This document shows positions 1 to 32,000 of a DNA stretch of 32,000 nucleotides, one piece after another. Origin of the DNA: Breznakia sp. PF5-3 (GTDB lineage: Bacteria > Bacillota_I > Bacilli_A > Erysipelotrichales > Erysipelotrichaceae); the NCBI RefSeq assembly GCF_029504745.1, contig NZ_JAQFIQ010000001.1:90001-122000 (forward strand), written 5' to 3'. The notes under the pieces were generated by a model. That model ran no database searches and was not told the origin of the DNA. It saw only the letters and a program-made list of their open reading frames with translations. The translations under genes and the position numbers were made by a program. How positions within the stretch are numbered: the first letter of the stretch is position 1; each line of letters begins with the position of its first letter.

Positions 1-2103
1 AATGAAGAAGCACTTTTAGAAACCAAACATGTTAAACCATGGCAAATTATAGAAATGAAGGGATTGATGGGGGATGCTTCTGATAATATTCCTGGAGTAA
101 AAGGAGTTGGTGAAAAAACGGCACTTAAACTTCTACATGAATATGAAAGTGTTGAAGGTGTTTATGAACATATAGATGATCTTAAAGGGAAATTAAAAGA
201 AAAACTAATAGATGGAAAAGATATGGCTTTTTTATCAAAAGATTTAGCTACGATTAAAATTGATTGTGATGTTCCTGTAAAATTAGAAGATTTTGAATAT
301 GAAGAAAATGTAGAAGCGTTAAATACGTTTTATAGTAAATATGAGATGAATTCTTTAGTTCGGGATATTGAAGTAAAGCCTAAAAAAGTATTATCACAGT
401 TAAAACAAGTCGATAAATTACCAAAAGAATTGTTAGAAAAAGATGTTTTTATCTTTTTGGATTATGATAATGGTTTGTTTTATGACGCAACTCTCTATGG
501 GATGGTAGTGAAAACAGATGAGGATGCATATTATATTTCAAAAGATAATATGTTGATTGATAAAGTAAGCAATGCTTTATTTACTAGTAAAGGTAAGCGT
601 ATAGGATATAATGTGAAAATGACATATCATTTATTAGATCGATATGGATTTAAATTTGATTCATTTGATTTTGATATTATGATAGCTTCATTTTTGGTGA
701 ATAATAATATTAGTAATTTTGAACAATTATTAGACGCTTATAATTTAAATTTTGGAATTAAAAAAGATGATGTTTATGGAAAAGCAGGAAAGCCAAAATT
801 TGCTGATGAGGAAACACGCTTGCACTTTATGAATGCCCAAAGCGACGCTCTTTATCAAATATATCCAAGCATTACTAAAGAAATAGAAACAAAAGAATTA
901 AATAAAGTTTTATATGATATTGAAATGCCTATTTCGATTATTTTATATGAGATGGAAAAGGAAGGGGTTTCTACTTCAAAAGAAGTATTGGAAGAAATTC
1001 GTTTAAAAACACTTGATAAATTAAAAGCTTTAGAACGTAAAATATTTGCTTTATCAGGAAGTGAATTTAATGTAAACTCACCAAAACAATTAGCTGAAGT
1101 GTTGTTTGATAAACTTGGACTTAAAAGTAATAAAAAACGTAGCACAGCAATTGACGTATTGGAAAAATTGCAACATGCACATCCAGTTATTCCGGAATTG
1201 ATTATGTATCGAAAATATCAAAAAATTAATTCTACTTATGCTGAAGGATTGCAAAAGCATATTTTAAAAGATGGAAGAATTCATACAATCTATCATCAAA
1301 GTTTAACACAAACTGGGCGTTTATCCTCTTCAGATCCTAATTTACAAAATCTTTCTGTGAAAGATGATGATGCTAGAGAGATACGGAAGGCTTTTGTGGC
1401 AAGTGAAGGGTGTGTCTTATATGCAGCAGATTATTCGCAAATTGAATTGCGTGTATTAGCACATATGGCACAAGAGAAGCAAATGATAGATGCATTTAAT
1501 ACTGGTGTTGATATTCATACTAAAACAGCGATGTTAATTTTTAATGTAAACGAAGATGAAGTAACACCACTCATGCGTAGAGAAGCAAAAACGGTAAATT
1601 TTGGAATGGTTTATGGTCAAACTCAATTTGGATTAGCTAGTGAATTGAATATTGATATGAATGCTGCCAAAGATTTTATGGATGGATATTTTGAGTCTTA
1701 TCCAAAAATTAAAGATTTTATGGATGAAACAATATCTTTTTGTAAGGAACATGGGTATGTTACAACAATGTTTAAGAGAAGAAGGATTATAAATGAAATA
1801 CATGATAAAAATTATATGATCCGAGAGTTTGGTAAGCGTGCTGCTATGAATGCACCAATTCAAGGTACAGCAGCTGATCTTATTAAGATGGCAATGATAA
1901 AAGTAGTAACTTCTATGAAAGAAAAGAATATGAAAAGTAAACTAATACTACAAATTCATGATGAATTGGTCTTTGATGTTGTTTTAGATGAAGTAGATGC
2001 AATGGAAAAAATTGTAAAAAATGCAATGGAACATGTTTATAAACTATCAGTTCCTCTTGTTATAGATGGAAAATTTGCTGATAATTATTATGATAGTAAG
2101 TAG
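1..2103 (+). CDS. polA: DNA polymerase I, 5'-truncated by the window edge
   Basis: Frame 1 is open from base 1 (NEEALLETKHVKPWQIIEMKGLMGDASDNIPGVKGVGEKTA, the 5'-nuclease helix-hairpin-helix region). The gene therefore begins upstream of the window, not at the M at 55. Family-A polymerase motifs are present: A (DYSQIELRVLAH), B (RREAKTVNFGMVYG) and C (QIHDELVF). Confidence 0.97.
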   Translation, partial: NEEALLETKHVKPWQIIEMKGLMGDASDNIPGVKGVGEKTALKLLHEYESVEGVYEHIDDLKGKLKEKLIDGKDMAFLSKDLATIKIDCDVPVKLEDFEYEENVEALNTFYSKYEMNSLVRDIEVKPKKVLSQLKQVDKLPKELLEKDVFIFLDYDNGLFYDATLYGMVVKTDEDAYYISKDNMLIDKVSNALFTSKGKRIGYNVKMTYHLLDRYGFKFDSFDFDIMIASFLVNNNISNFEQLLDAYNLNFGIKKDDVYGKAGKPKFADEETRLHFMNAQSDALYQIYPSITKEIETKELNKVLYDIEMPISIILYEMEKEGVSTSKEVLEEIRLKTLDKLKALERKIFALSGSEFNVNSPKQLAEVLFDKLGLKSNKKRSTAIDVLEKLQHAHPVIPELIMYRKYQKINSTYAEGLQKHILKDGRIHTIYHQSLTQTGRLSSSDPNLQNLSVKDDDAREIRKAFVASEGCVLYAADYSQIELRVLAHMAQEKQMIDAFNTGVDIHTKTAMLIFNVNEDEVTPLMRREAKTVNFGMVYGQTQFGLASELNIDMNAAKDFMDGYFESYPKIKDFMDETISFCKEHGYVTTMFKRRRIINEIHDKNYMIREFGKRAAMNAPIQGTAADLIKMAMIKVVTSMKEKNMKSKLILQIHDELVFDVVLDEVDAMEKIVKNAMEHVYKLSVPLVIDGKFADNYYDSK

Positions 2104-2111
2104 GTACTAAT

Positions 2112-2945
2112 ATGCCAGAATTACCTGAAGTAGAAACCGTTGTACGAACACTAGAAAAATTAGTGGGGTATACAAAGATTGTAGATATTGATGTCTACTA
2201 TGATAAATTAATTGACAATCTTACTATATCTTCATTTATTGAAAGACTTAAAGGACAGTATTTTGTTGCATATAAACGAATTGGGAAATATCTAATTTTT
2301 GAATTAGAAAAAGACTATCTTATTGTTCATTTGCGCATGGAAGGAAAGTTTTTTGTCAATCAATCCGATACAGAGTATGATAAAAAACATACACATGCGA
2401 TTTTCTTCCTTGAGGATGGCCGAGAATTGCATTATCATGATACTCGAAAATTTGGACGTATGTATGTATATGATAAAAAAGGCGAAATTGAATCATTACC
2501 TGCTTTTAAAAATGTTGGATATGATGCATTTGATGAACGATTAAAAGCAGAGTATTTGTATAAAGTGAGTCGGAAAAAGAAGATTACACTAAAACAGTTT
2601 TTGTTAGATCAACGTTATATTTGTGGAATTGGAAATATTTATGCAAATGAAATATGTTTTCGAACTTCATTTCACCCAGAGACAAGAGTTTGTCGCCTTT
2701 CAAAAAATGATTTTGTGAATATTTTAGATGCGACAAGAATCATTTTACATGGTGCAATTAAAGCAGGTGGTACTACAATTCGTTCCTATACATCTTCGCT
2801 AGGAGTTGATGGCCGATTTCAATTAGAACTAAAAGTTCATGGTCGTGAAGGACAAACTTGCATGAGATGTGGGGAAGTTATTGAAAAGAAAATGGTTGGA
2901 GGTAGAGGCACATATTTTTGTAAGAAATGCCAAAAAAGAAAATGA
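2112..2945 (+). CDS. mutM: Formamidopyrimidine-DNA glycosylase (Fpg/MutM)
   Basis: It has the diagnostic N-terminus MPELPEVETV and a C-terminal zinc finger CMRCG...FCKKCQ. It sits directly after polA, as in Bacillus. Confidence 0.95.
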   Translation: MPELPEVETVVRTLEKLVGYTKIVDIDVYYDKLIDNLTISSFIERLKGQYFVAYKRIGKYLIFELEKDYLIVHLRMEGKFFVNQSDTEYDKKHTHAIFFLEDGRELHYHDTRKFGRMYVYDKKGEIESLPAFKNVGYDAFDERLKAEYLYKVSRKKKITLKQFLLDQRYICGIGNIYANEICFRTSFHPETRVCRLSKNDFVNILDATRIILHGAIKAGGTTIRSYTSSLGVDGRFQLELKVHGREGQTCMRCGEVIEKKMVGGRGTYFCKKCQKRK

Positions 2946-3514
2946 TTAAAATTGGAATAACAGGAACAATTGGTTCAGGAAAAAGTTATGTAGCAAATTT
3001 ACTAAATGAATATGATATTCCTGTATTAGATTTAGATAAAGTTGCTAAGGAAGTTCGTAATAATGAAGCAAAGAAAGAAATTATTGCATATTTTGGAGAT
3101 GCGATCTTAACCGAAGGAAATATCAACCCCAAAAAATTAAGTAATATTATTTTTGAAAATGATAAAGCACGGAAAAAATTAGAATCTTTCATCCATCCTT
3201 TTGTGTTAGAGAAAATGAATGATTTCTTTATATCAAATAAGACTTACGAATATGTTGCAGTAGAACAAGCTATTCTTTTTGAGTTAGGATGGGAGAAATA
3301 CTTTGATCAAATTTGGTTAGTAGATTGTTCAAAGAAAATTGCAATTGATCGGTTGATAAAGTTTCGCGGATATGAAAAAGCGACTGCTGAAGCTATTATG
3401 AATACACAGTTTTCAAATATAGAGAAACGAAAACTTGCAGATTATGTTATCATTAATAATGATGGGAAAGATTCTTTATATAAACAAATAGATAAGATTT
3501 TAAAAAAGGAGTAA
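2942..3514 (+). CDS. coaE: Dephospho-CoA kinase
   Basis: The P-loop GITGTIGSGKS lies at the N-terminus. I prefer the ATG at 2942, which forms an ATGA overlap with the mutM stop at 2943-2945 and gives MIKIGITG. The ORF-track start at 2927 is in the same frame and remains possible. Confidence 0.9.
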   Translation: MIKIGITGTIGSGKSYVANLLNEYDIPVLDLDKVAKEVRNNEAKKEIIAYFGDAILTEGNINPKKLSNIIFENDKARKKLESFIHPFVLEKMNDFFISNKTYEYVAVEQAILFELGWEKYFDQIWLVDCSKKIAIDRLIKFRGYEKATAEAIMNTQFSNIEKRKLADYVIINNDGKDSLYKQIDKILKKE

Positions 3515-3517
3515 GGT

Positions 3518-4693
3518 ATGTTGAAGGTTGAAGATAAAGTAAGAGTTGAAATACATGGTGTGATCAATGAAGAATCACATTCTATTTTAACTATGCTTTA
3601 CTATCCTTTGATTAAGGATAGGGCATATATTTTATATCAGCTTTTAATTGCTCTTTCTACAAAAAGATCAAAATTTGAAAACCATTTAATCCTCCATGAA
3701 TTAAGTGGTTTTTCTATGGAAGTGATTGAGCAAGAACGAAAAACTTTAGAAAAGTATCAACTTTTAAAAACATATTATGATCCTCAAAAGAAACAATATT
3801 TATATGCGATTATTCCACCTAAAAGTGGTAGTGATTTTTTAGAACACGAAGTATTCGGTAGATTATATTTAAATCGTTTAGGAGAACAAGTTGTTAAGTT
3901 CCAAAAAATTAATTTCTTAGCAAATACAGTAGATAAAACTAGATTCAATGATATATCTGAGTGTATATCAGACGTTTTAAAAGACGATTGGAATGAAGCT
4001 TTTGAAAAAACATATTTAGAAGTGAAAAGTGAAATTCAAAATAGTAAACAGAAACAGACAATCGCTTTTAATTATGATGAACTTTTAAAAGATTTGTCAG
4101 ATATTATATGGCCACGGAAAAATCGTAGCGAAAAACAATTAGAAGAAATCGGACAGATTGCAACCGTGTACGGAATTAGTCCAAAGCAAATAAAAATCTT
4201 AATAAGTCGTTCAGTGGATAAACGAAAAAATAGTAAAACATATGGGAAACTTGATATTAAAGCATTACGAGAAAAGGCTGCTTCATCAAAAGCTAAATTT
4301 GAAACAGAAGAGGTTAATATTTATAAATGGCCACCAATTCGCTTCTTACAAAATAAACAAAATGGGGTTCCCGTATCTAAACATGATGCCGAAACTATTC
4401 GTATTTTATTAGAAGAGTATCGTTTGATACCCGAAGTATGTAATGTTTTGATTGAATATGTGTTGAATACAAGTGAACAAAAGTTTATAAGAAACTATGT
4501 AGAAAGCATTGCAGCAAGCTGGGTAAGGGCAAAAATTGACACATATGAAAAAGCGCTTGTGCGAATTCATGGAACTAATATAAAAAAGAATAAGTCTACA
4601 GATTTAAAAGAGGAAAAACAAGATAATCCATTAAGCGATGAAGAAAGAGACTCTTTGATTAAACGCTTTAATTCAGTAGAGGGGGATACATAA
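3518..4693 (+). CDS. dnaB: Replication initiation and membrane attachment protein (Bacillus DnaB type with DnaD-like C-terminal domain; not the replicative helicase)
   Basis: It lies immediately upstream of dnaI, as in Bacillus. The C-terminal region (NYVESIAASWVRAKIDTYEKAL) resembles the DnaD/DnaB_2 domain signature. The SD AAGGAG is embedded in the last coaE codons. The family call rests on synteny plus motif memory, not on a search. Confidence 0.65.
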   Translation: MLKVEDKVRVEIHGVINEESHSILTMLYYPLIKDRAYILYQLLIALSTKRSKFENHLILHELSGFSMEVIEQERKTLEKYQLLKTYYDPQKKQYLYAIIPPKSGSDFLEHEVFGRLYLNRLGEQVVKFQKINFLANTVDKTRFNDISECISDVLKDDWNEAFEKTYLEVKSEIQNSKQKQTIAFNYDELLKDLSDIIWPRKNRSEKQLEEIGQIATVYGISPKQIKILISRSVDKRKNSKTYGKLDIKALREKAASSKAKFETEEVNIYKWPPIRFLQNKQNGVPVSKHDAETIRILLEEYRLIPEVCNVLIEYVLNTSEQKFIRNYVESIAASWVRAKIDTYEKALVRIHGTNIKKNKSTDLKEEKQDNPLSDEERDSLIKRFNSVEGDT

Positions 4694-4694
4694 A

Positions 4695-5633
4695 ATGAAA
4701 AAAATTATTTTTAATGCAGAAATAAATGATGAATTATCAAAAGAAAAGAAAGCTCTTTGTAAACAATTATTACTTAATCAAAAAATTCAAAAATTTTTAA
4801 GAACATATAAACTTTCTGAATCTTTTGTTTATGAAAATACATATTTATTAAATGATTATCAAAAACGAATTTCCCTTTGTGATGATTGTGCAGGACTTGC
4901 ATATTGTAAACAAGAGGTAAATGGGTATATATTATCCATTCAAATACAAAGTAATGATGTTGAAAAAATTTTGGTTCCTTGCCACTATTTACAGCAACTA
5001 GACAGTTCGATTGCACATCAAAATCAATTAATTTTTAATCATATGAGTGCAGATCAATTACAATATCGTTTTTCATTAATTGATATTGCCAATGAAACTG
5101 TTGAAAACCCTTCATATGCAAGAATTGCCACTATTTTAAAAGAGTATATTAGCAAACATGATCCGAAAAGTTTTTTTATTTGTGGAAAACCAGGTGTTGG
5201 TAAAACGTACTTGGCTTGTTGCTATATAAATGAAGTTGCCAAAAAAGGAATTAAATGTGGATTTGTTCATGTACCAACTTTAATTGCTGATTTAAAAACA
5301 TTGATGTACGATAATGCTGCATTTAAAAAAGTTATTTATAATTTACGTCGTGTAGATGTTCTTATTCTTGATGATATTGGCGGGGAAAGTGCATCTACTT
5401 GGAGTCGGGATGATATCTTATTGCCACTTTTGAATGATCGAATGGAGAATCGACGAAAAACGTTATTTACTAGTAATTTTAACTTTGATGAAATTGAAGA
5501 ATTTTATCGATTAAAAAGCAAGGCAATCAATGATAAAATCGGTGCAAATCGACTTGTGGAAAGAATGAAATCGCTTGCAGATGAAAAAGTCTTGAAAGGG
5601 AACAACAGAAGAGTGGAAAATAGTAGTAATTAA
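4695..5633 (+). CDS. dnaI: Primosomal helicase loader DnaI (AAA+)
   Basis: Walker A is GKPGVGKTY and Walker B is VLILDDIGGE. The N-terminal part is Cys-rich (CDDCAGLAYC), consistent with the DnaI zinc-binding domain. The start is 1 nt after the stop of the preceding gene. Confidence 0.87.
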   Translation: MKKIIFNAEINDELSKEKKALCKQLLLNQKIQKFLRTYKLSESFVYENTYLLNDYQKRISLCDDCAGLAYCKQEVNGYILSIQIQSNDVEKILVPCHYLQQLDSSIAHQNQLIFNHMSADQLQYRFSLIDIANETVENPSYARIATILKEYISKHDPKSFFICGKPGVGKTYLACCYINEVAKKGIKCGFVHVPTLIADLKTLMYDNAAFKKVIYNLRRVDVLILDDIGGESASTWSRDDILLPLLNDRMENRRKTLFTSNFNFDEIEEFYRLKSKAINDKIGANRLVERMKSLADEKVLKGNNRRVENSSN

Positions 5634-5688
5634 AGTCGAATGGTGTTATAGTATATATTGATTTTGAAATTATGGAGGTGCTTCAAGT

Positions 5689-6651
5689 ATGGTGAAAAAA
5701 ATTGGTGTGCTGACTTCTGGAGGAGATGCTCCAGGAATGAATGCTGCAATCCGTGCCGTAACCAGAGTAGCTACAAACATAGGTCTTGAAGTATATGGGA
5801 TTTATGATGGATATCGTGGAATGGTTGATGGTAAAATCAAACAGTTAACAAGAGAAAGTGTATCTGATATTTTGGATCGTGGAGGAACCATTTTGGGTTC
5901 TGCTCGATTACCAGAATTCAAAGACATTGAAGTTCGTAAAAAAGCGATTGAACAACTCGATAAATTTGGCATTGAAGCGGTCGTTGTGATCGGTGGAGAT
6001 GGAAGTTATCGAGGTGCACAAGCGCTTACGGATATGGGTGTTAATTGTATTGGGTTACCAGGAACGATTGACAACGATATCTCAAGTACAGATGAAACAA
6101 TTGGTTTCAGTACTGCACTTAATACAATTGTAGAAGCAGTTGATAAATTGCGTGATACATCAAGTTCCCATCATCGCTGTTCGATAGTCGAAGTTATGGG
6201 GAACCGTTGTGGAGATTTAGCTTTATTTTCAGGATTATCTTCTGGGGCTGAAATTGTTATAACTTCAGAAACAGGATTTGATGAAAATGAAGTATTGGAT
6301 CGTTTGCGCGAATTTGATTTAGTAAAGAAAAAGAATCATGCTTTGGTTATTATTTCTGAGAAAATCACGGATGTTGAAGTATTTGCTCGAAAAGTCTCAC
6401 AACATACAGGCTTCTCGGGTAGAGCTACCATTTTAGGTCATGTACAGCGTGGAGGATCTCCTACACCTGATGACCGTGTACTTGCTTCACGTATGGGTGA
6501 AAAAGCTGTTGATCTACTAATGCAAGGTGTTGGTGGACAATGTGTTGGTATACAGCATAGTGAAATTGTTGGTGTACCAATTGAAGAAGCACTCAATATG
6601 CCTTCAAAATCACGTAAAGATTTACAAAATTTATTTGACCGATTAGTCTAA
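5689..6651 (+). CDS. pfkA: ATP-dependent 6-phosphofructokinase
   Basis: Motifs IGVLTSGGDAPGMNAAIR, IGGDGSY and PGTIDND are present. The SD GGAGGTG at 5674-5680 lies 8 nt upstream of the ATG. Confidence 0.97.
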   Translation: MVKKIGVLTSGGDAPGMNAAIRAVTRVATNIGLEVYGIYDGYRGMVDGKIKQLTRESVSDILDRGGTILGSARLPEFKDIEVRKKAIEQLDKFGIEAVVVIGGDGSYRGAQALTDMGVNCIGLPGTIDNDISSTDETIGFSTALNTIVEAVDKLRDTSSSHHRCSIVEVMGNRCGDLALFSGLSSGAEIVITSETGFDENEVLDRLREFDLVKKKNHALVIISEKITDVEVFARKVSQHTGFSGRATILGHVQRGGSPTPDDRVLASRMGEKAVDLLMQGVGGQCVGIQHSEIVGVPIEEALNMPSKSRKDLQNLFDRLV

Positions 6652-6661
6652 AGGGGAAAAC

Positions 6662-8074
6662 ATGAAAAGAACAAAAATTATTTGTACGATTGGGCCAGCA
6701 ACAGAAAGCCCTGAAATGCTTAAAAAATTAGTAGATACAGGAATGAATATCACACGATTGAATTTCTCTCATGGTGATTATGAGGAGCATGGTAAAAGAA
6801 TTGCGACTATTCATCGCATTAATGATGAAACAAATGCCAATATTGGTATTCTATTAGATACCAAAGGTCCTGAAATTCGTTTAGGAGACTTTGCTAATGG
6901 TGCAGAAACATACGAAAAAGGTGACATTGTAACGATTGTTCGCGATGAAATGTTAGGAACACATGATAAATTCTACATTCAATGTCCAGAAGTATTTGAT
7001 GATGTAAGTGTTGGGGGAACGATTCTAATTGATGATGGAAAAGTTCGTTTAACTATTATTGAAAAAGGTGATGGAGAATTAACATGTCGTATTGAAAATC
7101 CTGGTGTTTTAAAAAGCCGTAAAGGTTGTAATGTACCAAATGTTAAATTAAGCATGCCGTTTATTTCACCAAAAGATGATAGTGATATCCGTTTTGGTTG
7201 TAAGATGAAAGTAGATTATATTGCTGCATCATTTACACGTAGAAAAGAAGATATCCTTGCAATTAAAAAAATTCTAAAAGAAGAAAATTGTGAAGATATT
7301 CAAATCATTGCGAAAATTGAAAACCAAGAAGGTTATGACAATTTAGATGAGATTTTAGAAGAAGCAGAAGGAATCATGGTTGCTCGTGGAGATCTAGGAG
7401 TTGATGTATCATTTGAAAAAGTTCCTATTTACCAAAAACAAATGATTGCTAGAGCAAATGCCTTTGGTAAACCAGTTGTTACAGCAACACATATGTTGGA
7501 AAGTATGCAACAAAATCCAAGACCAACAAGAGCGGAAGCAAGTGATGTTGCCAATGCTGTTTTGGATGGAACAGATGCAATTATGTTATCAGGAGAAAGT
7601 GCAGTTGGTATGTATCCAATTGAAGCTGTTCAAACGATGAATACAATTGCGCAAGGAATGGAAGAAATTCTTCCTTATCGTGAAAGATTACAACAATCAA
7701 TTGATACTAGTAAGAGAACTAAAGAAGATGCAATTGGAATTGCAGTTGCAGATACTGCATTAGCGATGGATGTAGCAGCAATCGTTGTATTTACTTCAAG
7801 TGGGACTAGTGCAAGAAGAATTGCTAAATTTAGACCTGTATGTCCTGTATATGCAGCAACATTTGATGAGCGTACAAGACACAGTTTAGCAATCAACTGG
7901 GGTGTCTCTGCTGTCACAATACCTAACATTAATGAACGCGATACAGAATCAGAGTTAGCAAGAGATGTTGCGAAAAGCTTTGGTTGCAAAAAAGGTGATA
8001 CGATTATCGTTGTAGCTGGATATCCACATGGAACAGGTGCAACAAACTCAATGAGAATTATTGAAGTTGAATAA
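6662..8074 (+). CDS. pyk: Pyruvate kinase
   Basis: Motifs KTKIICTIGPA, NFSHG, DTKGPEIR and MVARGDLG are present. It follows pfkA in the classic pfkA-pyk operon. Confidence 0.97.
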   Translation: MKRTKIICTIGPATESPEMLKKLVDTGMNITRLNFSHGDYEEHGKRIATIHRINDETNANIGILLDTKGPEIRLGDFANGAETYEKGDIVTIVRDEMLGTHDKFYIQCPEVFDDVSVGGTILIDDGKVRLTIIEKGDGELTCRIENPGVLKSRKGCNVPNVKLSMPFISPKDDSDIRFGCKMKVDYIAASFTRRKEDILAIKKILKEENCEDIQIIAKIENQEGYDNLDEILEEAEGIMVARGDLGVDVSFEKVPIYQKQMIARANAFGKPVVTATHMLESMQQNPRPTRAEASDVANAVLDGTDAIMLSGESAVGMYPIEAVQTMNTIAQGMEEILPYRERLQQSIDTSKRTKEDAIGIAVADTALAMDVAAIVVFTSSGTSARRIAKFRPVCPVYAATFDERTRHSLAINWGVSAVTIPNINERDTESELARDVAKSFGCKKGDTIIVVAGYPHGTGATNSMRIIEVE

Positions 8075-8097
8075 AGCGCTGAAATCAGCGTTTTTTT
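8074..8097 (+). terminator. Rho-independent terminator of pfkA-pyk
   Basis: The arms CGCTGA (8077-8082) and TCAGCG (8085-8090) form a hairpin. It is extended by flanking A/T pairs and followed by T7 at 8091-8097. Confidence 0.8.
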
Positions 8098-8168
8098 AAC
8101 TAAGTTGAGGTAGCGAATTTGGTTTATAAATGTTAGAATAGAAAGTACATAAAATATGGGGTAAGCGT

Positions 8169-9305
8169 ATGAAACTTAATCTTAGTCAAGAAACAAAAAC
8201 TAGAGTACTTACTGGAGCACTAATTGCATTAATTGCGATTGTCATATATTTTTTCTTTTTGAATTTCACAGGTATTGAAAAAGCAATCAGTAATCTTTTT
8301 AAAATTATGTTTCCTTTTATTGTTGGATTTGTAATAGCTTTTTTATTAAATCCTTTTATGATGTTTTTGGAGAATAAAGCATTTGCTAAGTTGAAACTAA
8401 AACAACAGACGAAGCGAAATATTGCTGCTACTATTTCAATCATTGTTGGAATTATAGTTGTTGGTGCCTTGATGTTTTTAATCATTTACCAAGTTAGAGA
8501 AAGCATTGAAAGCTTGTTGAGTAATTATGATGTCTATTTAAATTCTTTTGAGACCTTTGTTGAAGATGTTTTCCAAAGATTTAATTTAGATATGGATGAA
8601 GTCGCTCAAATAACCCAATCTAGTGAAGATTTTTTATCTATGATTACAGGTACTGCATCAAAATATGCACCAAAAGTATTGGGGATGGGATTTGATTTCA
8701 TTGCAACCTTATTAAAAATTTTAATTGGAATTATAGCTGGTCTATATTTATTAATGGACAAAGAAAAATTTCTATATCAATGCAAAAAGCTAAACTATGC
8801 GATTTTCCCAAAAGAAATTGCAATCTATATAGCTAGATTCATGCATAAGTTGCGTAATATCTTTTATGATTTTATTGTTGGTAAAGCAATCGATTCTTTT
8901 ATCATTGGAATTATATGTTATGTAGGTATGACGTTACTAGGCTTTGAATATGCTGCACTTATCAGTGTTATTGTAGCAATCACAAACATGATTCCCGTAT
9001 TTGGACCTTTTATAGGTGCTGTACCAGGAGTATTTATTCTATTAATTGTTAATCCACTTCATTCGTTGTATTTCATTATTTTCATTTTTGTTTTACAACA
9101 ATTTGATGGTAATTTCTTAGGTCCACTTATCTTAGGGGATAAATTAGGTATTCCTAGTTTTTGGATATTATTTTCTGTAACAGTAGGTGGAGCATTGTTT
9201 GGAATCGTTGGGATGTTTATTGGAGTTCCTTCATTTGCTGCCATATATTTCTTAGTAAAAGAATTTGTTGATTATCGTTTAGCGAAAAAGAAAATTGATT
9301 TATAA
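8169..9305 (+). CDS. AI-2E family transporter (UPF0118/PerM-like permease)
   Basis: This is a 378-aa polytopic membrane protein. It has the family-typical segment [20 protein letters not shown] followed by [14 protein letters not shown]. The substrate is unknown. Confidence 0.75.
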
Positions 9306-9382
9306 CTTATTTATTCGACTTACTTGAGGATTATAGTGAGATATGGTTTAATTTAGTTAGATTGAAAGGAGATTACTATATT

Positions 9383-9922
9383 ATGGAATTAAAAGGATCA
9401 AAGACTGAGAAAAATTTACAAACTGCTTTTGCTGGAGAATCACAAGCATCGATTAAATATACATTCTATGCTTCAAGAGCAAAAAAGGATGGATATGTTC
9501 AAATTCAAAATGTTTTTAATGAAACTGCACATAATGAACACGAACATGCGAAAATATGGTTTAAATTATTACATGGTGGTTCAGTAAAAGATACAGCATG
9601 GAATTTAAAAGATGCTGCTGCTGGAGAGAATTACGAATGGACTGATATGTATGCAACATTTGCTAAAGAAGCTGCAGCAGAAGGATTTGATGAAATAGCA
9701 GAAAAGTTTAAACAAGTTGGTGCTATTGAAAAACGTCATGAAGAAAGATATTTAACATTATTAAAAAACGTTGAAGAAAATGCAGTATTTAGCAAAATCG
9801 AAGAGCAAGTATGGATTTGTTCAAACTGTGGACATATTTACATGGGGAATGATGCTCCTGATATGTGTCCTGTATGTGATCATCCACAAGCACACTTTGA
9901 AATCTTTAATGAAAACTTCTAA
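9383..9922 (+). CDS. rbr: Rubrerythrin
   Basis: The N-terminus is [30 protein letters not shown]. Di-iron ExxH elements ([16 protein letters not shown]) are present, with a C-terminal rubredoxin-like CSNCGH...CPVCDHP. I prefer the ATG at 9383 over the in-frame TTG at 9362. Confidence 0.93.
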
Positions 9923-9943
9923 AAGCGGGAAATCCGCTTTTTT
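9921..9943 (+). terminator. Rho-independent terminator of rbr
   Basis: The stem AGCGG (9924-9928) pairs with CCGCT (9934-9938) around a 5-nt loop and is followed by T6 at 9938-9943. Confidence 0.7.
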
Positions 9944-9950
9944 ATTTTTA

Positions 9951-9982
9951 ATAAAAAAAAGGTGGATTATTCTTCCACCTTT
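9951..9982 (-). terminator. Rho-independent terminator of the Nfu-like gene, overlapping its last codons
   Basis: On the plus strand AAAGGTGGA (9958-9966) pairs with TCCACCTTT (9974-9982) around a 7-nt loop. On the minus strand the hairpin is followed by a U-run, seen as the plus-strand A8 at 9953-9960. The stop codon at 9967-9969 sits in the loop. Confidence 0.75.
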
Positions 9983-10206
9983 ACTTCTTTAATACCATCA
10001 ACTTCATCTTGAAGCATTGCTTCAAGACCAAATTTGATTGTGTCATCTAGTGCCAAACACCCTACACAAGCACCAATCATTCTTACATATACAATACCAT
10101 CTTCGTATCGTAAAAACTCTACATCTCCACCATCACGTTGAATATAAGGTCTTATCTTTTCAATGACGGCAATTATTTCATTATTTTTTTTCTCCATAGC
10201 TACCAT
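9967..10206 (-). CDS. NifU C-terminal domain (Nfu-type) Fe-S cluster protein
   Basis: This is a 79-aa protein. It carries IRPYIQRDGGDVEF and the CxxC motif GACVGC typical of Nfu/YutI-like proteins. Confidence 0.82.
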   Translation of the reverse strand: MVAMEKKNNEIIAVIEKIRPYIQRDGGDVEFLRYEDGIVYVRMIGACVGCLALDDTIKFGLEAMLQDEVDGIKEVKVEE

Positions 10207-10335
10207 TCAAACTCCTTAGGATATATTATATCACTATAAATAAAAAATTATATAGAAAATGACCTAGATTTGTGAAAATAATAATTATTATAATGTTATC
10301 TGTGATATAATAAAAAACATGAAGGAGGTCTGTTC

Positions 10336-10698
10336 TTGTATCAAAATGGAGATATTGTTGAAGGTATTATTACAGGTATTCAACCTTATGGAGCCTTTGT
10401 AAAAATAGATGATCAACATAATGGATTGCTGCATATATCGGAAATTTCAGATAGTTATATACACGATATTCATGAATATGTATCAATGAAAGAAAAAATT
10501 AAAGTTAAAATACTCGATGTTGGGACAGATGACCATCATTTTAAATTATCACTAAAAGCATTGCATAAAGATGCTGGTAGAAAACGGCGTTCACAACCTC
10601 ATCGTTTATTACCTAAACAAGAGCTTGGATTTAAAACGTTAGAACTACATTTAGATAAGTGGATTAAGGAAGGAATGGATGGAGGTAACAATGATTAA
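10336..10698 (+). CDS. S1 RNA-binding domain protein (general stress protein 13 / YugI-like)
   Basis: The S1 fold signature is GDIVEGIITGIQPYGAFVKIDDQHNGLLHISEIS. The TTG start lies 7 nt after the SD GAAGGAGG (10321-10328). The gene is adjacent to pgi, as yugI is near pgi in B. subtilis. Confidence 0.82.
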   Translation: MYQNGDIVEGIITGIQPYGAFVKIDDQHNGLLHISEISDSYIHDIHEYVSMKEKIKVKILDVGTDDHHFKLSLKALHKDAGRKRRSQPHRLLPKQELGFKTLELHLDKWIKEGMDGGNND

Positions 10699-11965
10699 AT
10701 TTGAAACAAAAAATGCTTTTTTACAAGAAGATATAACTTCTTATCAAGATGAGGTTACAAAACTTCATGATGCTTTAATGAACAAAACAGGGAAAGGAAA
10801 TGACTTTCTTGGTTGGGTTGATTGGTGCAACAATTATGATAAAGCAGAATTTGAAAGAGTAAAGCAAGCGGCATCATATATTAAAGAAAATTGTGATGTG
10901 TTCCTTGTGTGTGGAATCGGAGGATCTTATTTAGGAGCTCGTGCAGCGATTGAAATGATCAATGGATTATATGCTGATAAAAAGCCAGAAATTATTTTCT
11001 GTGGAAATACATTTTCGTCAACATATACAAAACAAGTTTTAGATTATATTAAAGATAAAGATGTATGCTTGAATGTTATTTCTAAATCTGGTACTACAAC
11101 AGAGACGGCATTAGCATTCCGATTGTTCAAACAAGCAATTGAAGAAAAATATGGCAAGGAAGAAGCAAGTAAAAGAATTGTAGCAACGACAGATGGTGCA
11201 AAAGGTACTTTGTATGAATTAGCTAAAAAAGAAGGTTATGATATGTATGTGATCCCAGATGATATTGGTGGTCGCTTTAGTGTAATTACACCAGTAGGAC
11301 TTTTACCAATTGCTGTTGCAGGTATTGATATTGATGAACTTATGAATGGGGTTACACAAGCGTATAATGACTTTAATACTGCAGATTTAACAAAAAACCC
11401 AGCATATGCTTATGCTGTTGCAAGACGTATTCTTGAAAAACAAGGAAAAAGTGCCGAAATGTTTGTTACTTATGATTTACAAACAACGATGCTTGCCGAA
11501 TGGTGGAAACAATTATTTGGTGAATCAGAAGGGAAGAATGGCTGTGGACTTTTGCCTACAAGCGCGACATTCTCTACCGATTTACACTCTTTAGGACAAT
11601 TTGTCCAAGATGGAAAGAAATTGTTATTTGAAACGTTAGTTTTATTTGAAAAACCAACCGAAGATATTATCTTCCCTAATGATGATGATAATTTGGATTC
11701 AATGAATTATCTTGCAGGGAAAAATGTTGATTGGGTCAATAAAATGGCAATGAAAGGTACTTTGCAAGCGCATGTGGAAACAGGAAAAGTTCCAAACTTA
11801 GAAATTATTGTACCAGATATGAGTGCTTATTCATTTGGATATCTAGTATATTTCTTCTTTAGAGCTTGTGCTATGACTGTTTATTTAATTGATCAAAATC
11901 CGTTTGATCAACCAGGAGTAGAAGTATATAAGAAAAACATGTTTAAGCTATTAGGAAAAAACTAA
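10691..11965 (+). CDS. pgi: Glucose-6-phosphate isomerase
   Basis: Motifs GIGGSYLG, ISKSGTTTE and GGRFSV are present. I prefer the ATG at 10691 (MIKFETK), which follows the SD GGAGG at 10681-10685. The track start at 10679 is in frame. The gene overlaps the end of the S1 gene. Confidence 0.95.
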   Translation: MIKFETKNAFLQEDITSYQDEVTKLHDALMNKTGKGNDFLGWVDWCNNYDKAEFERVKQAASYIKENCDVFLVCGIGGSYLGARAAIEMINGLYADKKPEIIFCGNTFSSTYTKQVLDYIKDKDVCLNVISKSGTTTETALAFRLFKQAIEEKYGKEEASKRIVATTDGAKGTLYELAKKEGYDMYVIPDDIGGRFSVITPVGLLPIAVAGIDIDELMNGVTQAYNDFNTADLTKNPAYAYAVARRILEKQGKSAEMFVTYDLQTTMLAEWWKQLFGESEGKNGCGLLPTSATFSTDLHSLGQFVQDGKKLLFETLVLFEKPTEDIIFPNDDDNLDSMNYLAGKNVDWVNKMAMKGTLQAHVETGKVPNLEIIVPDMSAYSFGYLVYFFFRACAMTVYLIDQNPFDQPGVEVYKKNMFKLLGKN

Positions 11966-11968
11966 TTT

Positions 11969-12421
11969 GTGAATACAAGGATTTTTGAAATAGAATGTTC
12001 CAATTGTAATCATACTTGGTTTGTAAAGACAGATACCATATTTCATGATCATATTCATAAACAGATTAAATTTGCATTTTATGATGGTTCATTTTTCAAA
12101 AGAAAGTGTAGCAATTGTGGGGAATTGATTGATTTTAAATGTCCATTGGTGTATTACTTTACAGACAAAAATATCTTAATTTGTCTTGGGTGTGAAGCCC
12201 ATAATGAGCAAGCAAAAAGTTACAATGTTTCTTCAATTGGTGAATTTGTTGAGAATTTGAAAATCATTGACTATGGTTGTACAATGGAAGAAATCATAGC
12301 GTTAAAAAAGAAATTAATAAACTATGATAAATTAATATTTGATAGTTTTGCAGATAATTGTTATTTCTTTCAGACTAGAGATGGAATCATAGCGATTGAA
12401 AAAATAGTGAAAGTACGATGA
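11969..12421 (+). CDS. Small zinc-ribbon protein, CpXC-domain-like
   Basis: The GTG start lies 3 nt after the pgi stop. Two CxxC pairs are present (CSNC at residues 10-13 and CSNC at 47-50), followed by PLVYYFTD. This layout matches my memory of the CpXC family. A terminator follows. Function is unknown. Confidence 0.5.
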   Translation: MNTRIFEIECSNCNHTWFVKTDTIFHDHIHKQIKFAFYDGSFFKRKCSNCGELIDFKCPLVYYFTDKNILICLGCEAHNEQAKSYNVSSIGEFVENLKIIDYGCTMEEIIALKKKLINYDKLIFDSFADNCYFFQTRDGIIAIEKIVKVR

Positions 12422-12440
12422 TAAAATCGTACTTTTTTTA
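12411..12440 (+). terminator. Rho-independent terminator
   Basis: AAGTACGA (12411-12418) pairs with TCGTACTT (12427-12434). The 8-nt loop contains the stop codon. A T7 run at 12433-12439 follows. Confidence 0.85.
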
Positions 12441-12449
12441 GATAATTAC

Positions 12450-12502
12450 TTGAAAAATATAGAATTAGGTATATAATGAACATATGAACAAACGTTCATA
12501 TG
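12450..12502 (+). promoter_or_regulatory. Sigma-A type promoter plus ArsR/SmtB-type operator of the cad operon
   Basis: The -35 TTGAAA is at 12450-12455 and, after a 16-nt spacer, the -10 TATAAT is at 12472-12477. An inverted repeat follows immediately: CATATGAAC (12481-12489), a 4-nt spacer, then GTTCATATG (12494-12502). Its TGAAC/GTTCA core is as in known SmtB/ArsR-family operators. The SD GAGGTGG and the ATG at 12513 come next. Confidence 0.8.
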
Positions 12503-12512
12503 AGGTGGTATT

Positions 12513-12854
12513 ATGGAACATCATTGTGAAATTATTGATGAAAAAGAAGTTATGAAGTTAAAAGCGAACATGCTACATATGGATGATACAGAAGAATTGG
12601 CTGTGTTTTTCAAAATGTATGCAGATCCAACCAGACTAAAAATTTTGAATCTTTTATTTCAAAGTGAATTGTGTGTTTGTGATATTGCATACTTATTAGG
12701 TATGAGTCATTCAGCGACTTCACATCAACTTGCGGTATTAAAGCGTAATCGTATTATTAAGTCTCGTCGCGAGAAAAAGAATGTTTTTTATTCTTTGGAT
12801 GATCGTCACATTGAAATGATTTATAATGCTGCATTCGAACATATAAAGGAGTGA
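12513..12854 (+). CDS. cadC: ArsR/SmtB family metalloregulator, CadC-like
   Basis: The wHTH is LGMSHSATSHQLAVLKRNRII. The alpha-3 motif ELCVCD plus an N-terminal Cys (MEHHC) suggests an alpha-3N thiolate site. The C-terminal DRH-x10-HIKE fits the alpha-5 DxHx10HxxE site. Confidence 0.88.
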   Translation: MEHHCEIIDEKEVMKLKANMLHMDDTEELAVFFKMYADPTRLKILNLLFQSELCVCDIAYLLGMSHSATSHQLAVLKRNRIIKSRREKKNVFYSLDDRHIEMIYNAAFEHIKE

Positions 12855-12858
12855 TACT

Positions 12859-15108
12859 ATGAGTCAAAGAAATGAAACGCATATGCACGAACACAACCAT
12901 GATGGATCGTGTTGCAATCACACAAGTCGTGTGGAAAAACAAGAGGTGAATGAAAATCATCACCATGACCATGATCATTCTCACTGCAGTTGTGAAAGCC
13001 AAGCAGAAGAGGATGATGTAGGCGATATACAGGCCAAATATAAATATAAGATAGTTGGTCTTGATTGTGCTAATTGTGCAATGAAAGTAGAGGATACCCT
13101 CAATAAGCAAAATTTTATTAAGGATGCAAAAATAAATTTTTCTAGCGGTTTGCTATATGTAAATCCTAGTAAGCAAGCAAATGATGATACTTTACAAGAG
13201 AAGATTGCAAAGATTGTAGATGATGTTGAACCAGGTGTTAAAATTGTTGATACAGAAAGTGATGTTGATACAAGTAATAAGGGTGAATTGATTCATCTAC
13301 TAGTAGGTATTGGATTGTTTTTGATTGCTCTTTATTTTGAATCGAGGATTAACTTTTCACCAATTTTCTTATATATGATTCCATATTTATTCATTGGCTA
13401 TAAAGTATTATGGAAATCTGTCCGCAATATTATGAAAGGTGAGATTTTCGATGAAAACTTTTTAATGTCTATCGCTACCATTGGAGCCTTTGTTGTTGGG
13501 TCTTATGAAGAAGCAGTGGAAGTTATGTTGTTTTATAGCATTGGTGAACTTTTACAATCTTATGCAGTTAATAAATCAAGACGTTCTATATCTGATTTAA
13601 TGGATATCAAGAGTGAATATGCTAATTTGATTAAGAGTGATGGTAGTGAAGTGAAAGTGGATCCAAAATCTTTAAAAATAAATGATATGATTAGTATCAA
13701 GGCAGGAGAAAAGGTTCCTGTTGATGGTGTTATTGTGAATGGAGCATCATCTTTAGATATTTCTGCTCTTAGTGGTGAAGCTGCTTTAAAAGATGTTGGT
13801 GCCGATGATGAAATTTTAGCAGGATCCATTAATACAAATGGTCTTCTAAAAGTAAAAGTTACAAAAATCTTTGAAGATTCTACCGTGGCGAAAATATTGG
13901 AACTTGTTGAAAATGCAGCGAATAAAAAATCTCCAATTGAAAATTTTATTACTAAATTTGCTAAGATTTATACTCCAATTGTTGTATTTTTAGCATTGGC
14001 TATCGTTCTTATTCCATCCTTAATCTATGGATTTGATGAGTTCAATACATGGTTATATCGTGGATGTACATTCTTAGTTATATCTTGTCCATGTGCACTT
14101 GTTGTATCTGTACCATTAGGTGTATTTGCTGGTATTGGTAGCGCAAGTAAAATTGGTGCACTTGTGAAAGGCGGGAATTATTTAGAATTATTGAATGATG
14201 TAAATTGTATTATCTTTGATAAAACTGGAACAATTACAAAAGGGAATTTTGAAGTCAGTGATTGGAGTGGTGATTCAAACATCTTAGAGTATGCAGCATA
14301 TGCTGAAAGTTATTCTAATCATCCGATTGCAAAGAGTATTGTTTCAAAATATGGTAAAAAAATTGATTTTAAACGTTTGGAAAACTATCAGGAACTTGCT
14401 GGTTTTGGAGTAAGTGTAGAATTTGATGGAAAAGCTTTAATCGCTGGTAACGAAAAACTAATGAAGCAAGAAAAAATTGAATATACTGAAACGGATGCAC
14501 TTGGCACAGTTATATATATTGCATATGACGGACTTTTTGTAGGGTATATAATAATTAGTGATGAAATTAAAAAATCTAGTAGAGAGGCTTTAAATGAACT
14601 CAGAGAGCTTGGTATTACCAATACTGTTATGTTAACTGGTGATCGTGAAGCAATTGCTAATAATATTGCAAATGATGTAGGAATTCAAAGTGTTCATGCA
14701 CAATTGTTACCACAAGATAAAGTTTCTATTTTAGAAAACTACTTGTCTAATAAAGATAATACTGTAGCCTTTGTTGGTGATGGCATTAATGATGCTCCAT
14801 CGCTTATGCGTGCAGATATAGGTATATCTATGGGAGGTATTGGTAGTGATGTAGCAATTGAAGCAAGTGATCTTGTTCTTATGACAGATGATTTGTTACT
14901 TATTCCCAAAACGATTAAAATTAGTCGTAAGACTAAAAAAATCGTTATGCAAAACATAATATTCTCACTTGCAGTTAAATTGATTGTTTTAATTCTATCA
15001 GCAATTGGTGTTGCAAATATGAGGATGGGAGTCTTTGCAGATGTTGGTGTTACTTTGATAGCAATTATAAACTCCATGCGTGCTTTAATTGCATATAAGC
15101 ATGTATAA
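12859..15108 (+). CDS. cadA: Heavy-metal (Cd2+/Zn2+/Pb2+ type) translocating P1B-type ATPase
   Basis: There is an HMA domain with GLDCANCA, the transmembrane CPC motif (SCPCALV), the phosphorylation site DKTGTIT, and TGD and GDGINDAP motifs. The N-terminal extension is His/Cys-rich. Confidence 0.93.
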   Translation: MSQRNETHMHEHNHDGSCCNHTSRVEKQEVNENHHHDHDHSHCSCESQAEEDDVGDIQAKYKYKIVGLDCANCAMKVEDTLNKQNFIKDAKINFSSGLLYVNPSKQANDDTLQEKIAKIVDDVEPGVKIVDTESDVDTSNKGELIHLLVGIGLFLIALYFESRINFSPIFLYMIPYLFIGYKVLWKSVRNIMKGEIFDENFLMSIATIGAFVVGSYEEAVEVMLFYSIGELLQSYAVNKSRRSISDLMDIKSEYANLIKSDGSEVKVDPKSLKINDMISIKAGEKVPVDGVIVNGASSLDISALSGEAALKDVGADDEILAGSINTNGLLKVKVTKIFEDSTVAKILELVENAANKKSPIENFITKFAKIYTPIVVFLALAIVLIPSLIYGFDEFNTWLYRGCTFLVISCPCALVVSVPLGVFAGIGSASKIGALVKGGNYLELLNDVNCIIFDKTGTITKGNFEVSDWSGDSNILEYAAYAESYSNHPIAKSIVSKYGKKIDFKRLENYQELAGFGVSVEFDGKALIAGNEKLMKQEKIEYTETDALGTVIYIAYDGLFVGYIIISDEIKKSSREALNELRELGITNTVMLTGDREAIANNIANDVGIQSVHAQLLPQDKVSILENYLSNKDNTVAFVGDGINDAPSLMRADIGISMGGIGSDVAIEASDLVLMTDDLLLIPKTIKISRKTKKIVMQNIIFSLAVKLIVLILSAIGVANMRMGVFADVGVTLIAIINSMRALIAYKHV

Positions 15109-15134
15109 TTAACAGTAGTATTATTTAATAATTT

Positions 15135-15170
15135 AAAAAAACTAGACACATAAATCATGTCTAGTTTTTT
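15135..15170. terminator. Bidirectional rho-independent terminator between convergent cadA and the LCP gene
   Basis: ACTAGACA (15141-15148) pairs with TGTCTAGT (15158-15165). The hairpin is flanked by A6 upstream and T6 downstream, so it reads as hairpin plus U-run on both strands. Confidence 0.85.
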
Positions 15171-15208
15171 GATGTAATCGCTATTTTGCTATATTGAGAA
15201 AATATTTC

Positions 15209-16957
15209 TTATCCTCCTGATTCAGGAGTCTCAGGTTCTGTTGGTGTTGTTTCTGGAGGGGCAGTTTCCCCTGGGTCTGGAACAGTAGGTTCTACAGGCT
15301 TTTCTTCAGGCTCTTCTTCTGGAATGTAAGGCGTTTCTGTTTCAGGGACATAATAGTCATCGTCATAATTTGTATTTTCATTCACTTGTACATTTCCACC
15401 ACTATAAGTTTCAAGGTAAGTAACGCCTTCCACTTCTTCATAACTAGGTAATTGTGCTCCCAAGTCATTTAAATCAAAAGCAAATTTCTTAAACGTTGTA
15501 GGCTTTATGATCATTTGATATTTTTTATATAGAGTATCTAAGTCCGTCATACTTAATACATAACATGATAAAGGGGTATTACTTCCCATACTTGCTGTTG
15601 TAAGCATGTAAGAACCACCATGATCCATTGATGTATTACCAAATGTCCAAGGACTTAAATCATTTAATTCATTGTTTATGAAATCAGAAAGTTGATCATA
15701 AGAGATATTCGTTTTTACATATTTAGGAACAATATCTAATAATGCTGGTACTTTTGTAGCACCATCTTTTGTAAGTAGTTTATTAGCAATTCCTTTTACA
15801 ACTAATTGTTGTGCTTGAGTACGTTCAATATCACCATAAGTTTTACGATGTCTAGCTAATGCTAATGATTCTTCACCATTAAGTGTTTGAAGTCCCTTAT
15901 CCAACACAATTAAATCTTCAGGAGCAAAACTTCTTTTTGAATTTTGTTCTTCAAAGGCAATTGGAACATCAACTTCAATACCTCCAATAGCATCAACAAT
16001 CTGAACGACAGATGTAAAGTTAACTTGTACATAGAAATCAATGTCAAAACCAATTACATCATCTAAAGAATCCATGGTATTTTCAATTCCATCATTACTC
16101 GTGTGTGTCAATTTGTCATCGCCACCACCCAAAGCTAAATTTGGAATATAAGCATCCCTAGGGAAGGAAACCATCTCTACGTGATTTGTTAAAGGATTGA
16201 CAATCAAAATCATATTAACATCACTACGTAAACTTGCTTCACCATCATCTGTAGTATCAACACCACTTAAGAGAATGGTAAATGGTTCTTTGGTAAGATC
16301 TTTTGTATTTTCTGAAGTATTTGTATTTGTTACTTTTCTTTTATACGTTGCAATTGTTTTGATGCCTTCTGTGTAGCCTTCACGTTCTGCTTCAACATGT
16401 TGTAAATAAGAAGAAGTAATAATCATTGCATCGATATCATTAGCATCCATTTTTTCAGCTAAAGATAAGTAGCTTTCTTCTTTTACATAATTAATGTTAT
16501 TCGCTACTTTATTCAATTGCTTTTTACCGTAATTCGCATTTTCTTTATCTAGTCCATCTTGGACACCAACTTTTTTATCTGAGAGATCACTATCTGATTC
16601 TAAATTACTATCATTTTTTGCAATTACAGTAATCGTTATATATTTATCTTGATTTGTATTTGTAATTTGTCGAATTGAAGAAACTCCTTTATGCGCATAA
16701 AATGCAGAAAATCCATATAGCCCACAAAGAATTACAATCATAAATCGACGACCCCATAATGGCTTTCCACTCATCTTTTTAAAAGAAAGTGCTAAAAAGA
16801 TAAGATATATTAATAAGAAAATCGCCAAGGCAGCAATTCTCCATTTTTCTGGTAAGCTCTTAATATCCCAAATATAATAACAGCTCAATGCCATCAATAG
16901 AGTTAAGGTAATTAACAATACATAATCTGCAATTCTTGATTTTTTTAACCGTCCCAT
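15209..16957 (-). CDS. LCP (LytR-CpsA-Psr) family cell-wall glycopolymer transferase, membrane anchored
   Basis: It has N-terminal TM helices and an extra extracytoplasmic module. The LCP core follows: LLSGVDTT...SLRSDVNMILIVNP...VSFPRDAYIP...KLTHT...DAIGGIEVDV...ALALARHRK. The C-terminal tail is Pro/Glu/Thr-rich. Confidence 0.87.
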   Translation of the reverse strand: MGRLKKSRIADYVLLITLTLLMALSCYYIWDIKSLPEKWRIAALAIFLLIYLIFLALSFKKMSGKPLWGRRFMIVILCGLYGFSAFYAHKGVSSIRQITNTNQDKYITITVIAKNDSNLESDSDLSDKKVGVQDGLDKENANYGKKQLNKVANNINYVKEESYLSLAEKMDANDIDAMIITSSYLQHVEAEREGYTEGIKTIATYKRKVTNTNTSENTKDLTKEPFTILLSGVDTTDDGEASLRSDVNMILIVNPLTNHVEMVSFPRDAYIPNLALGGGDDKLTHTSNDGIENTMDSLDDVIGFDIDFYVQVNFTSVVQIVDAIGGIEVDVPIAFEEQNSKRSFAPEDLIVLDKGLQTLNGEESLALARHRKTYGDIERTQAQQLVVKGIANKLLTKDGATKVPALLDIVPKYVKTNISYDQLSDFINNELNDLSPWTFGNTSMDHGGSYMLTTASMGSNTPLSCYVLSMTDLDTLYKKYQMIIKPTTFKKFAFDLNDLGAQLPSYEEVEGVTYLETYSGGNVQVNENTNYDDDYYVPETETPYIPEEEPEEKPVEPTVPDPGETAPPETTPTEPETPESGG

Positions 16958-16977
16958 AAATTCACCTCATGCTCATA

Positions 16978-17007
16978 ATTATATAATAAAAAGCATACAC
17001 ATTGCAA
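16978..17007 (-). promoter_or_regulatory. Putative sigma-A promoter for the downstream LCP gene
   Basis: On the minus strand the -35 TTGCAA is at 17002-17007 and, after an 18-nt spacer, the -10 TATAAT is at 16978-16983. The SD GAGGTGA then precedes the ATG at 16957. Confidence 0.55.
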
Positions 17008-17054
17008 AAATAACATATTTTCCCACAAAATATCATTTTAAGATACTTTATAAA

Positions 17055-17093
17055 AGTTTAAAAAAGCAAATCGTTTTTCATTGATTTGCTTTT
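17055..17093 (-). terminator. Rho-independent terminator of the upstream LCP gene
   Basis: On the plus strand AAAAGCAAATC (17062-17072) pairs with GATTTGCTTTT (17083-17093) around a 10-nt loop. On the minus strand the stem runs into a U-run. It lies 13 nt past the stop at 17106-17108. Confidence 0.8.
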
Positions 17094-17105
17094 GTTACTA
17101 TTTAA

Positions 17106-18692
17106 TTATGGGACTAATTCCAAACCTTCTATGTCCTTGAAAGTACTATAAGGTTCATATAGATCATCTAAATCGAAGGTAAGCTCAGATAACTTCTTAG
17201 GGCTCTTTATAAGTTCATAAACGCCATTTACTTGGATAACATCATTTCTTGAAAGATAGTAAATGCTCAACGGCTCATACTCGCCACCAGCTGCTGTTAT
17301 CTCACTTCCATTTCTTCCGTTTGTTAGGTTGACAGAAGATATTGTCCATCCTTTTAAATCATCTACTTGCTTGCGTACAAAAGAACTAAGTTGTTGATCT
17401 GAAAAATTCATTATTACATACTTTGGTATGATTTTTAAGACATCATCAATTTTACTAATTCCTTCTGTTGTTGTAACTTTATTTATAATTCCTTTAATTA
17501 CTTCTAGCTGTGCTTCATTACGACCGATATCTTGATTTAAATAAGATTTCCGATGCCTTGCATAGGCAAGTGCCTGTCTACCATCTAATCGCTGATAACC
17601 AGCTTCAAGACGAATTAAGTCTTCTTCAGCAAAACTTCTCTCTTCATCCTGCTCTTCAATAGCGTTAAGAACATTTACATCGATACCACCCAATGTATCA
17701 ACAATTTCAATAAGTGAGGAAAAAGATATTTTCGCATAGAAATCAATGTCAATTTGAAATGTTTGTTCAACTGCTTCTATTGTATTTGTAACACCATTCC
17801 AACCAGTATGAGTCAGTTTATCGTTTTTTCCATAATATGCTGGATTGGGTACAAAGGAATCTCTTGGAATGGAAATCGTTGTAATATGATTTGTATTTGG
17901 ATTGATAATCATAATCATATTCATATCACTTAAAGATTCTGACAAGACATCCATTTCATCAGTAGCACTAATATATACCGTAAACACTTCTTTGGTAATA
18001 TCAATGTTATTTCCTTCAACTTTGTTTTTATAAGTATAGGTAAAAGATTCAATAATGGTTGAATCTTCGTATAAACCAGCATATACACTATTTAATAGAT
18101 TTTTTTGCTCACGATTAACGACTATTGCATCTACAAGACCTCTATAATAAGCATCATACATACTTTGGTAATCCTCGTATTGTATTTGTTCATAGGTATC
18201 AGAAATTCGCTTTTTAAGATCTTTTTTCACATCTTCGCAAGCTTTTTTGTCACTAGCATTTTGAAATCCAATACTTTTTCCAGATAAATCCTCAATATTT
18301 TCAACTGTATTGATTTCATTGTTCAAAACCATAATATCCATTGTTATCTTTGTTTCACTAACGTTGTTAGAGCCATCCGTGATCCCTGAAAATCCATCAC
18401 TTAGATTTTTCACGAATACAGAAGCAAAAATCAAAGCTCCTGTAATTAATACCATTAATATTCTGCGTACAATTTCAATCGCTTGTTTTTTTAAAAACAT
18501 GCTCAATATACATATTGCATAAATCAAAGCAAAAGCTACAAATGCTAAAATAATGTACTTGTTTGTAAATTTTTTTAATAAAAATAACAAGTATCCAGCG
18601 ATAACAGGATAAGCTATTAAATATATACAATCAATAACTCGACCCCATGAAATCTTTCTTTTTAATTGTCCTTTAGTTTTCAATGTGCCCAC
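17106..18692 (-). CDS. LCP (LytR-CpsA-Psr) family protein, divergent paralog
   Basis: The architecture matches the neighbouring LCP gene (TM helices, extra module, LCP core ISIPRDSFVP...KLTHT...DTLGGIDVNV...ALAYARHRK). The first motif reads SLSDMNMIMIINP, not RSD. The start is ambiguous: a GTG at 18692 or, better supported, an in-frame TTG at 18683 lying 5 nt after the SD GAGGTGG. Confidence 0.82.
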   Translation of the reverse strand: MGTLKTKGQLKRKISWGRVIDCIYLIAYPVIAGYLLFLLKKFTNKYIILAFVAFALIYAICILSMFLKKQAIEIVRRILMVLITGALIFASVFVKNLSDGFSGITDGSNNVSETKITMDIMVLNNEINTVENIEDLSGKSIGFQNASDKKACEDVKKDLKKRISDTYEQIQYEDYQSMYDAYYRGLVDAIVVNREQKNLLNSVYAGLYEDSTIIESFTYTYKNKVEGNNIDITKEVFTVYISATDEMDVLSESLSDMNMIMIINPNTNHITTISIPRDSFVPNPAYYGKNDKLTHTGWNGVTNTIEAVEQTFQIDIDFYAKISFSSLIEIVDTLGGIDVNVLNAIEEQDEERSFAEEDLIRLEAGYQRLDGRQALAYARHRKSYLNQDIGRNEAQLEVIKGIINKVTTTEGISKIDDVLKIIPKYVIMNFSDQQLSSFVRKQVDDLKGWTISSVNLTNGRNGSEITAAGGEYEPLSIYYLSRNDVIQVNGVYELIKSPKKLSELTFDLDDLYEPYSTFKDIEGLELVP

Positions 18693-18779
18693 CTCGAAAT
18701 GATTATATCTTATTTTTTTATAAAAATCTCTATATTTTAAAAATTCTAATTGAAATTATAGTATAATAAGAACATTGAG

Positions 18780-20951
18780 GTGAATATATTGGATTTATTA
18801 AATGGACTGAACAAGCAACAATTAGAAGCTGTAAAAACAACGGATCATCATTTGCGTATCGTTGCAGGTGCTGGTAGTGGAAAAACACGAGTTATTACAA
18901 CAAGAATTGCATATTTGATTGAGGAAAAGCATGTTGCTCCTTATCGAATTTTAGCTATTACTTTTACGAATAAAGCTGCAAACGAAATGAAAGTAAGAGT
19001 TGAGAACTTTCTTAACGTAACTAGATCTGGTGTCCTTATTTCTACGATCCACTCTTTGTGTGTGCGCATTTTAAGAGAAGAAATTCGACATTTTAATTAT
19101 CCCCAAAATTTTGTAATTTTAGATGGTGATGATCAAAAGAGTATTTTAAGAGAAATTTATAAGAAGCATAATATTGAAGTAAAGACATTATCTTTTAATC
19201 ATGCACTATCTTATATTTCAAATAATAAGTGTGCTTTTATCCGTGCGGATAAAGCCATGCAAATGGTATCTTATGAATTTGAGAAGCTAATGGCTACTGT
19301 TTATAAAGACTATGAAAAGAAATTAGAAGATATGCAAGCGCTTGATTTTGATGATTTGCTAATCTTTGTAAATCGCTTATTTAAAGAGAATAGTGAAGTA
19401 CGTGATAAATGGCAAAGCCGTTTTGATTATATCCATGTAGATGAATTTCAAGATGTCGATGAAATTCAATATGGAATTATTAAAAATTTAATTGCTCCAT
19501 CTGCATATTTGTGTGTAGTTGGAGACCCTGACCAAACGATTTATACATGGAGGGGGGCTAAAGTTGATATTATTATGAATTTTGAAAAAGACTTCCCAAA
19601 TTGTGAAAGTATTATTTTGAATGAAAATTATCGTTCTACGAAAAGTATATTAAAAGGTGCTAATGCATTGATTAGAAATAATCAATTTCGTGTCGAAAAA
19701 GATTTATTTACTAATAATGATGAAGACTACAAAATCAATTTCTATGAGAGTCAGGATGAACGTTATGAAGCATTGTGGATTGCCAAAAAGATTGTATCCT
19801 TAAAAGAAGAAGGGGTTCCATACCATGAAATTGCAATCTTATATCGTTCAAATTATCTATCGCGCAACCTTGAGAAAGTTTTGTTAGAAGCTCACATCCC
19901 TTATCGTATTTATGGAGGTGTGAAATTCTTTGAACGAGCAGAAATAAAAGATGCTTTATCATACTTGCGTTTATTAGTGGAAAACTCAAAAAGTATGAGT
20001 GAGTTAGCGATTAAACGAATTCTTAATGTTCCTCGTCGTGGGGTTGGACCAAAAACAATGGAAACGATTGATTTGTTAGCTGATGCGAATAAAGAAGACT
20101 ACTTTGATGTATTGAGTAAATATGCTGTTGCAAAAGGGAAAACGCAACGAAATATCGAAGAATTTGTTGCTTTGATTTCAAAATATCGTTCTGAAAAAAG
20201 TACATATTCAATTTCTATTATATTGAAAAAGCTTTTAGAAGAAAGTGGTTACTTAAAAGCTTTGGAAATTGCAAATGAGACAGAACGCTTAGAAAATGTT
20301 AATGAATTGATTCATGATATTGAAAATTATGAAGAAAATAATCCAGAAGGATCTTTGGACGATTATTTACAGATGATTTCTTTGTATACAGATACACAAG
20401 ATGAAGAATTCAAAGATAGCATTCAATTGATGAGTGTTCATGCTGCAAAAGGTTTGGAGTTTGATTGTGTCTTTGTATATAGTGTCAGTGAAGGTATTTT
20501 CCCTAATGAAAGAAGTGTAAACGAAGGGGGAAGACATGCTTTAGAAGAAGAGAGAAGACTTGCTTATGTTGCTTTCACAAGAGCCAAAAAACAATTGTTT
20601 TTAACTAGTTCAGCTGGATATTCATATGTTACACAACGAATGAAAAGTGCATCACGCTTTATAAAAGAACTGGGAGAAGATGTTGTTAACCGTGAAGGAG
20701 AAATATTTAATCCTTATCCAAACAAACAAAGTGTTGATAAAGGGGAAAAGCAATACGATGGAACATCATCTATGAAGATGCCAACCAGCAAAAAGAAAGG
20801 TTCTATTCGCAAAGGTGATTTGATTCATCATGATGCCTTTGGTGAAGGGGTGGTTATTACTTTAAAAGATGGTGTCGCAACCATTGCCTTTGATAAAAAG
20901 TTTGGTATTAAAAAATTGGCCGCTAATCACCATATGATTACAAAGAAATGA
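18780..20951 (+). CDS. pcrA: ATP-dependent DNA helicase PcrA (UvrD/Rep superfamily 1)
   Basis: Walker A is AGAGSGKT. DEFQD and VGDPDQTIYTWRGA motifs are present. It shows pcrA-ligA synteny. The in-frame TTG at 18789 lies 6 nt after the SD GAGGTG (18777-18782) and may be the true start rather than the GTG at 18780. Confidence 0.95.
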   Translation: MNILDLLNGLNKQQLEAVKTTDHHLRIVAGAGSGKTRVITTRIAYLIEEKHVAPYRILAITFTNKAANEMKVRVENFLNVTRSGVLISTIHSLCVRILREEIRHFNYPQNFVILDGDDQKSILREIYKKHNIEVKTLSFNHALSYISNNKCAFIRADKAMQMVSYEFEKLMATVYKDYEKKLEDMQALDFDDLLIFVNRLFKENSEVRDKWQSRFDYIHVDEFQDVDEIQYGIIKNLIAPSAYLCVVGDPDQTIYTWRGAKVDIIMNFEKDFPNCESIILNENYRSTKSILKGANALIRNNQFRVEKDLFTNNDEDYKINFYESQDERYEALWIAKKIVSLKEEGVPYHEIAILYRSNYLSRNLEKVLLEAHIPYRIYGGVKFFERAEIKDALSYLRLLVENSKSMSELAIKRILNVPRRGVGPKTMETIDLLADANKEDYFDVLSKYAVAKGKTQRNIEEFVALISKYRSEKSTYSISIILKKLLEESGYLKALEIANETERLENVNELIHDIENYEENNPEGSLDDYLQMISLYTDTQDEEFKDSIQLMSVHAAKGLEFDCVFVYSVSEGIFPNERSVNEGGRHALEEERRLAYVAFTRAKKQLFLTSSAGYSYVTQRMKSASRFIKELGEDVVNREGEIFNPYPNKQSVDKGEKQYDGTSSMKMPTSKKKGSIRKGDLIHHDAFGEGVVITLKDGVATIAFDKKFGIKKLAANHHMITKK

Positions 20952-20954
20952 TAG

Positions 20955-24063
<3,109 letters not shown>

Positions 24064-24072
24064 GGGGTACTT

Positions 24073-24366
24073 ATGGAAATGTATAGCAATGAATATTTTA
24101 AAAAGTTAGCAAATCAAATTATGTTTGATTTAAGCGATGAAGAAATTGTTAGTTTAAAAGCAGATTTTGAAATTATGCTTCAACAAATGGAACTGTTGAA
24201 TAAAATTGATACAGATGGTATTACCGAAATGGTATATCCTTTTGAGGATGAAACATATTTTCTTCGTGAAGATAAAATTAATCATGTTTTGTCACAAGAG
24301 GATGCACTTGAAAATGCGCCTGAAACAAAAGATGGGCAAATTGTTGTTCCAAAGGTGGTGAAATAA
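24073..24366 (+). CDS. gatC: Glu/Asp-tRNA amidotransferase subunit C
   Basis: This 97-aa protein immediately precedes gatA with a TAATG stop/start overlap. Its size and position are typical of gatC. Confidence 0.88.
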   Translation: MEMYSNEYFKKLANQIMFDLSDEEIVSLKADFEIMLQQMELLNKIDTDGITEMVYPFEDETYFLREDKINHVLSQEDALENAPETKDGQIVVPKVVK

Positions 24367-25781
24367 TGCGTATTGATGATTATAAGCAAGGTAATCTTGA
24401 AAAGGTTGTAGAAGCTGGAGAAAAAGCAAAAGCTTCTCAGGAACGCTTAAATGCGGTTGTCAGCTTTTGTGATATAGAAGAACAAATCAAAGATTATAAA
24501 CATACACAAAGTGATTTATTATTTCAAACACCTGTTGCATTGAAAGATAATATAAATACCAAAGGAACCCGTACAACAGCATCAAGTCGAATACTGGATA
24601 ATTACATTCCTGTTTATAATGCAACTATTGTTGATAAATTGAAAGCGGCAGGAGCTGTTTTTGTTGCGAAAACGAGCATGGATGAATTAGGAATGGGTGG
24701 AACTAATTTAAATGCATATACAGGAAAAGTAAATAATCCTTGGGATTTACAACGTATTTCAGGTGGGAGTAGTGGAGGAAGCGCTGCACTTGTAGCAGAA
24801 GGTGTTGTACCATTAGCCATTGGTAGTGATACTGGTGATAGTGTAAGAAAGCCAGCTGCATATTGTGGGGTGGTAGGTCTTAAACCTACTTATGGTAGAA
24901 TTTCGCGTTATGGGATAATTCCATATGCTTCAAGTTTAGATCATGTTGGTTTATTTACTACAACAATTAAAGATGCTGCTACTGCTCTTGAGGTATTAGC
25001 AGGCCGTGATGATAACGATATGACAACTTCTTATAAACCAGTCGAAAAATATAGTTCTTTACTAAATAGTGATTTGCAAGGAAAACGTATTGGGGTCATT
25101 AAGAATGTTATGGATGCAATTGAAGATAAAACAATTCAAGAAACCTTTAAACAGTTATTAGACAAATTAGAAAGTCGTGGTGCAATTATTGAAGATGTTG
25201 TATTTGATACAGATCTAATGAATGCTTTATTACCAACTTATTATGTTATATCCAATGCTGAAGCAACTGCCAATCATTCCAATTTAGATGGGATTCGTTT
25301 TGGTGTTCGTGAAGATGGAGATGATCTTACTTCTATCATGATCAACTCTAGAACAAAAGGCTTTAGTAGTGAGGTAAGAAAAAGGTTTGTTATTGGATCA
25401 TATTCTTTGTTTACTGAAAATCAAGATAAGATTTTTAGAAAAGCACAAAAAGTTAGACGAAGAATTGTTGATGCATTAAAAGAAAAACTTGCTTCTTATG
25501 ATGTTTTATTAGCAAGTGCTGCTGGATCTATAGCACCATATCCTGATGAATCTTATGGTGAAAAATTAAGTGCTACATATTTAGTTGCTGAAAACCATAT
25601 GTTGCTAGGAAATTTTAGTGGATATCCATCCATTACTGTTCCCAATGCTATTGTTGATGGAATGCCAGTTGCTGTAAATCTATTAGCAAAACCATTTGAA
25701 GAAACATTGATGCTTTCCATTGCGAAAGCAATTGAAGAAGAATGTGGCTTAGAAGGGTATTGTAGGGAGGTAAGTGAATAA
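24366..25781 (+). CDS. gatA: Glu/Asp-tRNA amidotransferase subunit A
   Basis: The amidase signature is GGSSGGSAALVA...GSDTGDSVRKPA. The gene lies in the gatCAB operon context. Confidence 0.96.
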   Translation: MRIDDYKQGNLEKVVEAGEKAKASQERLNAVVSFCDIEEQIKDYKHTQSDLLFQTPVALKDNINTKGTRTTASSRILDNYIPVYNATIVDKLKAAGAVFVAKTSMDELGMGGTNLNAYTGKVNNPWDLQRISGGSSGGSAALVAEGVVPLAIGSDTGDSVRKPAAYCGVVGLKPTYGRISRYGIIPYASSLDHVGLFTTTIKDAATALEVLAGRDDNDMTTSYKPVEKYSSLLNSDLQGKRIGVIKNVMDAIEDKTIQETFKQLLDKLESRGAIIEDVVFDTDLMNALLPTYYVISNAEATANHSNLDGIRFGVREDGDDLTSIMINSRTKGFSSEVRKRFVIGSYSLFTENQDKIFRKAQKVRRRIVDALKEKLASYDVLLASAAGSIAPYPDESYGEKLSATYLVAENHMLLGNFSGYPSITVPNAIVDGMPVAVNLLAKPFEETLMLSIAKAIEEECGLEGYCREVSE

Positions 25782-27205
25782 TGAACTTTGAAGTAATTAT
25801 TGGAATTGAAATTCATTGTGAATTAAAGACAAAAACAAAAATGTTTTCTAGCGCTCCTGTAAGCTTTGCAGCTAAGCCCAATACTTGTACAAATGAAATT
25901 GATTTAGGGATGCCTGGAACTCTTCCATGTGTAAATCAAGAGGCGGTTAGAAGTTCTATTAAGGTCTGTCATGCACTTGAGTGCGAAATTGACCCATTGG
26001 TTCGCTTTGATCGTAAGAATTATTACTATTCGGATTTACCAAAAGGATTTCAAATTACACAACAGTTTTTTCCAATTGGGAAAAATGGAGAAATCATGAT
26101 TAATACAGATGATGGTGAGAAAATTATTCGTATCAATCGTATTCATATGGAAGAAGATACTGCAAAACAATTTCACCATGATGATGGCTCTTATTTAGAT
26201 TTCAATCGTGCAGGAACACCATTGATTGAAATTGTTACAGAACCGGATATGCGAAATGGTAAAGAAGCTGCTGCTTATGTAGAAAAGATTCGTAACATTT
26301 TGTATTACCTTGGTGTAAGTGATGTGAAGATGGAAGAAGGATCTTTACGTTGTGATGTAAATATCTCTTTACGCCCTTATGGTAGTGATACATTGGGGGC
26401 AAAAAGTGAAATTAAAAACTTGAATTCAATTAGTAATGTTCAAAAAGCAATTGAATACGAAATTGATAGACAAAATAAAGTCTTATTATCTGGTGGTACA
26501 ATTGATCAAGCTACTTTACGATATGATGAAACTGCAAGAAAAACCGTTTTGATGAGAAAAAAAGAAGGGGATGTTGATTATAAATATTTCCCTGAACCAA
26601 ATATTTTTCCAATTCGTTTAAAAGAAGATTTTATCTCATCTATTATCGAGCAGTTAGACGAACTACCAGATCAAAGAAAGCATACATATATTCATTCATA
26701 TGGTTTAAATGAATATGATGCTCAGCAAATTGTTGCAAATAAAGAGTTATCTGACTTTTACAATAAAGTAGTAACAAATACAAAAGAATATAAATTGGCA
26801 GCAAATTGGATATTAGGGGAAGTAAGTGCTTTTCTTAATAAAGAAAATATTGCAATTGATCAAAGTTCTATTATCCCTGAAGAGTTGGCAATAATGATTG
26901 ACATGATTGTGAAAAAGGAAATTTCAGGAAAACAAGCGAAAGAAGTTTTTGAAGAAATTGTACTTGGAAAAAAAGCAAAAGAGGTTGTAAAAGCCAAAGG
27001 AATGGAACAAGTAAGCGATGAAAATGCCATTTTGGATTTTGTTATAAATGTACTAGATGCAAACCCTCAATCAATTGAGGATTATAAAAATGGAAAAGAT
27101 CGTGCTGTAGGTTTCTTGGTTGGTCAAGTTATGAAATTATCCAAAGGACAAGCAAACCCAGCGATAACAAATAAGTTAATAGTTGAGGAATTGAAGAAAA
27201 GATAG
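25781..27205 (+). CDS. gatB: Glu/Asp-tRNA amidotransferase subunit B
   Basis: The N-terminus is MNFEVIIGIEIHCEL. RIHMEEDTAK and a C-terminal YqeY-like tail are present. It shares a TAATG overlap with gatA. Confidence 0.96.
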   Translation: MNFEVIIGIEIHCELKTKTKMFSSAPVSFAAKPNTCTNEIDLGMPGTLPCVNQEAVRSSIKVCHALECEIDPLVRFDRKNYYYSDLPKGFQITQQFFPIGKNGEIMINTDDGEKIIRINRIHMEEDTAKQFHHDDGSYLDFNRAGTPLIEIVTEPDMRNGKEAAAYVEKIRNILYYLGVSDVKMEEGSLRCDVNISLRPYGSDTLGAKSEIKNLNSISNVQKAIEYEIDRQNKVLLSGGTIDQATLRYDETARKTVLMRKKEGDVDYKYFPEPNIFPIRLKEDFISSIIEQLDELPDQRKHTYIHSYGLNEYDAQQIVANKELSDFYNKVVTNTKEYKLAANWILGEVSAFLNKENIAIDQSSIIPEELAIMIDMIVKKEISGKQAKEVFEEIVLGKKAKEVVKAKGMEQVSDENAILDFVINVLDANPQSIEDYKNGKDRAVGFLVGQVMKLSKGQANPAITNKLIVEELKKR

Positions 27206-27248
27206 TAAAATATACTAGAGATTTCTAAATCATTATAAGGAGTAGTGT

Positions 27249-27869
27249 ATGGCGTTAAAGAAAAAGAAATTAAAAACACCAAAAAATACTGGACAAAAGA
27301 AAACTAACAAGAGAAGACCAAATTGGATATTGCGTTTTACACTTATCGTCATCGCAGTTCCTTTAATTATCTTAGCTTGGGTTTTAATGACCTCTTTAGA
27401 AACATCGGGTGAACCAGTTGTTGGAAATCGTTTTGATAACCAATTGGATCCTGCAATTACTGAAAAAAAAGTAGATGAATTAAAAGGGAAGTTTACATAT
27501 GCTGAAGCTGAAAATGTAGAAGTAAATTTAAAAAGTGCTACTTTAAGAATTACCATTGATGTAGCTGATGCAACTACGGATGAGCAAATTACAGCAATTA
27601 TGAATGATGTATACGCAAAGGTAGATGAAACACTACCAATTGCTACGTATTTCACAAATAAAAAAGCAGTAAAAATGTACGATCTTGAAATAAATGTATA
27701 TAATTATATACCTGATGATACAAATAGAGCTGGATATATTTATCATCTTTTAACAAAAAATGCTGGAAATGATGGACCAGAACATTCAATTCCATCACAA
27801 CCAAAAAATCAATCTACAGCAGATGATTTAAAGAAAGCACCTAAAAAAGGAGAACAAGTCGGACAATAG
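27249..27869 (+). CDS. Hypothetical membrane-anchored protein with a basic N-terminus and one TM helix
   Basis: The SD AAGGAG (27237-27242) precedes the ATG. The N-terminus MALKKKKLKTPKNTGQKKTNKRRPNW is followed by the hydrophobic FTLIVIAVPLIILAWVLMTSL and a soluble part of about 150 aa. I recognise no family. Confidence 0.7.
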   Translation: MALKKKKLKTPKNTGQKKTNKRRPNWILRFTLIVIAVPLIILAWVLMTSLETSGEPVVGNRFDNQLDPAITEKKVDELKGKFTYAEAENVEVNLKSATLRITIDVADATTDEQITAIMNDVYAKVDETLPIATYFTNKKAVKMYDLEINVYNYIPDDTNRAGYIYHLLTKNAGNDGPEHSIPSQPKNQSTADDLKKAPKKGEQVGQ

Positions 27870-27879
27870 TCCGATTTTT
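27859..27879 (+). terminator. Rho-independent terminator spanning the stop codon of the preceding gene
   Basis: TCGGAC (27859-27864) pairs with GTCCGA (27869-27874) around a 4-nt loop, followed by T5 at 27875-27879. The TAG stop at 27867-27869 lies across the loop/stem junction. Confidence 0.7.
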
Positions 27880-29212
27880 GTTATTAAATATGATGAAAAA
27901 AAATGATATTTATGAAGGTACATGTAGTGATTATACATATGATGGTCTTGGGATTGTAAAAGTTGATGGTTTTTCAGTATTTGTTAAGAATGTCATTATT
28001 GGTGAAACTATTTTATTTAAACTCATTAAAATAAAGAAAAATTATGGCTATGGACGTATAATTGAGATTAAAAACCCCTCCATACACCGCACAACACCAT
28101 TCTGTGAGTATTTTGGAAAATGTGGGGGGTGTCAATTACAGCATATGGATTTAGAAGCGCAAAATGAATTAAAAGAAAATATAGTCATCAATAATATTCG
28201 CAGAATTGCTCATAGTGATGCTGAAGTTAAACCAATACTCAATGGACAGCCAAGAGCATATCGTAACAAGGCACAATTTCCATTAACAGCAAATCCATAC
28301 GCTCTTGGCTTTTATCGTATTCATTCAAATGAAATTGTTGATATTACTATGTGTCCTATACAAAGTGACAAGATAAATACACTATATCAATACCTGAGAT
28401 TACATTTAAAATCAACTTCTTTTGTATCTAAATTACGTCATATACTTATTAAACATGCATTTCATACAGATGAGATCATGTTGGTATTTATCGCTAGTGA
28501 TAACATACAAAATAGTATGGAAGAATTTATAAACAAACTAACAAAAGAACAGAATATTACTAGTGTTATTTTAAATGTAAACCGCTCTACAAATAATGTA
28601 ATTCTGGGAAATGAAGAACATTTACTTTTTGGTAGTAATACGATCAATGAATCGCTAATGGGATATACCTTTCAAATTGCTTCCAAATCGTTTTATCAAG
28701 TCAACCCAGAGCAGACAAAGGTTTTGTACGAGAAAGTATTAGAGTATGCAAATATCACTAAAAATGACACTGTAATTGATTTATACTGTGGAGTAGGAAG
28801 TATATCTTTATTTCTTGCGAAATCAGCAAAGCAGGTAATTGGGATTGAAATCGTTGAAGATGCGATTACAAATGCAAAAGCAAATGCGAAAATGAATCAT
28901 ATTAATAATATTGAATTTGTATGTAGTGATGCTGGTACATATGCTGAATATATGGTAGCGAATAATATTACTGCAAATATTGTTGTTCTAGATCCACCAA
29001 GAAAAGGATGTGATGATAAAACAATTCAAAGTGTTATTAAGATGCACCCTGAACGTATTGTTTATGTATCTTGTAATCCTGCTACACTAGCAAGAGATAT
29101 TGAAAAATTTGAACAATTTGATTATAAATGTACCATCGTACAACCCGTTGATATGTTTCCACATACATTTCATGTGGAAACGGTCTGCTTGATGTCTAGG
29201 AAAGAGAAATAA
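27878..29212 (+). CDS. rlmD: 23S rRNA (uracil-C5)-methyltransferase, RlmD/RumA family
   Basis: It has an N-terminal TRAM-like domain. The [4Fe-4S] cysteines are CEYFGKCGGCQLQH plus MCPIQ. The SAM site is DLYCGVGSISL, LDPPRKG is present, and the catalytic motif is YVSCNPATLARD. The start is uncertain (TTG at 27878, or ATG at 27890 or 27893) and no clear SD is visible. Confidence 0.9.
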   Translation: MLLNMMKKNDIYEGTCSDYTYDGLGIVKVDGFSVFVKNVIIGETILFKLIKIKKNYGYGRIIEIKNPSIHRTTPFCEYFGKCGGCQLQHMDLEAQNELKENIVINNIRRIAHSDAEVKPILNGQPRAYRNKAQFPLTANPYALGFYRIHSNEIVDITMCPIQSDKINTLYQYLRLHLKSTSFVSKLRHILIKHAFHTDEIMLVFIASDNIQNSMEEFINKLTKEQNITSVILNVNRSTNNVILGNEEHLLFGSNTINESLMGYTFQIASKSFYQVNPEQTKVLYEKVLEYANITKNDTVIDLYCGVGSISLFLAKSAKQVIGIEIVEDAITNAKANAKMNHINNIEFVCSDAGTYAEYMVANNITANIVVLDPPRKGCDDKTIQSVIKMHPERIVYVSCNPATLARDIEKFEQFDYKCTIVQPVDMFPHTFHVETVCLMSRKEK

Positions 29213-29360
29213 ATAGCGAAGTGTTGCGTATTTACTGGATTTTTTTGAGATTAGGCAATAGTTCATGAAAGTCCGTATTTCTTATTTTGAAACATATCTA
29301 CTGCAAAAACGGTCAGAGTGTTTAGGCAGTGGATTAGATGTTATAGAAGGAGGCGTTTTC

Positions 29361-30134
29361 ATGGAATTTGATTTGAGAACTTGTGATGCAGCATACAACT
29401 TCGTTCTTGATTTTATGGGTATGACTCCTGATGAGTACATCACAGAGAGTATTATAAATTGTGAGAATGACTTTGAGACATTTTGGAGCCGGAATATTAA
29501 ACGAATAAAATCAATTGATATTTCTGGGGTGAGGCTGATGGCATTTCATGTTGTAGGTTCAATTGATGAATGTTGCGAGATTAAAGAAAATGGTTTGATG
29601 AATTTACAAAGTGTTCTTTCGGAAGAAACCATCTTAAAGAAGCTATTAGAAAAAACAGGTGTCATATTTGATATTCCAAATAAGCTCGTGAGCTGTAAAG
29701 AGAATAATTATGACATTGATTATGAGAAATACAAAGGCCATCATTTCTTGACAGGAATGGATGAAAAGTTATACCGTGTTGCTCATCGAGTTTATTATGA
29801 TTTTTGTGTAAATGGATTCATGGCTAATGATAATGTGTTCAATTATGGTACTAACATTCACGAAAGGCCTGAATTCTTAATGACACTCGGAGAATTATTT
29901 CCGCAGGCAGAAAAAGTTGAAAGTTTCTGGAAAACAAAAGCTAAGAGTTATAGAGTTGACTTCTATGCGACCATTGACCAAGTTCACCGATTCAATTTTG
30001 AACTTGATGAGTATAGAGACCCTCCTTACGAGGATTGGGTTGACCTTGATGATGATATGAAACTTAAAAAATGGATGTTATCACACATTATTGATAGAGC
30101 GCATGGCGATTTGGGCATACAATTTTATATATAA
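29361..30134 (+). CDS. Hypothetical soluble acidic protein, unassigned family; gene A of the terminal cassette
   Basis: An ATG at 29361 lies 7 nt after a perfect SD GAAGGAGG (29346-29353). The track start at 29265 has no SD. The product is 257 aa with no hydrophobic segment and is rich in D/E/F/Y. I recognise no motif. Confidence 0.7.
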   Translation: MEFDLRTCDAAYNFVLDFMGMTPDEYITESIINCENDFETFWSRNIKRIKSIDISGVRLMAFHVVGSIDECCEIKENGLMNLQSVLSEETILKKLLEKTGVIFDIPNKLVSCKENNYDIDYEKYKGHHFLTGMDEKLYRVAHRVYYDFCVNGFMANDNVFNYGTNIHERPEFLMTLGELFPQAEKVESFWKTKAKSYRVDFYATIDQVHRFNFELDEYRDPPYEDWVDLDDDMKLKKWMLSHIIDRAHGDLGIQFYI

Positions 30135-30211
30135 AAGATGATGTGATAATTCCGGTAAATCAAATTATTGATATTTCAGAATTATAAAAGCATATAAAAG
30201 GCGGTGTGATT

Positions 30212-30763
30212 ATGGGTGAATATGTAAAAAAGAAAAAATACATGGTATTCCAAAGTGTAGAATCACTTCAGCAAGCTGTTAATGTTCTAAATGATGCGGC
30301 AGCTGCGGTAAATGATAAATCACGTACAATTAGAGAAAGCGCAATCCCTGAAGTGCTTGCAGGAGTATTAGGTGCTGGTATTGGCGGAGTAGGTTCTTTT
30401 GCTGCACTTTACGGGTTGGGTTCTGTTGTAGGATTATCAGCAGCAGGTATAACATCAGGACTTGCTGCAGCAGGTAGCATTGTTAGCGGCGGTATGGTTG
30501 CAGGTGTATTCGTACTTGCAGCACCTGTAGCAGCCCTTGCAGCAGCAGGAGTAGGATTTGCTACACACTTAAAAAATAAACAGTTAAGACAAGAAAAAGA
30601 ACGTTTGTATAAAGAAGCTTTGAAAAAGCATGAAGCAATTATTCAAGCTTTGAAATCTGAGGTTGATGCTGATAAAGAGCGTCTCGATTACTTACAGAGC
30701 TTAAATATTCTTCTTACGCAAATAATAAAAGACTTAAAGAAGGATTTGGGTAAGGCGGCATGA
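30212..30763 (+). CDS. Hypothetical glycine-zipper membrane protein with a C-terminal coiled coil; gene B of the terminal cassette
   Basis: An ATG at 30212 lies 7 nt after the SD AAGGCGG (30198-30204). A 73-residue uncharged core (nt 30350-30568) contains 17 Gly and 18 Ala. A K/E/L-rich heptad-like tail of about 64 aa follows. Confidence 0.8.
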   Translation: MGEYVKKKKYMVFQSVESLQQAVNVLNDAAAAVNDKSRTIRESAIPEVLAGVLGAGIGGVGSFAALYGLGSVVGLSAAGITSGLAAAGSIVSGGMVAGVFVLAAPVAALAAAGVGFATHLKNKQLRQEKERLYKEALKKHEAIIQALKSEVDADKERLDYLQSLNILLTQIIKDLKKDLGKAA

Positions 30764-32000
30764 GCAAATTCAAGTACACTGAAACAGAACAACAATTTAA
30801 TAATGCTTTGAATCATCAGTCAAAAGAATTAAGTTTAATTAAAAGACCTGATATGACATCAGTAGAAGTTTGCATTTCTGAGAGCGAAGAACTACTGAAG
30901 GAGTTAGGTATCTCTACAGAGAGTATGCCTGAAGTGGTTAACCCTACATTTCAAAGGGGGATGGTAGTTCCTACGTGGGAGGAATTGTGCATTCAAGCTG
31001 AACAGGAAGTTGGTTCAACAACAGATTTAGAATCCCTTTTTACAGATGAAGAATTGAGAATGAATCAAGTTGCTCTACGTGCTTTGAATATCGATTACAA
31101 TAATATTCATAAGCTTGATAAAATAGATATTACTATTTGTGCAACTGCAGGTATTTTGGGCGTTGTTGTTGATATTCTACTAATAGGAATTCCGAAAAAA
31201 ACACCAGAAGGTTTAAAAGGTGGGCCACTTTCCAATTATGTAAGAGACTGGTTTAATCAAAGATTTCCAGAAGTAGAAATGGAAAAACTCTCCAATTCAA
31301 AAGTAAGCAAAGTATCATTTGATGCTCAGGATAATCGCCATACTACAGAGTATGTTACCGGTTTATCTGCTTACTATCATAGATTGTTATCGCTTGGGCA
31401 TGACCCTATCCTTGGATTGATATTTGGAGTTTATGACATTTTGACTGATAAAATGACGACGATTGATAAAACTGGCAAAATGGTATCTCAGGTTATGGAA
31501 AACTATGCAGACCGAAAAGAAAGTGATATTTTTGCTGCAATTGCTAAGCAGATTATTCATTTCAAATCTGACATTACAACGTCTATGGGGCTACCGGCTC
31601 CTTTGATGGCATTATTTAACTTACTCCAGTTTGGTAGTATTGGAGAAGAAGAACAGATAATTGCTGAAATTGTGCAGGGAATGTATTACGAAGGTTATGA
31701 TTTCATTCATTTTTGTAGTATGTCAATTCCGACAATGATAATTGAAGTAATCATCAGATTAGGCTATGGCATTAAGAGGATTAAAGAAGGTAATTCTATA
31801 AAGGACTCGATTCCTTTTTCATTAAATCGAGAAAAACATCCAAAGCTGAGCACTATGTTATTCATTGGACATTCTGCGGCTACTGCTGTAAATGCTGGAA
31901 AGGTTTACTTCACCAAAAATCCTATGGCAATAAACTATCCTCAATGGATAACATTTGCTAAATATTTATACAAACAATTGAAATGGGTGTTGTTAGAGAA
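30760..32000 (+). CDS. Hypothetical large protein, 3'-truncated by the window edge; gene C of the terminal cassette
   Basis: It is absent from the ORF track because no stop occurs before base 32000. I translated it by hand. The ATG at 30760 overlaps the gene B stop (ATGA), and 413 codons are open to the edge (MSKFKYTETEQQFNNAL...KQLKWVLLE). One strong TM candidate lies at residues 123-145 (ITICATAGILGVVVDILLIGIP). Several shorter hydrophobic or amphipathic stretches follow. Confidence 0.8.
   Translation, partial: MSKFKYTETEQQFNNALNHQSKELSLIKRPDMTSVEVCISESEELLKELGISTESMPEVVNPTFQRGMVVPTWEELCIQAEQEVGSTTDLESLFTDEELRMNQVALRALNIDYNNIHKLDKIDITICATAGILGVVVDILLIGIPKKTPEGLKGGPLSNYVRDWFNQRFPEVEMEKLSNSKVSKVSFDAQDNRHTTEYVTGLSAYYHRLLSLGHDPILGLIFGVYDILTDKMTTIDKTGKMVSQVMENYADRKESDIFAAIAKQIIHFKSDITTSMGLPAPLMALFNLLQFGSIGEEEQIIAEIVQGMYYEGYDFIHFCSMSIPTMIIEVIIRLGYGIKRIKEGNSIKDSIPFSLNREKHPKLSTMLFIGHSAATAVNAGKVYFTKNPMAINYPQWITFAKYLYKQLKWVLLE

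Follow-up and report, generated by a model that had tools for sequence, protein, structure and literature searches.

Bunzi is a defence system for which we know of no described mechanism. The Bunzi of Ligilactobacillus animalis is marked as verified, the only one with this status, and a lactococcal Bunzi failed to protect against the phages it was tested with. In Gram-positive prophages, the genes for small membrane-associated superinfection-exclusion proteins, such as Sie2009 and Ltp, adjoin the integrase gene at the end of the prophage; the proteins are made in the lysogen and counter incoming phage at the membrane. It has been documented that prophages and ICEs with serine recombinases share an integration hotspot across species in the 3′ end of rum (PMC5053989). 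In Streptococcus hosts, this end of rum/rumA is occupied by prophages (the Phi-m46.1 group and Phi-SsuD.1) and by ICEs (the Tn5252/ICESa2603 and ICESp1108 groups).

The stretch of Breznakia sp. PF5-3 DNA analysed here (32,000 nt, hereafter the window) probably closes with the left edge of an integrative element of the large-serine-recombinase (LSR) type, either a prophage or an ICE, lodged in the 3′ end of rlmD. Its cargo would consist of an independent gene A and of a gene pair, B–C, a minimal TerB-less relative of Bunzi that would act at the membrane against phage. Target gene and 3′-end insertion are identical to those of the rum/rumA elements, serine-recombinase integrases are found in B–C relatives as in these elements, and the Streptococcus suis phage phi-SsuFJNP8_rum carries B–C with a C protein 89% identical to that of the window. 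The differences are the host, a member of the Erysipelotrichaceae instead of Streptococcus, and the fact that only the left end of the element falls within the window.

Features of the rlmD-proximal end of the probable integrated element in the window
Feature	Coordinates	Strand	Basis
rlmD (rumA), 23S rRNA U5-methyltransferase	27878..29212	+	444-aa ORF; full-length alignment to rlmD of other loci
Probable left end of inserted mobile element	29135..29360	+	Cross-genus DNA identity; comprises the substitute for the last ~25 rlmD codons plus a shared non-coding leader
Gene A, soluble acidic orphan, 257 aa as read	29361..30134	+	ORF, SD GAAGGAGG
Out-of-frame remnant coding the conserved C-terminus of A (KDDVIIPVNQIIDISEL*)	30134..30187	+	DNA alignment, translation
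Gene B, 183 aa, small membrane protein, putative ‘mini-BnzA’ partner of C	30212..30763	+	ORF, adjacency to C
Gene C, BnzB family (by profile match)	30760..beyond 32000	+	First 413 of 453 codons inside window

ORF calling in the window places A, B and C one after another on the + strand downstream of rlmD, and homologue searches return numerous relatives for each, as expected of genuine genes. Much of what an earlier note had read from the letters is borne out: the succession of three same-strand ORFs, arranged as it described; a perfect SD before A (GAAGGAGG at 29346–29353, 7 nt ahead of the ATG); a soluble, acidic A (pI 4.85, no TM segment); a glycine-zipper/coiled-coil membrane protein B (Gly/Ala-rich and hydrophobic over residues 45–120, then a charged helical tail); a large C with a TM helix (one strong segment in the hydropathy profile, residues 121–146); and an ATGA overlap of B and C at 30760–30763. 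Through this overlap C is translationally coupled to B, and the two constitute a tightly coupled membrane-protein pair. The statement that the proteins match no family stands for Pfam, NCBIfam and PHROGs, where searches with A, B and C gave nothing significant, and falls for PADLOC, where C matches BnzB and B gives a partial BnzA match. Scans of the window against Rfam and for tRNAs returned no matches, and a promoter and terminator scan was uninformative.

The rlmD gene is the chromosomal target and lies outside the cassette. Its ORF aligns over the full length with rlmD of other loci at 33–42% identity, and the genes of these loci carry TRAM and tRNA_U5-meth_tr domains. DNA identity to Enterococcus camelliae (L003) and to an Erysipelotrichaceae MAG (L007) rises from ~35–40% to 80–93% within 29135–29180 and stays raised through the rlmD stop codon into the cassette; the RlmD protein of the window is only 28–35% identical to those of these two relatives. 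The insertion lies within the rlmD 3′ end, and the element restores the rlmD reading frame; the foreign block starts inside the gene, at ~29135–29180, and not right after its stop codon as first read. An element in this position would supply a substitute for the last ~25 codons, and the slot between the junction and the recombinase gene or genes would hold exchangeable cargo, here two independent modules (A and B–C). In ~19 of 80 B–C loci, from unrelated taxa, rlmD is found upstream of the pair. This recurrence reflects the attachment hotspot at the rlmD 3′ end, so that the test proposed in the earlier note, by which a conserved position would mark the cassette as core, is misleading here. For annotation, genes found ‘right after rlmD’ in Firmicutes should be read as mobile-element cargo.

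The recombinase itself would lie beyond the window, where it is placed by comparison with relatives. In the closest of them (L003/L081/L082, L004 and L006), C is followed by an LSR gene or a fragment of one, and in eight loci an LSR gene is convergent to C, 50–70 nt downstream. Context was counted in 80 genomic loci from relatives, with neighbour families drawn from 148 dereplicated proteins; LSR genes occur near B–C in ~30 loci, and LSR domains are the commonest neighbour family. A locus with gene A and no B–C (L100) also has an LSR gene. Phage lysis and tail genes lie beyond the LSR in some relatives. In Merdibacter (L056), phage NatCom_11578 and S. infantis (L019), B–C sits between tandem LSRs and the prophage end, past the holin, lysin and tail genes. 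In some relatives, including Catenibacterium and many S. mitis loci, B–C adjoins rlmD and no recombinase is present; these look like remnants. Collectively, this supports an accessory and horizontally mobile locus.

The same arrangements bear on a possible role of B–C in the life cycle of its own phage or element, be it membrane remodelling, lysis control, or DNA entry or exit. BnzB-like genes in 44 jumbo-phage contigs (200–400 kb) and weak PHROGs matches of B to Rz-like spanins (E 0.008) speak for such a role, which we nevertheless regard as improbable. Related prophages have holin and endolysin as a cassette of their own, B–C lies beyond the integrases and often antisense to late genes, and the pair also exists on plasmids and in the recombinase-less remnants. 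As to the hallmarks of a holin/spanin lysis cassette, the spanin matches are weak and are explained by the coiled-coil composition of B, and holin and amidase genes are located elsewhere in related prophages. The holin-like system once suggested for the cassette has to be abandoned on these grounds. Matches of B to LeoBC, XopK and EspB are likewise ascribed to composition, in this case to its Gly/Ala-rich TM region.

As read in the window, gene A is crippled. Relative to all close homologues it carries a 1-nt deletion near 30118/30119, visible when its DNA is aligned with L001, L003 and L004 as GGGCAT-ACAATT (window) versus GGGCATGACAAT. Translation of 30134–30190 yields the conserved tail of the family (KDDVIIPVNQIIDISEL*) out of frame with A, and the conserved C-terminus is lost to this 3′ frameshift. 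Unshifted, A would stop 24 nt ahead of B; the 77-nt gap between A and B recorded at first is correct as a literal distance and is an artefact of the deletion, which truncates A. Family members (132 hits) are typically 272–281 aa long. The predicted structure of A (AF2, pLDDT 95.2) had no match in a fold search against the PDB (best E 1.5) and a single one in BFVD, to an uncharacterized siphovirus protein; sequence searches of the PDB with A and with C were empty. On this modelling, A would be an orphan with a previously unseen fold. Faint fold matches to pertussis-toxin and DarT-like proteins (probability ≤0.13) were treated as noise. An assignment to the Septu component PtuB/HNH was dismissed: one of 61 family members, the window copy, matches PtuB (E 7e-5), no PtuA-like neighbour of A was found, and the fold search gave no HNH fold. 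The idea that A is the detached TerB or N-terminal part of BnzA was rejected too (hhalign probability 0.09%).

The earlier note had taken A, B and C as a single cassette, and a three-component system with A as soluble sensor or effector draws on the closest lineage (L001–L004 and L081), in which A stops 24–25 nt before B on the same strand, a spacing at which A and B–C are probably co-transcribed. Beyond this lineage the association dissolves. A accompanies B–C in only 4–5 of the 80 loci and is missing from the other ~75; homology of Catenibacterium to the window begins exactly at the A/B boundary, at 30131; and A without B–C is found in L092–L103. It stands alone beside rlmD and an LSR (L100), has LSRs for neighbours in Fusobacterium and GmrSD and nSTAND3 in E. 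cecorum, and is present in a Clostridium perfringens element at guaA. Besides, A is frameshifted in the window with B and C intact, and it has no similarity to the BnzA N-terminus. A single system is therefore highly unlikely. Judged by its neighbourhoods, A appears to be a stand-alone cargo gene, typical of the cargo regions of defence islands and mobile elements.

Protein C (MDF9823765.1) belongs, by profile and sequence similarity, to the BnzB family. The full protein, identical (100%) over the part in the window to P0001 of Breznakia sp. PF5-3 (453 aa), matches almost the whole PADLOC BnzB model (209 bits, E 3.1e-62, profile 54–502 of 504), and the part in the window alone reaches E 3.8e-61. 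Against BnzB of a canonical Bunzi locus, BLASTP gives 30% identity (E 5e-29); the same PADLOC models give 421 and 509 bits for a canonical locus itself. In C, a variable N-terminal region of ~120 aa precedes the TM helix, and the helical core is conserved, with the Asp, His and Arg residues D188, H207, R208, H214, D215, H267 and D271 invariant. Its predicted structure (AF2, pLDDT 88.7) found no fold match in the PDB, so that the mechanism cannot be read from structure.

Protein B (MDF9823764.1) shows less of its counterpart. By hydropathy and the family alignment, it begins with a helix, continues with a Gly/Ala-rich TM hairpin and closes with a coiled coil. In 78 of the 80 loci its gene immediately precedes C. 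PADLOC BnzA is matched at E 4.6e-10, only over profile 313–411 of 544, which is the Gly-rich TM hairpin, a low-complexity Gly/Ala region; BLASTP found no match between B and BnzA, and hhalign gave a probability of 14%. B has no counterpart of BnzA residues 1–300, and no TerB match in Pfam or NCBIfam at E≤1. The canonical lactococcal BnzA likewise has no Pfam TerB match at E≤0.01, which indicates that TerB is recognizable only by more sensitive methods. Since C matches BnzB and B resembles only the BnzA hairpin without TerB, B–C may be described as a putative TerB-less ‘mini-Bunzi’.

Compared with Bunzi proper (BnzA and BnzB; Millman et al. 2022; PADLOC PDLC03833/PDLC03834), the pair shares the two-gene, same-strand operon with the membrane partner ahead of BnzB, a Gly-rich TM hairpin and following helix that resemble those in the middle of BnzA, and carriage on mobile elements. 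It departs from it in the size of B (183 aa versus ~545 aa for BnzA), which is devoid of the N-terminal TerB region and of the C-terminal ~130 aa, and in the size of C (453 aa versus 487–513 aa for canonical BnzB). In about one-third of B–C relatives a second small B-like gene lies between B and C. The relatives tested for defence are canonical Bunzi systems, ~30% identical to the pair in BnzB and equipped with a BnzA that contains TerB. Current defence finders probably miss B–C, because a full BnzA is lacking.

The most likely function of B–C, judging from these similarities, would be membrane-level anti-phage defence or superinfection exclusion. The earlier proposal of an anti-phage, membrane-acting accessory module thus pointed in the right direction, as C is homologous to BnzB of the verified Bunzi, and went astray in including A. 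We infer that B and C interact: expressed from the resident element, they would form a membrane complex at which an incoming phage is sensed or blocked. Such a complex might exclude DNA entry, leading to superinfection exclusion. Alternatively, B might oligomerize through its glycine zippers into a pore that depolarizes the infected cell, leading to abortive infection. A place near the integrase at the prophage end and action at the membrane would be shared with Sie2009 and Ltp. B–C has no sequence similarity to these proteins (no PHROGs match), and differs from them in that it consists of two proteins, one of them a large BnzB-family subunit, and is also found on plasmids.

The breadth of its carriers, phages, ICE-like elements and plasmids alike, would also suit an addiction or stabilization module made of a membrane toxin and a regulator, with no direct anti-phage role; B indeed resembles a small pore-forming membrane peptide, and the related pair of IncHI2 plasmids sits beside a HipA toxin–antitoxin system. 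This reading is unlikely, if somewhat less so than a life-cycle role, as a verified defence system includes a homologue of C and B–C has no toxin–antitoxin family match in Pfam, NCBIfam, PADLOC or PHROGs. In addition, B always precedes C, is translationally coupled to it and is the better conserved of the two, whereas a typical toxin–antitoxin system has a short antitoxin neutralizing the toxin. Defence or exclusion at the membrane remains the preferred reading of B–C.

The pair has spread widely. C is 87–93% identical across Erysipelotrichia, Bacilli, Clostridia and Negativicutes, and B–C is found in ~36 phage-sized IMG/VR viral contigs. A pair of the same architecture is present on IncHI2 plasmids, WP_000340139 (‘membrane protein’, 165 aa) and WP_000083579 (hypothetical protein, 462 aa); the first is 42% identical to B (E 2e-26), the second 30% identical to C over 80% of its length, and both match BnzA and BnzB in the same manner as B and C do. 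This pair differs in its gammaproteobacterial hosts and conjugative plasmid carrier, and is likewise uncharacterized. It is tempting, if decidedly tentative, to see B–C more broadly as a minimal immunity module of the membrane, distinct and widespread, that embodies the functional core of Bunzi without the TerB sensor. In this picture, serine-recombinase phages and ICEs would have spread it at ~90% identity across four Bacillota classes, it is present also on IncHI2 plasmids, and A would be a separate gene that serves defence or counter-defence on its own and has a new fold.

A natural minimal Bunzi would set the core effector machinery apart from the presumed TerB sensor, and a glycine-zipper protein of 183 aa with its BnzB-family partner would offer a small, highly conserved pair for studies of pore, interaction and trigger. 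That broad-host-range prophages and ICEs carry the pair beside their integrases, and that IncHI2 resistance plasmids carry it too, points to a common mobile function in immunity or exclusion, which could affect phage therapy and the competition between elements in gut and oral Firmicutes and in Enterobacteriaceae. B–C of the S. suis phage has genes for EsxA, EssB and EssC as neighbours; a link to T7SS was discarded, as the 80 loci show no such association and no EssB/YukC match was obtained. Defence genes are a minority among the neighbours of B–C, which include GmrSD, AbiEii, NERD, PLD-like, HEPN-like and Macro-domain proteins.

The three consecutive ORFs that follow rlmD (the 23S rRNA U5-methyltransferase gene), designated A, B and C, probably lie at the margin of a mobile element inserted into that gene. 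All three were found on the + strand where an earlier note had placed them, and its physical descriptions are upheld by sequence analysis. The product of A is soluble and acidic, that of B carries a hydrophobic, Gly/Ala-rich membrane stretch (residues 45-120, 55% G/A/S) followed by a charged helix, and that of C has a single strong TM segment (121-146) together with weaker amphipathic segments. The GC content of the region (0.34-0.38) is slightly above that of the 5 kb upstream (about 0.31).

Positions of the ORFs and of related features (L-numbers denote genomic loci compared with the window)
Feature	Position	Strand	Remarks
Gene A	29361..30134	+	257 aa; ATG 7 nt 3' of GAAGGAGG at 29346-29353
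Gene B	30212..30763	+	183 aa; MDF9823764.1, annotated hypothetical protein (exact match)
Gene C	from 30760, beyond window end	+	413 codons in window; overlaps B by ATGA
Gene C, full length			453 aa; MDF9823765.1, annotated hypothetical protein (exact match)
B-like extra gene	L007:9571-10017; L030:9657-10004; L056:9657-10004; L088:1306-1653		plus about 25 other loci
Jumbo-phage example	L141:7731-9167 and 9807-10619		BnzB-like/TerD-domain region

The foreign DNA starts not after the rlmD stop codon but inside the gene. Over most of rlmD, the window shares little DNA identity with Enterococcus camelliae (L003) or an Erysipelotrichaceae MAG (L007), and the RlmD proteins of these loci are 35% and 28% identical to that of the window. 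Identity climbs to 80-93% within 29135-29180, remains high past the stop and the non-coding leader, and is then about 92% to the window end. Given this jump, which continues through the stop, the mobile element would supply the last ~25 codons of rlmD. In about 19 of the 80 loci, spread over unrelated genera, this gene precedes B-C, and across species the rum 3' end is a published hotspot for ICEs and prophages of the Phi-m46.1 type that use serine recombinases (PMC5053989).

The backbone (window 18780-29212) appears to read pcrA - ligA - gatCAB - rlmD, as in E. camelliae (L081:1-8330), an order based in the window on ORF sizes, a GatB-like translation and the rlmD alignment, with Pfam domains from L081 only. 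From this shared order, the insertion appears to sit where a conserved run of housekeeping genes ends. The non-coding stretch 29191-29302 that follows the rlmD stop shares 82% identity with L097:11190-11300, part of an Enterococcus cecorum defence island and not beside rlmD; this match away from rlmD suggests a conserved element-associated sequence, for example a regulatory or att-proximal one. Immediately 5' of gene A (29300-29345) lies a single copy of a direct repeat (…GTGGATTAGATGT…). Three related loci (L001:6770-6890, L002 and L003:8458-8564) hold an extra ~106-120 bp between two such repeats, and the single copy is as expected from a deletion between them.

Genes for large serine recombinases (LSRs) are neighbours of B-C in about 30 loci. 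In eight loci, closest relatives included, an LSR gene is convergent to C and 50-70 nt downstream; E. camelliae retains LSR fragments disrupted by IS110. Resolvase, Recombinase and Zn_ribbon_recom are the commonest domains among 148 dereplicated neighbour proteins, followed by rlmD, then TnpV, relaxase and IS110, and then defence genes (AbiEii, GmrSD, NERD). Both Merdibacter (L056) and the deposited phage NatCom_11578 show the order tail, holin, amidase, LSR, LSR, after which C, X, B and HTH genes occupy the genome end on the opposite strand. The S. infantis order (L019) is holin, lysin, LSR, LSR, HEPN-like gene, B, C, and S. suis phage phi-SsuFJNP8_rum encodes a C protein 89% identical. About 36 IMG/VR contigs of phage size also carry B-C; tandem LSRs accompany it in most of them, rlmD in none. 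Across Enterococcus, Catenibacterium, Peptoanaerobacter, Streptococcus suis and Veillonella, C is 87-93% identical, a level that can only reflect recent horizontal transfer.

Gene A is frameshifted in the sequence as read, either by mutation or by a sequencing error. Its homologues span 272-281 aa and end in a near-invariant motif (...LYIKDDxxIPxxQII). Alignment places a 1-nt deletion in the window (30100-30190) relative to all close homologues (GGGCAT-ACAATT versus GGGCATGACAAT in L001, L003 and L004), and gene A therefore terminates early at ...GIQFYI*. The conserved tail of 17 C-terminal residues, KDDVIIPVNQIIDISEL*, is readable in another frame at 30134-30187; thus, the 77-nt spacer described between A and B is an artefact, and an intact A would stop 24 nt before B, as in relatives.

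The gene A family is small (132 hits), and members are found without B-C in an integrative element of C. perfringens located at guaA, in Fusobacterium beside a pair of LSR genes, in Enterococcus cecorum with GmrSD on one side and an nSTAND3 NTPase on the other, and in a metagenomic locus (L103; P0185, Thomasclavelia spiroformis-type) with Shedu (SduA_C) and Fic genes nearby. In metagenomic L100/L101:3390-6934, pcrA and rlmD are followed by gene A alone and a convergent LSR, that is, the same cargo slot with B-C absent. Gene A is best regarded as cargo in its own right, with defence genes among its neighbours. Its AlphaFold model is confident (pLDDT 95.2); fold searches returned no PDB match and a sole BFVD match, an uncharacterised siphovirus protein (E 1.8e-10). 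Two assignments of A were rejected: a weak match to PtuB is confined to one of 61 family members and is not a family property, and A does not resemble the BnzA N-terminus.

The conserved unit is B-C. Scanning one genome per species yielded 169 relatives of C, and 80 loci were retained; B lies directly upstream of C in 78 of these, and gene A is confined to L001-L004, apart from a remnant in L005. The homology that the window shares with Catenibacterium loci begins exactly at the A/B boundary (30131), a different 121-aa gene standing there in place of A. A true three-gene system fits these positions and this distribution less well than two modules side by side, and the single cassette formerly proposed is most likely a chance juxtaposition. 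B is 80-85% identical even where C is only 65-70% identical (L001-L080), and its N-terminal helix and glycine zipper are near-invariant across the family. In about one third of loci, a further gene of 96-148 aa separates B from C; its product is a shorter paralogue of B that has a single hydrophobic segment and shares the ExLYxxAxxK...LK coiled coil. What stands immediately 5' of B differs between loci: an XRE-type HTH gene in 16 of them, and elsewhere gene A or a PLD-like, WYL-HTH, HEPN-like, Macro-domain or GmrSD gene. The HTH proteins measure about 160-200 aa, and their genes end 5-14 nt before B in L030, L031, L042, L045, L049, L052, L055, L056, L058, L060 and L062 (160 nt in L006). They probably share one operon with B and may encode a regulator of the B-C module.

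The view that the ORFs match no known family holds for Pfam, NCBIfam and PHROGs, which gave nothing significant for A, B or C, but not for PADLOC. There, C matches BnzB of the Bunzi system (E 3.8e-61 for the window part; full-length 209 bits, profile 54-502 of 504), and B matches BnzA in part (E 4.6e-10, limited to profile 313-411 of 544). With the same models, canonical Bunzi of Lactococcus plasmid pLLHPA scores 421 bits for BnzA (549 aa) and 509 bits for BnzB (513 aa). C is 30% identical to pLLHPA BnzB over 315 aa (E 5e-29); B has no BLASTP similarity to pLLHPA BnzA and a weak hhalign match (14% probability), although by eye the middle of BnzA shows, as B does, a Gly-rich double-TM region and then a helix. 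In its published description, Bunzi pairs BnzB with a membrane protein bearing a TerB domain; that of Ligilactobacillus animalis is a verified anti-phage system, and a canonical lactococcal one showed no activity against the phages used. Since B, unlike the described membrane protein, is without the TerB region, B-C would be a TerB-less ‘mini-Bunzi’ and not a canonical member. Enterobacteriaceae carry the same pair on IncHI2 plasmids, where the counterpart of B has 165 aa and 42% identity to it (E 2e-26) and that of C has 462 aa and 30% identity. The plasmid pair is annotated merely ‘membrane protein’ and ‘hypothetical protein’, adjoins a HipA toxin-antitoxin system and an HNH gene, and is represented by plasmid NZ_CP131999.1 (L089, 4250-6140), which stands for >450 plasmid records.

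B-C is most likely a membrane-level defence or superinfection-exclusion module, because of its Bunzi homology, its moron-like position beside integrases, its carriage by phages, ICE-like elements and plasmids, and its defence-type neighbours. An addiction module or a life-cycle function accords less well with gene positions and distribution. The accessory, membrane-acting and anti-phage-related character first proposed is retained for the locus, though not for a single trio. In a defence or exclusion module, B-C would be expressed from the resident mobile element, B may form a glycine-zipper pore or gate, with C perhaps as its sensor or regulator. The model of C is confident (pLDDT 88.7, pTM 0.76) and mostly helical, with no PDB counterpart in the fold search. 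C is conserved from about residue 120, its invariant residues including D120, D123, D188, H207, R208, H214, D215, P216, H267 and D271, and the N-terminal ~120 aa are variable, as would fit a conserved core bearing a variable recognition region.

The BnzB superfamily comprises 945 clusters at 50% identity (E<=1e-3). A 478-aa BnzB-like protein (27-28% identity) is encoded by 44 jumbo-phage contigs (L140-L183; 80-400 kb, most >200 kb), with no detectable B beside it. Its gene comes after an 81-aa coiled-coil ORF and before a TerD-domain gene (Pfam E 9.5e-18), which links BnzB-like proteins to the Ter family a second time.

Follow-up and report, generated by a model that had tools for sequence, protein, structure and literature searches.

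Bunzi was described by Millman et al. (2022, bioRxiv 10.1101/2022.05.11.491447) as an anti-phage defence system made of two proteins, BnzA and BnzB. The authors annotated BnzA as a TerB protein that has two predicted transmembrane helices as well as a lipid-interacting domain, and BnzB as hypothetical, and the sole functional idea offered for the pair was “membrane surveillance”. The supplement of that study lists the Bunzi system of Ligilactobacillus animalis DSM 20602 as “verified” and the E. coli system as not active; the protection against AR9/PBS1 that it reports is the phenotype of the dynamin-like system, not that of Bunzi. A Bunzi system on a lactococcal plasmid gave no protection against the phages tested, and the later literature gives no mechanism for the system.

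Here we report that two adjoining genes of Breznakia sp. PF5-3, B and C, compare by alignment and gene order as a minimal, TerB-less Bunzi-like cassette. They lie at the end of the window, by which we mean the whole stretch of DNA analysed (32,000 nucleotides), and the features needed for the comparison are the following.

27878–29212, + strand: RNA methyltransferase of the rumA/rlmCD type (TRAM + U5), a chromosomal landmark outside the system.
29265–30134, + strand: gene A, apparently the edge gene of an integrated element, a variable neighbour outside the B-C unit.
30131–30211, + strand: leader of the B-C cassette, with the Shine-Dalgarno sequence GGCGGTG at 30200–30206.
30212–30763, + strand: gene B, putative short BnzA-like membrane subunit of 183 aa (ORF, PADLOC, hhalign, HMMER and AF2), laid out as an N-terminal helix, then a Gly/Ala hairpin, then a C-terminal helical hairpin.
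30260–30313, + strand: conserved N-terminal helix of B, predicted to be cytoplasmic, aa 17–34, SLxxVxxVxxEAxxAL (AF2 pLDDT 92–96 and the alignment).
30350–30568, + strand: uncharged Gly/Ala zipper core of B, 73 residues, aa 47–119 (composition, hydropathy and conservation).
30569–30760, + strand: K/E/L-rich helical tail of B, aa 120–183, two helices with a turn at ~150–154 and the invariant D178.
30760–32000, + strand: gene C, BnzB homologue, the first 413 of ~453 codons; the window end cuts the gene.

Gene C matched BnzB in PADLOC at 3.8e-61, with aa 9–401 aligned to positions 54–474 of a profile of 504 (84% coverage), and it reads on this evidence as a clear BnzB homologue. The corresponding pair from Caldifermentibacillus (L004) gave BnzB at 1.6e-66 and BnzA at 2.1e-10 in PADLOC, its B protein covering profile positions 264–411, and the full-length C homologue from that locus shares 27% identity with E. 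coli BnzB over 325 aa (BLASTP, E 1e-30). Gene B matched BnzA at 4.6e-10 (PADLOC; aa 58–153 against profile positions 313–411 of 544). The two share 61% identity over 31 aa, in the stretch GSVVG[LM]SAAG[IL]TSGLA, which is common residue for residue to B, E. coli BnzA and Vibrio BnzA, and a profile of the B family aligns to residues 321–377 of E. coli BnzA with 96.4% probability (hhalign). Canonical proteins score 625 bits on the PADLOC profile of BnzA and 665 bits on that of BnzB, against 37 bits for B and 206 bits for C. The canonical pairs used for comparison were those of the E. coli chromosome (BnzA of 555 aa and BnzB of 499 aa, with the same gene overlap) and of Vibrio. These alignments indicate that B is homologous to the central membrane/helical module of BnzA, through a match of ~100–150 residues in a compositionally biased segment.

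The likeness to Bunzi extends to the organization of the locus. Both are two-gene operons in the same order with overlapping stop and start codons (ATGA here and in the canonical pairs), C is homologous to BnzB across ~330–390 residues, B has the pre-membrane helix of BnzA, its Gly/Ala hairpin and the start of its next helix, and both systems are found on mobile or defence-island DNA. The difference is one of length and domain content, as B has 183 aa and BnzA 546–555 aa, and B is without the ~300-residue N-terminal “TerB” region and the ~130-residue C-terminal region of BnzA. A TerB or TerB-like domain is absent from B: 46 residues precede the core, none of them aligned to profile positions 1–263, and Pfam found no TerB in the protein. 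The “lipid-interacting” C-terminal region is absent as well, with the alignment stopping at profile position 411 of 544 and ~64 residues following the hydrophobic core in B versus ~180 in canonical BnzA. Canonical E. coli BnzA likewise gives no TerB match in Pfam, and the published TerB assignment therefore rests on remote homology. We also considered gene A and the genes found upstream of B elsewhere as suppliers of the BnzA N-terminal domain in trans, and rejected them; they show no relationship to one another, to BnzA or to the N-terminal domains of fused relatives.

It seems very improbable to us that B is instead a membrane anchor, remodelling or stress protein of a housekeeping type, whose match to BnzA reflects Gly/Ala transmembrane composition together with a coiled coil. 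Such a reading is favoured by the span of the BnzA match, just 18% of the profile and in the biased region, by similarly weak matches to the LeoBC, PDC-M09A and ZorA profiles, and by the failure of Pfam to find TerB even in the canonical protein. It does not account for gene C, which is an unambiguous BnzB homologue over more than 80% of the profile, for the identity of the GSVVG stretch in the E. coli and Vibrio proteins, or for a patchy distribution with 80–93% identity across phyla and on mobile elements.

Two other systems resemble parts of the locus. The B module gives weak, recurrent PADLOC matches to the LeoBC profile of Eleos at positions ~410–565 of 601, the best of them at 3.2e-9 (relative P0254), and the part matched is the membrane-proximal Gly/Ala hydrophobic segment followed by a helical region. 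B differs in having no dynamin-type GTPase domain, its own match (E 0.21, positions 459–556) is near noise, and the similarity between B and LeoBC may be compositional. On a Priestia plasmid, BnzB homologues lie beside a 337-aa Gly-rich membrane/coiled-coil protein matching PDC-M09A at 1.5e-6; this profile is weakly matched (PADLOC) by canonical BnzA and by one B fusion too, but not by B itself. Searches of Pfam, NCBIfam and PHROGs with A, B and C returned nothing significant.

The open reading frame of gene B lies on the + strand at 30206/30212–30763, and the ATG at 30212 is its real start, since the Shine-Dalgarno sequence lies 5 nt upstream and homologues start MGEY (close homologues all with MGEY[VI]KKKK). 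The first-pass annotation had described a charge-free core of 73 residues with 17 Gly and 18 Ala, marked by G-xxx-G motifs and by raised G+C. On recounting, the core lies at aa 47–119 (nt 30350–30568) with exactly this composition, there are zero D, E, K or R residues between E47 and H119, and the motifs GAGIG, GSVVG, GITSG and GMVAG are all found in it, along with 12 small-xxx-small-xxx-small runs. Its G+C is 0.50, compared with 0.32 for the window and 0.36 and 0.32 for the flanks of the gene. With the other 22 proteins of the window as background (G+A 12.2%, charged 26.4%), the probability of at least 35 G/A in 73 residues is 7e-14. No other 73-aa window in those 22 proteins exceeds 32% G+A, and the longest uncharged run elsewhere in them is 52 residues.

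A word-indexed search returned 3,760 relatives of B, and the best 120 of these are 84–100% identical to it, with named proteins from Catenibacterium mitsuokai, Streptococcus suis and Caldifermentibacillus hisashii among them. An exhaustive HMMER search of cluster representatives gave 803 clusters at E <= 1e-3 and 361 at E <= 1e-10, mostly of stand-alone proteins of 170–190 aa. Among species-representative genomes, close homologues occur in Lachnospiraceae, Oscillospiraceae, Erysipelotrichaceae, Streptococcus, Collinsella, Olsenella and a Propionibacteriaceae MAG, and a version at 46% identity is encoded by a high-G+C proteobacterial MAG. Across an alignment of 51 stand-alone homologues (33–71% identity), the charged fraction of aa 48–117 is ~0, G54, G58, G88, G98 and P105 are at least 90% conserved, and positions G70, G74, G79, G83, G92–94 and G113 are occupied by Gly or Ala in almost every homologue. 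In this alignment the middle segment has the consensus GLSAAGITSGLAAAG..VGGGM.AG, and the N-terminal helix and the tail are also conserved. The alignment argues that the conserved Gly/Ala core is neither chance nor low-complexity noise, and that strong purifying selection acts on the Gly/small-residue pattern, on P105 and on the helices to either side.

Modelling of B in AF2 with the 51-sequence alignment gave a pLDDT of 80.6 and a pTM of 0.71, with helices at residues 17–34, 46–57, 63–69, 77–88, 96–149 and 155–179; confidence was low at residues 58–94, the zipper, and high elsewhere. The helical N-terminal segment proposed at first is borne out by helix 17–34 (pLDDT >90), which fusion relatives retain directly behind their N-terminal domains. 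The proposal of a coiled-coil tail survives in part. The tail is helical, and its heptad score is moderate (0.41–0.49 by a crude scoring), but a single long coil is not what the model shows; helix 96–149, which is continuous with the last membrane helix, is followed by a turn and by helix 155–179. The model makes a helical hairpin, possibly packing with the N-terminal helix, more likely than one coiled coil, and the tail and N-terminal helix could form a bundle. Compared with the PDB in Foldseek, the model found generic helical bundles only (best E-value 2.1), and sequence searches of the PDB with single sequences and family profiles found nothing.

Hydropathy places membrane-type segments at residues 48–66 and 83–120, and a strongly basic, K/R-rich juxtamembrane stretch, HLKNKQLRQEKERLYK, follows the core. 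In some relatives an ADP-ribosylglycohydrolase or other large domain lies directly before the B module, without a signal peptide. From these N-terminal enzyme fusions and the K/R-rich stretch we reason that both termini of B are most likely cytoplasmic, which in turn requires an even number of passes, i.e. a hairpin. The core probably consists of a first transmembrane helix (~48–69), a small-residue middle (70–95, GLSAAGITSGLAAAG..GGGM) and a second transmembrane helix (~96–118) containing P105. The middle segment is the most conserved part of the core and is possibly at or near the outer face of the membrane, or re-entrant. The topology most likely to result, by this reasoning, is a glycine-zipper hairpin of N-in/C-in orientation, joined to a helical bundle in the cytoplasm. 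Of the “two to three passes” suggested in the first-pass annotation, two are thus retained, as a hairpin, and the third is dropped, while the broader description of B as a membrane-embedded glycine-zipper protein with helical cytoplasmic parts agrees with conservation, hydropathy and the AF2 model.

B had also been expected to work together with gene C, and the strict synteny of the two genes fits that expectation. B ends and C begins within a single ATGA at 30760–30763, where stop and start codon overlap. Of the 84 fetched loci in which a B homologue is encoded across 150 residues or more, 83 have a C homologue just downstream, and the exception is a contig that ends 15 nt past B. The gap between the two genes is <=60 nt in 49 loci, and in 26 loci (gap 250–535 nt) a small extra ORF lies between them. 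We translated this ORF in one locus (L017), where it encodes a truncated B paralogue with one hydrophobic helix followed by EKDRLYQEAI...IKALK. Such an arrangement indicates that the two genes are coupled in translation and passed on together across Bacillota, Actinomycetota and Proteobacteria. Homology to the DNA of the Catenibacterium B-C loci (90%) begins precisely at 30131 and that to L007–L009 at 30078, and the window DNA resembles loci of distant hosts over the leader, B and C only, so that the mobile unit is leader, B and C. Within the leader is an out-of-frame remnant of the last 17 codons of gene A (30134–30187, + strand), as read by translation.

Gene C has a hydrophobic helix at aa 119–146 with two conserved Asp residues, D123 and D138. 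Further along, D188, H207, H214, H267, S270, D271, S275, D314, H317, E329, H371 and N392 are invariant and common to canonical BnzB, and this set of polar residues resembles a catalytic, metal-binding or ion-binding site. AF2 modelled C poorly (pLDDT 55), and the Foldseek matches of that model are meaningless.

Transmembrane glycine zippers are a general motif class of channel and pore proteins, and B repeats their G/A/S-xxx-G/A/S spacing in its hydrophobic segment. The motif alone does not imply a pore. It is nevertheless the starting point for reading B as an autonomous pore-forming or holin-like toxin that self-assembles through its glycine zippers and coiled coil, with C restraining or triggering it, a reading that we regard as unlikely. 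The conserved G-xxx-G ladder and an uncharged core of 70 residues would suit it. So would the finding that B is more conserved than C in 75/75 loci (mean identities 81% vs 70%), as expected of a constrained effector beside a faster-evolving sensor, and the locus of Gemmiger formicilis, where a B at 73% identity stands beside a C at just 26%; the truncated B paralogues of the 26 loci, one of them translated, suggest hetero-oligomers. An autonomous toxin is harder to reconcile with a B that never occurs without C in the 84 loci, the one contig end apart, with an AF2 monomer in which the tail folds back instead of forming a single long oligomerising coil, and with the Foldseek comparison, which gave no structural match to pore formers. 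Nor do Pfam, NCBIfam or PHROGs place B in a family of holins, pores or glycine zippers: no glycine-zipper family reached E <= 1 in Pfam, YiaD_Gzip_OmpA, the one model of this kind to be listed, gave E 0.87 and 9 bits against a cut-off of 175, and the only PHROG match, to an Rz-like spanin, was sub-threshold (E 0.0076). Unlike a phage holin, B adjoins a BnzB homologue and not a lysin, and the prophages that carry B-C hold a separate cassette of Phage_holin_4_1 and Amidase_2. The first-pass annotation had held that clear homology to a known non-pore family would refute a pore; no such homology was found in these searches, the match obtained being to the membrane module of BnzA.

The order of genes in the window is a housekeeping run, then the rumA/rlmCD-type methyltransferase, gene A and B-C. 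A like methyltransferase adjoins B-C or gene A homologues at other loci (L004, L010–L014, L022, L036–L044 and L097–L100) and in Catenibacterium, Caldifermentibacillus and many mitis-group streptococci it closely precedes B-C. No other locus has a gene A homologue upstream of B, where the genes belong to many unrelated families. Relatives of gene A directly follow the methyltransferase, where they open serine-recombinase elements with arsenic-resistance cargo and without B-C. We take gene A for the edge gene of an integrated element and B-C for cargo that was inserted behind gene A. A match of gene A to PtuB (9e-5) raised the possibility of a nuclease partner, which we set aside; the match is weak and A is not linked to B-C.

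Other loci place the pair on several kinds of mobile DNA. Caldifermentibacillus and a JGI contig carry B-C on the far side of two large serine recombinases, a SHOCT protein and a phage amidase, with type I R-M systems, a zeta toxin and Panacea-type toxin-antitoxin genes as neighbours. Two deposited phage genomes, Streptococcus phage phi-SsuFJNP8_rum and Acutalibacteraceae phage NatCom_11578, carry B-C or C, and close B homologues are present in 24 IMG/VR contigs. BnzB homologues are found on 492 plasmid records, mostly conjugative enterobacterial, and in the one plasmid that we inspected (L095, an IncF plasmid of Enterobacter hormaechei) a 165-aa B-family “membrane protein” precedes the BnzB homologue. 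Of six host taxa of the short form that we looked for in the published Bunzi census table, none is listed, which suggests that the short form was not counted in that census.

The position of the pair in prophage cargo beyond the recombinases (phi-SsuFJNP8_rum, NatCom_11578, L001 and L004), the IMG/VR contigs and the membrane-type segments in both B and C would each fit a superinfection-exclusion membrane complex of temperate phages, one that blocks genome entry while the host survives. We hold this to be quite unlikely, as the pair is also common on conjugative plasmids and on chromosomal islands that are not prophages, and as PHROGs showed no similarity to known Sie or Ltp proteins.

Based on these observations, we suggest that B and C probably make up a two-gene anti-phage cassette, Bunzi-like but TerB-less, in which B is the small inner-membrane subunit, and that the cassette is carried as cargo on a mobile element inserted beside a methyltransferase gene of the rumA/rlmCD type. 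B would insert as an N-in/C-in helical hairpin, its small-residue faces allowing tight helix packing with itself or with the Asp-containing hydrophobic helix of C, and its N-terminal helix and two C-terminal helices would form a cytoplasmic bundle. The B-C complex would reside in the membrane, and perturbation of the envelope or of the complex by a phage would lead B-C to compromise membrane function and abort the infection; alternatively, B-C may block an envelope-linked step of infection. Of these outputs we give the highest weight to membrane permeabilisation (abortive infection), by analogy with other membrane-acting defence effectors. The N-terminal domains that precede the B module in other proteins, TerB-like in canonical BnzA, ADP-ribosylglycohydrolase or others elsewhere, may be optional input or accessory parts. 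The glycine-zipper module and BnzB would then be the constant core of the family, an engine suggested by B being the more constrained partner and by the different N-terminal domains found on the same module.

A stronger form of this proposal, which we offer tentatively and as possible rather than probable, is that the B module and BnzB make up a self-sufficient Bunzi core with interchangeable N-terminal domains, the short pair being a very widespread minimal membrane system in which a B pore is gated by BnzB. So read, the host elements would be temperate phages, integrative elements and IncF-type plasmids, and the role one of defence or exclusion. B would form a pore or lesion, and the invariant Asp, His and Ser residues of BnzB would mark a catalytic or ion-binding site.

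Under the reading that we prefer, B as the small membrane subunit of a TerB-less Bunzi-like cassette, the comparison bears on how Bunzi itself is understood. Membrane surveillance, as an idea, depends on the TerB-like domain of BnzA and on its C-terminal domain, both of which are absent in B, and at least 80 syntenic relatives pair BnzB homologues with a much shorter partner that is the glycine-zipper module only. This short form spans three phyla, prophages of gut commensals and conjugative plasmids of enterobacteria, and it is probably under-counted in current censuses of defence systems. The mechanistic question for Bunzi thereby shifts to the B module and BnzB, and we propose B-C, a two-protein minimal system of 636 residues, as easier to dissect than a canonical pair of more than 1,000 residues.

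The central Gly/Ala membrane and helical part of BnzA, which corresponds to gene B and is here called the B module, occurs in several gene and protein arrangements. A four-gene variant of the B-C locus encodes, in order, an HTH protein of the XRE type whose C-terminus carries a Gly-rich membrane helix, B, a truncated paralogue of B (about 115-126 aa), and C. An HTH-TM gene upstream of B is common to 14 loci, and an extra ORF lies between B and C in 26 of 75 loci. The variant is found at the following comparison loci:

L017, 6787-7167 and 5640-6236: four-gene variant
L006, L019, L025, L029, L031, L035, L046, L058, L061 and others: listed with the four-gene variant

The B module also forms the C-terminal part of longer proteins (P0245 and P0257; also P0276, P0320, P0321, P0302 and P0262). 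One of its N-terminal fusion partners is an ADP-ribosylglycohydrolase (PF03747, 1e-33), and at least three further N-terminal domains fused to it gave no family match. A search of canonical E. coli BnzA (L068 5030-6694) against Pfam-A did not find a TerB domain at E <= 0.1; judged by this sequence comparison, the TerB assignment, on which the published “membrane surveillance” idea is based, is one of remote homology only.

Gene A, immediately upstream of the pair, had no match in Pfam, NCBIfam or PHROG, and none in phages either; its sole match in PADLOC was a weak one to PtuB (9e-5).

27878-29212 (+): rumA/rlmCD-type methyltransferase
29265-30134 (+): gene A
30212-30763 (+): gene B

Relatives of gene A (L097-L101 6001-6828) recur as the first gene 3' of a rumA/rlmCD-type methyltransferase, in elements with a pair of large serine recombinases as well as ars genes, and this recurrence marks the site 3' of the methyltransferase as an integration hot spot. 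As annotated, the gene A frame ends at 30134 and its final 17 codons lie out of frame (window 30120-30187); the out-of-frame stretch 30134-30187, KDDVIIPVNQIIDISEL*, matches the C-terminus of the gene A relatives (275-289 aa). Since the frame break coincides with the start, at 30131, of DNA homology with the B-C cassette of Catenibacterium, it is one of two things, a recombination junction or an indel of 1 nt.

Plasmids and phages carry the family as well. Of the 492 plasmid records with a BnzB homologue, 436 are conjugative, and on the Enterobacter hormaechei IncFIB/IncFII plasmid pC309-p2 (L095 3250-5140) a 165-aa B-family “membrane protein” and a 462-aa BnzB homologue are surrounded by toxin-antitoxin genes. 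The copy in Streptococcus phage phi-SsuFJNP8_rum (MN270261; L005 8367-10362) looks like a decayed one: C is intact, while all that survives of B is its last ~20 residues (DYLQSLNILLTQAINDLGKVA), fused to an unrelated ORF adjoining a tet(M) region.

No known fold could be assigned to the gene C/BnzB protein, and the AF2 model of gene C failed (pLDDT 55). The family alignment (A4, P0155 numbering) shows polar residues invariant in both canonical BnzB and short-form C, namely D120, D123, D138, D188, H207, H214, H267, S270, D271, S275, D314, H317, E329, H371 and N392, and these suggest an active, metal-binding or ion-binding site.

Follow-up and report, generated by a model that had tools for sequence, protein, structure and literature searches.

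A predicted two-gene, TerB-less variant of the Bunzi anti-phage system beside rlmD in Breznakia sp. PF5-3

At the right-hand end of the window, the 32,000-nucleotide stretch of Breznakia sp. PF5-3 DNA that was analysed in this study, lies a stripped-down version of a known anti-phage system, Bunzi. Two overlapping genes, here termed gene B and gene C, are predicted from their homologies to form a two-gene variant of this system that lacks the TerB domain. The complete explanation, in which a TerB-less Bunzi pair has been acquired horizontally and would act through membrane-directed abortive infection, is given a probability of about 80%. Bunzi has been shown to protect against phages, with the system of Ligilactobacillus animalis marked as verified ('v') and the Escherichia coli candidate marked 'x', which we read as no defence shown (Millman et al. 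2022). Reviews up to 2026 still list its mechanism as unknown, and the sole mechanistic idea, 'membrane surveillance', is based on the TerB domain. The features of the locus are collected in Table 1.

Table 1. Features of the rlmD-A-B-C region, in window coordinates.
Feature	Position	Strand	Remarks
rlmD/rumA-type 23S rRNA (uracil-5)-methyltransferase gene	27878..29212	+	Pfam tRNA_U5-meth_tr, E 6e-29
Left edge of segment common to unrelated hosts	29138..29360	+	last ~75 nt of rlmD and spacer before gene A
Gene A, accessory gene	29361..30187	+	frameshifted; ancestral stop 30185-30187
Gene B, short BnzA-like partner	30212..30763	+	183 aa, without TerB
Gene B glycine-zipper hydrophobic region (residues ~45-120)	30344..30571	+	two to three membrane-grade segments
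Gene B coiled-coil tail (residues 121-183)	30572..30760	+	residues 132-144 carry the conserved motif LYKEALKKHEAII
Gene B stop/gene C start overlap, ATGA	30760..30763	+	ATG 30760-30762; gene B TGA 30761-30763
Gene C, BnzB homologue (residues 1-413 of 453)	30760..32000	+	cut by window end
BnzB variable acidic helical N-terminal region (residues 1-117)	30760..31110	+	
BnzB conserved hydrophobic helix (residues 121-142)	31120..31185	+	near-invariant D123 and D138
BnzB conserved polar core	31321..31710	+	60-sequence family alignment A1, 24-65% identity

Gene C is a real and intact gene under purifying selection. An earlier, sequence-only reading of the window had proposed a large uninterrupted reading frame here, and translation of the forward strand from 30760 to 32000 indeed yields 413 codons with no stop; the frame was unlisted in the open reading frame track because frames running off the end of the source are omitted. 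A 100%-identical full-length protein (P0001) comprises 453 aa, so that 40 codons lie beyond the window. The start codon is supported by the sequence MSKF(K/R)YTE, which opens every close homologue, and dN/dS across 17 loci amounts to 0.065 in the core and 0.21 in the N-terminal region. The same reading had left the family of this protein unassigned, a gap that is filled by its match to the PADLOC BnzB profile PDLC03834 (Bunzi; Millman et al. 2022), with an E value of 3.1e-62 for the full-length protein, residues 9-435 aligning to profile positions 54-502 of 504 (89%), and 3.8e-61 for the fragment inside the window. In a BLASTP comparison with the verified BnzB of L. animalis DSM 20602, 29% identity was obtained over 256 aa (E 8e-20). 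The gene C family, which consists of 945 clusters at 50% identity, was sampled through 60 diverse members, all of which match the PADLOC BnzB profile, and these homologies assign gene C to the BnzB family. Searches of BnzB against Pfam, NCBIfam and PHROGs returned no match, no Pfam family was found when the 60 members were scanned individually, and nothing emerged when viral contigs were scanned with two distant BnzB proteins; the zero Pfam matches uphold the earlier reading, which had seen no trustworthy signature of a P-loop, nuclease, protease or lipase.

The product of gene B resembles the membrane region of BnzA. It matches the PADLOC BnzA profile PDLC03833 with an E value of 4.6e-10 at positions 313-411 of 544 only (18%), and pairwise comparison gives an E value of 5e-6 with the E. 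coli BnzA and a weak match (E 0.019) with the verified L. animalis BnzA; the limited coverage and the weak pairwise value were counted against the overall explanation. Its hydrophobic segments, which lie within residues 42-121 and reach 19-mer maxima of 1.86, 1.56 and 2.28 on the Kyte-Doolittle scale, qualify as predicted transmembrane helices, as in BnzA, and the stretch GSVVGLSAAGITSGLA corresponds to GSVVGMSAAGLTSGLA of E. coli BnzA. Inside these helices GxxxG or (G,A,S)xxxG spacing is repeated (GVLGAGIGGVGSFAALYGLGSVVGLSAAGITSGLAAAGSIVSGGMVAG); since the Pfam Gly-zipper families do not match gene B, the term glycine zipper is used here as a motif-level statement only. The conserved motif of the coiled-coil tail also occurs in the verified L. 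animalis BnzA (as LLQEAIKRHE), in the fusion protein P0289 and in extra B' open reading frames, and a LYxEAxKxHE motif together with the glycine-zipper motif is common to gene B and the published BnzA proteins. Taken together, these features identify the product of gene B as a putative minimal BnzA-type partner.

The comparison with the verified L. animalis system summarises both the likeness and the difference. Each is a two-gene operon with the membrane-protein gene first and bnzB second, the BnzB proteins are homologous over almost their entire length, and in each partner an LxxEAxKxHE coiled coil comes after a glycine-rich transmembrane region. The partner, however, has 183 aa here and 546 aa there, and gene B lacks TerB and an N-terminal part of about 300 residues. 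The Pfam TerB domain (PF05099) was found in neither gene B nor gene A at E<=1, and this absence of the feature by which Bunzi is described was counted against the best explanation. Among 45 BnzB partner proteins (44 from distant loci and gene B of the window itself), a BnzA match is present in 37, whereas TerB is present in only 15; three short partners of 173-188 aa, scanned singly, contained no TerB. The partner N-termini are varied (none, TerB, ankyrin or HTH), while BnzB is constant. The TerB-less pair of the window indicates that TerB need not accompany the BnzB machine. Shango (SngA) and Dionysus (DinB) are tied to canonical Bunzi by TerB and the 'membrane surveillance' idea only; they have no BnzB homologue, and the window pair has no TerB.

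The pairing of gene B with gene C is obligate. The tight coupling of gene C to a glycine-zipper gene, as proposed by the sequence-only reading, is borne out by the position of gene B directly upstream of gene C in 88 of 92 related loci, so that a glycine-zipper neighbour is kept by the homologues as well, consistent with the BnzA matches among the distant partners. At the ATGA noted there the two genes do overlap, by 4 nt, with two bases of the ATG, rather than three, belonging to the stop codon of gene B. A 4-nt overlap occurs in 28 of 90 close loci (ATGA in 26 of those) and in approximately 20 of 59 distant loci, and an extra small gene lies between B and C in 30 of the 90 close loci; a fixed B:C stoichiometry is plausible, with the 4-nt overlap not universal. 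Gene B is 72-94% identical in the loci where it adjoins gene C, and in the close loci it is conserved at 72-94% identity versus 61-92% for gene C. The loci retrieved supply more than 120 natural B-C pairs. Natural B-C fusions also exist, among them P0289, which aligns to gene B with 31% identity (E 5e-15). In P0285 and P0289 the B part is no longer hydrophobic and the BnzB part is intact; a fused glycine-zipper stretch that is not hydrophobic argues against universal membrane insertion of B. The glycine-zipper part of another fusion, P0376, matches PDC-M09A, subunit A of a PADLOC candidate system (E 4e-10), but this likeness is limited to one distant fusion, and gene B of the window has no such match.

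Within BnzB, a variable N-terminal region precedes a conserved core. The first 122 residues carry a net charge of -11, in agreement with the acidic character noted from the sequence, and among 112 close homologues the N-terminal region shows roughly threefold the sequence entropy of the core. The one strong transmembrane candidate that had been proposed, ITICATAGILGVVVDILLIGIP, does have membrane-grade hydrophobicity (Kyte-Doolittle 2.48); of 60 family members, 55 have it as their most hydrophobic 19-mer, with a mean of 2.14, and residues 121-142 appear as a helix in the AF2 model. In alignment A1 (60 sequences), D188, H207, H214, H267 and D271 are invariant and R208, D215, D226, S270, T274, D314 and H317 are at least 90% conserved, with N378 and K381 as further invariant or near-invariant polar residues. 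The verified L. animalis BnzB retains D188, H207, H214, H267, D271 and D314 but not D215 and H317 of the window clade. For the candidate pair H214/D215 put forward earlier, H214 is invariant and D215 is at least 90% conserved but absent from L. animalis BnzB; the other suggested group, D190/R193/H194, does not hold, as residue 190 is Q, R193 and H194 are unconserved, and the invariant acid of that block is D188. The AF2 model has a pLDDT of 93.6 and a pTM of 0.85. Foldseek comparison of this model with PDB and BFVD found no match (best E 0.9 and 0.045, respectively, TM<=0.23), and PDB searches with the single sequence and with a profile found none either.

In the mechanism that we propose, the glycine-zipper helices would seat gene B in the membrane, and its predicted cytoplasmic coiled coil, carrying the tail motif, would bind BnzB. 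BnzB, with one hydrophobic helix and an invariant His/Asp core, may serve as a helical sensor or switch whose modelled fold is absent from solved structures. Phage infection would alter the state of the B-C complex, after which the membrane would be permeabilised or depolarised and the infection aborted. The TerB domain of published BnzA would then be an optional N-terminal add-on outside the core machine. Transmembrane effectors of CBASS/Pycsar, AbiZ and RexB are membrane-disrupting abortive-infection effectors, and the window pair resembles them in combining a small protein with transmembrane helices and a larger cytoplasmic partner; by analogy, the proposed outcome would likewise be a depolarisation that halts phage growth. 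The resemblance does not extend to any sequence or structural relationship, and the window pair has no nucleotide-signal synthase.

The division of labour between the two proteins could also be the reverse, with BnzB, in the form of a metal-dependent enzyme or of a ligand-gated protein built around the invariant His and Asp residues, as the effector and gene B as a membrane anchor or regulator only, an arrangement that we regard as possible but rather doubtful. It would agree with the many invariant or near-invariant polar residues, most of which the AF2 model places in loops or at helix ends, with the intact BnzB part of P0285 and P0289 beside a B part that has lost its hydrophobicity, and with the constancy of BnzB beside partners of varied N-termini. 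However, no Pfam family, PDB sequence match or structural match connects BnzB with any enzyme, D215 and H317 are missing in the verified L. animalis protein, and the stronger conservation of B than of C in close loci would be unusual for a mere anchor. A broader combination, which is put forward tentatively, is that the 183-aa protein and BnzB would form a complete phage sensor-effector with TerB and the other N-terminal domains interchangeable, that BnzB would represent a new fold, either latently membrane-inserting or a new His/Asp metal-dependent enzyme, and that the pair would spread between Bacillota classes on, or beside, serine-recombinase elements targeting the rlmD 3' end. A latent BnzB would hide its hydrophobic helix, possibly in the manner of soluble pore-forming toxins.

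The B-C pair has been acquired horizontally and is located at the rlmD (rum) hotspot of a Bacillota chromosome. The 3' end of rum is a published insertion hotspot (PMC5053989). An rlmD gene lies upstream of B-C in approximately 24 related loci, and in L002-L005 rlmD is interrupted by a serine-recombinase element 42 nt ahead of its stop. Genomic context was also drawn from homologues of 90% identity. By blastn, window positions 29138-29341 are 87% identical to an Enterococcus camelliae locus (L015) and homology to L001 begins at 29141, while the remainder of rlmD is 64-72% identical or unmatched. The cassette DNA is 82-92% identical across Enterococcus, Veillonella, Clostridia and Bacilli MAGs, and the neighbouring rlmD protein is 33-42% identical. 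Further B-C copies reside on a Limosilactobacillus plasmid, at an Acutalibacteraceae prophage end and in an S. suis rum-site element, and in Veillonella GmrSD is found near the B-C locus. Flanking direct repeats (att sites) sought around the cassette in three hosts yielded none that was convincing. Such surroundings could also suit a module outside defence, whether for maintenance of the element by toxin-antitoxin-like addiction, for superinfection exclusion or for membrane stress, that travels with rum-site elements. We consider this improbable. The B-C pair is always found in mobile or hotspot settings (rum site, plasmid, prophage end), and gene B is weakly similar to spanin and hemolysin-type membrane proteins, but the PHROG matches concerned are not significant (E 0.008-0.8), defence genes are a typical cargo of hotspot, plasmid and prophage contexts, and a homologous pair has been verified as anti-phage.

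Gene A, immediately upstream, is not a subunit of the B-C system. Alignment of the DNA reveals a 1-nt deletion (a missing G) between 30118 and 30119, which leads to a premature stop at 30132-30134, and the protein alignment shows the window copy to be without conserved C-terminal residues. Its family of about 132 proteins, typically 275 aa in length, has no Pfam match; a PDB profile search found no match, and Foldseek against PDB gave nothing significant, with pertussis toxin S1 at the top (E 2). A Septu PtuB-like nuclease was considered for gene A and rejected, as the PADLOC PtuB match is seen in only 1 of 49 family members and is attributed to chance. The three-gene cassette of the sequence-only reading, with A integral, is very improbable and already largely refuted by the distribution of gene A: the three genes do share a strand and are separated by short gaps, in the closest loci (L001-L005, L013-L016) they were co-transferred as a block that is 83-92% identical in DNA, and no terminator-like site is seen between them (the promoter and terminator scan being otherwise uninformative), but gene A is missing from about 80 of the 92 B-C loci and degraded in Veillonella, other mobile elements and defence islands contain its homologues but no B-C pair, the homologues adjoining GmrSD, nSTAND3, caspase-like and ICE genes, the frameshift here has removed conserved residues, and its lone PADLOC match is the chance one.

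The TerB-less Bunzi pair has consequences for how this family is viewed. Veillonella, S. mitis, S. suis, Peptoanaerobacter, Catenibacterium and Atopobium all carry the B-C pair, and Table S18 of published Bunzi instances contains no entries from these six, an absence that was counted against the best explanation. Tools that demand a BnzA match along the whole length may undercount Bunzi. The pair, at 183 + 453 aa, offers a small system for further work, with a confident structural model of BnzB that has no solved relative and a short list of invariant residues, and the natural fusions predict a B-C complex. With TerB in only a third of the partners examined, and with BnzB and a short partner conserved, the focus moves to BnzB. 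At the window locus and in a large gut and oral Bacillota clade, the conserved machine is BnzB together with a short glycine-zipper/coiled-coil protein.

Translation of the plus strand agrees with the sequence-only reading that gene C runs uninterrupted from its ATG to the end of the window, with 413 stop-free codons at 30760-32000. The gene is missing from the ORF track, as that reading also stated; the reason is that ORFs running off an end of the source are not listed. The proposed ATGA junction with gene B is present at 30760-30763 and gives an overlap of 4 nt; the start codon of gene C occupies 30760-30762 and the TGA of gene B 30761-30763, so that two bases of the stop are shared rather than the three claimed. 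The full-length product of gene C, a protein of 453 aa in the public protein collection (P0001), is 100% identical over all 413 residues encoded in the window, and therefore only the last 40 codons lie outside it. The start codon can be regarded as fixed, since all close homologues begin with MSKF(K/R)YTE. The dN/dS ratio, calculated from 17 loci of different hosts, is 0.065 for the core, 0.17 for the C-terminal helix and 0.21 for the first 117 residues, demonstrating that gene C is a functional gene under purifying selection and not a chance ORF.

Gene C has no match in Pfam, NCBIfam or PHROGs. The PADLOC model of BnzB, the second protein of the defence system Bunzi (Millman et al. 2022), is matched by the fragment in the window with an E-value of 3.8e-61 and by P0001 with 3.1e-62, residues 9-435 aligning to positions 54-502 of the 504 in the profile. 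The experimentally verified Bunzi is that of Ligilactobacillus animalis DSM 20602, composed of a BnzA of 546 aa with a TerB domain and a BnzB of 487 aa (Millman et al. 2022); in a comparison that took in the first 399 residues of this BnzB, P0001 is 29% identical to it over 256 residues (E 8e-20). When 1.84 billion cluster representatives were searched exhaustively, 945 clusters reached E<=1e-3, of which 163 also passed E<=1e-30, and all 60 diverse full-length family members that were aligned match the BnzB model, with a Pfam family match in none of them. Gene C is thus a clear member of the named family BnzB, and the finding is therefore not categorically new.

The 183-aa product of gene B begins with a short helix, continues with a glycine-zipper hydrophobic region and ends in a coiled-coil tail. 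Its match to the PADLOC BnzA profile (E 4.6e-10) is restricted to positions 313-411 of 544, and the TerB domain was not found in it at E<=1 with Pfam. Motifs of published BnzA proteins can nevertheless be recognised in gene B: GSVVGLSAAGITSGLA corresponds to GSVVGMSAAGLTSGLA in BnzA of E. coli, and LYKEALKKHE to LLQEAIKRHE in the verified BnzA of L. animalis.

Features of gene B, the shared flanking DNA and the additional ORF between B and C
Feature	Position	Remark
Glycine-zipper hydrophobic region	gene B residues ~45-120	Kyte-Doolittle maxima 1.9-2.3
Left shared DNA	window 29138-29360; L001 (gut Bacillota) 8247-8560; L015 (Enterococcus camelliae) 4256-4564	starts inside last ~75 nt of rlmD
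Extra B-C ORF	L011 6659-6889; L012 1306-1653; L041, L053, L060, L066 ~5657-6004; about 20 more loci	

The association of the two genes was followed in 92 close loci, whose gene C relatives are 61-92% identical, and a B homologue lies directly upstream of C in 88 of them, with B being the more conserved of the two (72-94% versus 61-92%). Where both genes could be placed (90 loci), 28 show the 4-nt overlap, 26 of these as ATGA, while the two genes are 2-3 nt apart in about 20 and 230-490 nt apart in 30. An extra small ORF of 64-148 aa is present between B and C in about 30 related loci and occupies most of the 230-490 nt gaps; the single hydrophobic segment and LYKKALAKH-type coil (LYKKALAKHNAVIKEL) of its predicted product identify it as paralogous to the C-terminal half of gene B. 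In some Pseudomonas Bunzi loci, 'another hit to gene A' has been recorded (Millman et al. 2022). In a distant set of 80 metagenomic loci, at 30-68% identity to a distant BnzB, the upstream partners fall into size classes of about 173-198, 290-400 and 490-589 aa, and the 4-nt overlap with BnzB is again frequent. A scan of 45 partners (44 from the distant loci and gene B of the window) gave a BnzA match in 37, with a best E-value of 2e-116, and TerB in only 15; three short partners of 173-188 aa, each scanned individually, all lacked the domain.

Natural fusions point in the same direction. Residues 16-167 of P0289 (619 aa) are 31% identical to residues 28-179 of gene B (E 5e-15), its C-terminal part being BnzB, and in P0376 (691 aa) a glycine-zipper region is joined to BnzB. 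Taken together, the upstream pairing, overlaps, partner matches and fusions support a putative physical or functional complex of B and C. The pairing is shown to be obligate, and the pairing data, partner scan and fusions show that the conserved core of Bunzi consists of BnzB and the zipper/coil module, to which TerB is optionally added.

In the 60-sequence alignment of BnzB (24-65% identity to P0001), D188, H207, H214, G223, H267, D271, P281 and M308 are invariant, and at least 90% conservation is observed for D123, D138, P145, G201, R208, G213, D215, P216, G219, D226, G230, S270, T274, G277, P279, Y309, G312, Y313, D314, H317, R333, N378, G380, K381, P388, N392 and W396. The earlier choice of H214/D215 as candidate residues is borne out by these data; D190/R193/H194 fails, residue 190 being Q and the other two not conserved; in that block, D188 is the acidic residue kept in every sequence. 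The AlphaFold2 model based on this alignment is confident (mean pLDDT 93.6, pTM 0.85) and mainly helical with a 55-residue C-terminal helix. Foldseek searches for similar structures were negative, both against the PDB (best E 0.9, TM<=0.16) and against predicted viral proteins (best E 0.045, TM<=0.23), and sequence and profile searches of the PDB were both empty. Helix 121-142, the most hydrophobic segment in 55 of the 60 members, reaches a Kyte-Doolittle value of 2.48, sufficient for a membrane span, and may either cross the membrane or be buried in the fold; the remaining helices are below the membrane-span threshold. Acidic character (net charge -11 over residues 1-122) marks the N-terminal 117 residues, which are about three times as variable as the core.

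The homologous Bunzi pair protects against phages (Millman et al. 2022), and the sole mechanism proposed in the literature is membrane surveillance through TerB. Since TerB is absent from the B-C variant, sensing would have to be a task of BnzB, for which its variable N-terminal region is a candidate, or of the core complex. The glycine zipper probably anchors B in the membrane, and the coil of B would hold BnzB; infection would switch the complex, and the membrane would be compromised, leading to abortive infection. The main rival is that BnzB itself may be the effector, acting through its invariant His/Asp residues, a reading favoured by the fusions P0285 and P0289 (about 620 aa), in which a gene-B-like N-terminal part is joined to BnzB but has lost its hydrophobicity in the stretch equivalent to the glycine zipper. 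However, the higher conservation of B than of C and the lack of any enzyme-like match for BnzB argue against it.

The window is ordinary chromosomal core, comprising polA, pgi, a P-type ATPase gene, two LytR-CpsA-Psr genes, pcrA, ligA, camS and gatCAB, followed by an rlmD/rumA-type methyltransferase gene and directly by the cassette. Between gatB and rlmD, a 206-aa ORF (27249-27869) with a lysine-rich N-terminus and a subsequent hydrophobic segment has no Pfam match. The cassette also adjoins rlmD in a gut Bacillota genome (L001), Veillonella (L006-L009, L017), Enterococcus camelliae and MAGs (L013-L015), and the S. mitis/oralis group; its DNA is 82-92% identical between hosts, whereas the rlmD proteins are only 33-42% identical. 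The left limit of the shared segment is at window ~29138, within rlmD and about 75 nt short of its stop, and the right limit lies 80-300 nt beyond the gene C stop. A mobile element that ends in a large serine recombinase directly adjoins the left side of the cassette in L002-L005, its insertion point lying 42 nt ahead of the rlmD stop, in the end region where the shared DNA starts (breakpoint at L001 8276). At the 3' end of rum, a hotspot used by ICEs and prophages across species has been described (PMC5053989; PMC13651849). The cassette lacks a recombinase, and a search around it gave no flanking repeats by which its movement to this one site in different classes of Bacillota could be explained. 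A further B-C copy is located on a Limosilactobacillus mucosae plasmid, and at the genome end of the Acutalibacteraceae prophage L012 (PV036426.1; noted region 3081-6357) a B-B'-C module lies next to lysis genes, adjoining an endolysin gene and two large unannotated genes (523 and 588 aa) that may encode serine recombinases. Such a position is typical of prophage-carried defence cargo. In L010 (MN270261.1, Streptococcus 'phage' phi-SsuFJNP8_rum; noted region 6429-8424), an S. suis rum-site element, gene C is intact; the copy looks decayed, because the gene B sequence ahead of it is reduced to its final ~78 nt and a tet(M) segment lies just upstream. This record probably reaches beyond the prophage, as it also holds type VII secretion genes. 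These data show that the B-C pair has been horizontally transferred and place it in mobile or defence-related surroundings. The G+C content of the cassette (window 29000-31500) is 0.34-0.38, slightly above the 0.31-0.34 of flanking core genes, which is weak evidence fitting a foreign origin.

Gene A, with a conserved start at the ATG at 29361, belongs to a family of about 132 proteins, typically of 275 aa, with no Pfam domain. It accompanies B-C in the closest loci only; the Veillonella copies are decayed, and about 80 other B-C loci lack it. Stand-alone homologues have GmrSD, an nSTAND3 NTPase, a caspase-like protease, serine recombinases or ICE genes as neighbours; they belong to mobile elements and defence islands, among these ICE-like elements and defence islands of Clostridium perfringens, Fusobacterium and Enterococcus cecorum (L173-L181). 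Compared with three other hosts (L001, L013, L015), the window copy has lost one G between 30118 and 30119, and the shifted frame ends early, at 30132-30134 rather than 30185-30187, and lacks about 22 C-terminal residues, conserved positions among them; this reflects either a pseudogene or a sequencing error. On account of this frameshift, its absence from most B-C loci and its stand-alone occurrence, gene A was rejected as part of the B-C system, and a weak PtuB match in one of 49 family members was dismissed as chance. Its predicted fold is confident (pLDDT 92, model m227aa25e77c0), with no significant match among solved structures. The invariant residues H63, D69, C71, R143, D147 and E171 suggest a family of enzymes, and gene A is possibly a candidate single-gene defence or anti-defence gene.

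The published description of Bunzi includes TerB as one defining feature, which the window pair lacks. Carriers of the TerB-less clade include Veillonella, S. mitis, S. suis, Peptoanaerobacter, Catenibacterium and Atopobium, all absent from the published table of Bunzi instances. The pair reduces Bunzi to a minimal two-protein core and supplies concrete residues, fusions and a structural model with which the system can be tested.
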